Assembly: GCA_963755715.1 (NCBI GenBank)
Contig: CAVWLW010000004.1
Coordinates: 1-64,000 of the forward strand
Length of the DNA stretch: 64,000 nucleotides
From: an uncultured delta proteobacterium
GTDB lineage: Bacteria > Desulfobacterota > Binatia > UBA9968
Direction: 5' to 3'
The notes under the pieces were generated by a model, which was not told the DNA's origin, did no database searches, and saw only the letters and a program-made list of their open reading frames with translations. The position numbers and the translations under genes are program-made. Shown in pieces: positions 1-64,000 of this stretch. Every line of letters begins with the position of its first letter. The stretch's first letter is position 1.

Positions 1-374
1 CTCGACATCAGGCAGTGTTGACCGTCTTCTTCGTGCCGCCCAGCATCGAACCCGCTCAAAGCCATCGAACTCCGGGTTAGCGGCTAAAACTCGATCGAAG
101 TTTCGCTTGCCATCGGCGTCCCGCTGTAAGTCAGCCCTTCCAAGCGAGCGACCGTGTCGCAAAGCGGGGGTGTTGGCAAGTTAGAGGGCGCTGGGTTATA
201 CGAGATGATACTCCTCATCGATGTAAAAATCGCGAACGACTCATGGGCCGCCACCCTGCTGTTTCTCAACGGCAACTACAACATGGCTTTCGTTTTTAGG
301 ATGGCGGTGAGGTTCAAGGTTGGAAGGCTTTGTCCGAAGTCTTGCGGGCACTACCGCACGTAAACCTAGGCTCG

Positions 375-2380
<2,006 letters not shown>

Positions 2381-2413
2381 CTAAGACAAAACCATAAAAC
2401 ATGCTATATTGCT

Positions 2414-2803
2414 ATGTGCTTGATCATGCCGCTACTTTCTTCCGTACTGCAGCGCTGGCCGATCTACCTGTTCAGCGCGCTTATTATCCTAATCGCTTTG
2501 GACACCATGGTGGGTGAACGGGGCGCTTTGCATTTATGGCGCTTGCGCGGCGAAAAGAATCGCCTCGATGAACAGAATTTTCGTATGCAAAAGGAAAATG
2601 AAGTGTTGCGGGAGCGAGTCTATCGGCTGCGCAATGACAATGCGTTCCTTGAAAAACTAGCGCGCGAAGAGCTCAATTTAGTGCGGCCCGGTGAAGTCGT
2701 CTATCGCTTTCCCAACCGCGAAACGCGCGCCGCCGCGCGCAAAAGTATCGACGAGCCCGCTCGATCAGCTCGACCCGAAACGGCACAAAAAGATGCTCGC
2801 TAA
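2414..2803 (+). CDS. ftsB: Septum formation initiator (FtsB/DivIC family)
   Basis: One N-terminal TM, G-x-x-G, coiled coil, then LEKLAREELNLVRPGEVVY, the DivIC/FtsB signature. Start at 2414 or 2426. Confidence 0.85.
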   Translation: MCLIMPLLSSVLQRWPIYLFSALIILIALDTMVGERGALHLWRLRGEKNRLDEQNFRMQKENEVLRERVYRLRNDNAFLEKLAREELNLVRPGEVVYRFPNRETRAAARKSIDEPARSARPETAQKDAR

Positions 2804-2872
2804 ATCCTTCCGACTTGACGCTAGCTGGATTGAGATCGTTTCGTCGCACGCGGGCAATGCCAATGATGAAGT

Positions 2873-3259
2873 TTACGACTTGTCCTTGAAAACGAAATGG
2901 TAGTACTCATCCATGTCCATTAGGTCTTCGAGCTCAGAGTCGTCTTTCAAACGCACTTCAATGAGCCATCCTTCGTTGTAGGGATCCTCGTTAATAATCG
3001 AAGGATGTTCTTCGAGCTGCGGATTAACCGTCAGCACGACACCGGAGACGGGTGAAATAAGCTCATGAACCGTGGACACGGACTCGATCTCGGCAAAGAT
3101 TTCGCCTTCTTCGATCGGATCACCGACATCGGGCAACTCCACGGAAATGACCGCGCCGAGCGCTTCTTGAATGTAATTGGTCAATCCCAAGTGGACATGA
3201 CGATCCTCAATGCCCGCCCACACGTGCTGTTTGCTGACTTTGACTTCTTTTTCCGTCAT
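2873..3259 (-). CDS. Glycine cleavage H-like protein lacking the lipoyl-lysine
   Basis: H-x-W, GLTNY, LG-x-V-x-x-VELP, SPVSG, INEDPYNEGWL all match GcvH, but ESVK is replaced by ESVS. Confidence 0.85.
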   Translation of the reverse strand: MTEKEVKVSKQHVWAGIEDRHVHLGLTNYIQEALGAVISVELPDVGDPIEEGEIFAEIESVSTVHELISPVSGVVLTVNPQLEEHPSIINEDPYNEGWLIEVRLKDDSELEDLMDMDEYYHFVFKDKS

Positions 3260-3409
3260 ATTGACTTTTTTCGATCACTATAGGTGTTGTCATTCATGTG
3301 TCAAGAGAGCCCGTCGTAGGTTGAGCAACTTGACAACATCCTAACCATAAGAGCAAGCTGTGGCTTGTCTCACCAACCAAAGTGGGATGATTTCCCAATA
3401 GGAATTCCG

Positions 3410-3922
3410 ATGGATCAGCAAACCGCGAAGACCTCAGCCGCCGCCATCGTCGCCGGACTAAAAAAAGCCGGCATCGATTTCGTAGCCAGCTTGCCCGACG
3501 AGAAAATGCTCGAAGTGATCCGCGCCGTGGAAACGGATCCGGATCTGAAGCACGTGCCACTTTGCCGCGAAGAAGAAGGCATCGGTATCTGCGCCGGCGC
3601 CTATTTGGCCGGAAAAAAGACGGCGATCATCATGCAAAATGCCGGCTTCCTCAACAGCTGCAACGCGCTCACCACCACATCGTTGCAGTTTCAAATTCCC
3701 ATCTTGATGCTGATCTATTATGCCGGGGACCTGGGCGATCGCGGCTTTACCACTCTCGGCGCGGTGACAGAGCCGGTGCTTCAGGCGATGGGTTTTCGCA
3801 CTTACGTGCTGCGCCGGAGAGACGAGATCGATGAAATTTTGCAAGGCGCGCAGATTTTGGCGGACGACGCCAAAAAGCCGGTGGCGGTGTTGTTGGCTAA
3901 AAGCGTCCTCGGGGTAAACTAA
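3410..3922 (+). CDS. Sulfopyruvate/phosphonopyruvate decarboxylase-like alpha subunit (TPP PYR domain)
   Basis: GIDFVASLP, CREEEGIGICAGAYLAGKK, MQNAGF-x-N, typical of ComD-like proteins. Confidence 0.85.
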   Translation: MDQQTAKTSAAAIVAGLKKAGIDFVASLPDEKMLEVIRAVETDPDLKHVPLCREEEGIGICAGAYLAGKKTAIIMQNAGFLNSCNALTTTSLQFQIPILMLIYYAGDLGDRGFTTLGAVTEPVLQAMGFRTYVLRRRDEIDEILQGAQILADDAKKPVAVLLAKSVLGVN

Positions 3923-4531
3923 ATGCAGCGTTATGACTATTTGAAAACAATTGGCGGCGCAGCGAAAGATGCTTTGACCGTTTGCACCGGCTGGGGCGCG
4001 CGCGAGTGGTGGGCGGTCCACCCTGGCGAAGGCAATCTCAAGACTCGCACCCTTGGCTTGGTTTCGTCGATCGCCGCCGGTTTGGCTATCGCTCTACCGA
4101 ACCGTAAAGTGATCGCGATCGATGGCGACGGCGCGTTTCTTATGAACCTATGCGGCCTGCCGACTATTGCACTGCAAAACCCGGGCAATCTCATTCATCT
4201 TCTGTTCGACAACGAAATTTATGAAGCATCGGGCGGCACGGCGACCGCTTCGCGCCATTCTGACGCGGTTGTGATCGCGCAGGGCGCCGGATACAAACAC
4301 GCGAGATGGCTCACGACCCTGGAAGAATTTCACGCCGAGTTCGTGCGCGCGTGGGAGCGGAACGAGTTGACGTTGCTCGCCGTCAAAGTCGATCCCGGCC
4401 AGCCCAAGAATCTGCCGCCGCTGCGCCTAGATGAAATTGAGAACAAGTATCGCTTCATCCGCTATCTGGAAGCGACGGAGAAAAAGAATATTTTGAACCC
4501 GGGTTTTGACTCGAAACTCGGCGCTACTTGA
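3923..4531 (+). CDS. Sulfopyruvate decarboxylase-like beta subunit (TPP-binding domain)
   Basis: IDGDGAFLMN...DNEIY TPP motif; its ATG directly follows the stop codon of the alpha subunit. Confidence 0.85.
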   Translation: MQRYDYLKTIGGAAKDALTVCTGWGAREWWAVHPGEGNLKTRTLGLVSSIAAGLAIALPNRKVIAIDGDGAFLMNLCGLPTIALQNPGNLIHLLFDNEIYEASGGTATASRHSDAVVIAQGAGYKHARWLTTLEEFHAEFVRAWERNELTLLAVKVDPGQPKNLPPLRLDEIENKYRFIRYLEATEKKNILNPGFDSKLGAT

Positions 4532-5573
4532 CCCGCAGGCGCGCCTGCTCGGTTTCGACCGCCGGCGCCTCGCTTAGACGAGATTCTGGCGATTCTTTGG
4601 TCAGCGCCATGTCTGCGCGTGACATCTCGCCGTCGCGACGCTGCAAGCCTATCCAATTCCACTGATCCGGATACTCTCGGATCGCCGCCTCGATCCGGCG
4701 GGTGTACAGCGCAGTAGTACCCACAACGCTCGCTTCGAGATCATCGCTTCTCAGTGGCAGAATCGGCGCATCGACCCTAAGCACTATCCTATCCGCCGAG
4801 CGCCTGATCGCAAACATCGGCAGAGTCGCCGCCTCCGTACGCAACGCCAGCGTCGCCGGACCGCGCGGCGCCGGAACTTTCACGCCAAAGAAATCGACCG
4901 TCACGTCGCCGGATCTAAACTCATCGGCAATGATTAGAACAATACGGTTTTCGCGCAGCGCCTGTAAAATGCCGCGCACAGCCTGGCGACGGGGTTTTGC
5001 AGCAATCGTATGAATACCGATTTGCCGGCGATAATGATCCAGCAACTTTGCAAAGCGTTGGTTGCGCGGAGACTTGATGACCGCGCTAAATGGATAACCG
5101 CTCGCAGCCAGACGCGCGCCGATCAGCGTGAAGCTCCCCAAGTGCGCGCTCAAGGCAAGCACGCCTTTGCCTTTCTCGAGTGCGCGCTGGATATGTTCTT
5201 CTCCCTCCAAGACGACGGTAGAAATAATTCTCTCCCTGGAGAAATGCATCACCCTGGCGGTTTCGAGCACTCCCTGCGCAAAGTTCAGCCAGGCACGCCA
5301 GGCTAACTTTTGCCGTTCACGAGGATCAGGAATTTCTTGGCCTAGGACCGACTCAATATTTTCCGCCATGCGCTTGCGGTAACCGCGCATAAAGATGAAG
5401 GTGGCACGCGCCATAAGGCGCGTGAAGCCCCGTGTCATCCCGTTGGGGATATAGGGAAGAATGTGGACAAAGCTACGCAATGCTTGCTCACCGCAGCGAT
5501 AGCGAAAATTGTATAACAGCTCGCGGAGCTTTGACTTGCCCGGTTTTCTGACCAGGCGGCTTTGGTGTTTCAT
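4524..5573 (-). CDS. Lipid A late acyltransferase / lysophospholipid acyltransferase (LpxL/HtrB family)
   Basis: GKGVLALSAHLGSF, VDFFG, IREYPDQWNW. Start uncertain. Confidence 0.85.
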   Translation of the reverse strand: MKHQSRLVRKPGKSKLRELLYNFRYRCGEQALRSFVHILPYIPNGMTRGFTRLMARATFIFMRGYRKRMAENIESVLGQEIPDPRERQKLAWRAWLNFAQGVLETARVMHFSRERIISTVVLEGEEHIQRALEKGKGVLALSAHLGSFTLIGARLAASGYPFSAVIKSPRNQRFAKLLDHYRRQIGIHTIAAKPRRQAVRGILQALRENRIVLIIADEFRSGDVTVDFFGVKVPAPRGPATLALRTEAATLPMFAIRRSADRIVLRVDAPILPLRSDDLEASVVGTTALYTRRIEAAIREYPDQWNWIGLQRRDGEMSRADMALTKESPESRLSEAPAVETEQARLRVK

Positions 5574-5670
5574 TGGTGCGTCATTTAAAGACAAAAGGCG
5601 CTGAAAGAAAAGGGCGGCGACAGACTCGATCTATCGCCGCCCGCAAAAATGCTCAAAGAATTTATTCGCG

Positions 5671-6138
5671 TTATCGACTCGCCGCCCGGCGCAGCCGCTG
5701 TCCGGACCGACGTGAAAGCGCCATTCGGCGCTTGTGTTTTCTCGACCGCGGCGCGAGCCGATAAACTTTGGCTTGGCTGCGTTGCGCCAAGGAATTTTCC
5801 TTCCAGGTCGCTAGCCCCCGCCTGATATAATCGGGACTTAATCCCAGCCCTTCGCAGATACTATCGAAAGCAAAGACCCCTTCTCCGGCCGCTTGCTGAA
5901 TCCAATCCTCGGCCTCTTGAAACAGCGCCTTACCTTTGGCGTCCGTGGCGGAGACATACTTTTGAAAACACGCGATGGCGTCTTCTAAAATCGCCAGCAT
6001 CAGTTTCTTTTCCGGCTCCAGATGCACTTTACGCCGATAGGTGTCGAGATACTGATCCGGCAAAAGCGTGTCCGGCTGAAACAGCGAGGTCACACGTTCT
6101 TCCATACTAAGCCCAGTGTCATAACTCATAGTCACCAC
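5671..6138 (-). CDS. Hypothetical protein with a basic C-terminal tail
   Basis: 155 aa ORF with a GGAGGT RBS; EPEKKLMLAILEDAI...EAEDWI...FAFDSICEGLGLSPDYIRRGL. No function recognised. Confidence 0.7.
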   Translation of the reverse strand: MVTMSYDTGLSMEERVTSLFQPDTLLPDQYLDTYRRKVHLEPEKKLMLAILEDAIACFQKYVSATDAKGKALFQEAEDWIQQAAGEGVFAFDSICEGLGLSPDYIRRGLATWKENSLAQRSQAKVYRLAPRSRKHKRRMALSRRSGQRLRRAASR

Positions 6139-6193
6139 CTCCCGTTAGGGTGCGGCCTAAATCCGGACGAATGGGAAAAAACTCTTTCATCCG

Positions 6194-6649
6194 TTATGCC
6201 GCACTCGAAAGAGAAGAAGAATTTATCAATTCCTTGCAGGCAGGTTGCCGCAAGGCCGCAATCGTTGTCCGATTGAGTACTTCGGTAATACTGCGTTGCA
6301 CCTCACTCCACACGCCGATCATCGTGCAGCGGGGCAATTGGTCACAGCTCAACTCATTGTCCATGCAAATGTTGACCGCGATCGGTCCTTCGATCGCCTC
6401 TATGACGTCATAGAACGAAATCGCATCTGCCGGACGCGCCAGCATATATCCGCCCAGGGAACCTCTTTTCGACTTGATCAGCCCGCCGCGAATCAAGTCT
6501 TGAATGATCTTTTCCAAAAATTTGCGCGGCACGCCTTGACGCTTGGCGATCTCAGCTATGGAACAGCATTTCTCCGGGTCTTGATCTGAAAGATAAATCA
6601 CCGCGCGCAGACCATAATCGACCCGTCGAGGAATCTGCATCAGACCCAT
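6194..6649 (-). CDS. Rrf2-family regulator (IscR-like, three C-terminal Cys)
   Basis: DYGLRA, wHTH, SKRGSLGGYMLARP, IEG, C-x6-C-x5-C; last gene of the Fe-S operon. Confidence 0.9.
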   Translation of the reverse strand: MGLMQIPRRVDYGLRAVIYLSDQDPEKCCSIAEIAKRQGVPRKFLEKIIQDLIRGGLIKSKRGSLGGYMLARPADAISFYDVIEAIEGPIAVNICMDNELSCDQLPRCTMIGVWSEVQRSITEVLNRTTIAALRQPACKELINSSSLSSAA

Positions 6650-6653
6650 AGCT

Positions 6654-7880
6654 CTACCCCCTTGCCCTGAGCTTATCGGCCGCGGCGGCTCCCGCGGCGC
6701 GCGGCTGCTGCGCATGACGCAGCTTGCCCAGGGCCGAAAGCCCCTCTAAGCGTTGGACGATTGCCGGCATCTTTTCGTTCACATAAAGCACTTCTTGTCG
6801 AGTATTAAATCGGCTCAAACTGAAACGGACCGCGCCTTGCAGCCAATCAGCGGGTACTTTCATAGCACGCAGAACGTGCGACGGCTCGGACGATCCCGCG
6901 GTGCAGGCGGAGCCGGTCGAGGCGCATATTCCTTGCTGATCTAGAAGCACCAGGATCGACTCCCCTTCCAAATATCGAAAACTGATATTCGAAGTATTCG
7001 GCAAGCGATTTTGCGCCCGGCCATTGACTCGGCTGCCTGGGCACGACTCGAGCAACAATTCTTCGAGCTGATCGCGCAGCGCCTTTATTCCAACCGCGTC
7101 CTCGGACATGTGACCGAGTGCGATCTCTGCCGCCTTGCCCATGCCGATGATGGCCGCGACATTTTCAGTTCCGGCACGGCGATTGCGCTCTTGATGACCA
7201 CCGATCATAAACGGCGAAAACGTCAAGCCGCGCCGCACGTAAAGCGCGCCGACTCCCTTCGGCGCGTGGAACTTGTGAGCCGAGATCGTTAACAAGTCGA
7301 TCGGCAAATCCTTTACTTTAAGCGGCAACTTCCCCGCGGCCTGCACCGCGTCGACGTGAAACGGAATGCCTTTCGATCGGACGATCTCAGCGATTTTTTC
7401 GATCGGAAAAATTACGCCGGTCTCGTTGTTCGCCCACATGATCGATACCAACGCGGTGTCGTCGGTCAGCGCGGAGCGAAGCTCGTCAAGGTCGAGCGCT
7501 CCGTTTTCATCCACGCCCAACCACGTGACGCGGCAACCTTTTTTCTCCAAGTGCTGGCACAAACCCAGCACCGCCGGGTGTTCAACCTGAGTGGTTACGA
7601 TGTGGCGTTTATCCGGGCGCGCTTCGAGCATGCCGCGGATCGCCGCGTTATCGCCTTCCGTGCCGCAACTGGTGAAAATCACTTCGATGGGATCGGCGGC
7701 GCCGATCAGAGCGGCGACCTGCGCCCGCGCTTGATCGACTTTCTGGCCGACCTCGCTGCCGAAACGATGGATGCTCGACGGATTGCCATAGTGCTCCGTC
7801 AAAAACGGCAACATCGCTTCTGCGACCTCGGGCAACACTCGGGTCGTCGCATTGTTATCGAAGTAAATCTCGCCCGCCAT
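6654..7880 (-). CDS. nifS: Cysteine desulfurase, NifS-like
   Basis: [48 protein letters not shown]. Confidence 0.9.
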   Translation of the reverse strand: MAGEIYFDNNATTRVLPEVAEAMLPFLTEHYGNPSSIHRFGSEVGQKVDQARAQVAALIGAADPIEVIFTSCGTEGDNAAIRGMLEARPDKRHIVTTQVEHPAVLGLCQHLEKKGCRVTWLGVDENGALDLDELRSALTDDTALVSIMWANNETGVIFPIEKIAEIVRSKGIPFHVDAVQAAGKLPLKVKDLPIDLLTISAHKFHAPKGVGALYVRRGLTFSPFMIGGHQERNRRAGTENVAAIIGMGKAAEIALGHMSEDAVGIKALRDQLEELLLESCPGSRVNGRAQNRLPNTSNISFRYLEGESILVLLDQQGICASTGSACTAGSSEPSHVLRAMKVPADWLQGAVRFSLSRFNTRQEVLYVNEKMPAIVQRLEGLSALGKLRHAQQPRAAGAAAADKLRARG

Positions 7881-7884
7881 AATT

Positions 7885-7909
7885 GTTCTCTGACTTCTGA
7901 CTACTGACC
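7885..7909 (+). repeat. Short degenerate heptamer tandem repeat (CTGACTT/CTGACTA/CTGACCG) between sufB and nifS
   Basis: ttctctgacttctgactactgaccg, read directly from the sequence. Confidence 0.5.
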
Positions 7910-7915
7910 GCCGCT

Positions 7916-9376
<1,461 letters not shown>

Positions 9377-9393
9377 TTTTGTTCCCTACTTCA

Positions 9394-9723
9394 CTAAACC
9401 GCGAATGACGCGCCGCAGCCGCAGGATTTCTTGACGTTCGGATTCTGAAAAACGAAACCGGACTGCATCAGCTCGTCTTTATAGTCGAGCTCCGTGCCGC
9501 TCAAATAAAGCAAGCTCTTCATATCGACTAAAAGCTTAGCGCCGTCCTTTTCAAAAACCTTGTCGGTCGCCTTCGGCGCGTCGAAATCGACTTTGTACTG
9601 CAAGCCCGAGCAGCCGCCGCCGACCACCTTGACTCTCAGCGCCTGTCCCTCGCGGCTCTCGGCGGCGATCAATTCTTTGATCCGCGCCGCGGCACGCTCG
9701 GTGAGGCTAACTCCCATGGCCAT
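9394..9723 (-). CDS. iscA: A-type Fe-S carrier (IscA/SufA/HesB)
   Basis: GGGCSG and CGCGASF motifs. Confidence 0.93.
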   Translation of the reverse strand: MAMGVSLTERAAARIKELIAAESREGQALRVKVVGGGCSGLQYKVDFDAPKATDKVFEKDGAKLLVDMKSLLYLSGTELDYKDELMQSGFVFQNPNVKKSCGCGASFAV

Positions 9724-9751
9724 CGATCTTCCTCCTCTAAACCTAAACCCT

Positions 9752-10988
9752 TTACGAAAGCCGCTCAGCCGGCTTGGGCTCGGCTTGTCGGCGCTTTTGT
9801 AGCTTGGCTCTAGCCTTGTAAGCAGGGGAAATCTCTCTCAAGCGACGCACCTCTTCGCTAACCCGCTGCACGGCATAGTCTATCTCATCGACTGTATTGA
9901 AACGGCCCAACCCGAAGCGAATCGAAGCATGGGCCAAGGAATCCTCTAAACCAATCGCTTTCAAGACGTAAGAAGGCTCGAGGCTCGCCGATGTACAGGC
10001 CGAACCGGTCGACACGGCGATTTCTTTGAGTCCCATCATCAATGATTCGCCTTCGACATAAGCAAAACTCAGGTTCAAGTTACCCGGCAAGCGCTGCACC
10101 GCATCGCCGTTGATCCTGACGTCCTCAATCTGTGCGAACAAACCGGCTTTCAACCGCTCTCTTAACGCGATCAGCCTTTCGGCTTCCGCGCCCATTTCCT
10201 GTTGTGCCAGTTCGGCAAGCCTTGCCCAAGCCGACGATTCCGGGAACGTTCAAAGTGCCTGATCTCATGCCGCGCTCATGGCCGCCGCCGTCAATCTGCG
10301 CGGTAATTTTGACTCGCGGTTTGGTCGCGCGCACATAGAGCGCGCCAATGCCTTTGGGGCCGTAGATCTTGTGCGCGGTCAGAGAAAGTAAATCGATGCC
10401 CATATCTTCGACGTTGAGCGGAATTTTGCCCACTGCCTGAGTAGCGTCGCTATGAAAGAGAATACCTCTTTCTTTAGCCAATCGGCCGATCTCTTTTGTC
10501 GGTTGGAGTATACCGATCTCGTTATTCGCAGCCATGATCGAAATCAAAATTGTTCTATCGGTAAGCGCGTCGCGCAACCGTTGCAAATCGACAAATCCGT
10601 CCGCATTCACAGGCAAATAGCTGATCTCAAAACCGCGCTTTTCTAAAACCTTGCAACAATCCAAAACCGCCTTGTGCTCGGTCACACAAGTGACGATGTG
10701 ATTGCCCTTTTCGCAATGCGCCTCGGCCACGCCTTTGATGGCAAGATTATCCGATTCGGTGGCGCCGCTGGTAAAGACGACTTCTCGCGGTGAAGATGCG
10801 CCGATCAGTCGCGCCACCTGCTCGCGCGCGGAATCTACCGCGGCTTCAGCTTCCCAACCGAAAGCATGGTTTTTGCTCGCCGCGTTACCGAACCGCTCCA
10901 AAAAATAGGGAAGCATGGCATCCAACACGCGCGGGTCGACCGCCGTAGTGGCATTGTTGTCGAGGTAAATCGGCGTAGTGACTTTCAT
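9752..10988 (-). CDS. iscS: Cysteine desulfurase IscS, split by one extra base near 10214
   Basis: [38 protein letters not shown] in ORF 10125-10988; [23 protein letters not shown] in ORF 9752-10195. Deleting one C gives GKACELAQQEM. Confidence 0.92.
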
Positions 10989-10999
10989 TGCTGGCTCTT

Positions 11000-11024
11000 A
11001 TTACAGACTAATTAGGTCTGATAT
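11000..11024 (-). promoter_or_regulatory. IscR type-1-like operator palindrome
   Basis: Minus strand ATATCAGACCTAATTAGTCTGTAAT: CAGAC-N7-GTCTG dyad in a 25 bp AT-flanked box, between the -10 and the iscS start. Confidence 0.7.
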
Positions 11025-11025
11025 C

Positions 11026-11054
11026 AAGTTAACCAATATTCAGCGTCGAGTCAA
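11026..11054 (-). promoter_or_regulatory. sigma70 promoter of the Fe-S operon
   Basis: TTGACT-N17-TAACTT on the minus strand, upstream of iscS. Confidence 0.65.
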
Positions 11055-11130
11055 CCAACTTATTGATTCTTATGAATTCAATTAACCTATTGGAATATCA
11101 GCAAATTCCAATCGAAACTGACATGAGCTT

Positions 11131-13641
11131 TCACGCCTGCTCAAGGGCGCATTTAAGAAATTGGCCGGTGTAAGAGCCTGATATCAAAGCGACTTCCTCA
11201 GGCGTTCCCTCGGCGGTCACTTGCCCCCCTTGGGCGCCGCTTCCCGGGCCCAAGTCGATGACATAATCAGCGCTTTTGATGACGTCCAGGTTATGTTCGA
11301 CGACCACGACCGTGTTGCCCAAGTCAGTTAGACGGCTGAGCAGTTCCAAAAGTTTCTTGACATCGTCGAAGTGCAGGCCGGTGGTCGGTTCGTCGAGAAC
11401 GTAAAGCGATTGACCGGTGGATTTTCGCGCCAGCTCGCGCGCCAGCTTTACACGCTGGGCTTCGCCGCCGGCAAGCGTCGCGGCGGGCTGGCCGAGCCGG
11501 AGGTAGCCAAGCCCCACCTCACGCAACGTGCGCAAGCGATCGTGAATCGGGGCAATATTATTGAGCAGCTCGGACGCTTCATCGACGGTCAAGTCCAACA
11601 AATCGGCGATGCTCAAACCTTTGTACTTGACGTCCAAAGTTTCGCGGTTGTAGCGCCGTCCCTTGCACACCGGACAAGTGACAAACAATTCCGGGATAAA
11701 ATACATTTCAATCCGAGTCACGCCTTCGCCGGCGCAAGCTTCGCAGCGCCCGCCCCTCATATTGAAGGAAAAGCGATCCGGCTTGTAGCCGCGCACACGC
11801 GCTTCGGGCAGCGCGGCAAAAAACTCGCGAAGATGATCGTAGATCCCAGTATAGGTCGCGGCATTGGAGCGCTGGGTGCGGCCGATCGGGTTCTGATCAA
11901 CGCCGATCGCTCGGTCGAATTGTTGCCAGCCGATGAGCTCGGCACCGCCGTCATTGACTTTCATTCGCTGCAAACGTTGTTGCAAGCCGCGATAAAGGAC
12001 CTCCATCACCAGCGTGCTTTTCCCCGCGCCGGACACGCCGGTCACACAGGTCATAACTCCGACCGGAATCTCCACCGTCAGATTTTTTAGATTTCGCGCT
12101 CTGGCGTTTTTGATGACGAAATCTTTATCCGCGCCCTGGCGGCGTTCAGAGGGCAGCGCAATCTTCACGGCACCGGACAAGTATCGTCCGGTGAGAGAGC
12201 GGCTGTCGCACAAGACTTCCGTCGGCGCGCCCCGCGCAATGACCTCGCCGCCGCGCTCGCCCGCTCCGGGTCCCATATCGATCAAATAATCCGCCGCGCG
12301 CATGGTCTCCGGATCATGCTCGACGACGAGGACCGAGTTGCCGGCATCGCGCAGTTGTTTCAGCAGTTCGATGAGCTTCGCGTTGTCTTTTTGGTGCAGC
12401 CCCATGCTCGGCTCGTCGAGAACGTAGAGAACGCCCGCCATGCCGGAGCCCATTTGCGTCGCCAGGCGCACCCTTTGGAGTTCTCCACCCGAAAGGGTTA
12501 CCGAGGAGCGATCCAAACTCAAATAGTCAAGACCCAATTGAGTCATCACGCCCAGCCGCCCCGTGATTTGATCGACAATTTTTTCGCCGATGATTTTTCG
12601 TCCCTCGGCGAATTGGCAGTGACTAAGAAACTCGAGCGTCGCCGCGATGGGCATGGCCGCGATCTCGGTAATGTCGTGGCCGCCGATGCGCACCGCGCGG
12701 CTGGTTTTTTTCAAGCGCGAGCCGCCGCACTCCGGGCACGGCACGGTAGCGCTATTTTTGACCCGTTTGCCGCGCTCGGCGATTTCGCCCAGGCCGTTGC
12801 AGCGCGGACAAGCGCCTTCGGGACTATTAAACGAAAATAGCCCCGGAGTAATTTCCGGCGCGGACGCGCCGCAGTTTAGACAAACCAACTTTTGGCTGAA
12901 CGCCATTTCGCGTCCGCCGTCCGCGTCATTTTCCGAAGGAATCCGAACCTTGATTATCTGATCGCCGTGGCGCCCGGCAATTTCAATGGACTCGGCTAAC
13001 CTTTTCCTGATGCCGTCGCGCAGCACTAGCCGGTCGATCACCAGGTCGATCCGGCTCGCACTCTCGATATCGAGCGGCTGCTCGCCGGCCAACTCCGTCA
13101 TCCGGCCATCGAGCATCACCCGAGAAAAACCCTGCCGGGCCAACTCCTCCAGCCTACTGCGCGCCGCCGGCAGCGCCAGCGGCGCCAGAACAATCACTCT
13201 TGTTTGGTCCGGCAGTGAAAGCAATTGATCGACTATTTGTTCGACGCTGTAGGCTTTGATTTCGTGACCGCATTCAACGCAGGTCAACTGCCCGGCGCGA
13301 ACGAATAGCAGACGGAGAAAATCGTAAACGCTGGTGATCGTGCCGACCGTCGAACGCGGACTCGCCAGGCCGGCCTTTTGTTGAATCGCGATGGTTGGTG
13401 AAAGCCCGTCGATGCTATCGACGTCCGGCTTTTCGATCTGCTGCAGCAGTTGTCGAGCGTCGGCGCCGAGCGACTCCAAATAGCGCCGCCGCCCTTCCGC
13501 GTAGAGCGTGTCAAAAGCTAACGATGATTTTCCCGAACCGGAGACACCGGTGATAACGACAAGCTGATTGCGCGGAATTTCCAGGTCGATATTTTTAAGA
13601 TTGTGAACCCGCGCGCCCTTGATAACGATATTGGCCGCCAC
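11131..13641 (-). CDS. uvrA: UvrA-family ABC ATPase, short form lacking the insertion domain
   Basis: GARVHNLKN, GVSGSGKSS, FSFNSPEGACPRC, LSGGELQR, GVSGAGKST, FSFNMRGGRCEAC, LDEPTTGLH; 836 aa. Confidence 0.92.
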   Translation of the reverse strand: MAANIVIKGARVHNLKNIDLEIPRNQLVVITGVSGSGKSSLAFDTLYAEGRRRYLESLGADARQLLQQIEKPDVDSIDGLSPTIAIQQKAGLASPRSTVGTITSVYDFLRLLFVRAGQLTCVECGHEIKAYSVEQIVDQLLSLPDQTRVIVLAPLALPAARSRLEELARQGFSRVMLDGRMTELAGEQPLDIESASRIDLVIDRLVLRDGIRKRLAESIEIAGRHGDQIIKVRIPSENDADGGREMAFSQKLVCLNCGASAPEITPGLFSFNSPEGACPRCNGLGEIAERGKRVKNSATVPCPECGGSRLKKTSRAVRIGGHDITEIAAMPIAATLEFLSHCQFAEGRKIIGEKIVDQITGRLGVMTQLGLDYLSLDRSSVTLSGGELQRVRLATQMGSGMAGVLYVLDEPSMGLHQKDNAKLIELLKQLRDAGNSVLVVEHDPETMRAADYLIDMGPGAGERGGEVIARGAPTEVLCDSRSLTGRYLSGAVKIALPSERRQGADKDFVIKNARARNLKNLTVEIPVGVMTCVTGVSGAGKSTLVMEVLYRGLQQRLQRMKVNDGGAELIGWQQFDRAIGVDQNPIGRTQRSNAATYTGIYDHLREFFAALPEARVRGYKPDRFSFNMRGGRCEACAGEGVTRIEMYFIPELFVTCPVCKGRRYNRETLDVKYKGLSIADLLDLTVDEASELLNNIAPIHDRLRTLREVGLGYLRLGQPAATLAGGEAQRVKLARELARKSTGQSLYVLDEPTTGLHFDDVKKLLELLSRLTDLGNTVVVVEHNLDVIKSADYVIDLGPGSGAQGGQVTAEGTPEEVALISGSYTGQFLKCALEQA

Positions 13642-13652
13642 TGCATACCCGT

Positions 13653-15005
13653 CTAACTTTGGAATTCCTTGAGCTTGCTCTCAATGACGGCGCGGTATTC
13701 GTCGAGCTTTTGTTGACACGACGCTTCAAACCGCAGCACAAGCGCCGGTTGCGTGTTTGACGCGCGAATCAGTCCCCAGCCCTCGGGAAATTGCACGCGA
13801 ACGCCGTCGAGATCGATGACATCGTAATGTTGGCGGAAATATTCCGTTGCCTTTTCTGCAATCATAAATTTTTTTTCGTCCGGGCAATCCACGCGAATCT
13901 CCGGAGTCGATACGCTCTTGGGCAGATCGGCAAGCAAGCAGGATAGCGGTTTTCCCGACTGGGCGAGGATTTCGAGCAAACGCAGCGACGCATAAATCGC
14001 GTCATCGTAACCGAAGTAGCGTTCTTTGAAAAACATATGCCCGCTCATCTCGCCGGCCAGCAGCGCGCGCGTTTCTTTCATCTTGGCTTTGACCAGGGAA
14101 TGGCCGGCCTTCCACATGATCGGCCGGCCGCCGTGCGCGGAAATATCGTCGTAAAGACGCTGCGAGCATTTCACTTCGGCGATAATCGTCGCGCCCGGGT
14201 TGCGCTTGAGCACGTCGCGGGAGAACAACACCAGCAATTCGTCACCCCACAGGATGTTGCCCTTTTCATCTACCACGCCGATGCGGTCAGCGTCGCCGTC
14301 ATAGGCGATGCCGAGATCGGCTTTCTCTTGCCTCACCTTCTCGATCAGCATTTCGAGATTTTCCGGCACGGTCGGATCGGGATGATGAAATGGAAAGCTG
14401 GCATCCGGCACGCAGGCGATCTCCCAGACCTGACAACCCAGTTGGCGAAAAATCGGCGGCGCCACCGGCCCACCGACGCCGCTCCCGGCATCGACAACCA
14501 CTTTGAGTGGACGAGCCAATTTGGGCACGTCGTCAAGCAACCGCTTGTGATAAGGCGGCATGATTTCATAGCGCTCCACCTTGCCGCCCGGTTTTTCCCG
14601 ATACTCGTTGCGCTCCATCTTGGCGCGAATTTCCTGGATCTGCTCGCCGTAGAGCGTGTCCTTGCCGAGACAGATCTTAAAGCCGTTGTATTCGGACGGA
14701 TTGTGGCTGGCCGTGATTTGAATCCCGCCATCGACGTCGAGATGGAACAAAGAAAAATAGAGCAACGGGCTGGGACAAATGCCGATGTCGTAAACGTGAA
14801 GTCCGGCGCAAGCCATGCCGGCAATGACCGCTTCGGCGTAAAGGTCTGAAGTGGTCCGGCAATCGCGGCCGACAGTTACCCGCGTGCCGCCCCTTTCAGC
14901 GACAGCCGTACCGTGCACTTTGCCGAGCAGCAACGCGAAGTCCTTGTCGAAATCCTTCTCTGCCAAACCGCGGATGTCGTACTCGCGAAATACCGATGGG
15001 TTCAT
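13653..15005 (-). CDS. Phosphomannomutase/phosphoglucomutase
   Basis: FREYDIRG, ITASHNP, DGDADR, GEMSGH, RASNTQP. Confidence 0.95.
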   Translation of the reverse strand: MNPSVFREYDIRGLAEKDFDKDFALLLGKVHGTAVAERGGTRVTVGRDCRTTSDLYAEAVIAGMACAGLHVYDIGICPSPLLYFSLFHLDVDGGIQITASHNPSEYNGFKICLGKDTLYGEQIQEIRAKMERNEYREKPGGKVERYEIMPPYHKRLLDDVPKLARPLKVVVDAGSGVGGPVAPPIFRQLGCQVWEIACVPDASFPFHHPDPTVPENLEMLIEKVRQEKADLGIAYDGDADRIGVVDEKGNILWGDELLVLFSRDVLKRNPGATIIAEVKCSQRLYDDISAHGGRPIMWKAGHSLVKAKMKETRALLAGEMSGHMFFKERYFGYDDAIYASLRLLEILAQSGKPLSCLLADLPKSVSTPEIRVDCPDEKKFMIAEKATEYFRQHYDVIDLDGVRVQFPEGWGLIRASNTQPALVLRFEASCQQKLDEYRAVIESKLKEFQS

Positions 15006-16027
15006 TTCTGCCCCCGCCTCATGCGCTGGCGCGCCAAGCGCGCCGCTAACAAAATCGCTTCCTTCATGCTGCTGGCGTCGGCCTTGCCGGTGCCGGCGAT
15101 ATCGTACGCCGTACCGTGATCCACCGAAGTACGAATAAAAGGCGGGCCTAATGTCAGCGCGACGCCGCCAAAAAAATGATGCAGCTTCAACGGAATCAGG
15201 CCCTGGTCGTGGTACATGCACACGACGGCATCATAGTCGCCGCGCGCCGCATGGTGAAACAGACTATCGGCGGGAAAGGGTCCGAAGGCGGGAATGCCTT
15301 TCTTGCGCGCTGCTTTCACCGCAGGTGCGATAATTTCTATTTCCTCGCCGCCGAAAATACCGTCTTCGCCACCATGCGGGTTTAGCGCCGCCACCGCGAT
15401 GCGTGGCTGCGCGATGGCAAAAAAATCTTTCAGGCTGCGGTGCGTCAGCGCCAAAGTCGTTTGAATATTTTCCCGCGTCAGCCGGCGCGGCACTTGGGTG
15501 AACGGAATGTGACCGGTCACCGGCACGACGCGGAGTTTGGCGCCAATCAGCATCATCCGACATTCCGCGGTGCGGCTCAGTTCCGCGAGCAGCTCCGTAT
15601 GACCCGGATAGTTGTAACCCGCATCGATCAAGCTGCTCTTGCTGATCGGCGCAGTGGCGATCGCGTCGGCAACTTTCGCCAGCGCCAATTTCGCCGCGAC
15701 GCGAATGTAGCTAAACGCGCCGTGGCTGCCGGCCTTGGATGAGACAGCCGGACGGGATTGCCGGGACGTCAACGCCGATAAAGAACATACGACATGAGCC
15801 GTGGGGTGATCGAGCAACGGCAAAAGCGGCTGATTCGTTTGAAAGCAAATCAGCTTCGGTGGATTTTTTTGGCCACGGCGAGTCCGTTCAAGCACGCCCC
15901 AATCGCCCAAGATCAGCGGCCGTGAGACGCGCTTGATTATCGGGTCGGCGAGTGCCTTGAGAACGATTTCTGGACCGATACCCGCCGGATCGCCCATGGT
16001 AATGGCGATGATCGGTTTGCTAGACAT
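15002..16027 (-). CDS. pdxA: 4-hydroxythreonine-4-phosphate dehydrogenase
   Basis: MGDPAGIGPEI, GHTE, LNPHGGE, MYHDQG, RTSVDHGTAYDIAG. Confidence 0.96.
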   Translation of the reverse strand: MSSKPIIAITMGDPAGIGPEIVLKALADPIIKRVSRPLILGDWGVLERTRRGQKNPPKLICFQTNQPLLPLLDHPTAHVVCSLSALTSRQSRPAVSSKAGSHGAFSYIRVAAKLALAKVADAIATAPISKSSLIDAGYNYPGHTELLAELSRTAECRMMLIGAKLRVVPVTGHIPFTQVPRRLTRENIQTTLALTHRSLKDFFAIAQPRIAVAALNPHGGEDGIFGGEEIEIIAPAVKAARKKGIPAFGPFPADSLFHHAARGDYDAVVCMYHDQGLIPLKLHHFFGGVALTLGPPFIRTSVDHGTAYDIAGTGKADASSMKEAILLAARLARQRMRRGQK

Positions 16028-16090
16028 ATCTAAAGAATCGCGCCGGAATGATCGGTTTTACTATCCGCGCTTGCGCAGGCGGTAACGAGA

Positions 16091-17382
16091 TCAGGGCTTT
16101 TTCGAAGAAAATGGATTCAAGGAATCCAGGAATGTCCCGTTTTCCGATTCCGGTTTGGGCGGAGTCAAAACGTCAGGCACTTCCTCGACAGTGTCCGTCG
16201 TAAAGAGCGGCACGCCGAAGACGCTGACGATACTTTTACCCGCCACCGGACTTTTCGGATCCTCCTCCTCAAATGGGATCTCTTTGACGATGTACGAGAA
16301 TGGATTCAAATAACTCATGAAGCTACGGTCTTGGCGTCGCGTGCGGAGCGACTGGAGTTGGCCGCCAAAGCATTCACCGTAGCTTCTTTCGAATCTTCCG
16401 GTTTGAACACAACGCCGGCCACCTTGACATCGACTCTATTTTTTCGTCGCAAGTCGGTTTTGACCCACTTCGTGAAGCGCTCCTCCAGGGCTTTGTTGAG
16501 CAACTCTTCCCTGATCTTGGGCGCCACTGTGGCGAGCGGCAGCACATTGCCGGATTCGCGCCCTTCGAGTTTAACGATATGAATGCCCATGCTGGTGCGA
16601 AACGGCTCGCTCACTTGACCCACGGCCAATTTTTCGAACGCGACTTCCTCGATTCCGGGGACTAAAGTTCCACGGTTGACCCAGCCGATGTCACCGCCCG
16701 CGGCCCGCCCGGCTCCTTCAGAATACTCCTGCGCCAACTTGGCGAAGTCCTCACCGGCGGCGATTTTAGCGTAAAGCTCTTTAGCCTTGGCCATTTCACT
16801 TTGCACCCGGTCCGGCGGAGCGTTTTCCGCTAGCGGCAGGAGAATATGGCGAATGCGGGCGCGGTCGTTGGCACGAAATTTTTTCGCGTTGAGCTTGTAA
16901 TAACGCTCGACATCGTCGTCGGTGATGTTGACCTTTCGCTTGACCTGGCGGTCGATGATCTCGCTTTTTTCCATCTCGGACTTGACCGAGGCTTTATAGC
17001 TCGCCAGTGTCTGCCCTTCTCGGCTTAGGGCGGTTTTGAGGTCTTCTTCAGATAGACTATTATTTTTTTTGACTTGCTCGATATAACGATTCACATCGTC
17101 GTCGGTAATGCTGATGCCGGCTTCGCGGACTTCGGCCTCCATCAGCTTGTCGGTAATAAATTGTTCCAATACTTCGCGATCGGCGGTATTGATTTGATCG
17201 AGATTACCGGTGGGAAAAGCGCGCCCGGCTTTACTTTTTGCGTAGCTGTTCACGTTGGAAAGCGTGTACGGCTCACCGTTGATCACGACGAGTAATTGCT
17301 CGACGACCGCGGCGCCGGCGATGGGGGGAACGAGGGAGAGAAAAAATGCCAAGAAGTATTGTGTTTTGGCTTGCCTCAACAT
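16091..17382 (-). CDS. surA: SurA-like periplasmic chaperone/parvulin PPIase with a C-terminal extension (probable frameshift near 16330)
   Basis: Signal peptide, SurA N domain, RHIL...FAKLAQEYS...GGDIGW...GIHIVKL; mfd-surA-pdxA synteny. Adding one A joins ORF 16091-16318 (AKDRSFMSYLNPF). Alternatively two coupled ORFs with an ATGA overlap. Confidence 0.8.
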
Positions 17383-17504
17383 CGGCTTTCTCGAATGGCA
17401 ACCGATCAAGTAACGAAACCACTAAGAGAGCTACCATACTCGAATTTAAAAGCCAAACCGCCAATGGACGGTCCTTTAGCCGGATATGTTGCTAGGTACC
17501 TCAT

Positions 17505-20500
17505 TTACGCGGGCAACGATTCCGCGGGAAAATTTTCCACCGCGGGAAGGTCCTGAATCGAAGCGAGCAACTCCGTCACTTCGTCCATCAGCGGCTCCCA
17601 TTCCAGGTTTCGCGGCGCAAACGATAAACGCCCGTCGGGCGAGAGACGAAAACGGCTCTTTTGTTTGCGAATGAGGTCTAAAAGTTTTTCCACCTTGACC
17701 GGCGATTCGGGATGAAAAAGCAAAAACACTTTGCCGTCCGAGACGCTGATCTGCTGGACTAGGAAATGTTTCAACGTGCGCCGTAGGTTCATCACGAGAA
17801 AAAGATTCTCGACGACAGTGCCGTACGGCCCGAAGCGATCCCTGATCTCTTCTTTCAATTCGTCCAACTCCTGGCTGCTGCGCAGGCTCGCCAGACGCTT
17901 GTAGAAATAGAGCCGCTGATTGGCGTCGGGAATATAGTTATCCGGAAAATAAGCCGAGATGCCGAGGCGAATTTCCGGATCGACTTCCGGCAAAACTTCT
18001 TCCCCTTTCAGTTCCTGAATCGCTTTCTCCATCATCTCGGTGTAGAGCTCGAAGCCCACCGCGGTGATCTGCCCCGATTGTTGATCGCCCAGCAAATTGC
18101 CCGCGCCGCGGATTTCCAAATCATGCAACGCGAGCTTGAATCCACCGCCAAGCCCGTCGATTTCTTGCAGCGCGCGCAAGCGTTTCTCGGCGTCCGGCGT
18201 GATCGCCTTTTCACCGGGGATAAGCAAATAGGCGTAAGCGTGCCGATGCGAGCGGCCGACCCGGCCGCGTAGTTGGTAGAGCTGCGCCAGACCGAATTTG
18301 TCGGCGCGATTGATGATAATCGTATTGGCGTTGGGAAAATCGAGACCCGACTCGATGATCGCCGAGCAAACCAAGACTTGCGTCTTGTTGTCGAGAAAAT
18401 CGACCATGACTTTTTCCAACTCTTTGGGCCGCATCTGGCCGTGCGCGACGGCGATCTTCGCTTCCGGAATCAGATCGGTGAGCTTGAGCGCCAGGCGATC
18501 GATCGTTTCGACGCGATTATGAAGAAAGAACACTTGACCGCCGCGTTCCAGCTCGCGCAAGACCGCGTCACGAATCAATCTCTCATCGTAGCGGGTTACG
18601 TAGGTTTGAATCGCCAGGCGATCTACCGGCGGCGTTTCGATGATGCTCAGCTCGCGAATGCCGACCAGCGACATGTGCAGGGTGCGCGGGATCGGCGTCG
18701 CGGTGAGACTCAAAACGTCGACGAGCTGGCGCAGCTTCTTGAGCCGTTCCTTGTGCACCACGCCAAAACGTTGCTCTTCGTCGACGATCACCAGACCCAA
18801 ATCCTTGAACTCGACGTCTTTTTGCAGCAAACGATGGGTGCCGATGAGGATATCCACTTTGCCCTGAGCGGTCTCCTGTAAAATCTGCGCGACTTCCTTC
18901 GACGTGAGGAAGCGGCTCACCATTTCGATGCGCACCGGCTGATTGCGAAAGCGATGGCGAAAGGTCTGCAAGTGTTGTTGCGCGAGAATGGTCGTCGGCG
19001 CCAGCACGGCGACTTGCTTGCCGCCTTCGACGGCGAGGAACGCCGCGCGCATGGCGACTTCGGTCTTGCCGTAGCCGACATCGCCACAAATCAATCGGTC
19101 CATCGGCTTCTGGCTCTGCATGCCGGCGAGGGTTTCGTCGATGGCGCGTTGCTGGTCCGGGGTTTCCTCATACTCGAATCCGGCCTCGAATTCTTTATAC
19201 AAGTTGTCCGGCGAGGCGAAGGCGGTGCCGGCGCGCGCCTCGCGCAGGGCGTAAAGCTGAACCAATTCTTCGGCCATCGCAAAAATCGATTTGCGTGCCT
19301 TGGCTTTGACTTTTTCCCAAGCCGTGCCGCCTAAGCGATCGAGTCCGGGCGCGGCGCCGTCACCACCGATGTATTTCTGCACCATATTGATGCGGTCCAC
19401 CGGCAAATACAGCCGGTCGCCGCCTTCGTACTCCAAGTGCAGAAACTCGCCTTCGACGCCGGCGACTTTTAAAAATTTGAGACCGCGGTAAACGCCGATG
19501 CCGTGATCCAAATGCACGACGAAATCATCCTGCTTGAGCTCGCTCAGGCTGGTTAAAAAATGGCTCGGATGACGCTTGGTCGAAGCCGCGGGCTGGCGCT
19601 TGCGCGTGCCGAAGATTTCGTCGAAAGTTACGAACACCAAGCGCGCTTCCGGCAGGCGAAACCCTTGGTTGAGATGGCCGCAGACGATCGCCTGCGCGAA
19701 ATCGACGCGCGCCGACACATCGTTCGATGGGCTCCTCGAGGATCGGCAATTGCAAGTTGTAATTGCTCAACAGCTCGCGCAGTCGCGCCGCATCCGCTGG
19801 GGTCGGCGCAACGAAGATGACTCTCTCGCCTTGCCAACTTTTCAAGCGCTCGACCAGCGGCGCGAGCGAGGCCTCTTTGCCGTGCAGCGCGGTTTCCAAG
19901 CGAATATCGGTCGTCAAGTAAGATGCCACCGTCAGCGTCGATTGCTGCGCGCGCTCCGACGCGGCAAGAACGGTGAGCGATTCGCCTTGGACCCGCGCGA
20001 ATGGCTCGAGGGCGTCGCGCCATTCATGCTCGTTCAAATACAAAGCGTCCACTGGCGCGACCAAGCGGTGCTCTTCCTTGGCCCGTTCATGGCGCTCCCA
20101 AGTTAGCCGGCCAAAACGTTCGGCCTCGGCTTCGACCCGATCCGCGCCATCGAGCCAAATGAGCGTCTCTTTGGGCAGGTAGGAAAATACCGGCACCAGC
20201 GGCCCGGCAAAATAAGGCGCGAGAAATTCAATGCCGGGAAAAGGGATGCCCGAGCGCATCGACTCGAGCAGACTGTTCTTCTCTCGTCGATCCACTTCCA
20301 ACTCCAAAGCGCGCTGATCCAAGCGCCGGAGCGCATTCTCCACGCCGCTTTGCTTAAGCGAAAAATCTTTCATCGGCAGCAGCAACATCTCTTCCTGAAG
20401 CTGTGCCGTACGCTGCGTCGCTGGATTGAACTCGCGGATCGATTCCAACCGGTCGCCGTCGAACTCGAGGCGCAACGGCCGCCCATAGCCAGGCGAAAAC

Positions 20501-21054
20501 ACATCGACGATCCCGCCGCGCACGCTGAAGTCGCCGCGCTCCTCGACCAGCGGCACGTTTTGGAAACCCCACTGAACCAGATGTTCAAGCAACGAATCGC
20601 GGCGCAGATCCTGACCGGCGACGAGATATAAATAGGATTGTTTGAGCGCCTCCTTGGCGATGACTTTCTGCATCAACGCGGCCGGCGTCGCAATCAGTAT
20701 CGGCGCCGATTCTTCGACCAGTTTGTAGAGTCCCTCCAAACGGCCGGCGATGTTATCGGGGTGAGGCGAGAGATTTTCGAAAGGCAGTACCTCCCAGGAA
20801 GGAAAAAGATGCAGCCGCTTGCGAAATGGCGCCTGGGCGCGCTCTTCGCCGAGAAAAAAATTAAGATCATCGTAGAAATTTTCCGCCTCGAGCGCACTCG
20901 AACAGACGACGAGCATCGGCCGGCGCTCACGTGCCGCCAGTTGCGCCAGCAGCCAAGCCCGCGCCCCGCCTTGAATGCCTTGAACCCGCTTGCTGCCGGT
21001 CCAGGTCCCTTCGAGAAAATGTTCCAGTCGTTGCGCGAGCGCGATATCGGTCAT
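17505..21054 (-). CDS. mfd: Transcription-repair coupling factor, split by one extra base near 19730
   Basis: [62 protein letters not shown]. Confidence 0.95.
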
Positions 21055-21419
21055 GAAAAAAAGCTGAAGCGTTGCAGTTGGATTTTCGGCAGCGGCGGCA
21101 GAGCGGGCGGATCGGCGGGTTTTTCCGCGGCTTCGGCCCACCTTTCGACGGCCTGGCAGAGTTCCTTTGAACGAATCCGTAAAAAAGCCGGTTGATAATT
21201 CTCGAAGCGGATCAACGCTTGGTGCATCATTCGCACCGGTCCTTTGACTTCTTGAAAATCGCAAAACATACGAAACGCCGCGGCCAACTGAATCAAACCT
21301 TCGACAAAAGGTTTATTCGCTTCGTCGGTCTCGTGGTAAAACCCTTCCCAAATCTCGTGGCATTCGAAAAACTGACCTTCGTTAAACAGACGTATGCCCT
21401 CTCGCAGTCGAGCGTTCAT
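21051..21419 (-). CDS. DUF309 family protein
   Basis: GIRLFNEGQFFECHEIWE...GLIQLAAA; its stop overlaps the mfd start. Confidence 0.85.
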   Translation of the reverse strand: MNARLREGIRLFNEGQFFECHEIWEGFYHETDEANKPFVEGLIQLAAAFRMFCDFQEVKGPVRMMHQALIRFENYQPAFLRIRSKELCQAVERWAEAAEKPADPPALPPLPKIQLQRFSFFS

Positions 21420-21495
21420 AAGTTTTGCTTGGAATTTTAAGCTAACAGCTTCTCTGCCGACCCTCAAGGCAGGAGACGTCGGCGCAGCGCGAGGA

Positions 21496-22737
21496 CTACT
21501 TTTCTTGGCCCGCCCAAAGGCGCTTGTCGTAATCAGCCACGGAAGGCACCGCGGCGAGCCAGATGCAGATATCCGAAACCGACAGCACCAACGCCGACAA
21601 GCCGAAGGAAACCAAGTAGCTCCCGGTCCAGTCGTAAAACGCGCCACCGAGCCAGGAGCCGAGCGCGCCGCCGACCCCGACCGCGACGGTCGAATAACCG
21701 AGAATCGACCCGAAACCTTTGCCGGAAAAAATATCCGCGGTGAGCGCGGAAAAAATGACCGCGCGCGAGCCGAAGCCGATGCCGAAAAAAATCACGTAGA
21801 CGTAAAGCAACCAGGTTTGACTCGGATTGCTGAGAACCATCAGCGCGCTTACGCCGACGACGGTCATCGCGATGTTGAGCGTGTAGGCCGCCTGCTTGGA
21901 CAAGCGATCGGCGATGAAGCCGAAAATTACCCGGCCGAAGCTGCTCGTAATCCCGGCCAGTCCGAAAATCGAAGCCGACAAGAGCTTGCTAAATCCGACA
22001 TCGACCACGTGCGCCACCTGATGCGTCACAATCACCGTCGTGCCCGCGGCCGCGGCAATGCGCGCGATAAACAAGAGCCAGAACTGAAGACTTTGCAGCG
22101 CCAGGCGCGCCGTCCATTGATTTTTATCGGCTCTCTTTTCGGCGCGGTGACGCACATGTTCGCCGTACGGTCCATGCTGATAAAAAATCCAGACGACCGG
22201 CAGAAGCCCGACCAAAACGATCGCGCCGTAGATTTCAAAGGCGCGGGCCCAGCCGTAATTTGAGGTCAGCCATTGGCTCAGCGGAGCAAGCAGCATGATG
22301 CCGAGCCCGGTGCCTGCGTAAACGAAACCAATCGCCGATGCCCGATTCGAGGAGAACCACTCGGAGACCAAAAACACATGCGGCACCATGCCGGTGAAAG
22401 TGAAACCAACGGCAAGAATGATTCCGAAGCAGATGTAAAGCTGCCAGAGGGCCGACACCTGGCTGCTCAGAAAAAGCCCGAGCACCAGCGCAACGCAACC
22501 GGCAATGGAAATCTTCTTGGTGCCATAACGGTCCAGCAGGTAGCCGACCAGCGGCGACAGAACCGCATCGACGGTGAGCACGATGGAAAAAATCCCCGCC
22601 GTCGCGCCGCGGCTCCAGCCGAATGTGTCCAGCAATGCGACATTGAAAACGCCGAAGGAAGAATGAATCCCGCGAGAAAATCCAAGAACAACAAAAGCAA
22701 GTGAAGCGATGAACCAGGGTGTCCGAGAAAAACGCAT
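21496..22737 (-). CDS. MFS transporter (OFA/MCT-like)
   Basis: About 12 TM segments, GYLLDRYG motif A, FGWSRG, GFIADRL. Confidence 0.9.
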   Translation of the reverse strand: MRFSRTPWFIASLAFVVLGFSRGIHSSFGVFNVALLDTFGWSRGATAGIFSIVLTVDAVLSPLVGYLLDRYGTKKISIAGCVALVLGLFLSSQVSALWQLYICFGIILAVGFTFTGMVPHVFLVSEWFSSNRASAIGFVYAGTGLGIMLLAPLSQWLTSNYGWARAFEIYGAIVLVGLLPVVWIFYQHGPYGEHVRHRAEKRADKNQWTARLALQSLQFWLLFIARIAAAAGTTVIVTHQVAHVVDVGFSKLLSASIFGLAGITSSFGRVIFGFIADRLSKQAAYTLNIAMTVVGVSALMVLSNPSQTWLLYVYVIFFGIGFGSRAVIFSALTADIFSGKGFGSILGYSTVAVGVGGALGSWLGGAFYDWTGSYLVSFGLSALVLSVSDICIWLAAVPSVADYDKRLWAGQEK

Positions 22738-22901
22738 GGTAAAAAAGACATCCTCTCATTAACAGAGAGCCGGAAGAGGCACAAGCAAGGAAAATTTCTC
22801 GCGCTCCGCCGGCGAATGCGCACGAAAAAACGCCCGCGGATTGAGAGCAATCGATGGTAAACTTGTCTTTTCGCCGGCCTGCGCTTATCTTAGGATCTTC
22901 C

Positions 22902-23744
22902 ATGAAACTTTCTCGCTGCACGATCACGCTCTTGTTCGTTGCCGCCTGCGCCAGCTTAACCATGGATAGCGAATTTCTTTCCGGGCGCCGGGCGTTGTTG
23001 CGCGGCGAACCCGACAACGCGCTGGCCTTCTTCGATCGCGTCGCTCAAAGTAATCCCGGCTTTGTCGCCGATTCCGTTTCGCCGCGACACAGCATCTGGA
23101 CTTACGTCGGCCGCGCCCATTACAACGCAGGCAGATATGCGGAGGCGCGTTCGGCATTTGAAAAAGCCCTCCGCCAAGTCAGCGATGATTATGTCGCGCA
23201 AATGTATCTCGGTCTAACCCGTCTGCGTCCGACAGCACCGGTCGCGCCGTCTAAGGCGTTTAGCCTGCAAGAAGTGACCTATGCCTTGCGCGAAGGCATT
23301 GAGCCCAAGAGGATCGCGACCTTGGCGCGCGAGCGCGGCGTCGCCTTTGATTTGACCAAAGAAACCGAGAGTCAGCTGCAAACCGCCGGCGCGGACGGCT
23401 TACTCTTAGGTGAGCTTAAAAAAATTCGCGCCGAGAGCGGCAAACAGAACCAGGTGAGCGACAGTCAACGGACGCAAGCCGGCAAAGAGGTGGGCGACGC
23501 TCTCAACGGTTTGCGCGAGTGGCTTGACTACACGGTTGCGTACGCGCCGCAGGGTAGATTCTGGGACCCGGGGCAGAATATCCGCAAGCAGATTCAACTC
23601 TGCCTTAAACTGCTGTCGGCCCGACCCACCGATTGGGATACGCTCGTCACCAACGCCGAATCGGTCGGCTCGATGCTCGAGGACGAGAACGATCGGGCGC
23701 GCCGCGATGAAAGCGCGGACCGGAACCGCCAGCTCCAGCGCTGA
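22902..23744 (+). CDS. TPR-containing lipoprotein with an inserted helical domain
   Basis: Signal peptide ending VAAC; TPR-like YVGRAHYNAGRYAEARSAFEKAL. Confidence 0.7.
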   Translation: MKLSRCTITLLFVAACASLTMDSEFLSGRRALLRGEPDNALAFFDRVAQSNPGFVADSVSPRHSIWTYVGRAHYNAGRYAEARSAFEKALRQVSDDYVAQMYLGLTRLRPTAPVAPSKAFSLQEVTYALREGIEPKRIATLARERGVAFDLTKETESQLQTAGADGLLLGELKKIRAESGKQNQVSDSQRTQAGKEVGDALNGLREWLDYTVAYAPQGRFWDPGQNIRKQIQLCLKLLSARPTDWDTLVTNAESVGSMLEDENDRARRDESADRNRQLQR

Positions 23745-23774
23745 CGGCGCTCTGGGTTTGATTTCAAATCGCGA

Positions 23775-25214
23775 TCAGCAATTTGGCTTGTTACCGAGCA
23801 CCCGTTCGGCGTTGCAGGCGCGCTTGGTTTGGTCGATCTCTTTGCGTATTTCGTCGTTCAGCGCATCCATGGCCTTCGCCCTTTCCAGTTCCGCGAGCGC
23901 CGCGGCGTAATTTCCTTCCTCGCGATACGATGCAGCACGATTGATGTGCGCCACGATCCGCGCTTTCGCCTGCTCGGTCACGGCGGGCGCCCGGGGCGGC
24001 GGCGCTTCGAGGGGCTTGGCCGGTTGCACCGCGGGCGGCGCGATCTTTGGCGCTTCTTTGACGACAACGGTGAGCGGCGTGCTGTGCAGTTCGCCTGCGC
24101 GCGCGATTATTTCTACCTTGCCCGGACGGCGCGCCTCCAACTCGCCGTCGCGATTGACCGAGGCGATCGACTGATCGCTGATCTGCCATTCGAATCCACT
24201 CGCAAGATTTTGCTCGGTGTTATCCGAGTAGCGCCCGCGCACGCGAATCGCCGTTTTCTCTCTCGTCAATAATTCTCTGCTGCTCGAGCTGACGCGTAAA
24301 GCGACCAGCCTTACCGCCGGAGCCGGCTTGGCCTCGGTTTCCGCCGCCTTGACGCTGACGGTCCATCCGGCGCTCGCCACGCCGCCGATTTTTGCTTTGA
24401 TGTCGCTGCTTCCGGCTTTGATCCCTTTGACCTCGCCGTCTGCGCTGACCACCGCCACCTGCGGCGCGCTGCTCGACCATTCGATGCCGTCCTTAATCTG
24501 CGTTTGCGTACCGTCGGAATATTTTCCGCTGAGCGCGAGCCGCATCGTTTCCGCTGGTTTGAGTTCTTTTCCCGCGCCGTCGATCACCACGCTGACCAAG
24601 CTCGGCGCCGGCGGCTTTTCTGATTTTTCATTGGCCGGCGGCTTGAGATCTGGTTGGCGAGAATTCGGCCACAATTGCCATGCGGCCCAAACGGCGACGA
24701 CGATCCCGAGGGCTGCGAAAATGGCTTTCTGTCTTTGGCCAACGCTTGTAGGACTCGAATTTCTATCGGTTCGTCGAACTTCGATATCATCGTTGTTTGG
24801 CCGAACCGGCTTGTCGGGTGCGCCGCCTAGCACCGATTTAAGATCGGCCAGGAATAACTGCGCGGCCGGATCGTCGATGGATCCGTCCCACTTCGTCAGG
24901 TCAGCCGCTTGAATAGCGCGAAACCCGATAGGCGGTTCCACTCGCTGTATCAAAACCGGAACAATCATCTTGCCCAATCGGCGCGCTTCCTCCGCCTCTT
25001 CGGCGACCCATGGGCTTTGCACCGAATTTTCCGACCAGAGGACGACCATGCAGCGCATCTCGCGAAGCGCGTCTTCGAGCACGACTCGCCAGGTGCGTCC
25101 CGCGGGAATACGTCGATCCCACCACACGCGCCAGCCTGCGGTTTCGAGCGTGCGCGCAAGTTGCGCCGCCGATTCGCGGTCTTCGTTGGCGTAGCTTATG
25201 AAAATATCCGCCAT
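23775..25214 (-). CDS. TIR domain - TM - 2x bacterial Ig-like (Big_2) - TPR membrane protein
   Basis: MADIFISYANED, VWWD, VVLWSENSVQSPWVAEE (TIR_2); TM AIFAALGIVVAVWAAWQLW; two YSD..W.SS...VA.V...G...G repeats; terminal TPR. Confidence 0.85.
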   Translation of the reverse strand: MADIFISYANEDRESAAQLARTLETAGWRVWWDRRIPAGRTWRVVLEDALREMRCMVVLWSENSVQSPWVAEEAEEARRLGKMIVPVLIQRVEPPIGFRAIQAADLTKWDGSIDDPAAQLFLADLKSVLGGAPDKPVRPNNDDIEVRRTDRNSSPTSVGQRQKAIFAALGIVVAVWAAWQLWPNSRQPDLKPPANEKSEKPPAPSLVSVVIDGAGKELKPAETMRLALSGKYSDGTQTQIKDGIEWSSSAPQVAVVSADGEVKGIKAGSSDIKAKIGGVASAGWTVSVKAAETEAKPAPAVRLVALRVSSSSRELLTREKTAIRVRGRYSDNTEQNLASGFEWQISDQSIASVNRDGELEARRPGKVEIIARAGELHSTPLTVVVKEAPKIAPPAVQPAKPLEAPPPRAPAVTEQAKARIVAHINRAASYREEGNYAAALAELERAKAMDALNDEIRKEIDQTKRACNAERVLGNKPNC

Positions 25215-25471
25215 CAGATAAACTCTCCGACCGAGACTCACATGGGAATAAGCACAGCAGCGATGTCTGAACGGCGTGATTTTAGCAAATCCTGGGCAAA
25301 TTGTAATTGGAAAATCACGGCCGGATAGGCTCCTTTCGAGCGAATCGCTCGGAGCAAGCGCCATCGCATGATAATTATCCGCGCGCCGACAATTGACGCT
25401 AGCGATAATTTGACCCGATGCCGAGAACGGTGATAAGCCTCGGTCATCGATCACCTTCCAAGGAGATTTCG

Positions 25472-26953
25472 ATGGCAAATTCAAGTTTGCAAACCGATGT
25501 GGTCATCATTGGCGGCGGCGGCGCGGGCATACCCGCGGCGATCGAAGTCGATAAGATCGGCGGCAAGGCCATCGTCCTAGAGGCGGCGGCGGAGTGCGGT
25601 GGCACCGCGGCGATCTCCGGCGGCGGCTGCTGTATCGTCGGCACGCCTTTGCAAAAATCTCAGGGAATCGAAGACACGCCGGATCTCGCCTTCGAAGATT
25701 GGGTCAAGTGGGGCGGCGGCGCTGCCGACGAAATTTGGGCGCGCTTTTATCTCGAACATACATTGCATGATCTTTATCACTGGGCCGAGAGCTGCGGCGC
25801 GAAATGGGTCGATATGAAATTTCAGGAAGGCAATCGCGTGCTGCGCTGGCACCGGCCGGATAACAATGGTCTTGGCTTGATGACCGCGCTGATCAAAACC
25901 GCGCAAGCGCTGCCGAATGTCACGATCCTGACCTCGACCAAAGCAGGCAAACTACTGACGCAGGATGGCCGTGTCTGCGGCGTCACTGCGACGAGGAACG
26001 GTGAATCTTTTGAAATCCACGGTAAAGCCGTGGTCGTCGCTACCGGGGGATTCAACTCGAACCTCGACATGGTCTTGGAACATCGTCCCGAATTTAAAAA
26101 ATTTAAAGTGATGGAAGGATCGGGATTCGGCGCCAAGGGCGAAGGCCACCAGATGGTCAAAGAGCTCGGCGGCTACTTCACCCACATGGACAACATCTGG
26201 TTTTACGTCTATGCCACGCCGGATTATCGTGATCCGCAACAAAGACGCGGCTTGGTTTTCCGCATGGTGCCTGGCTATATTTGGTTTAATCAGCAGGGCC
26301 GCCGCTTTCATAACGAATCGCTCACCGGCGGCGCTTCGGCGACGCCGGCATTGCTACGACAAAGTCCGCCCCACGCCTGGGCGCTCGCCGACACGCCGAT
26401 GTTGGCGAAGATCGACGTTGCTGATCCCTATTACCGTCGCGGCGATGTGATCGATCGGAGCAAAGTCGAGGAGCTGTTGAACAATTCGCCGTTCATCAAG
26501 AAAGCCGATAGCCTCGAAGAGCTCGGCAAAAAAACAGGTGTTGAGGACATAAATAATTTTCTTGCCGAAGTCGAGGACTACAATAAGTGCTTCGACGCCG
26601 GGCTGGAAAAGGAGCCAAGATTCGGCAAGTCGCTGAAGCTCTCGAAGAAATTCGACACACCCCCGTACTACGCGATCCAAATCTTTCCGTTGGCGCGAAA
26701 AAATTTCGGCGGCGTCAAAACCGATTTGCATTGCCGCGTGCTCAATAAATATTTCGAGCCGATTCCCGGCTTATATGCGGCCGGTGAAGTCGCGGGCATG
26801 GCCGGCGGCCACATCAACGGCAAAGCGGGTCTGGAGGGCACGATGCTCGGTCCGTCGATCTTCAGCGGCCGAGTCGCCGGCGCTTGGGCCGCCAACGAAG
26901 CCGGCTTCGGTACGGGCTTTATCGGCAAACCGAATCGGCCCGAGCTGGATTGA
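25472..26953 (+). CDS. FAD-dependent oxidoreductase (KstD/flavocytochrome c superfamily, COG3573-like)
   Basis: IIGGGGAG, GGTAAISGG, VVATGGF, RKNFGG, GLYAAGEVAG, LEGTMLG..IFSGR; AAGGAG RBS. Confidence 0.85.
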   Translation: MANSSLQTDVVIIGGGGAGIPAAIEVDKIGGKAIVLEAAAECGGTAAISGGGCCIVGTPLQKSQGIEDTPDLAFEDWVKWGGGAADEIWARFYLEHTLHDLYHWAESCGAKWVDMKFQEGNRVLRWHRPDNNGLGLMTALIKTAQALPNVTILTSTKAGKLLTQDGRVCGVTATRNGESFEIHGKAVVVATGGFNSNLDMVLEHRPEFKKFKVMEGSGFGAKGEGHQMVKELGGYFTHMDNIWFYVYATPDYRDPQQRRGLVFRMVPGYIWFNQQGRRFHNESLTGGASATPALLRQSPPHAWALADTPMLAKIDVADPYYRRGDVIDRSKVEELLNNSPFIKKADSLEELGKKTGVEDINNFLAEVEDYNKCFDAGLEKEPRFGKSLKLSKKFDTPPYYAIQIFPLARKNFGGVKTDLHCRVLNKYFEPIPGLYAAGEVAGMAGGHINGKAGLEGTMLGPSIFSGRVAGAWAANEAGFGTGFIGKPNRPELD

Positions 26954-26986
26954 AAAATACTTCCGTCGTCATCATCGGCCACTGGA

Positions 26987-27064
26987 TTGAACGATTTGAA
27001 CGAATGGAACTACTGGACGCGAAGTTTCAAAAACATTGAATGCTTGAACCTTGAACTTTTGAAC
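26987..27064 (+). repeat. Cluster of short TTGAAC-type repeats between convergent gene ends
   Basis: TTGAAC at 26987, 26996, 27044, 27051 and 27059, plus variants TGGAAC (27005) and TTGAAT (27036). Confidence 0.6.
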
Positions 27065-27884
27065 GAGGCAGCGGGCGAGCAGGCCGGCTCCTTCGCCCGG
27101 AATTGACCCTCTTCTCTACTTCTACGTGCCGTCTGAGACTTACGATATCAAACGCGCGCACAGGGCGGACGAAGCCTTTTAGATGCAGCTCTTCCAACGG
27201 CTCGGCCTGCACCAAGTTATCGATCTGAGTCAGCGTCTTCTGATCGGTAAGAATCTGTCCGCCTTTGGCCGCTCCGCAAAGACGAGAGGCAAGGTTGGTG
27301 ACGTTGCCCACCGCGCTGTAGTCCAGTTGACCCTCAAACCCGATATTACCCACGGCCGCATACCCAGCCGCCAATCCTATACCTAAATCCAGGTCGTATC
27401 CTTTTTGGAGCCATCCCGTGCGCAGTTCCTTTACTCGATCGCGCATTCCCATACTCAAACGCACGGCCTTCTCTGTATGGTCCTGGCAGGGTACGGGGTC
27501 ATTGAAAAAAACCATCAGTCCGTCCGCAACAAAGTGCTCGACGGTTCCCCCGAATTTAAAGATCAGCTTGCCCATTTCCGCGTGGTAGCTTCTCAATAGT
27601 GCTATAACCTCTTCGGGTTCAGCGCTGTCTGAAAAGGCTGTGAAGCCACGTAAGTCCAGGAAAATAGCCGTGATCTCTCGCCGATGGCTTTTGAAAGGGT
27701 CAGGGTCGTCGCTCTTCAGAATATAATCGGCCAACTGGGGAGAAAGATAACGCTTGAGTCGGCTCATGCGCTCAATCAAATCCGTCTGCTGGCTGACTTT
27801 CTTAATCAAGCTCCGATTTAACTCCTGCAGGGCCTCGAAGGGTTTAATTGCCTGCACATCGATCTCTGCGGTTGAGCCTTTCAT
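27027..27884 (-). CDS. Class III nucleotide cyclase without a sensor domain
   Basis: IFLDLRGFT, VEHFVADGLMVFF, GNIG, DYSAVGNVTNLASRL, LKGF; only a short coiled coil precedes the catalytic domain; AGGAGG RBS. Confidence 0.9.
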   Translation of the reverse strand: MKGSTAEIDVQAIKPFEALQELNRSLIKKVSQQTDLIERMSRLKRYLSPQLADYILKSDDPDPFKSHRREITAIFLDLRGFTAFSDSAEPEEVIALLRSYHAEMGKLIFKFGGTVEHFVADGLMVFFNDPVPCQDHTEKAVRLSMGMRDRVKELRTGWLQKGYDLDLGIGLAAGYAAVGNIGFEGQLDYSAVGNVTNLASRLCGAAKGGQILTDQKTLTQIDNLVQAEPLEELHLKGFVRPVRAFDIVSLRRHVEVEKRVNSGRRSRPARPLPRSKVQGSSIQCF

Positions 27885-27945
27885 CTTATCCTCCTGCTTT
27901 TTCAGCTGTAATCGGCACGGCGAGATGTTTGTTACCCAACGCTAA

Positions 27946-27962
27946 CGCAGGTGTTGTGCCAA
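27946..27962 (-). promoter_or_regulatory. sigma54 (-24/-12) promoter of the cyclase gene
   Basis: Minus strand TTGGCACAACACCTGCG = TGGCAC with GG-N10-GC, about 60 nt upstream of the ATG and next to a sigma54 activator gene. Confidence 0.7.
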
Positions 27963-28002
27963 CCGACAAAACGCTGACGGATGTCAACTAAGATGCTAAT
28001 TC

Positions 28003-28027
28003 GACGGGCGAATTTGGACGGGCGAAT
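28003..28027. repeat. 11 bp direct repeat GACGGGCGAAT x2, possible regulator site
   Basis: Perfect copies at 28003-28013 and 28017-28027, upstream of the sigma54 promoter. Confidence 0.55.
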
Positions 28028-28092
28028 CTAGATCAAGCCTTCAGGAAGGGGCCGAATATATCTTTAAGGATACTCTACGTGAAAAAAAGTAT

Positions 28093-29445
28093 TCAGCTGA
28101 TGCGCAGCGTCTTGATCAGCCTGGATAGATAGGTTCGCTGAAGGCCCAAGGCCTTGGCCGCAGCGGCACGGTTTCCTTGGGTTTCGGCGAGCGCCTTCAG
28201 AATCAACTGTCGTCTGTAAGCCCCAACGTTCTCGTTGTACGATGAGCCAACTGAAGGTGCAGTTGAAGGCGTGGAAGCAATTGTGGCGGGAAGCTCGTCT
28301 AGGCTTATCTTTGGACCGCGACCCAAGACAACCGCCCGCTCAATTACATTGGCGAGCTCGCGCACGTTGCCCGGCCAATCATGGGCGATCAATTTGTCCA
28401 GAGCATCTTGGTTGATCCCGTTAAAATTCTTCTTCGTTTCCAGAGAAAACCGCGTCATGAAAAAATCGACAAGGTCAGGCACATCTTCCCGTCTCTCCCT
28501 CAACGAAGGAAGCGAAATGGGAATTACGTTGAGACGGTAATAAAGATCCGAGCGGAAGCGTCCGTCTTTCACCGCTTCATCCAGGTCGCGATTCGTCGCC
28601 GCGATGACTTTCACGTCGACCTGGACGGGTTTCATCCCTCCCACGCGCTCAAACTCTCGCTCCTGGAGAAACCTCAGGAGCTTGGTCTGAATTTCGGCGG
28701 AAATATCGCCGATCTCATCGAGGAAGATCGTTCCACCATGAGATAACTCGATTTTTCCTTTCTTGAGTTGATGAGCGCCAGTAAAGGCGCCTTTTTCATG
28801 TCCGAACAGTTCACTCTCGAGGAGTTCTCTCGATAGACCGACACAATTGATGGCCACAAACGGCTCAGCTTTCCTGTCGCTCCAATTGTGAATGGCATGA
28901 GCAAAAATCTCCTTGCCGGTTCCGCTTTCACCAAGGAGTAAGACGGTGGACCTGCTGCTCGCTGCCTTCTTTGCCAAATCTATGGCCTCATTCATCCTGG
29001 CACTCTTGCCGGCGATCAAGCGGTAGCGCTCTCCCATTTGTCCGGATAGAACCTCTACCCCTCGTTTGAGCTTTTCGCGCTCCAACGCTTTCTGCACAAT
29101 GAGGGCAACATGATCGGGCTCAAAAGGTTTAGGTATGAAATCGTAGGCACCTTCTTTCATCGCCTCGACCGCGCGTTCGATCGTGCCGTAGGCCGTAATC
29201 ATAACAACGGTGATATCCAGTTCTCTTTTCCGAATTTCCTTGAGAACTTCGAGCCCGCTCATCGCAGGCATCTCGATGTCCAGCAAAACGACCTGCGGGT
29301 TTTGTTTTTCCAGAAGTTCTAAGCCTTCTGCGCCGGTAGCGGCTAGCAGCACTCGGTAACCAAGGGATTCCAGACGGTCTTTTAGGACCTCGCGGATATC
29401 CGGGTCATCATCCACTACAAGGATGTTCTCATTAAAGGACTTCAT
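28093..29445 (-). CDS. NtrC/AtoC-family sigma54-dependent response regulator
   Basis: Receiver (VVDDD, LLDIEMP), GESGTGKE, ESELFGHEKGAFTGA, FLDEIG, WPGNVREL, Fis-type HTH. Confidence 0.96.
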   Translation of the reverse strand: MKSFNENILVVDDDPDIREVLKDRLESLGYRVLLAATGAEGLELLEKQNPQVVLLDIEMPAMSGLEVLKEIRKRELDITVVMITAYGTIERAVEAMKEGAYDFIPKPFEPDHVALIVQKALEREKLKRGVEVLSGQMGERYRLIAGKSARMNEAIDLAKKAASSRSTVLLLGESGTGKEIFAHAIHNWSDRKAEPFVAINCVGLSRELLESELFGHEKGAFTGAHQLKKGKIELSHGGTIFLDEIGDISAEIQTKLLRFLQEREFERVGGMKPVQVDVKVIAATNRDLDEAVKDGRFRSDLYYRLNVIPISLPSLRERREDVPDLVDFFMTRFSLETKKNFNGINQDALDKLIAHDWPGNVRELANVIERAVVLGRGPKISLDELPATIASTPSTAPSVGSSYNENVGAYRRQLILKALAETQGNRAAAAKALGLQRTYLSRLIKTLRIS

Positions 29446-29455
29446 ACCAATCACG

Positions 29456-29830
29456 CTAGAGGACGATGTTATAGACTTTCTCGATTTTGGCCTTGAGCTC
29501 TTCCCACGCAAAGGGCTTTAGAACGTATTCATTGGCGCCTTTGGCAATAGCCTCAATGGCGGCATCTCGAGTGGAAGATGCAGTGATAATTATGACCGGG
29601 ATCTGCTTATCCGTTTTACGAATTTCCTCCAGCGCTTCAATCCCGCCCATCTCAGGCATCTTGACGTCTAGAAAAATCCCATCGAACTTCTCTACGGAAA
29701 GTTTTTTGAGCGCTTCAAGGCCCGTCCCGGCGGTAGTCACCGTGAAGCCATACGCTTCCAGTCGGTCCTGAATCACCTCAACAATGTCTTCCTCGTCGTC
29801 GACGAGGAGAACCCTGCGTGCCATGCGCAT
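29456..29830 (-). CDS. Single-domain response regulator
   Basis: LVDDE, FLDVKMP, IITA, YVLKPF. Confidence 0.92.
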   Translation of the reverse strand: MRMARRVLLVDDEEDIVEVIQDRLEAYGFTVTTAGTGLEALKKLSVEKFDGIFLDVKMPEMGGIEALEEIRKTDKQIPVIIITASSTRDAAIEAIAKGANEYVLKPFAWEELKAKIEKVYNIVL

Positions 29831-29835
29831 CTCCG

Positions 29836-31518
29836 TTAATGCAAGGGTAAATTAAATTTCAGTGGCTGCTCTGCCGGAAGGATAAAGGAGAAGATGCTTC
29901 CTTTGCCGACTTCACTCTCCAGCCAGATTTTTCCTCCGTGCATTTCCACGAGGGCTTTAGTAATGGATAAACCAAGGCCTGTTCCCATCGCCTTTTGCTT
30001 TTCCGGCTGCGTAACTTGGTAGAACTTATCGAAGATCCTATTTGCTTCATCGGAAGGAATACCAGGACCAGTGTCCGCCACGGAGATCTTCACCCATTCA
30101 TTGCCACTTCGCTTGAGGCACAGAGTTACTTTGCCGTTTGTAGGGGTAAACTTGATCGCGTTGCCAATAAGATTGGTTAAAACCTCCACGATCCTGTCTG
30201 GGTCGGCCCACGCTGTGAGATTAACCTCCGGACATTCGATTTCGAAACTGATGAGTTTTTCCGCAGCCACAGATCCGAGGCTTTCGACAACTTCCCTGGC
30301 CACTGTCGGCAAAGATAAATTCGTCCGTTTGAGTTTGATACCTGCTTCGATTCTCGAGAGATCGAGGAGGTCATTGATCAGTCGCGCTAAACGATCCGCA
30401 TTCGACTTGACGCGCACTAGGTAACGATTCTGCTTTTCGTTTAAGTCACCTGTCAAACCGTCCAGCATATTGTCAACTGAACCTTTGATAGCGGTAAGTG
30501 GGGTCCTCAACTCGTGAGAAACATTCGAAACAAAATCCGATTTCAGCTTGTCTAGCTCTTTAAGTCTCCGCTCATAGCGTTTTTTTTCCGTGACGTCTTT
30601 GGCAACACGCAAAAAGCCAACAATCTTACCGTCAACGTCGGTGATGGGAGACACCGATAGGGATAAATAGATTGCAGCTCCGCCTTTTCTTTTGCCCTCT
30701 ACTTCGATGTCTCGAAGAGCGCCGGAAAGTTCCACTTTGGCGCGCATCTCAGCAAGTTCGTGTACGCGCGATGGCGGCAACAGAATTGAAAGGTGTTTGC
30801 CGATCACTTCTTCTTTGCTGTAACCTAATGTGAGTTCGGCCCCGCGGTTCCAAGTAAGAATTTGATCTTCCAAATCCGTGGAAAGAATTATGTCGGCGGC
30901 GTTTTCGACCAGGTTTTCGATATAGGCCTTGCCACGATGGACCTCGTTATATAGCTGAGCATTTTCCAACGCCATGCCAAGCTGAGCCCCAAAGGTCTGC
31001 AAAAGACTAATTTTCTCTGTCGAAAACTTGCGGAGTTTACGGCTGCCAACGGCAAGGGTTCCCAGAACCGTTTTTTTCTTGGAAATAATGGGAATATAAG
31101 CTGCAGAGATTACACCCTGTTTCTCCATAGTCCTGTTCTTGAACGTTGTATCCTTCCGGACATCAGGAGAAATATAAGGCTTCTGCGTTTCAAATAGAAT
31201 GTTGGCTACATGGCGCCGGGAGCGGTCTGCTAGGTCAATTGAACCGGATGACAATGAAGTCAATCCCTTTGAAACCCGCCCGACCATCGTCCTTTTATCG
31301 GGATCCAGGATGCGGATATAGCCGACGTCAAATCCCAAAACTTCTAACGACTTGTCCAGCGTATCAGTTAAGATTTTTTCCGTACTGAGGGATTGAGCAG
31401 CGGTATCCGCTATTGCTAAGAGAGCCCTGAGATGTCCGATGCGATTCTTTGGGCGCCGTGTGCGACCTAATGGAAGAACTTTAGTGGCTGGGCTGCGTTT
31501 AATTTTGCCATGTCGCAT
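29836..31518 (-). CDS. Cytoplasmic GAF-PAS histidine kinase
   Basis: GAF ending ALENAQLY, PAS (WNRGAE..LGY), SHELRTPL, NAIKF, DTGPGI, GTGLGL; no TM segment. Confidence 0.95.
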   Translation of the reverse strand: MRHGKIKRSPATKVLPLGRTRRPKNRIGHLRALLAIADTAAQSLSTEKILTDTLDKSLEVLGFDVGYIRILDPDKRTMVGRVSKGLTSLSSGSIDLADRSRRHVANILFETQKPYISPDVRKDTTFKNRTMEKQGVISAAYIPIISKKKTVLGTLAVGSRKLRKFSTEKISLLQTFGAQLGMALENAQLYNEVHRGKAYIENLVENAADIILSTDLEDQILTWNRGAELTLGYSKEEVIGKHLSILLPPSRVHELAEMRAKVELSGALRDIEVEGKRKGGAAIYLSLSVSPITDVDGKIVGFLRVAKDVTEKKRYERRLKELDKLKSDFVSNVSHELRTPLTAIKGSVDNMLDGLTGDLNEKQNRYLVRVKSNADRLARLINDLLDLSRIEAGIKLKRTNLSLPTVAREVVESLGSVAAEKLISFEIECPEVNLTAWADPDRIVEVLTNLIGNAIKFTPTNGKVTLCLKRSGNEWVKISVADTGPGIPSDEANRIFDKFYQVTQPEKQKAMGTGLGLSITKALVEMHGGKIWLESEVGKGSIFSFILPAEQPLKFNLPLH

Positions 31519-31523
31519 TTACG

Positions 31524-32108
31524 TCAGCAAACCGGGCCTCCGAGGTTAAAAGTTTTCCTTAAATACTTTACGTAATCGGAGCCTTCGTCCTCTTTGGCCC
31601 AACGCTTCATTATAGGATCGACCTTTTTCCTATCGGGCTTTTTCCTGAATCCTACGGTTATGGTTCCGACATGCTTATGATGTTTGTCTTCCTTTATTCT
31701 GATTGCAATATACAATTGATACATGCAACCTGCTCGCGGACCTAAGGCTTGAGCCGGACCGTATCCGTCCCGTTCTTTCTCCGAGAAGCCTTCGGTCCAA
31801 TCCTTTTCCTGAATCTGCCCTGCTTTATCAGTAACGGCCTTCTCGTACGCCTTGGATCTATTACTCCGTCCAAATCGTACATCGTTGGCTTTGAATCCTT
31901 GTTCATTCTCAATTTCATCATCTTCATATGTCCCGGCCCAAACGGGGATCGCTTCCTCCGTGTTTGACCAGTTAAGTCGTGAATTAACTCTCCATACGTC
32001 GGCGCCGACTTTCCGTAAGTCATTAAAAATTTCTTTTAACCAATCGCCTCTAATTGTCTGTCTTGCCCGTTTATCTGTCGACAAACCACTAGGTATATCA
32101 ATAGCCAT
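31524..32108 (-). CDS. Hypothetical protein, possibly with a GAF/Cache-like fold
   Basis: 194 aa ORF with an AAGGAG RBS, 5 nt upstream of the kinase; ends in a YQLYIAI...HVGTITVGF strand pair plus helix. Confidence 0.65.
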   Translation of the reverse strand: MAIDIPSGLSTDKRARQTIRGDWLKEIFNDLRKVGADVWRVNSRLNWSNTEEAIPVWAGTYEDDEIENEQGFKANDVRFGRSNRSKAYEKAVTDKAGQIQEKDWTEGFSEKERDGYGPAQALGPRAGCMYQLYIAIRIKEDKHHKHVGTITVGFRKKPDRKKVDPIMKRWAKEDEGSDYVKYLRKTFNLGGPVC

Positions 32109-32423
32109 AACTGTAGCTCCTTTCTATTCTATGGCCTCCACCCATAACCGGCCCTCAATATATTCGGCTACTAGAAACATTACAGCTGATCTAAAAACGC
32201 TCGACGGACGCCAACACTTCGTATTCCTAAAAGATGTAGAGAGAAGAGACTAGCAAGCTATTGGCAAACAATCTTATCATCTCGATTAATACCACAGCAG
32301 TCCATATCGTTGTCAAGGCTGCGGTGGGACGCGCCATACCAAAATTAATAAGGGCCCGTGAGGTAAAGAGGAAGGAAAACATGGAAAACGCGTCGAGTTT
32401 AGGCTATCTTTTTGTAAGCTCTA

Positions 32424-34820
32424 ATGGCTGATCCCGCTCAAAGGTCCCACGCAGTCCGCGGCTACTGCGCGCTGTGCACGGCACACTGCGCGACGGTCGC
32501 GACGGTCGAGAATGGCCGCGTGATTCGACTCGATCCGGATCATGATCATCCCAACGGCGGCGTGATATGCATCAAAGGTAAAGCCGCGCCGGAGCTGGTC
32601 TACAATCAGGACCGGCTCGATTATCCACTCAGACGCACCCGCCCCAAAGGCGCTCCGGATCCGGGATGGCAGCGCGTCTCGTGGGACGAAGCCCTCGATG
32701 ACATTGCCAGGCGCATTGTGGAAATTCGCGAGCGTCACGGCGCGAAATCCATCGCGCTTGCCAAAGGCACCAAGAGCGGCACATCCGTCGACGATGCCGA
32801 GCGCTGGCTCGGACGATTGCTTTATCTCATCGGCAGTCCGAATTGGGTGTCGACGACGCATGTTTGCAATTGGCACAAAGATAGCGGCTTCAGTTACACC
32901 TTCGGATCGAACCTACCGACTCCCGATCTCGAGCACAGCAAGAGTTTTTTGCTCTGGGGCCATAACCCGAGCTCGACCTCGCTCATCCTTGCACATGACA
33001 TCGTCCAGGCGCGCGCCCGGGGCATGAAAACAGTCGTAATCGATCCGCGCCGCATCGGCATCGGCGCGCAAGCCGACATGCTTTTGCAACCGCGCCCAGG
33101 CACCGACGGCGCGTTGGCGCTCGCTTTAATCCATTGTTTGATGGAGGAAAGCTGGTACGACGCCGGGTTCGCGCGACAATGGACTAACGGGGTTTTTCTT
33201 TTGAACGCAGCGACGAATCGATTAGTCGCTGAATCCGAGATTTCATCGAGCGGTTCGGCTGATCGGTTCGTAGTGTGGGACGAGGCGGGCGGTCAGCCGG
33301 CGGTTTATGATCCCTCAGCTGGCAAATACGACCGTGACAGCGTGATGCCGGCGCTGTTCGGCACACGAGCACTCAAAGGAAAAAACGGCGAAGAAATATT
33401 CTGCAAGCCGGTCTTCGAGCGTCTCAGCGACATTGCCGCGCCATTTGCCCCGAACGTTCGGAGAAAATCCATTGGGTCGCGGCCGATAAAGTTTGGCAAA
33501 CAGCGCTGCTGTTAGCGCATAACCGGCCGCGTCAGTATGTACATGTGGAACGGCCTCGGCCAACATACCAATGCGACGCAAACCAGCCGCGCGGTCGCAT
33601 CGCTCTATGCGCTGCTCGGTGACTTCGATCGTCCAGGCGGCAACGTGATTTTCCCCAAGGTGAAAATCAACGAGGTCGATGGCAAGGAATTTCTGCCAAA
33701 AGAGATCGCCGCCCTGCGCATCGGCCGCGAGCGCAAACCGCTCGGGCCGCCGGCCAAGCCCGGCAACTGCGCCGCCTATGACGTCTTCACGGCGATCCTC
33801 GAAGAACAGCCGTACCCGGTCAAAGCCCTGTTGAACTTCGGCTCCAACACCATCATGTCCAACGCCGATTCGCGGCGCGGCCGTGACGCGATGAAAAAAT
33901 TGGAATTCGCCGTCGCAGCAGATCTGTTCATGACGCCGACGGCGGAGCTTTGTGATTACGTGTTGCCGGCGACGAGCTTCCTGGAAATGGCGAATATCAC
34001 AACCGCCTTCGAACACCGCCGCCAGGGAAAAACCCATCTGCAATATCGCCCGGCTGTCATCGAGCCTTTGGCCGAGCGGCGCTCCGACACCTGGATCATA
34101 TTCGAGTTGGCGAAACGCCTGGGCTTCGGTGACAAATTCTGGAATGGCGATATCGATGCTGCCTATGCTTACGAGTTGCAACCGAGCAGCGTCACATTAG
34201 AGCAGCTCAAAAACTCACCGGCGGGCATTTCTTTGCCGGCGGAACCAGCTTATGAAAAACACGCGAATGTGAATAAAGAGGGAGCCAAGCGCGGCTTTGC
34301 CACACCGTCAAGAAAAGTCGAGCTTTACTGCCAGCCTTTCGCGGCCAATGGAATTCCCGCCATGCCGGAATACGTCGAGCCCGCCGTGAGCCCGCTCAGC
34401 CGTCCCGATCTCGCGGCTAAATTCCCGCTCGTGCTGACCAACGCGAAATTCACAACCTATATCCACAGCCAGCAGCGCGCGCTGCCGAGCCTGCGCAAAG
34501 CATCGCCCGAGCCGAGTGCCGACATTCATCCCGAGACCGCGCTCCGTTTCGGCGTGAAGAACAAAGAATGGATGATGGTGGAAAGCCCGCGCGGCGCAAT
34601 AAAAGTAAAAGCGCGGGTCACGACGAATATTATTCCCGGCGTCGTCTGCTGCCAACATGGCTGGTGGCAAGCGTGCAAAGAATTGGCGCTGCCGAGTTAT
34701 GATCCATACGAAATCAGCGGCGCTAATCCCGGCACGCTGATCGGCACCGACGTCGCCGATCCGGTGAGCGGCTCCCTGCCGCACCGCTCTTATCTCTGCC
34801 GCGTTCGTCCGGCGGAATAA
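32424..34820 (+). CDS. Molybdopterin oxidoreductase (DMSO reductase family), with two compensating indels at about 33450-33530
   Basis: CALCTAHC...CIKG Fe-S motif, RLDYPL, WGHNP, PRPGTDGALAL, DYVLPA, FATPSRKVEL, IHPETA. The middle reads PERSEKIHWVAADKVWQTALLLAHNRP in a shifted frame. Confidence 0.9.
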
Positions 34821-34832
34821 AAAATCGCAGAG

Positions 34833-35615
34833 CTATAAATTGGCGGCTTTGAGATCGGCGAGCAGCGCCGCTACAATATCCGCCAGGGCCTGGTCCCAAC
34901 CTTTGATTAAAGCCTCCGGTGATTTTTCACTGAGCGGCACCGATTTTTCATAGCGCTTTTGTAAGCTGACGCCGGAAGCGGCGGCATCTTGGTTGTACAA
35001 GAAAAATTCTATTTCTAACACCGCCGCTGGCCGGCTCGGGTCACGAAAGTCGCCGTAAAGCGCGTTGATCGATCCTTCCAAGACATAATTCGGTTGCAGC
35101 GAATTCGACGGCCCGACGACATATTTGAATAATTCCGAGGCGGCGAGCCCTTTGCGCAACTCTTCGCCGATCATCGAGTCAGGAGCGATCAGAAACTGAT
35201 TGTAAAAATCGGCCTCGTACGCCGCCGTCGAGGTGCGGTAGACAAAACTCCTGTCGGCGTAGCGCGGCGAGATGCGCAGACTTGCCACCGACAGGACGCG
35301 ATCGCTCGTGGAATTCGGCGACTTGCCCGGCGCAAGCTCGAGCGCGAAGTAATGCCGATCGGGATAGCTTTTTTCCAAGCTGACGCAGCCAATCAAGAAA
35401 ATCATTAGCAGCAAAGCACCGCGCTGGATTAGCCATTTAGACCCGGCGCCTAGCGGTAGAATCGCGCGCCCGCAGCGGCATCGCGCCGAGCGAACACTGA
35501 CCTTATCGAAGCGGCGAGCGGACCGAACGAAAAGCGGGCGCGTGGCGCTTATCGAGGCGCGCCCGGACAAGTTTAAATGGTTTTTACGATTCACTCGTCT
35601 GCGCCGCCGGTTCAT
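34833..35615 (-). CDS. ABC auxiliary lipoprotein (PqiC-like); true start uncertain
   Basis: LIGC lipobox, FVYR, DFYNQF...P, LEGSINALYGDF; downstream of the MlaD-like gene. Confidence 0.8.
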   Translation of the reverse strand: MNRRRRRVNRKNHLNLSGRASISATRPLFVRSARRFDKVSVRSARCRCGRAILPLGAGSKWLIQRGALLLMIFLIGCVSLEKSYPDRHYFALELAPGKSPNSTSDRVLSVASLRISPRYADRSFVYRTSTAAYEADFYNQFLIAPDSMIGEELRKGLAASELFKYVVGPSNSLQPNYVLEGSINALYGDFRDPSRPAAVLEIEFFLYNQDAAASGVSLQKRYEKSVPLSEKSPEALIKGWDQALADIVAALLADLKAANL

Positions 35616-36670
35616 CGTTGCATGGCTTTCGACGGCGGCGGTGGCGCGCCGAACAGCACCTGGGACGGATATTTTTTTGAGTTCTCGGTAATCTCTTTCA
35701 TGTTCTCGGAAACCGCGCGCAAATTGTCCATGGTCTTTTCGATGTCGCGCTGTTGGTTGGCGAGCAAGCGATTCATGCGCTGGATGGTCTGACGTAGCTC
35801 AGTACTCGTCTGCGGTAAATCGTTAGCCGCCGAATCCAGGCGCTTAACTAAGCGATTCAAGCTCTCGGTCGCCTGGGGCAGATCTGTCAGCATTTGATTG
35901 ATCGGCTTTTCCGCGCGCTCGATGATCTGCCGCGCCCGCCCCGCGCTTGCCGAGACGTCGGCGACGGCGGTTTTGAGCTCCGGATTGCTCACGAGAGTGT
36001 TTATTTGCCGGTTGGTTGCGCGCAACTCACTCAGCAGCGCATTGGCCTGTGCACCGATCTTATCGAGATTGGCGTTCTCCGCAAGCTTGGTAATGGCCAC
36101 GATCGACTTATCAATCGTTTGGCTGAGTTGAGCAATATCGATATCACTGAAGTTGCGCAGGATGCGCTCCACGGCCTCGCTCAACTGTGTGATCCGGCTG
36201 CGCGTTGACGGGATATAGGGATACTCGGGTTGCCAATCAATCTCCAGCGGCGGATTCCGTTCCGGTTCCAGGTAGTCTGCTTCCAAATAGGCGACTCCGG
36301 TCAAACCTTGCGGAGCGATGCGAATGCGAAAGCCGCGATCGAGCGCCTGCTTCAGCTGTGGGCTTCTCGGGTCATTGACCGGGAACGGAAGGATGTTGGA
36401 CGAGATCGACACGCGCACCAGCACATACTCACGCCTCGTCGCGTATTCCGCGCTGGTCAGCGAAATTTGTTCGACCCTGCCGACGGGTACGCCGCGAAAC
36501 TTTACCGGCGAGCCGACGTCCAACCCTTGAACGGACTCGTCGATGTAGGTCTCGACGATGCTTTTTTTCTGAAAGATCGTGCCGACGCCCAGCACGACGA
36601 CACCGATGATGCCGATGACGACCGCGCTGATGACAAAAATTCCGATTTTAAAGTAACTGAACTTTTCCAT
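35612..36670 (-). CDS. mlaD: MCE/MlaD family protein
   Basis: N-terminal TM, SVQGLDVGSPVKFRGVPVG, QGLTG, long helical tail. Confidence 0.9.
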   Translation of the reverse strand: MEKFSYFKIGIFVISAVVIGIIGVVVLGVGTIFQKKSIVETYIDESVQGLDVGSPVKFRGVPVGRVEQISLTSAEYATRREYVLVRVSISSNILPFPVNDPRSPQLKQALDRGFRIRIAPQGLTGVAYLEADYLEPERNPPLEIDWQPEYPYIPSTRSRITQLSEAVERILRNFSDIDIAQLSQTIDKSIVAITKLAENANLDKIGAQANALLSELRATNRQINTLVSNPELKTAVADVSASAGRARQIIERAEKPINQMLTDLPQATESLNRLVKRLDSAANDLPQTSTELRQTIQRMNRLLANQQRDIEKTMDNLRAVSENMKEITENSKKYPSQVLFGAPPPPSKAMQR

Positions 36671-36713
36671 CGGCTAGAATGCCGGTTCCATCCGTCAACG
36701 AGCCCGGTGCGCG

Positions 36714-37487
36714 TCAATTTTCACTCGAGGCTTGGCGAAAAAAGAATTGATGAACTCTCGGGTCGTCACTGTGATCGCGAAGCTCTTGGGGACTGCCGAC
36801 CGCAACAATGCCTTTCTCTTGTTTATCCAACATAATTACCCGATCCGCAATCGTGAAGATACTCGGCAGCTCGTGGGTGACCACGATGAAAGTGATTTTC
36901 AAGCTGCGCGCCAGGCTTAAAACCAATTGATCCAGCTCCGCGGAAGTAACTGGGTCCAACCCGGCCGACAGCTCGTCGAGGAACAACATGCGCGGATCGA
37001 GCGCCATGGCGCGCGCGATAGCCCCTCTTTTCTGCATGCCGCCGCTCAGCTCCGACGGCATGCGATCCGCTACGCCGCTCAAGCCGACCCTCTCGAGCTT
37101 CATCAGCGCGATCAAGCGAATCGCTTCAGGCGGCAGGTCGGTGAATTCTTCCAGAGGCAGAGCGACGTTTTCGACCAGTGTCATGGAGCCGAACAAGGCG
37201 CCGCTTTGATACATCACGCCGAACTTTCGCAGAATCTTCAGCCGCGCCGCGCCGGAAGCCGCGGCGATATCTTCGTCGTCGATTAACACCTTGCCCGCCA
37301 CGGGTTTGTAAAGCCCGATCATGTGTTTGAGCAAGGTGCTCTTCCCCGAGCCGGAGCCGCCGAGTATGGCGAGCACTTCGCCGGCGTAGACTTCGAAATT
37401 GATGTGATCCAGGACGACCTGACCGTCGTAGGCGGCCTTCAAGTCCGCCACTCGGATGATCACCTCCCGCTCGGATCCGCTCGCCAT
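36714..37487 (-). CDS. mlaF: MlaF-like ABC ATPase
   Basis: GGSGSGKS, YQSGALF, LSGGMQKR, DELSAGLDP, VTH. Confidence 0.92.
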   Translation of the reverse strand: MASGSEREVIIRVADLKAAYDGQVVLDHINFEVYAGEVLAILGGSGSGKSTLLKHMIGLYKPVAGKVLIDDEDIAAASGAARLKILRKFGVMYQSGALFGSMTLVENVALPLEEFTDLPPEAIRLIALMKLERVGLSGVADRMPSELSGGMQKRGAIARAMALDPRMLFLDELSAGLDPVTSAELDQLVLSLARSLKITFIVVTHELPSIFTIADRVIMLDKQEKGIVAVGSPQELRDHSDDPRVHQFFFRQASSEN

Positions 37488-38621
37488 CTAGACTCCCAGA
37501 TAATAATAAACCACCGAGAAGACGCCGTCGGTGAGCGCGATCAAGATAATGCCGCTCACGACGGCGCTGGTGGTCGATTCGCCGACCGATGCCGCGCCGG
37601 ATTTGGTTTGCAAGCCGCGCTGGCAGCCGATGCCGGCGACAAGAATGCCGAACGCGAACGATTTCACCAGACCGCCGACCAGCGATCCGTAGCTGACCGC
37701 ATATTGGATCTGATGAAAATAGGTGATCAGCGGGAATCCCAACGATAACATGACAACCGCGCCACCGATCAATCCGACCAAATCCGCGAAGATCGTCAGC
37801 AGCGGTGTCATGCACACCGCGGCGACCACCCGCGTGACGATCAAGAAGCGCACGGGATCGAGTCCCATAGTTTTGAGCGCGTCGATCTCTTCGCGCACTT
37901 TCATCGTGCCAAGCTCCGCGGCGAACGCCGAGCCCGAGCGGCCCGCTAAAATGATCGCGGTCATCAGCGGACCCAATTCGCGCAACATCGAAAGCCCGAT
38001 CAAATTGGCGATAAAAAGCTGCGCGCCGAACTGGCGCAATGGAACGGCGGCTTGAAAAGCCATGATCAGACCCATGAGAAAACTGACCAGAGCGACGATC
38101 GGCAAAGCGTTGACTCCTGCAGCCTCGGCGACGCGCAGGGCATCGCGCCAGCGCACGCTTTGCGGATGGAGCGCCGCATACGCAAGCCCGGCGCCGAGCT
38201 CGCCGACAAAGCTCACGAGGATCTGAATGTCACGCCACACTTCGACTGTGGCTTGGCCGATTTCCTCGGCAATTCCCGGGCGCGCCGTCTCGCCGGTGAC
38301 GTCCACCACCCGCGCGACGCCATCGTCGAGCAGATCCGCGAACTCCGGCCTCAGTCCATCGATGCGCAAATCGCCGTTGGCTTTGTTCTGCAAACGGCGC
38401 AGATGAACCAGCAAAGCGATCCCGGCGCCGTCGCAGTACTCGATGCCGGTCGCATCGATCAAAACGTTTGCCACATGGGCGCCATTAACCGCGGTCGAGG
38501 CGCGCCGCCATATGCCGCCGGTGGTGCTCGAATCGAGACGGCCCGCGATAATGAGTTTCAATACGCCGTCGCTCGGTCCTTCCGAGCGTAGGTCGACATC
38601 TGTGTGTGGAGATGAGGCCAT
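37488..38621 (-). CDS. mlaE: STAS-fused MlaE permease
   Basis: N-terminal STAS domain; RELGPLMTAIILAGRSGSAFAAELGTM. Confidence 0.92.
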   Translation of the reverse strand: MASSPHTDVDLRSEGPSDGVLKLIIAGRLDSSTTGGIWRRASTAVNGAHVANVLIDATGIEYCDGAGIALLVHLRRLQNKANGDLRIDGLRPEFADLLDDGVARVVDVTGETARPGIAEEIGQATVEVWRDIQILVSFVGELGAGLAYAALHPQSVRWRDALRVAEAAGVNALPIVALVSFLMGLIMAFQAAVPLRQFGAQLFIANLIGLSMLRELGPLMTAIILAGRSGSAFAAELGTMKVREEIDALKTMGLDPVRFLIVTRVVAAVCMTPLLTIFADLVGLIGGAVVMLSLGFPLITYFHQIQYAVSYGSLVGGLVKSFAFGILVAGIGCQRGLQTKSGAASVGESTTSAVVSGIILIALTDGVFSVVYYYLGV

Positions 38622-38679
38622 GTCAGTGTCGAAAATTAGACGACGTTATCATTATGCTGGGTCCAGCTTTCCGGTCAAC

Positions 38680-39996
38680 CTAAGACCGAATGGCGATCTT
38701 GCGCGGCGCGCGCACCATTACGCTCAAGATGGCGGACAACACGAGCGCGCCAACGAAGGCGATAAAAGACAAATGATAGCTGCCGGTCACGTCGTGAACA
38801 AACCCGAAGAACGGCGCGCCGGCGGCGCCGAATGCGTAGGTGACGAAGATGCCCAGGCCGCGCACCGTACCCAGTGAGACCCGGCCGAAGTAAGTAGCCC
38901 AGATCAGCTCTTGCAGCACAAAGCTTCCACCCAAGCCGATCCCGTAGAGAAAAAAACCGACATAGATCGCCAACAGTTGACCACTCGCAATCGTGACCGC
39001 CAAGCCCAGCGCCTGGATAAGAAACATCATCGTGCTCGAATGGCGGATCTCAATCCGCTCGCTGATAAAACCCCAGATCAAAGTGGAACCAAGCTGCGTC
39101 GAAGCGATGATCGTCAACGTGGTCGCGGCCACCATCGCACTAAAGCCAATATCGGTGACATAGGCAAACACATGGAGATTGAGACCCGCGATGCCAACGT
39201 TGGCCATGCCGTACATGAAACAGATAATCCAAAACGTGCGCGTGCCGATGATTTCGCGGCGCGACCAGACGATTTCGTCGCCGCGGCGCACGACTTCGGC
39301 CGCGCGCCTGCGCTCAGCTAGGGCGCCGGATTGCGCCGACGCATGGGCGCCGTCTGGCATCAATCCCATCTCTTCCGGGCTTCGCCGCATGAATACGGCC
39401 GCGGGAATAACGACCAGAACCAAAGTCAACAATCCGAAGACGGTCCAGGTCGAACGCCAGCCGACCCAGACGAACAGCGTCGCCGTCACGATCGGAATCA
39501 AGACTTTGGCCAAGCCTTGACCAAGGCTTGCAATCGCAATCGCGCGCCCGCGCTTGCGCACGAACCAGCGCGAGATCGTCACGCTCACGACCATCTGGCA
39601 CATCAACACCCCGCCGATGGCGACGAAGACCCAGCGCACTAACAAAAACTGCCAGAACGCGCTCGCCTGGCTGAGCAATACGAAACCGATGCCGGCCGAC
39701 AACGCGCCGCCGGCCATCAGCCAACGGCCGCCGTAGCGGTCGACGAGTGGCCCGATCAGCGGCGCCAATGCGCCGGCAAGGAGGATTTCTCCCGAGCGCA
39801 GCACGGAAAACAGCCCGCGCGAAACCGCTAAGTCCTCGGTCAAGGGCTTGAGAAACACGCTCAAGGTGCTCGACATATGAAACGCGCAATTCACCTGCGC
39901 GAGAAAGCCGACGGTGACGATATACCAGCCGTAGAAAATTTTTGGTTTTTGAATGGCAGTTGGAGTTGAGTTGTAGGAATCCAAAGGAGAAACCAA
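38680..39996 (-). CDS. MFS transporter
   Basis: FYGW, GPLVDRYG, WFVRKRGRA, about 12 TM segments. Confidence 0.9.
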   Translation of the reverse strand: MVSPLDSYNSTPTAIQKPKIFYGWYIVTVGFLAQVNCAFHMSSTLSVFLKPLTEDLAVSRGLFSVLRSGEILLAGALAPLIGPLVDRYGGRWLMAGGALSAGIGFVLLSQASAFWQFLLVRWVFVAIGGVLMCQMVVSVTISRWFVRKRGRAIAIASLGQGLAKVLIPIVTATLFVWVGWRSTWTVFGLLTLVLVVIPAAVFMRRSPEEMGLMPDGAHASAQSGALAERRRAAEVVRRGDEIVWSRREIIGTRTFWIICFMYGMANVGIAGLNLHVFAYVTDIGFSAMVAATTLTIIASTQLGSTLIWGFISERIEIRHSSTMMFLIQALGLAVTIASGQLLAIYVGFFLYGIGLGGSFVLQELIWATYFGRVSLGTVRGLGIFVTYAFGAAGAPFFGFVHDVTGSYHLSFIAFVGALVLSAILSVMVRAPRKIAIRS

Positions 39997-40140
39997 CGCG
40001 ACGCGAGGGTTTCAAAGTACCAAGGTTCGCCGCGCTTGTAAAAGCAAGAGCCGTCGACAGTTTGATTCCCGCGCGCCTCAGGCTATATAGGAAGGACGCG
40101 AAACCAACACACGTTCACCGGTCAAGAAAGGACGGTTGTC

Positions 40141-40490
40141 ATGACGCAAAAAGGGTTGAGGCATATTGCTCTAAAAGCCGCGATCTCAAAAAAACCGAAG
40201 AGTTCTACATCGGCGTGTTGGGTTGCAAAGTCGCTTTCCGCCATCCGCCAAGCATGATCTTTCTGACCACTCCCGGTAGCGGCGATCTATTGAACTTTGT
40301 AAAGAGCTCCGCGCGCACATCCGGGACCCAAGGCTTGGAGCATATCGGCTTTAAGATGACCGCGGCGCAGCTCAAGAAAATGGAAAGGACCCTCAAAGAG
40401 CGAGGCGTCAAAATCGCCGACCGACGCGGCAAAGATGCCTTTTATTTTTTCGATCCGAACGGCTATCAGATCGAATACTACTGCGACTGA
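40141..40490 (+). CDS. VOC/glyoxalase family protein (one A missing near 40175)
   Basis: ATG 40141 gives MTQKGLRHIALK, which continues in the shifted frame as SRDLKKTEEFY..VLG, LEHIGF, YFFDPNGYQIE. Confidence 0.85.
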
Positions 40491-40561
40491 TGTGGAGATT
40501 CCTGCCAGACCGGCGGAATCATGAATTTGCCCGGCCTAATGGCCATCTTTCGCGGAGCGCA

Positions 40562-41617
40562 TTAGAACAAGCTCAACTGATCTTTTGCCGGCCTGCGAAA
40601 GTGCTCCGTCGTGAGCTTCGGCCATCTTTCGCTAATACCGGACTTCTTCCGCGCTAGCTGAAACAACTTGGCCATCTGCTCGGCGTAAATCCCTTCGCCG
40701 CGCATGCGCGTCTTGAAATTCGGATCGTTGAGTTTGCCGCCGCGAATTTCGCGCACGCGGTTAAGAATCTTTTGCTTCTTGTCCGGATAATGCTGATTGA
40801 GCCACTGCTCGAACAACGACTTCACGGCAAAAGGCAAGCGCAACGCGACGTATCCTGAAAAAGTCGCGCCCGCTTTCGCCGCCGCCAGCGCAATCGCCGG
40901 AGCTTCCGAATCGGTGAGACCTGGAATCATAGGCGCCTGCAGATAACCGACCGGCACGCCGCCTTCGGCCAGCGCCTTGATCGCCGCCAAGCGCCGCGCC
41001 GGCCGCGACGCGCGCGGTTCGAGCAACGACGACAACCTATGATCGAGCGTCGTCAGCGAAAGCGTCACGCCGACGCAGTCGTAGCGGGCGAGCTCGGAAA
41101 GAATATCAATATCGCGAGTCACCAGATGATTCTTGGTGATGATCACCACCGGATTGCGAAAATCTAGCAGGACTTCCAAGCAGCGCCGCGTCAGTTGCCT
41201 TTTCTTTTCCGCCGGCTGGTAACAATCGGTGTTGCCGCTTAGCGCGATCAATTGCGGCTTCCAAGCGCGGCTCGACAATTGCTTACGCAACAGTTCCGGC
41301 GCGTCTTCTTTGACCATGATCTTGGTTTCGAAATCGAGGCCGGATGAAAAGCCGAGATATTCATGCGACGGCCGAGCGTAGCAATAAACGCAACCATGCT
41401 CGCATCCCCGGTACGGATTGACGCTGGTGTCGAAACCGACATCGGGGCTGTCGTTATAGGCGATGATCGATTTCGAACTATCGACAAAAAATTGGGTCTG
41501 CGGTGAAGAGATATCGTCGCTGTCCTGCGGCGGCTCGGGCACCCGCTCGATGGATTCGAAGCGGTTCTTCGGGTTGACTGCGGCGCCGCGGCCACGCACA
41601 GGAGGCAGCGAGGTCAT
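40562..41617 (-). CDS. Radical SAM protein, PA0069/spore photoproduct lyase-like
   Basis: GRGA, NPYRGCEHGCVYCYAR, SGNTDCYQP, LEPRA, QLSLF end. Confidence 0.92.
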   Translation of the reverse strand: MTSLPPVRGRGAAVNPKNRFESIERVPEPPQDSDDISSPQTQFFVDSSKSIIAYNDSPDVGFDTSVNPYRGCEHGCVYCYARPSHEYLGFSSGLDFETKIMVKEDAPELLRKQLSSRAWKPQLIALSGNTDCYQPAEKKRQLTRRCLEVLLDFRNPVVIITKNHLVTRDIDILSELARYDCVGVTLSLTTLDHRLSSLLEPRASRPARRLAAIKALAEGGVPVGYLQAPMIPGLTDSEAPAIALAAAKAGATFSGYVALRLPFAVKSLFEQWLNQHYPDKKQKILNRVREIRGGKLNDPNFKTRMRGEGIYAEQMAKLFQLARKKSGISERWPKLTTEHFRRPAKDQLSLF

Positions 41618-41625
41618 ACGATACC

Positions 41626-42018
41626 CTACGAAGCGGCGGGCGGAGTCTGAGCGGGAGCAGCCGGAGCAGCGGGTTTTGCCGCAGCTGCGGCCGTCGCCAA
41701 CTTCGCGTCATGCGCGAGATGGCGTGTCACTCTCTTCATTAACTTGACCTTGCGCCGGAGCTTTTTGATTTTTTTGCGATCATCGCTCGATGTTAGAAGT
41801 TCGGCTTTCTGCTTCTGCAGCGCTCGTATGTCTTGTTTGACCGCGTGAATCGCATTCAGGTCCTTATGCGTCTCGTCGTAAGGAATCCCCTGAGCCGCCG
41901 CGATCGCTTTGATCAGCTCCTCTTTTTCCAGAGCGATGACGTTTTTAAGCTCGGTTTCCTGCTTCGCCACGTCGCGTAGTTTCGGCATCGGAAGTTTTCT
42001 GAGTTCTTTCAATTCCAT
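41626..42018 (-). CDS. Small basic protein with a Rho N-terminal-like helical domain
   Basis: ELRKLPMPKLRDVAK...LEKEELIKAI, coiled coil, Ala/Pro tail; GGAGG RBS. Confidence 0.65.
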   Translation of the reverse strand: MELKELRKLPMPKLRDVAKQETELKNVIALEKEELIKAIAAAQGIPYDETHKDLNAIHAVKQDIRALQKQKAELLTSSDDRKKIKKLRRKVKLMKRVTRHLAHDAKLATAAAAAKPAAPAAPAQTPPAAS

Positions 42019-42079
42019 CTTCGGATCCCTCCCTTTGACAACTTAACTCCTGCTAGCATATTTAACTTGTAAAACCAAA

Positions 42080-42748
42080 ATGGCAACGACGCAAAAGCTT
42101 AACGCTGAATCCACGACCCCATCGGCTCGGATCAAAAAAATCCTCGCGCGACTCGAGAAAGTCCATCCCGACGCCAAGCTCGCTCTCGACTTTACCAATC
42201 CGCTCGAATTATTGATCGCCTTGATCTTGGCCGCTCAGGCGCGCGACGATCTGGTGAACAAAATCACCGTCGACTTGTTCAAGACATATCGAAGCGCCGC
42301 CGATTACGCCAACGCGCCGCCGGCACTGCTGGAAAAGCAGATCGGCAAGATCAACTTTTATCGTAACAAAGCCAAATCGATTCACAACTGCTGTAAAGAG
42401 CTGGTCGAGCGCTTCGGCGGCCAAGTCCCGGACAATCTCAACGATCTTGTTTCCTTGCCAGGCGTGGGGCGCAAGACGGCGAATATCGTTCTCGGCAACG
42501 CCTTCGGCCAGCAAACGATCGGCGTCGACACCCACGTCATGCGTCTTTCACAACGTTTAGGCTTCACCAAAAAGACCGATCCGGACAAAATCGAAGCCGA
42601 CCTCACAGAAATCGTGCCGGAAAAACAACGGGTCCGCTTCTGCCATCTCATGCAGTACCATGGCCGACGAGTGTGCGTCGCCAAAAAGCCAAAGTGTCCG
42701 CAGTGCACGATCAACGGCCTGTGTCCATTTCCAGAGAAAACGAAATAA
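42080..42748 (+). CDS. nth: Endonuclease III, copy 2
   Basis: LILAAQ, LPGVGRKTANIVL, VDTHV, CVAKKPKCPQCTINGLC. Confidence 0.93.
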   Translation: MATTQKLNAESTTPSARIKKILARLEKVHPDAKLALDFTNPLELLIALILAAQARDDLVNKITVDLFKTYRSAADYANAPPALLEKQIGKINFYRNKAKSIHNCCKELVERFGGQVPDNLNDLVSLPGVGRKTANIVLGNAFGQQTIGVDTHVMRLSQRLGFTKKTDPDKIEADLTEIVPEKQRVRFCHLMQYHGRRVCVAKKPKCPQCTINGLCPFPEKTK

Positions 42749-42749
42749 G

Positions 42750-43014
42750 CTTGCGCGCAATCCGGCGAAGGTTCTTATCGTCGGCGCGTCCGGCAATCTC
42801 GGCTTCCATCTTACCCAACATTTGCTGGCGGGACCGCATCGACAGCGTTGGTTGACGCACAAGCGAGCCGGGCAACCTAGACGATGCGGTTGATGTTTTG
42901 ACAAACCGGCTCAAGAGAAACGGGACTGGCGAGATCAGCTTGAATAATTTCGACGTTAGCGGCGCGCTTTTTCAACCGGGACCGGAAGCGTTTCTGCCGC
43001 GCACCAATACCGTT
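42750..43014 (+). pseudogene. NAD(P)-dependent epimerase/SDR remnant with an internal ~90 bp inversion
   Basis: Plus strand KVLIVGASGNLG...THKRA; minus strand 42959-42871 ANVEIIQADL...NRIV*VA; plus strand from 42961 GALFQPGPEAFLPRTNTV. Confidence 0.65.
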
Positions 43015-43147
43015 TCTCTGTCCGTGCTGCGAATAAGCTGACGCTGCGTGGTTTTTTATCGGCTTGGCATGGCGTCGCAAAATCATAGTTGTTTCCAGGT
43101 GGCGGCCGCTGTACACTACTTCTGCTTAGACTTTTATACAGCGCGTC

Positions 43148-43918
43148 ATGACCGAACCATTCGAACCTCCCAACCCCGCTCAGCTGATTCGCGAAGTGCG
43201 CGGCTTGATCGAGCTGCCGCGCCTGTTGTTGCGCTTTCCAGAACTGGCCAGACAGCCGCGCGGCCATGGTGAACCGATCCTGATCTTGCCCGGCTACGGC
43301 GCCGGTGATGGCTCCACTATTATACTGAAAGTTTACCTCCGCCTGCTCGGTTATCGGGCGCGCGGCTGGGGTCTGGGACGTAACCGCGGCGACGCGGCGG
43401 AATTGCTTCCTCGTGTCTTGAAGCGGATCGCGTCTTTCGCGCGCCGCACCGATCAGAAAGTTCGCCTGATCGGCTGGAGCTTCGGCGGTTATCTAGCCCG
43501 CGAGTTGGCGCGCGAGCGCAGTGATCTCGTCGGCCAAGTCATTACGCTCGGCACTCCGGTCATAGGCGGTCCGAAATATACCGTTGTCGCCAAGGCCTTT
43601 CTTAGCCGCGGCATCGACATCGAGGCGATTGCCGCCGAAGTCGAAATACGCAATCAGATCTCGTTCACCACGCCGGTCGTCGCGATCTATTCGCGCCGTG
43701 ACGCTATGGTCGCATGGCAGGCGTGTATCGACCACCAGGCGCTCAACGTCGAACACGTCGAAGTCCGAACCACGCATTTTGGTTTTGGTTTTTCGCCTGA
43801 CGTCTACAAAATCATCGCGCAGCGTCTGGCCGTCGGCCAGATGGTCGCGGCCTGCCCGGTTGAGCCCGCAGTCCGGCCATGGCGATTGTTCGGCTTGAGC
43901 CGGCAACCGAAGCGCTAA
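43148..43918 (+). CDS. Alpha/beta hydrolase (lipase/esterase-like)
   Basis: ILPGYG, GWGLG, GWSFGG nucleophile elbow, YSRRD, H. Confidence 0.88.
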   Translation: MTEPFEPPNPAQLIREVRGLIELPRLLLRFPELARQPRGHGEPILILPGYGAGDGSTIILKVYLRLLGYRARGWGLGRNRGDAAELLPRVLKRIASFARRTDQKVRLIGWSFGGYLARELARERSDLVGQVITLGTPVIGGPKYTVVAKAFLSRGIDIEAIAAEVEIRNQISFTTPVVAIYSRRDAMVAWQACIDHQALNVEHVEVRTTHFGFGFSPDVYKIIAQRLAVGQMVAACPVEPAVRPWRLFGLSRQPKR

Positions 43919-43948
43919 TCTCCCTCGGCGACTTCGTCGCCCTCTTGA

Positions 43949-44437
43949 ATGGAAACAACCCTAGTTTTTTGGCTTCTCGCCGTATTGCTCCTTGTAGCCG
44001 GCCTGATCGGCCTCTTCCTGCCGGTGCTTCCCGGCGCGCCGCTCATTTTTGCCGGCCTCGTGATCGCCGCCTGGGCCGAAGACTTTCACTACGCCGGGCT
44101 TTGGACGGTCGTCATCCTTGCGATCATCACGCTACTGACTTTAGGCGTCGATTTTTGGGCGACCATTTTCGGCGCAAAGAAATTCGGCGCTTCCAAGCGA
44201 GCCGTTATTGGCGCGCTCATCGGCCTGGTTATCGGTATCTTCCTTGGCTTTCCCGGCATTATTTTCGGCCCGTTCATCGGCGCCGTGGTAGGCGAACTCT
44301 CGGCGCAAAAAAATTTGAAGCAGGCAACCCGCGCCGGTGTCGGCGCGACCATCGGCCTCGTGCTCGGTGCCGCGATCAAGTTGGCGTTGGCGTTAACGAT
44401 GATCGGCGTTTTTCTTACAGTGCGCTTTTTATCGTGA
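43949..44437 (+). CDS. DUF456 family membrane protein
   Basis: LPVLPG, GAKKFGAS, GPFIGAVVGEL. Confidence 0.88.
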   Translation: METTLVFWLLAVLLLVAGLIGLFLPVLPGAPLIFAGLVIAAWAEDFHYAGLWTVVILAIITLLTLGVDFWATIFGAKKFGASKRAVIGALIGLVIGIFLGFPGIIFGPFIGAVVGELSAQKNLKQATRAGVGATIGLVLGAAIKLALALTMIGVFLTVRFLS

Positions 44438-44537
44438 ACCGCGAGTGTTAAGATCGCGCCGGCTTAAATCGAGGTGTATTTGAAGGCCATTGCCATTCAA
44501 ATTGGTTGATGAAGTCTGTTCGCTACCGAGGCTTGCA

Positions 44538-45458
44538 ATGAAAACGATCGCGATTTTATTTTTAACTCTGTTGCTTCACGGCCAAGCATGGGCTCTCACC
44601 ATCGCGACAGGCTCCGCCGAAGGAACTTACTTCCAGATCGCTCAGGACATCAAGCAAATTACCGAGCGCGAAGGCATCCCGATCGAAGTCATTCCGACCA
44701 ACGGCTCCTTCGACAACATCAATCTATTGGGCGCCGGGAAAGTCGATCTCGCGATCATGCAACTGGACGTGTTGCGGTTCGTCACCGAGATCATGCTCAA
44801 AGAAACCGGCGTGAACGTGCTGCAAGAGGCGCGAGTGGTTCTCAACCTCTATCCGGAGGAGATCCACATCATCACCAAGAATGATAAAATCAAAACGGTG
44901 CAAGATCTCCAAGGTAAGAAAGTCGGCGTTGGGCCGGAGAAAAGCGGCTCGGCGCTGACCGCGGAAGTTTTGCTCGCCGGATTCGAACTCAAGGTCGAGC
45001 GCGTCTTCGATGCGCCTGACGCCGCCCTCAAGAAGCTCGGCACCGGCGATCTCGACGCGCTGATCTTTATCGGTGGCGCCCCCGTCCCGGCGTTTCGCAA
45101 TCTCGACCGGAGCTTTCGCTTCGTGGCATTTCCACCCGACAGCGGTTTGGAACAAATCTATATGAAGAAAAAGATCGAAAGCTCAGTTTATCCTTGGGCC
45201 GGCGCCATCGAGACCTACGCCGTGCCGTCGGTGATCATGACGAGAAACCGCAATGATCGTGACTTTGCCGCGAATTTGCAAAAACTGGTGCTGTCCATTT
45301 TGATAAATAAAGAAAAGCTCGATTCCTCTGGTCATCCCAAGTGGAAGGATTCCTACATTCGCTCCACCCTGGGCGACGTAGGCTTTCGGCCGACCACCGA
45401 TGTCATTCAACTCTACAACAATCTCGACAGCATGGGCTATCGAATCATTAAGAAGTAA
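44538..45458 (+). CDS. TAXI-type TRAP solute-binding protein
   Basis: Signal peptide, IATGSAEGTYF, TNGSFDNI, LYPEEIH, DLQGKKVGVG..SGS. Confidence 0.88.
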   Translation: MKTIAILFLTLLLHGQAWALTIATGSAEGTYFQIAQDIKQITEREGIPIEVIPTNGSFDNINLLGAGKVDLAIMQLDVLRFVTEIMLKETGVNVLQEARVVLNLYPEEIHIITKNDKIKTVQDLQGKKVGVGPEKSGSALTAEVLLAGFELKVERVFDAPDAALKKLGTGDLDALIFIGGAPVPAFRNLDRSFRFVAFPPDSGLEQIYMKKKIESSVYPWAGAIETYAVPSVIMTRNRNDRDFAANLQKLVLSILINKEKLDSSGHPKWKDSYIRSTLGDVGFRPTTDVIQLYNNLDSMGYRIIKK

Positions 45459-45483
45459 GTTGGCGAAATCGCCGGAGTTCGCG

Positions 45484-45846
45484 CTATTCGTCCCGGTGCA
45501 CCGTCGACGGAAGGAACGCCGGCAAGCACACTGCTATGTATTCAGCGCCCTCGGCGGCGGGGGTAGAGTAGCACACCCATTCGCCGGCATTGACGACGAC
45601 CGTTTGCCCGGCGCCGACCTTGAGAATCGAGCTGCGAGTTTCAACCTGAAGCTCGCCTTTTAAGACGATCGTATACTCATCGAACTCGGGAGTCTGTCCG
45701 GGCTCGCGCCACCCCGAAGGACTGATCATCTTGGCGATGCTCAACGCGGCAGTTTGTGAATTCACTCGGCCGAAAAACTCCTCAATAATCTTGGGCGGCC
45801 GACCTGCCGCAGGAACTACAGTCGGCTTTGCGATCAGTCTTGGCAT
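45484..45846 (-). CDS. Cupin (EutQ-like)
   Basis: WREPGQTPEFDEYTIVLKG, YSTP, YIAVCLPAF. Confidence 0.85.
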   Translation of the reverse strand: MPRLIAKPTVVPAAGRPPKIIEEFFGRVNSQTAALSIAKMISPSGWREPGQTPEFDEYTIVLKGELQVETRSSILKVGAGQTVVVNAGEWVCYSTPAAEGAEYIAVCLPAFLPSTVHRDE

Positions 45847-45863
45847 ATGAAAATTACGAACGG

Positions 45864-46256
45864 CTACTCTGCTCGGGTCGTCAGCTCGATTTTGTAGCCG
45901 TTGGGATCTTCGAGAAAGGCAATTGCGTTGCTGTTGCTCCCGTGCTTCATCGGACCCGGCTCGCGCACGATCTTCACGCCTTTGGCGCGAAACTCTTCGC
46001 AGGCTTTGTAAACATCCGGCACGCCAAGCGCGATATGACCGAACCCATTGCCGATATCATAGGAGTGCGTGTCCCAGTTGTAGGTCAGCTCGATGACCGC
46101 ATCGGTCTCTTCCGAACCATAGCCGACGAAGACATTGGTAAAGCGGCCGGACTCGTATTCTCTTTTTTTCAGCAGCTTCATCCCGAGGCCATCGCAATAA
46201 AATTTCAAACTTTCATCGAGATCATTTACCCGGATCATCGTATGGACGATTTTCAT
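45864..46256 (-). CDS. gloA: Lactoylglutathione lyase
   Basis: HTMIRV, IELTYNW, GFGHIA, EDPNGYKIEL. Confidence 0.95.
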   Translation of the reverse strand: MKIVHTMIRVNDLDESLKFYCDGLGMKLLKKREYESGRFTNVFVGYGSEETDAVIELTYNWDTHSYDIGNGFGHIALGVPDVYKACEEFRAKGVKIVREPGPMKHGSNSNAIAFLEDPNGYKIELTTRAE

Positions 46257-46320
46257 AAGTATTTCTCCCTCTTGATCGAATGTTCAGCGTCGTTGATCAC
46301 CGCAACGGCAACGACAGATT

Positions 46321-47301
46321 CTAGCTCATTGCCTTGGCAAAGCCGCGGATCGTCTCTTCTCTGCTCCCCCCCGGCGGGCTGTAGGGGATAATCGCAATCT
46401 GTTGGATGCCGGTTTTCTGGATGCGCGCGATTTGCGCGCGGCATTGATCGACCGTTCCGGCGATGGCGAACTTGTCGACCAGCCAATCGGGGATCACTTC
46501 AGCGTGGTTCGCCTGCTGGTCCATGTGATGGTAATAGTCGTAGGTCTTGCGAATCTCTTCGAGAACTTTCTGCTCGTTTGGATCGAGCACGTAGGGCAGC
46601 GGATGCGCGACGACGCGGGCGACGTGGGCTTTCACCGCGTCCTTCGCCGGCGCCGTATCGGAAACCGCGCACGGCACCCAGAGCACCAAATTGATATCTG
46701 CCAACCTACGGCCAGCAGCTTTCGCTCCCACGGCGATCTTGTCTTTGGCGTGCGCGATGTACTCGTCAGCGACTCCGACCAAAACAATGATCCCGTCGGC
46801 GATGCGGCCCGATAATTCCAGCATCTTCGGCCCGCTGGCCGCGATATAGATCGGCACTTTGTTTTTACACGGATGAAGCAGGTGAATTTTCCCGCTCGGC
46901 AGTTGCGCCTCTTTGCCGGCGAAGAGCTCGCGCATTTGCTCCAATGATTTTTCGAAATTCGCCAGCGTCGACGGTTTCAAGCCCATGGTTTCGACCGAGC
47001 TATCGCCCAAGCCGATGCCGACGATCATGCGACCCGGCGCATATTCTTCCAGCGTCGCGTAGGCGCTGGCGAGCACTGAGGGATGGCGCGTAAGAGGATT
47101 CGTCACGCCGGTGCCAAGCTTCACCTTCGTCGTATTGAGCATCATCGCTGTCATGTTGACGTAGGCTTCGCGCCAGATGAGATGCGAGTCGCCGACCCAG
47201 ATATGCGTAAAGCCGGCCTCTTCGCTCACCTTGGCTAGGTGGATCATTTTCTGTAGCGGTTCAGTGGGAAAGAGCCCTACGCCGAATTCAAAGGTGCTCA
47301 A
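46321..47301 (-). CDS. LLM-class (F420/FMN-dependent, Mer-like) oxidoreductase
   Basis: WVGDSH, GTGVTNPLTRHP, GIGLGDS, YIAASGPKML..GRIADG. Confidence 0.9.
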   Translation of the reverse strand: MSTFEFGVGLFPTEPLQKMIHLAKVSEEAGFTHIWVGDSHLIWREAYVNMTAMMLNTTKVKLGTGVTNPLTRHPSVLASAYATLEEYAPGRMIVGIGLGDSSVETMGLKPSTLANFEKSLEQMRELFAGKEAQLPSGKIHLLHPCKNKVPIYIAASGPKMLELSGRIADGIIVLVGVADEYIAHAKDKIAVGAKAAGRRLADINLVLWVPCAVSDTAPAKDAVKAHVARVVAHPLPYVLDPNEQKVLEEIRKTYDYYHHMDQQANHAEVIPDWLVDKFAIAGTVDQCRAQIARIQKTGIQQIAIIPYSPPGGSREETIRGFAKAMS

Positions 47302-47314
47302 TTTCGATTCTCCT

Positions 47315-48487
47315 TCAACAACAAGATTCGCTCGCGCCGCGTTCGGGCGGCGGCGTCTGCTGGCTGCGTCCCGCCACGCGCACGATGCCGTCGATGATCA
47401 CGTAGGAAATGCCCGGCAAGTCGCCTTTGGCGAAAGAATCCAGCGCGTCTTTCGCCACTGAACCGGTGATCTTGTGCATCAAGACGAGATCCGCCGGCCG
47501 ACCTTCTTCCAGTATGCCAAGATTCAGATCATGGGCACGCCCTACGTTGCCCGTCGCCATACAAATCGTTTTCTCTGGAGCTATTTCACCGACGGAAGAA
47601 ATGAAAGCGATCTCACGCAAGATACCGCGCGGCACGATACCCGTTCCGCCCGGCGTATCCGTACCGATGAGGACGCGATGATGTAAATTTTTCGCGCTGA
47701 CCGTCCGGGCAAGAAGCAAAGCCAAGCGATAATTTCCCGAGGTGCAGATCTCCATAAAACATTCAGTCTCGTTGGCGATCCGAATCATGTCTTCTTCCGG
47801 CATCGGGATCGGTCCGCCGGTGATGTGGCCGATGATGTCGGGCTTGATTTTCTGCACCATCTCGAACCCCGCCACTTGGCTGACACCCGAGCGCGACACG
47901 CCGCCGGAATGAATTTTGACTTTGATCCCGCGCGCGTGCGCCCAGTTGACGTAACGCTCAGCTTCGCCGTTGGGCAGCAGGCTGTAATCGTAGAAGATGA
48001 ATTTGACCAACTTGATTCCGAGAGCATGAATCTCGTCAAAATCCTTTTCCGTCAGTCCAGGCACCAAAAGCAAAGTTCCGGCGTGAACCTTCACACCCGA
48101 TGGGCGCAGGTTGTCGTAGCAACGCTTTGTGACAATCGCCACCGACAGTGCCGTGCGTGCGTCCGGCGGCAACGGCAATCCGGGTAAATGCAACTCGCCG
48201 GCGGAAATCAGCGACGTCACGCCACCATGCATGTAATTCGTAATCCAGCCCAGCGAGTTTTGCGCCGGCGTATATTCACCGATCGACGGATGCGAGTGCG
48301 AATCGATCAGGCCGGGGATCGCGGTGATGCCGTTGGCATCGACGGTCTGATCGGCAGATTGATGCAGATTATTGCCGATCGCTTGAACGATCCCGTCTCT
48401 GATGAAAATGGAATTGGCTTGCCTGAGCGGGTTTTCCAGTTTCCCAGTGACCAATGTGCCGATGTTTTTAATCAGGATGGAAGACAT
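47315..48487 (-). CDS. Amidohydrolase, enamidase-like
   Basis: PGLIDSHSH, GEYTP, ISAGELH, HSGG, GHITGGP, GTDTPGG. Confidence 0.88.
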   Translation of the reverse strand: MSSILIKNIGTLVTGKLENPLRQANSIFIRDGIVQAIGNNLHQSADQTVDANGITAIPGLIDSHSHPSIGEYTPAQNSLGWITNYMHGGVTSLISAGELHLPGLPLPPDARTALSVAIVTKRCYDNLRPSGVKVHAGTLLLVPGLTEKDFDEIHALGIKLVKFIFYDYSLLPNGEAERYVNWAHARGIKVKIHSGGVSRSGVSQVAGFEMVQKIKPDIIGHITGGPIPMPEEDMIRIANETECFMEICTSGNYRLALLLARTVSAKNLHHRVLIGTDTPGGTGIVPRGILREIAFISSVGEIAPEKTICMATGNVGRAHDLNLGILEEGRPADLVLMHKITGSVAKDALDSFAKGDLPGISYVIIDGIVRVAGRSQQTPPPERGASESCC

Positions 48488-48587
48488 GAGCGGACTATAG
48501 CAAAGCCTCGCTAGCAGAAAAAGCGCGGCGATTTATAGCAGCCTGAAACTCGAATACTCGCCGAAAAATGATACCGTAACTCCTAGG

Positions 48588-49382
48588 ATGCGCCATTTGA
48601 TTTGGAACGTAGATCCGGCAATTTTCATTCTCGGCCCAATCGAAATTCGCTGGTACGGGCTCTTCTTCGCGCTTGGATTTTTCATCGGTTTTCAAATCAT
48701 GGCGCAGTTTTACCGCCGGGAACAGCGGGAACTCGAAAATTTATCCGAGCTCTGTCTGTATCTGATGCTCGGTACGATCATCGGCGCGAGGCTCGGTCAC
48801 GTCTTGCTTTATCAGCCTGACTATTTCCTGTCGCACCCCTGGGAAATTCCCATGATTTGGCAAGGCGGACTGGCGAGCCACGGCGGTTTCGCCGGTGTCC
48901 TGATCTCACTCTATCTCTATCTCAAAAAGCACCGCGACATGAGCTTCATCGAGCTTGCCGACCGTCTCGCGATACCTTGCCTGCTGGCGGCGGCGTTGAT
49001 CCGCGTCGGTAATTTTTTTAATTCGGAGATTCTCGGCGTCCCATCAAACCTGCCATGGGCCGTCGTATTCGCCCGCGTTGACAACATTCCGCGACATCCG
49101 GCAATGCTCTACGAGGCGGCCGTGTACTTTGTCGTTTTTTGCGTGCTGTTCGTCGCCTATTGGAAGACCGCGATTATTCAATTTCCCGGCAGAGTCTTCG
49201 GCACGACCCTAGCGACCTGCTTTCTGGCCCGTTTCATGATTGAATTCGTCAAAGAAAATCAGGTGCCATTCGAGAACCGTATGCCTTTGAACATGGGGCA
49301 ACTGATGAGCATTCCTTTTATCCTGACCGGGGTGTATCTCATCTATGCTTCACGAAGAATGCCGCGAGCAGCTGAACGATGA
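48588..49382 (+). CDS. lgt: Prolipoprotein diacylglyceryl transferase
   Basis: IRWYG, GARLGHV, GGLASHGG, RVGNFFNSE, RHPAMLYE, MGQLMS. Confidence 0.95.
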   Translation: MRHLIWNVDPAIFILGPIEIRWYGLFFALGFFIGFQIMAQFYRREQRELENLSELCLYLMLGTIIGARLGHVLLYQPDYFLSHPWEIPMIWQGGLASHGGFAGVLISLYLYLKKHRDMSFIELADRLAIPCLLAAALIRVGNFFNSEILGVPSNLPWAVVFARVDNIPRHPAMLYEAAVYFVVFCVLFVAYWKTAIIQFPGRVFGTTLATCFLARFMIEFVKENQVPFENRMPLNMGQLMSIPFILTGVYLIYASRRMPRAAER

Positions 49383-49457
49383 GATTCCGCCAAGACGCCG
49401 AAGGTTAAAATATTTCGGCGACGAATCGAGGTTTGGGTAGCTAAACAGGAAACTTTG

Positions 49458-50081
49458 TTAAATGCCTTGTTCGGTTCCTGAATGGCCGCACGAGACGTTT
49501 TCCGGCCAGAGGAGCTCTTTGTACGAGCCGATGGCAGCCTGCAACGTCCCAATGATAATCACCGCGGCGATCAGCAGGGCAAACAACGAATCAAAAACAA
49601 CATTTCCCGAAACAAAGATCAAGATTCCCGCTGCCACCGGAATAAGCGAAACCAAAGTGTCGCCCAGGTTGTGAACATAGGCGAGACGAATCGCGGCGTC
49701 CTCTGTACTCGACTCACGAAGCACTCGAGCAACGCCCCAGTTGGCCAATGCACCGATTAAACCTGCAACAATCGGGACCATGCCCGGCACTTGCACCGGC
49801 GATGCCAGACGCTCGACGACGCGCCAGACAAGAAATGCGCAAATGGCCAGCAGTCCGATCGAGTTGAACAGGTTAGCGTAGCGTAAAAGTTTACCGGAAA
49901 GACCCGCTCTTAGGCTGTAAGCCAACACCAAAAGCACAAGTGCGACCTCGTCGGAAAGATTGTGGACACCGTCCATGATCAGGCTGAAGCTGTTAGAGCC
50001 AATCCCCGCAGCGATCTCTACGACTAGGACGGCTGTGTTGAGCTGCAACGCACGGACAAGGGGAGGACGACGATGCGACAT
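49458..50081 (-). CDS. CDF-family cation transporter (TM domain only)
   Basis: DGVHNLSD (TM2) and HNLGD (TM5) metal site; no cytosolic C-terminal domain; ends in CGH. Confidence 0.85.
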   Translation of the reverse strand: MSHRRPPLVRALQLNTAVLVVEIAAGIGSNSFSLIMDGVHNLSDEVALVLLVLAYSLRAGLSGKLLRYANLFNSIGLLAICAFLVWRVVERLASPVQVPGMVPIVAGLIGALANWGVARVLRESSTEDAAIRLAYVHNLGDTLVSLIPVAAGILIFVSGNVVFDSLFALLIAAVIIIGTLQAAIGSYKELLWPENVSCGHSGTEQGI

Positions 50082-50124
50082 GTAAATCTTTCCTATGAGT
50101 CTTGTTCGATTTTAAATTTTTTGC

Positions 50125-52831
50125 TTACTTAGGCTGCGGCCCCAAGACGACCTGCGCCAAATCGTCGACCTTCAGCCATTTCGCAAACGCCGCTTGGATA
50201 TCCGCGGCTGTGAACGCCGCGTAGCGTTTGGCCGCGGTGATGGGCTCGTCCAGCGGTAGATCGCGCGTCGAGCGATCGAGTAAGCCGCCGGCAATGCCCT
50301 GGGTGCTCGATTCACTGAGCGGTATGGCGCGCAACAGCAAAATTTTCGCTTGATCGAGCTCGGCCGCCGTAACTGGTTTGGTTTGCATGATGCGCAAATT
50401 GCGCTCGATGAGCGACCTCGCTTTGGCCACGTTCGGCGGATCGCAGGCATAGGACACGGCAAACACGGAACGGGTCTTGCCGGATTGTAAGTGGGCGTCA
50501 ATAGAATATACGAGACCGCTTTTTTCCCGTAGATCCTGATAGAGCCGGCTGGCGTAAAAGCCGCCGGACAAAACCTGCAGGCCGACCTGAAGCGCGTAGT
50601 AGTCGTCGTCTTGACGCTTGAGCTCGAAGGTCTGGCCAAGTCTGACCTCATCTTGAACACGGCTTCGATCCGGGACGACGGTGACGCTTCGCCTTATTGC
50701 GCGGCACCGGCGGCAAGTCCGTTTCAGGTTTCGGACCCGTGGCCTGCCACGAAGCAAAATATTTTTCGATAACGGCGCGCGCATGCTCCGGTGTCACTTT
50801 GCCGATGACGACGATGGTGGTCAGGTCGGGCCTGAACGCTTTCTCATGATAGCTACGCACGTCTTCGAGCGTGAGCGCTCCGATTGTATCGGGCGTCGCC
50901 TCACGCAGAGTCGGATCCTTCTCGGGATAAATGGCTTTTAGAAAGGTGCGTCCTGAGCGGTAAACCGGACTTTGCAGTTGACCCGCCACCGCTTGAGCGG
51001 TGCGTTGCTGCACGGCTTTGAAGGCCGCTTCCGGCAGCGCGGGATGCAATAAGTTATCCGCAAGCAACTCCACGCCGCGCGCAAAACCGTCCGGCAGGAC
51101 CTCGAGGGAAAAGCTGGTTCCCGCCTGCGCGTTGGCGCCGATCTCGTCGAGGGCTTCCTGGAAAGCGATGCGATCGAGCTTCGTCGAGCCGTAAGCGAAC
51201 AGATCGTTGAGAATCTGGTCGGCTCCCTCTTTACCGGCCGGCACCTGGAGCTCAGCGCGATTTTTTACCCGGCCGTACACGCCGACGGTGTCGCTGATGG
51301 TTTCCGGTTGAATGATCAGACGCAATCCGTTGGGCAGCACGGTAACGCTTGGGTTGACGGTGGACGTCGGCACGGCCAATGGCGAAAGCGCTTTTTTCGC
51401 CCAAGCCGGCAGCGGCACTGCTTTCGTCTGCTTCGGCGCAAAAGATTCGCCGCCGGAGCGCGGCCCTTCGGAGGCCACGGCCTCGCCCGATTCGTGTGGC
51501 GTCATAATCACCGTAACCGCGCTGTCGTTGATGAGGTATTTTTTCGCCACCCGATTCACATCGGCGACCGTGACCTTTTTGATCGCTTCGATGTCGTCGT
51601 CGATAGAAGTGCGTCCCTGGACGCTCAACGCTTGCGACCATTCAGCGGCCAATCCGGCAATCGAGTTTCGGCGAAATTCCGCTTCCGCCACCTCGCGGCG
51701 CTTGGTCGCTTCGACTAAATCGGCGCTAACGCCTTTGTCGACATAGCCGGCGATGATGGCTTTCATTTGGGTAACCAGGGCGGCGCTGTCTTGGCCGCGA
51801 GGGAATGCTGCGTTCGCGTAGCCGAATCCGGCCATGGGCAATGCCGTGCCGTCAAAACCGCCGGATAGAGCTTTGCCTTCGGCGGCGAGAGCGTAAAGTT
51901 CGCCGCGGCGGCTGTCGAGAGCATCGGCCAGCACCACACCGGCGGCATAATCGGGATCGTTGAATCCCGGCAATCGATAAGCCACCGCAACCAAACCGTA
52001 GGGCAGATCCGAATCGACCTCGATGGTCGCAGGTTTTAGCGGCTGCAGCGCGATTTTTGGCCGCGCCGGCACAGTGCGGGCCGGAATCGATTCAAACAAC
52101 TGCTTGACCGTTGCCAGCGCGGCGTCGGGATTGACGTCGCCGACGATCACTAAGATCGCATTGTTCGGCGCATACCACTTGCGGTGAAAATCCTTGAGCA
52201 TCGCCCCGGTGGTTTTTTGAAACGACGGCCGAGTGCCCAGCGCGTCGTGTTCGTAGGGCGTACCGGCAAACATTTGCGCCAGCAAACGCGAGTAAAACAA
52301 ATACTGTGGGTTGGAATAATCCTGCGCCACCTCCTGCTCGATGGCGCCCCGCTCTTGGCGCCACAGCGCGTCGGTGGCGAGGACGTCGCGCATGCGCACC
52401 GCCTCGATGCGCAGCGCGGTTTCGAGATCGCCGGTTGGCACGGTGAAAAAATATTGCGTGACGATTTGTTGGGTGTTTGCATTGAAATTGCCGCCCATGG
52501 CCGCAATCAGACTGGAAAGCTGTGCGGACGAAAGTCCGGGGCTGCCGCGAAACATCATATGCTCCAACGCGTGGGCCATGCCGGGAAAGCCGTTAGGAGC
52601 TTCGTTGGAACCGACTAAGTAGTTGATCTGCGTCGTCACCACGGGCGCGAGAGAGTTGCGTACGATGACGACACGCAAGCCGTTTTTCAGCGTCGCGCGG
52701 GTGATTTCCGATTCGGTGGCCGCTTGGGCGCCGACAGTTGCACCGCCTACGACAACGCTCACAATGACCCACGCCGCCATCCACGCGAAAACCCTTCTCT
52801 GTCCAATTTGTTTCAAATCGTGCGCCTCCAT
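50125..52831 (-). CDS. Secreted M16B zinc protease (PqqL-like), with a frameshift near 50690
   Basis: Signal peptide, LKNGL, GMAHALEHMMFRGS (HxxEH), NANT; C-terminal SRLYQDLREKSGLVY in ORF 50125-50784. Confidence 0.9.
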
Positions 52832-52850
52832 AAGTCGAAATGAATTTCCT

Positions 52851-53608
52851 CTAGTCTTCCAGCATAACTAATACAAACATCAATCCAACACCCACTCCAA
52901 TGGCGAGCATCTGCACAACTGATTTGCCAAGGGTTGACTCCTTGTTCAACTCCGGCACTAAGTCGGAACCGGCGATATATATGAAGCCGCCAGCGGCGAG
53001 CGGCAACATTATGCTGGAAAACTCGGCGACTCTGGAGCCAATTGAGAGCGACATGACGGTGCCCAGAATCGCAAACAAAGCTGATACAAAATTGAAGAAC
53101 AGCGCCTTCTTCTTCGTAAAGCCGGCATAGAGCAAGACAAAAAAATTGCCCAGCTCATGTGGAATTTCGTGAAAAACCACAGCGAGGGTCGTCGCAATGC
53201 CGATGTGAAGACTGACATCATAAGAGGCGCCGATTATAACGCCGTCGATAAAATTGTGAGCCCCATCCGCCAATAAATTCATGTAACCCACAGGATGTAT
53301 AGGGTGATCGGATTCCAGCACATGTTGATGTCTCCAGAGCAGAAGTTTCTCCAGAACAAAAAAGGCAAAGATGCCCGCCAAAACCAAAACGGAGGCTTGT
53401 AGCTTATTGCCGAATCTTTCAAAGGACTCCGGCAAAAGGTGAATGAAAGCGTCGCCGAACAAGCCGCCGACGGCCAGACTGACCATGAAAAATATGATGC
53501 GCTTTAGCTTCTCCTCGGCGACTGAGATGAACGCGAGGCCGATGAGCGAGAGCAGGCTTACCAAAATGACGCTGGCGAGGCTATAAGTCCAAACCGCAGA
53601 CGTGACAT
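52851..53608 (-). CDS. ZIP-family metal transporter
   Basis: GDAFIHLLPE, HQH loop, ADGAHNFIDG, FHEIPHELG, AAGGFIYIA. The 5' end probably needs one indel to reach ATG 53608. Confidence 0.92.
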
Positions 53609-53615
53609 CCTCTTT

Positions 53616-55068
53616 TCATCCCGCGAACAGATCCTGCACGATTGCTTTTATTGCATCCGTAGATGCCTGACCGAGATTCGTCGCGCTGGGCGTAGGAATG
53701 GCGCGTTGCACGCGGCGTTCCCACACGATCGCGCCGTCATCAATGCGCACGAGCTTGAAATCCACCAGAGCGCGCACGAACTTTTGCGTCTCGCCTTCCC
53801 AGCGCCAGATCTCAGTTACGAAAACCATACCCGAGAGTTTTCCCTCGCGAGCGATGCGTGTCGCTCCTGCGCTGTCGGCGGGAAATGCCGGAAAGCGCGC
53901 ATCTTTATCCTCGGGAAGAGAAATCTGAAAGCCTTTTTGCCCGAGTTCAGTTTGCAGGTTCTGGCGCAGCAGATCCATCACGCTCTGTCGATAGTCTTCA
54001 GGCAATACCTTGCCAGCCATCTCTGCTAGCGAACGAAGCGGATTGTTCGATGGCAAGAGCAGCGGCAGCGCCGTGCTGTTTTTTACCTTAGCGAGCCAAA
54101 GCTGTTCGGCGTGAATCGCTTTGGCCTCGGGAACCGGCGGCGCCGCGGTTTTGACGCTGCAAGCACTTAGCGATAGAGCAACACCAGATCAACGCAAGCA
54201 GCGCTGGACGCATTCTCTTCGAGATGCGGCTCAGCCCGTAAGCCAAAAAGATCAGGCAGCATCCGAGAGCCACGTCCGTCGGTCCTAAAGGGAGATCCAA
54301 CCGGACTGAGCTATAGAAACCCAAAAAGGCCATGACCAATCCTAACGCTGAAGAAACTACGAGGAAAGAACTCATCCGGCTAACCAACGGTTTTGCGGCT
54401 AGCGCCGGTAGCACCAAAAAGCCGAAAATCAGCAGCGGTCCCGCCATAATCACACCGAAGGCGATGATCAAGCCGGCGAGAAGATAGAGCAAGATGTCCC
54501 AAACCACCTGGCGACCTTTCAGCAAAAATGCCAAGTCTCTGTCGAAAGACGTCAAGAGAAATTCTCGGCGGAAGAGAAGCATAGACACCAGAACCATCCC
54601 AAACACCGCGACCAAAAGTCTTAGTTCGGCTTTCGACAGCGCGATCACTTCGCCCTTTAGTAGATTGAGAACTTCGATCTGACCGGCAGGATTAAAAACC
54701 ATGAACAAGATCGTCAAGGCGCCGGCGAAAGCATAAGCGGCCGCAAGGCGGCCCTCCGCTAAGCCTTTGCCGCGCTGTTCCAAATAGCCGAGCAGTCCCA
54801 TGCCGAGAAAAGTAAAAGCAAGTGATCCGACCATTGCGACGCCTCGTTCGCTCTGTCCCATTTGCGGCAAGAGTCCGGCCTGCTGCATCCAGAAAGTAAA
54901 AGCGACGCCTGCCGCGGCGATTTCCGGGAGTGTCAAACCGAGAAATACCGTGCGCCTAAGAACGAGGAAAGACCCGACGAGCGGACAAACCAAACCCATG
55001 ATCATTGTGCCGACTAGCGCGGGGAAAAGGAGATATGAGGGATTGACGATTTCAAACAACATGCTCAT
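53616..55068 (-). CDS. ZnuB/MntB-type ABC permease apparently fused, via a frameshift near 54190, to a lipoprotein-like periplasmic domain
   Basis: ABC-3 pattern (GSFLVLRRTVFLG, TSFDRDLA, GPLLIFGFLVLP, LDLPLGP). The next frame reads GVALSLSACSVK...LPSNNPLRSL, open into ORF 53616-54056. Confidence 0.75.
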
Positions 55069-55793
55069 AGGTGAAGACGTGCCTTTCTTTCGTCCAACCA
55101 GATCCGGCCTTTATCAATGCGCATGATACTGTCGGCCACACGTTGCACCATCTCAAGGTCGTGGCTGGAAAAAAATACTGCCAGACCCTTTTCGCGGGTA
55201 AGCTTGGATTAGTAGATCGGCGATGCTTCGCCGGGACTCTTCATCGACGCCGGATAGCGGCTCGTCTAAAACCATGATCTTCGGGTTCACCATCAATGCA
55301 CGGGCAATCAGCACCGTTGTTTTTGCCCGCCGGAAAGGGCAAAAAAGATTTCGCCGCAATCTGCTGCAATACCAATCTGCTGCACAATTTGCTTTGGCTT
55401 TGCTCCTTTTCGCCGCCGGGCAGAAATTTAAACGGATGGACGCGGCCGTAAGCGCCCATCTCCACGATCTCCGAGGCGCTCAGAGGAAATTGCGGGTCGA
55501 GCGTCGCGCTTTGCGGCACGTAACCAAAGTTCGCCAGCGGGCAACCGCGCGACAGAGGACACCGTCCGACGGCGCCAAAAGACCCAGAATCGTCCTGAAC
55601 AGCGTTGTCTTGCCGGAGCCGTTCGGTCCGGCCAGGCCGACGAGCTCCCGGCATAGATCTTGACGTTGACGTCATGCAGCACCGGCGCTGAATCGTAGCC
55701 GAGGCTGGCATTTTCGAGAGCAACCAGAGCGGCAAGCTTGGTGATCGACTTCTCCGCCCCGGCACTCTCGCGTGCATCGAATATCCATCTCAA
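55065..55793 (-). CDS. ZnuC-like ABC ATPase with multiple indels
   Basis: Fragments across frames: [34 protein letters not shown]...[14 protein letters not shown]; ATGA overlap with the permease. Confidence 0.8.
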
Positions 55794-55802
55794 GGTTGGC
55801 TT

Positions 55803-56739
55803 TCATAGAATTAGACTCACCGCCTGAACCAAGCTACGAACCGTATAGTCGATCCATTTGATGTAGGTGTCGGTTTCCGGCTGACCCCCGCCACCGCTGT
55901 ACAGGCGCAAGCTTTGATCCCGGTTTCGCTGGCGATCTGCTTGGGCAATCGTGGATTCTGCGCGCCATAAATTAACAACTGCGCTTTTTCTTGCTTGATC
56001 TGCTGGGTCAGCTCGACAATATGATTCGGCGTCGGTTCGACGCCGGGCTTTATTTCGACGCTGCCGATCCGCTTCATGCCATATCGATCGGCAAGATAGA
56101 CCCACTCCGGATGGTACTCGACATATTTGACGCCGCGCAACGGCGCCGCCATTTTGTCCCAACGTCCGATCCAGGTGTCCAATTCAGCGAGATACGCTTT
56201 CAGATTTTTTTCCAACGTCGGCTGATGTTGAGGAAAATTCACGAGAGAGACCGGCGGCGATATTCTGCAGCGACGATTTCGCTCTAACCGGATCTAAAAG
56301 ATAATGCGGATTGCCCTTGGGATGAAGATCACCTTCCGCGCGGTCGACACGCGTAGGCGCATCGAGCACGGTGATTCCAACGGAGCAATCGATATAACCC
56401 GGCCGCCCAAAAAATTTTAGGGTTGTTGGCGACCTCCAAGAGCGCCGGTATCCAGGCGTGCTCATCGTCTAGACCGATCAGGATCAGCACGTCGGCCCGG
56501 TTCAACCGGGGTACAAAGCTCGGTTTCATCGGCACACCATGAGGATCTTCGACCCCAGTCGCCAGAGTATCCACACTCACCAGCTCTTTCCCGACCTGCT
56601 TGGCGATATCCGCCAAAGCCGGCCACGTCGCGACGACACGGATCTGCTGCGCGAAAATTACGCCCGTTTCAAGAGAAAGAAATACAAGAGTTAGAAGAAT
56701 CGTTTTCCAGCTTCTACAACTGAACAATTTCATCTTCAT
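55803..56739 (-). CDS. ZnuA/TroA-like metal-binding periplasmic protein with multiple indels
   Basis: Signal peptide, EDPHG, DLHPKGNPHYLLDP, EYHPEW, EIKPGVEPTPNHI, spread over several frames. Confidence 0.85.
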
Positions 56740-56762
56740 AAATGAACTCCTTCGCAAACTCC

Positions 56763-58010
56763 TTAACGACCAAGAAATCCGTGGGTGTGGGCGCCGATAA
56801 CTGTCGTCCATTGCAGAAAGATTTGATTGCCGTTCTCGGCTTTGGACGCGCCGCGAAAATTGTTGTTCAAGTAATAGTATTCAAGGCGCAGTCGGTTAAA
56901 TTCGCTGAGATTCCAGGTGAGATATGGCGAGTAGCTCATGGTCCGTTGCCCGGGGCATCAACGATCGGAGCGTAGTCGACTTGGAATCCCGTCGACCAAT
57001 TCTTGTTGAGCTTCAGATCGGCGTAAGTGTAGCCACCATATGATTTACTGCGGTTGGCGTGTCATCAGTTGGAAAACGTTGATTGTTAAAATAGAACTCA
57101 CTCCCAAAATCACGCCCTGGTAAACCGCACTGTTAAGCGGTTGATAGCGATAGGTCAAATCAATACCGTTAAGAACTCGATTGCCGCCGCCGCTATCGCC
57201 GGCAAGCGCACCGAAGGCGTATAGGCCATGGTCGTGCCCAGCTCGACGCTGTGGTTATCGGTAAGATCGAAGTAGGTGCTCAGCCTGCCGAGGTATGTAA
57301 ATTGGCTCCACGAGCGCGATTTGCATTGCTGACTGGTCATTGTCCTCGCCGATCTTGTTATACCCCCCTAATGTCGCGCGCAAGAAAAACGGTGTCGGAA
57401 ACAAATAATTGACTTCCACTCCGTCCGCCTGCGTTTCGCCACCAATCATCCGTTGGACGGATAGTGGCTCATTTACGAAAGGCAACTCGTGCTCGTGAAC
57501 TTTGGGAAACCGCCCAAAATCGGCCAGAAACCGACCTGCCTTGACCGTCAAGTTGTAAGGAAGAGAACTTGTGATTGCGGCGGCTTCGTCGATCTCTACG
57601 CCATCCTTTGTGCCGTTGATAAAACTATACATTCTTGCAAACGGGTCCACGGAAGCTGCAATTCCCAGCTCTGCGCTGCGGAAATCAAAATTGCCTCCGG
57701 CTTTGCCAAGATTTTGCACATTGGCATCGAGCACGAGTCCCATGGACGGATTCAGCGCCGTCGGCGCACTTTGAACCGCCTGGACTGATTTCTCCACTTC
57801 TCCGATTCGCGCCGAGCTGGAAGATTTTTCCTTTTCCAATTGGTCAATCCTTTCCAAAGCTTTTTGCATCTGCTGCTCCATGCCCTTGACCGTGGCCCGC
57901 AGAGATTCCAACTCCGAACTTTGCGCCAGGCCAGCCGTTGGAACAAAAAATATTAAACCCCATAGGGTAAATGCCGCGCTTCGCCGCGCCGATGCTGATA
58001 GAGATACCAT
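56763..58010 (-). CDS. Outer-membrane beta-barrel protein with an N-terminal coiled coil and His-containing C-terminus (putative metal porin), multiple indels
   Basis: Signal peptide, coiled coil, LNPSMG, AELG..ASVDP, KAGRFLADFG...HEHELPFV; the 3' frame reads SEFNRLRLEY...FLQWTTVIGAHTHGFLGR*. Confidence 0.75.
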
Positions 58011-58015
58011 GTCGA

Positions 58016-58133
58016 GACCTCCCTCCAAGCCAAACCAGCCGCCCTCTTATTAAAAGAACCGCGACGATAGAAGGCAGACGATGTAGTTATGCTGTGATAA
58101 TTCCGATTTCGAACCGGGAACTACAGGGAGGTC
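58016..58133 (-). promoter_or_regulatory. SD/anti-SD pair controlling porin translation
   Basis: mRNA GACCUCCCU (58133-58125, 5 nt after the leader Pro-Pro codons) is a perfect 9 nt complement of AGGGAGGUC (58024-58016), which covers the porin SD. Confidence 0.7.
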
Positions 58134-58416
58134 AAAGAAGGCGGTCCTCGAACGTGCTGCTGTGCCGACTCCTCTTCCAGCCAAACAGCAACAGGAAGAT
58201 CGGCGACTTGAGAGATGCAAAGTTGTGGGACTATGGTTAAGGGACTCGCAGTTGGAGCCAATTGAGCGCGGGTGCCCTGAAGACAACTACAGTCCTTAGT
58301 AACTTGCGATACGATCGAAAAATGAAAATGGAGAGGAAGGAAAAAACAAACACAAGAGCCAGCGCGCTGATAACCTGCCGGCTCCCGAGCGTTTTTCGCA
58401 TTCCCGGAAGATGCAT
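58121..58416 (-). CDS. Putative metal-sensing ribosome-arrest leader peptide, copy A (RGPP); one T missing in the T-run at 58341-58346
   Basis: Restored: MHLPGMRKTLGSRQVISALALVFVFFLPLHFHFSIVSQVTKDCSCLQGTRAQ...QQHVRGPPSLTSL*; paralogous to 60629-60922. Confidence 0.8.
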
Positions 58417-58423
58417 GGCATCG

Positions 58424-58452
58424 AACCTAAACAATGTCATCCCTGATGTCAA
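58424..58452 (-). promoter_or_regulatory. sigma70 promoter, probably giving a leaderless mRNA for leader A
   Basis: TTGACA-N17-TAGGTT, then 7 nt, then ATG 58416; no SD. Confidence 0.7.
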
Positions 58453-58564
58453 CGAACCGCACGCCCTCGAAAAAACCTCCGACGATCGGACACCGTAACC
58501 GCGGGATTAGATCGGTCAAAGCAGTCACAGATAAGCTGATTCAGTGACCGATTGTTGTGACCAA

Positions 58565-59137
58565 TCAATGAAAAATCTCCCGCATGACCGTCTCGGCTAC
58601 GATAACATTAGCTTGGCCCGTTAATACGACGCCATAAACTGGGACCGGGCGGGAGGGACGGTGTACCTGCCACAGTACCCCGCCGGTTTTCGGATCCACC
58701 ATCACCGCGTCCAGCGCCACGATTACGCCGTCGGCTTTCATGCCGCGACTGTCCGGCGTCGGCTCCCAGCGCCGCACTTCGATGTAGAGGGCCATCGCGT
58801 CAAGGTTGGCCTCGCGCAGAATCTGCGCTGCCATCTCTGGGCTAGTGGGCACACGATCCTTGGTTGCCACTTTCACCGCACTCGGACTGAGGACTTCGAA
58901 TCCTTTCTCCGCAAGTCTTATGCGAGCTTGCTGGGCGAGAACATCTCCCACAGTCATGTTTTGCAAAACAGGGGGACCGCTGTCTGCGCCGGTGCGAGCC
59001 TCGACGGCGCCAGCTTGGTAGGTTGGAAGCACCGCGATTCGATGAAGGTTCTGCGGCAAAGGAGTAACCACTGCTGGCGCGCATGCGACTGCTCCGAATA
59101 ATCCGGCGATCAGTACGATTTTGAGCATGAACATCAT
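58565..59137 (-). CDS. Lipoprotein (DUF799/CsgG-like fold suspected)
   Basis: AVAC lipobox, RIAVLP, LAEKGFEV, IEVRRWE, MVDPKTGGVLWQ. Confidence 0.7.
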   Translation of the reverse strand: MMFMLKIVLIAGLFGAVACAPAVVTPLPQNLHRIAVLPTYQAGAVEARTGADSGPPVLQNMTVGDVLAQQARIRLAEKGFEVLSPSAVKVATKDRVPTSPEMAAQILREANLDAMALYIEVRRWEPTPDSRGMKADGVIVALDAVMVDPKTGGVLWQVHRPSRPVPVYGVVLTGQANVIVAETVMREIFH

Positions 59138-59174
59138 GCTGATTCGAAAGTCGTGTGTTTGTGACACGAACAAA

Positions 59175-59475
59175 TCATTCAGACGGAGGGTCTTGCGGCT
59201 TGCTGTAATCCCTTCGCCTAGCCCGCCAGTCATCGTTTATTCCATTGAAAATTCCATCCGGAAAGCAGTGACACATCCCTGATCCGCCAAAGAACTTTTT
59301 ATTCGCCACCTCGCACTCTTCCAGAGAGCTGTACCACTCGACCGCACGCGATTCCGTTTCCTTCATGTCTGTTCCCAACGGATGAATATGACATGAAGTC
59401 AGCCGCCCAAACGGCGTTAAAGGACCACGAGAGGCCAAGCCCGGCGAAGGTAAACAATCTGAATCCGAACATCAT
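59175..59475 (-). CDS. Small Cys/His-containing, probably exported protein (5' end uncertain or frameshifted)
   Basis: LTSCHIHP...EECE...GMCHCFP in ORF 59175-59438; a hydrophobic ATG-started frame begins next to the NlpC stop codon. Confidence 0.45.
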
Positions 59476-59958
59476 TCAGCCTTCCTCCGAGTCCACAATC
59501 CGGCGTGCGCCCAGAAAATGTTTGACGTACCACGGCTGATTCAGATCCGTGATGATGACGTATCCGGCTTTTTTCTCGGCGTGGACAAACCGGTTGTTGC
59601 CGATATAAAGGCCGACGTGATCCGGCGTTACGCCGTTAGAAGAAAAAAATAACAGGTCACCTGTTCGCAGGTTCTCGACCGCGATGTCTTGCCCGGAGTG
59701 AAATTGTTCGCGGGAAGTCCGTGGCAGCTCTATGTTTAACTTAGCAAAAAGCGCTTTAACCAAACCGGAGCAATCCATCCCGCTGCGCTCCGACATCCCT
59801 CCCCACCGGTAGGGCAATCCGAGAAAATGCCGCGCCGCGCTCGCTAATTTGTCACGAAGCGGTTGCCGAACAGGAGTCCATTCGTCGGCAAAGTTTGTTC
59901 CCTTCGTGGCGAGCAGTAAACTCAATAGAAGCAATAAGATGATCATTTGTTTTTCCAT
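59476..59958 (-). CDS. NlpC/P60 (C40) peptidase
   Basis: Signal peptide, LGLPYRWGG, MDCSGL, LPRTS, GDLLFF, HVGLYIG, FVHA. Confidence 0.93.
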   Translation of the reverse strand: MEKQMIILLLLLSLLLATKGTNFADEWTPVRQPLRDKLASAARHFLGLPYRWGGMSERSGMDCSGLVKALFAKLNIELPRTSREQFHSGQDIAVENLRTGDLLFFSSNGVTPDHVGLYIGNNRFVHAEKKAGYVIITDLNQPWYVKHFLGARRIVDSEEG

Positions 59959-60023
59959 TGCAAATCTCCAAAGTTTGAAAGACTACTTTTTTTCTCGCGG
60001 ATGAATCCGCGGCGGCAACCTCA

Positions 60024-60506
60024 TCAACACGCTGAAGAGCCCTGTGATGACGACGAAGACCGGCGCCACTTGGCACGCTTGCTACCGAAAGTGGACTCCG
60101 GCTCATGCGAGCCGCACTCCCCGCAAAGTCGGCACAAGCGCCGATTTAGAAAATGGCCCGCGGCCAAAACCAGCGTTCCGGAGATAACGATCGGGGTCTC
60201 GTATCGTTCGTCAACCCAGAAGTGTCCGGAGCTGATCAACGCCACGGCCGAGACAAGAAAAACAAAACCGTGAAAACGTCGGTGATAGCGGAATCCCCAA
60301 GTAAAACTGCTGACCGCTAGAATGACTGAAGTCGCGACAAAGATTTTCTCGACACCTTCACCCAGAAGAAAACCCAAACCTAAAAGCGGCAACACTCCGA
60401 CGAGCAGCGGAAAAACCGAACACTGAATGGCGCAGGCGATCGAGACCGTAGTACCTAGCGAATCGATCCAAGAGGATGGCGCCACGGCATAATCATTTTT
60501 AGCCAT
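60024..60506 (-). CDS. MerC-domain membrane protein
   Basis: DSLG...SIACAIQC..FP, 4 TM segments, GFRYH, GHFLN, C-terminal CRLCGEC; GGAGG RBS. Confidence 0.82.
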   Translation of the reverse strand: MAKNDYAVAPSSWIDSLGTTVSIACAIQCSVFPLLVGVLPLLGLGFLLGEGVEKIFVATSVILAVSSFTWGFRYHRRFHGFVFLVSAVALISSGHFWVDERYETPIVISGTLVLAAGHFLNRRLCRLCGECGSHEPESTFGSKRAKWRRSSSSSQGSSAC

Positions 60507-60628
60507 GAAATTCCTCCAATCGGCGCAAAGCCGACGAATGCAGAACGGGCCGCGGGAGCCATGCGATCGGAGCGCACATGGCTCCGTTCTCTCAAAAATT
60601 AACTGAAAAGGGAGAAATGAAGATCGGG

Positions 60629-60922
60629 CTACGAAACTGGCGGCGCACGAATAGATAGGAAGCTGACGACAACTTGTGAAACAAGCTGTGACTGCAAAGA
60701 CTGGTACAGAACAAACTGTAACGGGACTGCCCACTGGACCAAGACGGGAACGACTCCCGTTTGTGCGCGGGTGCCGTGGTGGCAGGCGCATTCGTGATTG
60801 ATATTCGCTGCGGCCGTGGCGGCGTGAAAATGAAGCGGCAGGAAGAAAACCGCAAGAACCAGAAAAATTGTGATCGAGCGCCGTCGAAGCGCGAGTTCGG
60901 ACAGGAATCGCTCGATGATCAT
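60629..60922 (-). CDS. Putative metal-sensing ribosome-arrest leader peptide, copy B (RAPP)
   Basis: MIIERF...ITIFLVLAVFFLPLHFHAATAAANINHECACHHGTRAQ...SIRAPPVS*; intact 97 aa ORF upstream of the merC-like gene. Confidence 0.82.
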   Translation of the reverse strand: MIIERFLSELALRRRSITIFLVLAVFFLPLHFHAATAAANINHECACHHGTRAQTGVVPVLVQWAVPLQFVLYQSLQSQLVSQVVVSFLSIRAPPVS

Positions 60923-60927
60923 ACGCC

Positions 60928-60956
60928 CTGATAACCTGGCGCTTGGCGCTTGTCAA
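60928..60956 (-). promoter_or_regulatory. sigma70 promoter, probably giving a leaderless mRNA for leader B
   Basis: TTGACA-N17-TATCAG, then 5 nt, then ATG 60922; no SD. Confidence 0.6.
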
Positions 60957-61114
60957 AGCATTGGACGGCAATTTTTTTGCCACGCGACGAATTCTACAGG
61001 TCTTTCGCGGTTGGTGAATGCTACGTCAACGGAGTAAGATCAGGGCGCTTTCGCTGATCTAAGATCGGAAAGTAACAATCGAATGCCGCGCAAGCGGGCT
61101 GGCCATGATGACTG

Positions 61115-61144
61115 TGTAAACCTCCTGGGCATTGGCGCGTCTAA
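61115..61144 (+). promoter_or_regulatory. ECF-type promoter
   Basis: TGTAAAC-N16-CGTCTAA (AAC/CGT cores) upstream of the operon containing the ECF sigma factor. Confidence 0.65.
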
Positions 61145-61190
61145 GGCCATTAGACCGCATCAAAACTTCAAGAAACAGGGGGATTTAGGT

Positions 61191-61631
61191 ATGATCAACG
61201 GAAAATCGCTTTGCGCCACTGGGGTGCTCGCCGCGGCGCTGGCAATAGCCGCTTCGCCGGTGCTAGCCGCCGAAGGGACGATCACCGGGCCAGAGAGGCA
61301 TGAGTTACGCCATGACCGGCGCGAGATTCGGCGTGATCGAAGAGAAATTCATGGCGACCGCAGAGAGATTCGTGGCGATCGGAACGAGCTCCAAGGTGAT
61401 CGCCGCGAATTAGTCCGAGACCGCCACGAACTGCGCCACGATATTAAGAGCGGCGCCGGCAAAGCAGAGATCGCTCAGGACGTGAAGGAAGTCCGTCAAG
61501 ACCGCCGAGAGATCGTCGGCGACAAGGTGGATCTTGCCCGAGACGCGAAGGATATTCACGGCGATCGCCGGGAGCTGCGCCAAGACCGCGGAGAATTTCG
61601 CCGCGACGCAAAGGACGCGCTGAGGAATTAA
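61191..61631 (+). CDS. Secreted heptad-repeat (DRRE[IL]xx) coiled-coil protein
   Basis: Signal peptide ending VLA; two runs of 7-aa repeats around a KSGAGK turn. Confidence 0.8.
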
Positions 61632-61643
61632 CGGGGAGCGAGC

Positions 61644-62306
61644 GTGACTCCGAATGAACCGGCGGTATCGACCCTCGCCGCCCGCGCCCCTTTCTCCATC
61701 TTTTCCGGTGCGCCGGCAATATCGAAAGCTAGGAGTCGCTTGGTGAATCCCGGAGACGAGGAGTTAGTGGCGCGGGCCCAGCAGGGCGACCGCCGTGCGT
61801 TCGAGGAACTCGTGGAACGCCATAAACAGAAGGCCTATTACATCGCCTTTGATTTTTCGCGCGACCGCGAAGACGCCAAGGACCTGTCGCAAGAGGCGTT
61901 TTTGAAAGCTTTTACGAATCTCAAAAAATTTGACGGGCGATCGAGCTTTTATACCTGGTTTTACCGCATCCTCGTTAACCTCTGTCTGGATTACAAGCGC
62001 CGCCAAAAACGGGCTCCGACGGATACCTTTGACGAGACCCTGGAGAGCCACATGGAACCTTCCCACGAACCTAAAAAACCGCGATCGCCCGATCAACAAG
62101 TTTTCGCCGGGCAGATTTCGCGCCGGGTTGGCGAAGCGCTCGAAGCCCTGCCGGCCAGGCAGCGAACTGCGTTCATACTAAAAAATCATCAAGGGCTGTC
62201 GATCAAAGAAATCGCCGAGTTAATGGAGACCGCGGAAGGCACGGTCAAAGTGCACCTGCACCGCGCGGTGACGGCGCTCAGACAGAGCCTGGCGGAATTC
62301 GCCTAG
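61644..62306 (+). CDS. ECF RNA polymerase sigma factor
   Basis: DEELVARAQQGDRRAFEELV, DLSQEAF, FYTWFYRI, LPARQR, GTVKVHLHRA. Start may be at 61740-61743. Confidence 0.95.
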   Translation: MTPNEPAVSTLAARAPFSIFSGAPAISKARSRLVNPGDEELVARAQQGDRRAFEELVERHKQKAYYIAFDFSRDREDAKDLSQEAFLKAFTNLKKFDGRSSFYTWFYRILVNLCLDYKRRQKRAPTDTFDETLESHMEPSHEPKKPRSPDQQVFAGQISRRVGEALEALPARQRTAFILKNHQGLSIKEIAELMETAEGTVKVHLHRAVTALRQSLAEFA

Positions 62307-62309
62307 GAG

Positions 62310-62831
62310 GTGGATATGGCGAATCGCGATAGAACACCGAATCCTTGCAAAGAATTGGAAGAAGATCTCGTGCTGCTCCATTACAGCGACCTCGCCGGCG
62401 CCGAACGCCATGCGCTGCAAGATCATTTGGTAAGCTGCGCCGGCTGCACCGGTTATTTAAAAGAGCTGGCGACGCTTTTACCACTGACGGTTAAAGCGGA
62501 CGAACCGTCACAAACTTTTTGGCACGATTACAGCCGCGAACTGCGCCACAAGATCGATGCGGTGAGCGAAAAGCAGTCTTGGCGCCAGCGGCTCAGCGGC
62601 TTTTTTCACCCTTGGTCCATTCCCGCCCTCGCCGGCGCCGCGGTCGTCATGTTGGCACTGACGTTGACCTTCGGCAAAGGAATCTGGCAGAGCAATGATC
62701 TGCCGAAAGACGATGCCGCCATGATCGAGGCGCTCCCGGTAGCGGAAAATTTGGAATTTTTCAAAGCGATGGACGTGCTCGATGACCTGGATCTTTTGGA
62801 GTCCATGGGCAACCAGGGCGACGCCGCCTAG
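62310..62831 (+). CDS. zf-HC2 membrane-bound anti-sigma factor
   Basis: HLVSCAGC (H-x3-C-x2-C), one TM segment, short acidic periplasmic tip. Confidence 0.88.
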   Translation: MDMANRDRTPNPCKELEEDLVLLHYSDLAGAERHALQDHLVSCAGCTGYLKELATLLPLTVKADEPSQTFWHDYSRELRHKIDAVSEKQSWRQRLSGFFHPWSIPALAGAAVVMLALTLTFGKGIWQSNDLPKDDAAMIEALPVAENLEFFKAMDVLDDLDLLESMGNQGDAA

Positions 62832-62848
62832 ACTGACCCGAGGACACA

Positions 62849-63094
62849 ATGCGGTTCTGCGCATGGGTGTTGGCTCTCACCCTAGGCATCTCAGCGGTCG
62901 GTTTTGCCGCGACCAAGGACTCAGAGCCGCCCGATCGTGAGATGTTAAAGATGATGGAGCTCCTGCGCGAAATGGAAATGATCAAACAAATAGACATGCT
63001 GCAGGATATGCAACGTCTGGAAAATAGCGATCCGGTAAAAGACTCAGCGGCGCAGAAATCCGCTCCCGGCAAGAAAAAGGAGACGCCGAAGTGA
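62849..63094 (+). CDS. Small secreted Met-rich helical protein
   Basis: Signal peptide; DREMLKMMELLREMEMIKQIDMLQDM; GAGG RBS; its stop overlaps the next start. Confidence 0.7.
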   Translation: MRFCAWVLALTLGISAVGFAATKDSEPPDREMLKMMELLREMEMIKQIDMLQDMQRLENSDPVKDSAAQKSAPGKKKETPK

Positions 63095-63741
63095 GGTCAC
63101 TGAAAACTGCCGCAAGCTTTCTTTGGCTTTTGGCTCTCCTCATCGTGCCTGCGGCCTGGGCCCAGCCCGCGCCGCGCACCGAGACGTTGGCGCAAAACGA
63201 CAATGACACGTTGGAACGCTGGCAGCGCATGACGCCCGAGCAGAAACAGGAGCTGCGTGACCGATTCCAGCGCTGGAAAAATCTCCCACCCAGTGAAAAG
63301 GAAGAACTGCAGCGGAAGTTTGACAATTGGCGCCGCTTGCCGCCGGAAGAGAAAGCCACGGCGCGGCGCAACTTCGAGCGTTGGCAAAAGTTACCGCCCG
63401 AACAGCGTGAGCGCCTGCAGGAACGCTGGCGCCAATGGCGCGAGCTGCCGCCGGAACGGCGCGAGGAGCTGCAGCGGCGATGGCAACGCATCGAGAATTT
63501 ACCCCCCGAAAAGCGGGAGCAATTGCGGCAAAAGCTCCAAGAGTGGCAACGGCGCTCACCGGAAGAGAAGGCGCAGATACGGGAAAAGGCGCGGGAGCGC
63601 GTGGAACGACTATCCCCGGAAGAGAAACACGAGATAAGAGAAAAACTGCGGGAGATGAAGCAGCGCGGCACGATCGAAGAAAGAAAACAGTTTCGCGAAC
63701 AGTTGCGCGAGAAGATGCAGCAGCGCAACGAAAAGGACTAG
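63091..63741 (+). CDS. DUF3106-like periplasmic repeat protein
   Basis: Signal peptide; about eight 18-aa W-x-x-LPPE-x-[RK] repeats. Confidence 0.85.
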   Translation: MRSLKTAASFLWLLALLIVPAAWAQPAPRTETLAQNDNDTLERWQRMTPEQKQELRDRFQRWKNLPPSEKEELQRKFDNWRRLPPEEKATARRNFERWQKLPPEQRERLQERWRQWRELPPERREELQRRWQRIENLPPEKREQLRQKLQEWQRRSPEEKAQIREKARERVERLSPEEKHEIREKLREMKQRGTIEERKQFREQLREKMQQRNEKD

Positions 63742-63744
63742 CCG

Positions 63745-64000
63745 ATGAACGCCTCACTCAGCGCCGAGCAAAAGGTCATTCATTTTTTGAATCGGACGAG
63801 CTTCGGACCGACGCGCGAATCGGTCGAAAGGATCAACCAACTCGGCTTCCGCGCCTATCTCGACGCGCAACTCGAGCCCGAGACAATTTCCGACAGCCTG
63901 GCCGAAGAGAAAACCGCCGGACTCAAAACCATGCGCCTCAATACCGGCGAGCTGTTCGATCTCTATCCGCCGCCGAAAGTCGCCAAAGAGCGCGGCATGA
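63745..64000 (+). CDS. DUF1800 family protein (5' part, cut by the window end)
   Basis: MNASLSAEQKVIHFLNRTSFGP...GFRAYLDAQLEP. Confidence 0.8.
   Translation, partial: MNASLSAEQKVIHFLNRTSFGPTRESVERINQLGFRAYLDAQLEPETISDSLAEEKTAGLKTMRLNTGELFDLYPPPKVAKERGM

Follow-up and report, generated by a model that had tools for sequence, protein, structure and literature searches.

An R(G/A)PP leader peptide with an anti-Shine-Dalgarno in its last codons, and its probable role as an arrest-controlled switch of a porin/zinc-uptake operon

In the stretch of DNA analyzed here (64 kb in total, hereafter the window), a small open reading frame ending in Arg-Gly-Pro-Pro and a few further codons precedes a porin-fold gene, which raises the question of how this reading frame, leader A, might control the gene that follows it. 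An earlier sequence-only reading had proposed that a ribosome stalled at RGPP masks an anti-Shine-Dalgarno (anti-SD) strand and thereby frees the Shine-Dalgarno (SD) sequence of the porin gene. Leader A lies on the minus strand at 58121..58416, from an ATG at 58416 to a TAG at 58123-58121. As assembled, it is frameshifted, a T being missing in the T-run 58346-58341; its N-terminal frame reads MHLPGMRKTLGSRQVISALALVFVF, in agreement with the leader of an orthologous locus (L065), and the frame from the T-run on matches the family profile with an E value of 1.1e-22. The porin gene and znuA are frameshifted in the window as well. Contigs from three independent soil-metagenome studies have, compared with it, single-base insertions at 58340 (the leader T-run), at 58079 and 58106 (both in the spacer) and at six places in the porin gene, the extra base at 58340 being present in contigs of three DNA runs and one RNA-library run. 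As the contigs of all three studies carry the extra bases, the frameshifts are most likely assembly deletions. Both strands of the helix described below are identical in the contigs and in the window.

Upstream of leader A, a -35-like hexamer TTGACA (58447..58452, minus strand; a consensus match only) is followed by a -10-like hexamer TAGGTT (58424..58429, minus strand), 7 nt upstream of the ATG. A promoter scan did not have the TTGACA hexamer among its listed sites. Orthologous leader starts show the same arrangement, with TTGACA, a 17-nt spacer and TAGGTT, TAGTTT or TAGCTT immediately upstream, and at three of these loci (L011, L012 and L014) 6 nt separate TAGGTT from the leader ATG. The position of the -10-like hexamer suggests that the leader A mRNA may be leaderless, or nearly so. 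Moreover, contigs of the RNA-library run extend over 58065-58395, covering leader A and the anti-SD, which gives a weak hint of transcription, as such libraries can contain DNA.

Three motifs stand out in the leader A frame, all on the minus strand. The codons CAT TTT CAT (58322..58330) encode H-F-H at the end of the hydrophobic segment, and TGT AGT TGT (58283..58291) encode C-S-C, 44 residues ahead of the Arg of the third motif, RGPP, read from the codons CGA GGA CCG CCT (58139..58150). After RGPP, five codons (TCT TTG ACC TCC CTG) lead to the stop codon. R-A/G-P-P (or RAGP/RAPG) a few residues from the C-terminus of a small ORF is the hallmark of RAPP-like arrest peptides such as ApdA, ApdP, ApcA, SecM and CruR. 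RAPP and RGPP are established arrest motifs, and the ribosome was reported to halt on them while the first Pro occupies the P site (PMC12992588). By analogy, arrest in leader A is predicted to leave the first Pro codon (58144-58142) in the P site, the second then occupying the A site.

Leader A is not an isolated case. It belongs to a family of ORFs of about 95 amino acids that combine a putative membrane segment, H-x-H and C-x-C, a fixed spacer of 44 residues and then R(G/A)PP. The features follow one another in constant order: an N-terminus rich in basic residues, a hydrophobic segment that closes with LPLHxH, K-E-C-x-C-x-H-G, 44 residues, R-G/A-P-P, usually five codons, and the stop. The aligned N-termini begin with basic residues, followed by a hydrophobic stretch (consensus LLLFVFFLPLHFH), and L22, P23, H25, H27, C38, C40, R45, R85, P87 and P88 are invariant, H25 and H27 corresponding to H-F-H of leader A, and C38 and C40 to its C-S-C. 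Of 70 leaders, 68 place C-x-C at a distance of 44 residues from the Arg and the other two at 45; the motif itself is RAPP in 44, RGPP in 25 and RSPP in one. Because the codons for R, G/A, P and P vary synonymously across orthologous leaders, with residues invariant and spacing fixed, leader A is a genuine conserved coding ORF ending in R(G/A)PP. In six-frame searches, such leaders turned up in 65 of the 90 genomes from one soil-dwelling bacterial family (20 of its 23 genera) and in none of 400 other genomes of the same phylum. As regards the leader itself, the sequence-only reading is supported by an R(G/A)PP ORF that is widespread, synonymously variable in its codons and invariant in key residues.

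In public data, 453 protein clusters match the leader family; among the best 120 of these, any name given is 'hypothetical protein' and no cluster carries a Pfam domain. The Pfam model PF11162 (DUF2946) matched none of 18 leaders at E values up to 1, and a six-frame search with it through the leader's own genome and 30 relatives gave nothing above the cut-off in any of the 31, the weak matches all lying away from leader loci. Leader A is a putatively membrane-anchored leader peptide of about 95 residues from a family without a Pfam or NCBIfam model. In most cases the gene after the leader codes for a porin fold, and znuA came next at the loci checked; a second leader type, including leader B of the window, is found upstream of merC.

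The gene after leader A (56766..58010, minus strand, ATG at 58010-58008) contains several single-base deletions in the assembly; its intact ortholog at locus L003 was modeled with AlphaFold2 (45-row alignment; mean pLDDT 74.9, pTM 0.65). The model shows an N-terminal coiled coil and then about 16 strands, general porins being barrels of 16-18 strands, and a Foldseek search of the PDB retrieved OmpT (4.5e-11), Omp32 (9.1e-11) and OprP/OprO (TMq 0.57), with E values ranging from 4.5e-11 to 3.8e-9. No Pfam or NCBIfam family matched the protein at its cut-off; on the strength of the predicted structure, it is a porin-fold outer-membrane protein. Downstream, on the same strand, lies a gene for a znuA-type periplasmic metal-binding protein (55817..56811; frameshifted in the assembly), and further on come an ABC-3 permease (55068-54088) and a ZIP transporter (53564-52851), these three genes being assigned by PF01297, PF00950 and PF02535, respectively. 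At L003, an intact ZnuA follows the porin (E 1e-46). Given this porin-znuABC-ZIP context, the metal to which a switch at this locus would respond is likely zinc.

We then turned to the RNA between leader and porin. The anti-SD strand, GACCUCCCU (58125..58133, minus strand), lies in the last four sense codons of leader A, at +11 to +19 from the first nucleotide of the P-site codon; read as GACCTCCCT from 58133 to 58125, it begins at the sixth nucleotide past the second Pro codon. The SD strand of the porin gene, AGGGAGGUC (58016..58024, minus strand), is found 5 nt before the ATG: AGGGAGGTC at 58024-58016 is followed by TCGAC and then by the start codon. The two strands are exact complements with 100 nt between them, just as the sequence-only reading had described: 9 nt, one copy 5 nt after the Pro-Pro codons and the other 5 nt before the porin ATG. 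With both strands of the window searched, the 9-mer occurs at these two sites only, the chance expectation being 0.17, and just one of 100 dinucleotide shuffles contained at least two matches anywhere. The minimum free energy (MFE) fold of 58160-57990, which the sequence-only reading had put forward as a check, does contain the long-range helix, but the z-score of the whole segment is only -0.93; this single fold is not unusually stable, and the case therefore rests on comparative evidence.

Two local structures are nested in the long-range helix in the MFE fold. One hairpin (58095..58124, minus strand) directly follows the anti-SD strand and takes in the stop codon, its conservation being limited to the closest relatives (L003 and L007). 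The inner hairpin, CUGCCUUCU ... AGAGGGCGG (58039..58077, minus strand), is the counterpart of a CCCUCC/GGGAGG hairpin present in most orthologs (consensus CCCTCCCG ... TGGGAGGG). An Rfam scan of 57500-59000, with E values up to 10, returned two chance-level matches, and neither a riboswitch nor a known leader. A Zur box plus promoter in the AT-rich stretch that separates the two strands was also considered, which would place the anti-SD outside the mRNA. This idea was dropped because the stretch, which folds into a hairpin, is shared by the three closest loci alone, because the conserved promoter-like TTGACA-17-TAGGTT sits upstream of the leader and, as a weak hint, because RNA-library contigs span the anti-SD.

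Comparison across orthologous loci showed that the predicted pairing is a recurrent property of the porin-type leaders. At least 6 bp between the leader end and the ribosome-binding site (RBS) window are present in the MFE structure at 53 of 56 loci, and the probability that the SD is paired with the leader end is at least 0.5 at 43 of 57. Duplexes of leader ends with their own RBS (mean -16.8 kcal/mol) are more stable than those formed after swapping partners between loci (-14.4 kcal/mol), none of 10000 permutations being as good. The same holds for 33 representatives whose RBS windows are less than 70% identical (-17.3 versus -14.3 kcal/mol; 0 of 10000 permutations), so that leader end and RBS co-vary. 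In addition, among five leader windows of equal length, the one at the leader end ranks first at 37 of 56 loci, with about 11 expected. Shuffled leader tails give a mean duplex energy of -13.8, and at only 16 of 56 loci is the cognate duplex better than 95% of the tail shuffles. Composition explains part of the pairing, as Pro codons and a C/U-rich tail complement any strong SD.

The composition of the tail is itself informative. Pyrimidines make up 77% of it, versus 55% of the leader body; Ser is encoded as UCY in 60 of 80 tail codons versus 89 of 248 in the body, and Leu as CUY in 59 of 75 versus 105 of 255. Anti-SD 4-mers are six-fold more frequent (8.9 versus 1.4 per 100 nt). Codon choice after PP is biased towards anti-SD sequence, and the tail is accordingly under an RNA-level constraint. 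Base pairs outside the SD core do not separate cognate from swapped partners (6.59 versus 6.35; 2443 of 10000 permutations). RNAalifold found no consensus structure in a MAFFT alignment of 56 spacers, because that alignment was out of register. The helix adopts 18 registers in the 56 loci, the largest being shared by 10 loci, so that each group is too small and only isolated double changes are seen; as the register varies among loci, classical column-wise covariation, the check suggested in the sequence-only reading, cannot be demonstrated.

The position of the leader-side strand relative to the predicted arrest site was then evaluated, taking the P-site assignment for RAPP arrests from PMC12992588. 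The strand spans, in the median, +1 to +17 from the first nucleotide of the P-site Pro codon; it begins at or before +15 at all 53 loci with the helix, and at least half of the pairs fall inside +15 at 47 of these 53. The stop codon is placed at +21 from the first Pro codon at 46 of 56 loci. By prediction, then, these leaders carry an SD-sequestering stem whose anti-SD lies in or adjoins the stalled footprint. That a stalled ribosome would mask the anti-SD agrees with the family median, but it applies only in part to the locus in the window, where 5 of the 9 anti-SD nucleotides are within +15 of the P site and all 9 within +19.

Masking of the nucleotides up to +15 lowered the mean predicted cost of opening the RBS from 12.6 to 8.9 kcal/mol. 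The opening energy was used as the measure of masking in place of the probability that the SD is paired, which barely falls (mean 0.78 masked versus 0.90 unmasked, the SD thus staying mostly paired) because the SD pairs elsewhere, in part with upstream leader RNA included in the fold. At the locus in the window, the predicted cost drops from 14.7 to 5.2 kcal/mol, in line with the earlier proposal that masking frees the SD; nevertheless, a drop of at least 3 kcal/mol is seen in only 30 of 57 loci, as other C-rich segments can replace the leader strand.

From these observations we propose the following mechanism. RNA from the Pro codons to just beyond the stop codon would pair with the porin SD region, enclosing one or two nested hairpins. 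A ribosome arrested with the first Pro in the P site would keep the leader-side strand single-stranded, and with this strand held, the porin RBS would be free and the operon translated. Once arrest is released, the ribosome would complete the five remaining codons and depart, so that the helix could re-form and block initiation. At the arrest point, the nascent His/Cys cluster would just have emerged from the exit tunnel, and release may occur when this cluster binds metal, most likely zinc, by analogy with the copper-responsive leader CruR. The uptake operon would thus be on under metal scarcity, the direction assumed in the sequence-only reading, which agrees with CruR and is the opposite of that of another copper leader, CutF. 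Overall, we consider it probable, if by no means certain, that leader A works as an arrest-controlled, SD-sequestering switch of the porin/zinc-uptake operon.

The arrested ribosome could instead act on transcription, by blocking Rho loading on the C/U-rich leader end or through an intrinsic terminator made of the inner hairpin and a U-tract, with SD pairing being secondary. CruR, the best-studied metal-sensing RAPP leader, uses Rho and needs a C+T-rich unstructured stretch (PMC9426467), and the leader tail here is 77% pyrimidine. Moreover, a lax rule of our own making (at least six U in 8 nt, no more than 3 nt after the inner hairpin) picks out a terminator-like arrangement at 25 of 68 loci, and the merC-type leaders, including leader B, have spacers of 119-263 nt to the next gene and no anti-SD under the footprint. 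The porin-type spacers, on the other hand, are short (73-111 nt) and highly structured, their C/U-rich stretch covers only about 20 nt and is predicted to be paired, and the locus in the window has no terminator-like site between leader A and the porin. A terminator at the inner hairpin would also have no obvious route by which the leader end could influence it, and a purely transcriptional model leaves the cognate-specific matching of leader end and RBS unexplained; we regard this explanation as unlikely. The same matching weighs against the helix being a non-regulatory by-product, in which Pro codons and a Ser/Leu-rich C-terminus happen to complement the GGAGG-type SDs of the lineage. Such an origin would be compatible with the 18 registers, with the considerable stability of swapped duplexes, with the RNAalifold result and the z-score of the fold in the window, and with the small number of loci at which tail shuffles are beaten. 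It would not account for cognate partners outperforming swapped ones in every permutation, also among the dissimilar representatives, for the skew of tail codons to UCY and CUY with the enrichment in anti-SD 4-mers, for the leader end being so often the best of the five windows, or for an exact 9-mer pair that is unique in the window, and we find it quite improbable.

It is also conceivable that the RNA output is as proposed, and that arrest is released by membrane insertion or export of the N-terminal segment, the leader reporting Sec/YidC capacity and not metal, as a MifM/SecM-type monitor. An N-terminal membrane segment and a C-terminal arrest motif within fewer than 100 residues are the known architecture of monitoring substrates, and the first RAPP-type leaders to be discovered lay upstream of sec and yidC genes (PMC7897499, PMC12992588). 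However, the downstream genes are porin and znuA, or merC, and include no localization machinery, and the invariant H-x-H and C-x-C with their fixed 44-residue spacer (45 in CruR) point to metal sensing. In addition, the membrane segment would be about 60-75 residues from the peptidyl-transferase center at arrest, and should by then already be inserted. We give this explanation only a slim chance.

The preferred reading, an SD-sequestering switch under the control of arrest, has precedents. In SecM-secA, and also in MifM-yidC2, a ribosome arrested near the leader end disrupts a helix that sequesters the downstream SD, and these leaders monitor protein export or membrane insertion and control localization machinery. 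The likeness to these systems drawn in the sequence-only reading is apt for the RNA logic, but CutF-cutO and CruR are closer precedents. The SecM motif RAGP is described as RAPP-like in PMC12992588, where small exported proteins encoded upstream of metal genes are reported to be enriched in C-terminal RAPP/RGPP, and where it is called an open question how the many RAPP/RGPP leaders known from genomics act on the genes downstream. The leaders described here resemble that class in being small proteins with a putative localization signal, a C-terminal RAPP/RGPP and a downstream metal gene. The downstream classes given there include TonB-dependent receptors, YcnI, PCu(A)C, PepSY and DsbA/thioredoxin, whereas porin and znuA follow here; 'Zinc' occurs 0 times in the main text of that work, and its supplementary tables may list porin or ZnuA neighbors.

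CutF-cutO from Rhodobacter capsulatus (PMC9973294; bioRxiv 10.1101/2025.02.05.636593) has the layout predicted for leader A: a small metal sensor that acts as a nascent chain, is exported, and carries a Cys motif and, at its C-terminus, a Pro-rich stalling motif. As proposed here, a stalled ribosome there melts, in cis, an anti-SD structure that shields the SD of the next, metal-related gene. The differences lie in the details: CutF is a reported member of DUF2946 (CutF-like), whereas none of the 18 leaders here matches PF11162; CutF relies on a local intergenic stem-loop, whereas here the anti-SD is inside the last leader codons and the helix spans about 100 nt around nested hairpins; and copper enhances CutF stalling and turns on a detoxifying oxidase (PMC9973294), whereas for an uptake operon the opposite logic is expected. 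The Cys motifs also differ, CxxxC in CutF and CXXC in CruR versus C-x-C-x-H plus H-x-H here. In the main text of PMC9973294, 'Zinc', 'ZnuA', 'porin' and 'MerC' each occur 0 times.

CruR (Bp2923, DUF2946) from Bordetella pertussis is likewise an exported small protein whose gene comes first in a metal-uptake operon, and has a Cys motif a set number of residues ahead of R-A-P-P near the C-terminus (PMC9426467); copper sensing by its CXXC, 45 residues before RAPP, is coupled to arrest release. Its logic is the one proposed here, arrest keeping the operon on when metal is scarce and metal relieving arrest. Its output, however, is Rho-dependent termination in a 162-nt intergenic region, in contrast to the predicted SD-sequestering helix, and it concerns copper and a TonB-dependent transporter instead of likely zinc and a porin with znuABC. 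The leader family and CruR have no detectable sequence similarity. The closeness of the spacers, 44 residues versus 45, suggests a common physical constraint on the position of metal binding for RAPP-type release. In summary of these comparisons, the mechanism is already known for CutF-cutO and resembles that of SecM; what is new is the leader family, together with the helix geometry and the likely metal, zinc.

More tentatively, the leader could be a natural ribosome-borne zinc sensor. H-x-H, about 10 residues and C-x-C-x-H, located exactly 44 residues from the arrest site, might form a His2-Cys2(-His) knuckle that binds Zn(II), folds and pulls the chain from the RGPP arrest, which would make it the first zinc-responsive arrest peptide; we consider this possible and rather doubtful. 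If true, the knuckle would bind Zn(II) while emerging from the exit tunnel or translocon, as a natural counterpart of engineered zinc-finger force-profile experiments (PMC4571824), and nascent-chain metal sensing would extend past copper. The leader would then, in this soil lineage, take the place of the Fur-family boxes that appear to control the orthologous porin gene in the sister family. The field of metal-sensing arrest peptides is young: CruR was described in 2022 and CutF in 2023-2025, and both respond to copper. The leader family adds a different set of ligands (H-x-H plus C-x-C), a metal that likely differs as well and an RNA output readable directly from the sequence. Should the model hold, annotation pipelines could recognize zinc- or metal-regulated operons without Zur boxes, and the parts of the locus are short and portable.

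On the minus strand ahead of the porin gene, the frame of leader A, a small ORF, ends GTT CGA GGA CCG CCT TCT TTG ACC TCC CTG TAG, with its R-G-P-P codons at 58150-58139 and its stop at 58123-58121. The anti-SD strand GACCTCCCT (58133-58125, minus) begins at the sixth nucleotide past the second Pro codon, and its exact complement, the SD strand AGGGAGGTC (58024-58016, minus), is followed by TCGAC and then by the porin ATG (58010-58008, minus). The sequence-only reading had described these two strands as a complementary pair, one just past the Pro-Pro codons and one just before the porin ATG; checked on the minus-strand sequence, its coordinates and description are correct, and the observation itself is confirmed. 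The 9-mer of the helix occurs at two sites only in the whole window when both strands are searched, against a chance expectation of 0.17, and at least two matches of its type were obtained in 1 of 100 shuffles. When 58160-57990 was folded, as that reading had proposed, the helix was present in the MFE structure as an outer stem around two local hairpins; the segment as a whole is not unusually stable (z = -0.93; 36 of 200 shuffles equal or better), and no Rfam family matched the leader/spacer region. Further upstream, a promoter-like element (TTGACA, 17 nt, then TAGGTT or TAGTTT/TAGCTT) is conserved at 58424-58452 on the minus strand and at the equivalent place in the orthologous loci L003, L007, L009-L012, L014, L017 and L018. 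No SD was found ahead of the leader A start codon and, as the promoter-like element ends 6-7 nt ahead of it, the leader may be translated from a leaderless mRNA.

Frameshifts break leader A, the porin gene and znuA in the window. We compared 56700-58500 with contigs from an RNA library and from the soil metagenomes of three independent studies. These contigs are near-identical to the window, with single extra bases in the porin gene (56949, 57057, 57102, 57205, 57324 and 57336), in the spacer (58079 and 58106), in the T-run of leader A (58340) and at 58469; within this region, every checked site carries the extra base in three independent metagenome assemblies. Because independent contigs carry these bases, the frameshifts are read as single-base deletions of the assembly and not as gene decay. 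No difference from the window falls within either helix strand. With the extra T added, leader A reads through from the ATG at 58416; its N-terminal part lies in the other frame of the assembled sequence and there matches the L065 ortholog. Intact orthologs were used throughout the comparative work. Many single-base deletions are seen in the window (50125-58416 and elsewhere): a znuC-like ORF is split, like the leader, porin and znuA, an M16 peptidase gene (50125-52831) is probably split too, and small-ORF frames in the window are unreliable.

Orthologs of the porin gene were found in 45 of 61 related genomes, and the ORF upstream of it is conserved in the window's own taxonomic family, its arrest-type motif included, with the R, G/A, P and P codons varying synonymously; judged by its sequence, this ORF is a genuine gene under conservation. 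A regular-expression scan of 95 loci gave 75 unique matches, of which 70 were kept and five discarded as false (other motifs, family features absent, stops inside some). In an alignment of 18 leaders (A1), the columns L22, P23, H25, H27, C38, C40, R45, R85, P87 and P88 are invariant. The consensus runs from basic residues through a hydrophobic stretch with an LPLHFH end to K-E-C-S-C-V-H-G-x-R-T-Q, and on through a variable stretch to V-R-G/A-P-P and a short tail. The invariant His/Cys cluster stands at a fixed distance from the arrest-type motif, as C-x-C and Arg are 44 residues apart in 68 of the 70 leaders and 45 in the other two; the motif is RAPP in 44, RGPP in 25 and RSPP in one. The locus from the unpublished genome G005 (L020) is a row in A1 and in a further alignment, A2, and contributes one locus to each of the counts on leader motifs, downstream genes, pairing, codon choice, opening cost, terminator-like hairpins and helix registers. 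In 46 of the 56 porin-type loci exactly five codons follow PP, with the stop at +21 on a scale where 0 is the first nucleotide of the first Pro codon. Among 68 loci (the window and L003-L095), the leader stop is TAG in 49, TAA in 18 and TGA in one, so that nearly all are RF1-read, and TT often comes next (TAGTT).

Searched with a profile of the family, the window's own genome yields two copies, leader A together with leader B (60632-60922). Members occur in 65 of the 90 genomes from the taxonomic family (20 of 23 genera), and 400 genomes sampled elsewhere in the phylum yield none. The profile also matches 453 protein clusters in public data; among the best 120 of these, Pfam domains are absent and the named ones are all 'hypothetical protein'. 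The 18 leaders match nothing in Pfam or NCBIfam, and PF11162 (DUF2946) was nowhere over the cut-off in the window's own genome or in 30 relatives.

For the 68 leaders with sufficient downstream sequence (L073 and L089, at contig ends, being excluded), the next gene encodes a protein of 415-460 residues in 57 and is a shorter ORF in 11; at least two of the latter (the first copy in L042, and L050) resemble truncated porin genes. The long protein matched no sequence family. In the AlphaFold2 model of its L003 ortholog (mean pLDDT 74.9), an N-terminal coiled coil precedes a beta-barrel; the model matches OmpT, Omp32 and OprP/OprO (Foldseek E 4.5e-11 to 3.8e-9), so that the label 'porin' is fair by predicted fold. 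Behind the porin gene the window carries znuA (PF01297), an ABC-3 permease gene (PF00950) and a ZIP transporter gene (PF02535); in L003 the porin is followed by an intact ZnuA. Two small proteins are encoded beside or within the cluster. A 146-residue ORF with no family lies between znuB and the ZIP gene (53616-54056, minus), and an ORF at 58565-59233 (minus) has a weak GNA1162-like lipoprotein match (E 0.0011, under the cut-off); their products have C-termini alike in wording ('...W...R...' and '...VR.WE...', respectively).

Single-sequence MFE folds were computed from the R codon to ATG+12, taking the leader end as R codon to stop+6 and the RBS window as -24 to +3. At least 6 bp connect the two in 53 of 56 porin-type loci (L074, with a doubtful start, was left out of this count). 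The leader-side strand spans a median of +1 to +17, starts at or before +15 in 53 of 53 and has at least half of its pairs inside +15 in 47 of 53; in the ensemble, the SD core is paired with the leader end with a probability of at least 0.5 in 43 of 57 loci. Leader end and porin SD are predicted to form a helix under the expected footprint, and their match is partner-specific in a co-variation test that needs no fixed register: the mean duplex energy is -16.8 kcal/mol for cognate and -14.4 for swapped partners, a cognate mean reached by 0 of 10000 random re-pairings. The same was obtained with 33 representatives whose RBS windows are less than 70% identical (-17.3 vs -14.3; 0 of 10000). Neutral drift after shared ancestry would give cognate pairs no advantage, so the difference indicates compensatory evolution between leader end and RBS. 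A double change is seen between the window's own locus (GAC-CUCCC/GGGAG-GUC) and L019 (GGU-CUCCC/GGGAG-ACC), and one shared helix position is U.G in L069 and C-G in L059. When five windows of equal length were stepped up the leader ORF, the leader end was best in 37 of 56 loci, with its mean of -16.8 against -11.3 to -12.9 kcal/mol further upstream.

The sequence-only reading had also called for covariation in orthologous loci, which stands as far as cognate duplexes beat swapped ones; column-wise covariation cannot be shown, as the helix slides through 18 registers among 56 loci. Two broad classes can be told apart: the anti-SD is either the G/A-P-P codons themselves or, as in the window, part of the tail just ahead of the stop. 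RNAalifold on a MAFFT alignment found no structure, and by pair counts outside the SD core, cognate and swapped partners could not be told apart. Composition accounts for some of the complementarity: tail shuffles reach a mean duplex energy of -13.8 kcal/mol, and the cognate duplex beats 95% of them in only 16 of 56 loci. That all of it is a by-product of composition is nevertheless quite unlikely given the partner specificity. Compared with the leader body, the tail after PP is richer in pyrimidines (77% vs 55%), in UCY for Ser (60 of 80 codons vs 89 of 248), in CUY for Leu (59 of 75 vs 105 of 255) and in CTCC/CCTC/TCCC words (8.9 vs 1.4 per 100 nt), and because residues past the arrest point cannot join in arrest, the best reading of this bias is that selection acts on the RNA. 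An output at transcription, by Rho or an intrinsic terminator, instead of SD control is unlikely as well. The spacer holds an inner nested hairpin (58039-58077 in the window; also in L011, L020, L064, L071 and L081), one arm of which (CCCUCC) resembles an anti-SD and the other (GGGAGGG) an SD, next to a U-rich tract and then the true SD. By a lax rule this hairpin is terminator-like in 25 of 68 loci; it is not so in the window's own locus. Its candidate roles are spacer, decoy, standby site or attenuator. A MifM-like insertion monitor, in which the leader would report on membrane insertion, is very improbable.

A stalled ribosome is taken to keep mRNA single-stranded up to about +15. Masking the nucleotides up to this point reduces the mean predicted cost of opening the RBS (SD core through ATG) over 57 loci from 12.6 to 8.9 kcal/mol, and that in the window's own locus from 14.7 to 5.2; a ribosome terminating at the stop codon gives a similar cost (mean 8.2). 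The proposal that a stalled ribosome frees the SD is therefore borne out in part, the fall being at least 3 kcal/mol in 30 of 57 loci and at least 5 in 17. For the other loci, the model allows a different C-rich segment to take the place of the leader end, frequently the 5' arm of the inner CCCUCC/GGGAGG-type hairpin; folding kinetics would decide whether this happens in vivo. In the window's own locus 5 of the 9 anti-SD nucleotides lie within +15 and all 9 within +19, and the four leftover pairs would be unstable. According to PMC12992588, a ribosome in RAPP-type arrest has the first Pro codon in its P site and the second Pro codon in its A site.

Altogether, comparative computation gives good support to a switch at the RNA level, and such a switch is in line with a mechanism already established by experiment. 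The ribosome would arrest at R(G/A)PP; during arrest the SD would be free and the porin translated, probably together with the znu genes behind it; once released, the ribosome would translate the five codons up to the stop and depart, allowing the helix to close. At arrest the cluster is about 45-60 residues from the peptidyl-transferase centre, and hence just out of the tunnel. By analogy with CruR, metal on the nascent H-x-H...C-x-C-x-H cluster would relieve arrest. Sensor, metal and direction of response are all inferred; zinc is the most likely metal, given the neighbouring ZnuA and ZIP genes and a ligand set of His2Cys2-like type, and Mn, Cd or other thiophilic metals are also possible.

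This kind of switch is already known from CutF of Rhodobacter capsulatus, described in PMC9973294 and bioRxiv 10.1101/2025.02.05.636593 as an exported nascent copper sensor that an anti-SD mutation renders dispensable. PMC9973294 further describes CutF-like proteins in 29 clusters, marked by Cys and/or His motifs, that precede Cu genes or, in the His-only clusters, Ni/Co genes; its main text has 0 occurrences each of 'Zinc', 'ZnuA', 'porin' and 'MerC'. RAPP/RGPP small proteins upstream of metal genes are catalogued in PMC12992588, which leaves the downstream mechanism open and whose main text has 0 occurrences of 'Zinc'; no literature joining arrest peptide, zinc and RGPP was among the matches listed. 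In CruR, according to PMC9426467, copper sensed by a CXXC 45 residues ahead of RAPP relieves arrest and turns the uptake operon off, and folding force was suggested by its authors. Leader A resembles CruR in the proposed metal-relieved arrest over an uptake operon and in motif spacing (45 residues in CruR vs 44), and CutF and SecM in its predicted type of RNA output, an SD freed by the stalled ribosome; it differs from CutF in that a local stem-loop is found there and a long-range helix around nested hairpins here. What appears to be new is the leader family, which falls outside DUF2946, with its ligand set of H-x-H plus C-x-C, the porin-znuABC target and, as modelled, the long-range helix enclosing nested hairpins, as well as the expected joining of CruR-type logic with CutF/SecM-type RNA output.

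Leader B (60632-60922, minus; C-terminus RAPP-V-S-stop) lies upstream of merC (60506-60024, minus), which encodes a MerC-family membrane protein (PF03203) also found downstream of one ortholog. The merC SD is predicted to pair with UUUCUCC about 12-19 nt past the leader B stop, beyond the footprint of an arrested ribosome, and masking gives no fall in opening cost here (9.7 vs 10.9 kcal/mol). Leaders of this type may use another output, and the merC-linked paralogs may respond to something other than zinc. In the sister family f3, orthologous porin genes have no leader ORF. An AT-rich palindrome of the TGATAAT...ATTATTA type beside TTGAC is the best upstream inverted repeat in 6 of 11 sister-family loci (37-47 nt upstream of the porin ATG in L023, L024 and L026-L029, genus g9); it looks like a Fur/Zur-family box, and the two families may control the same porin gene by different means.
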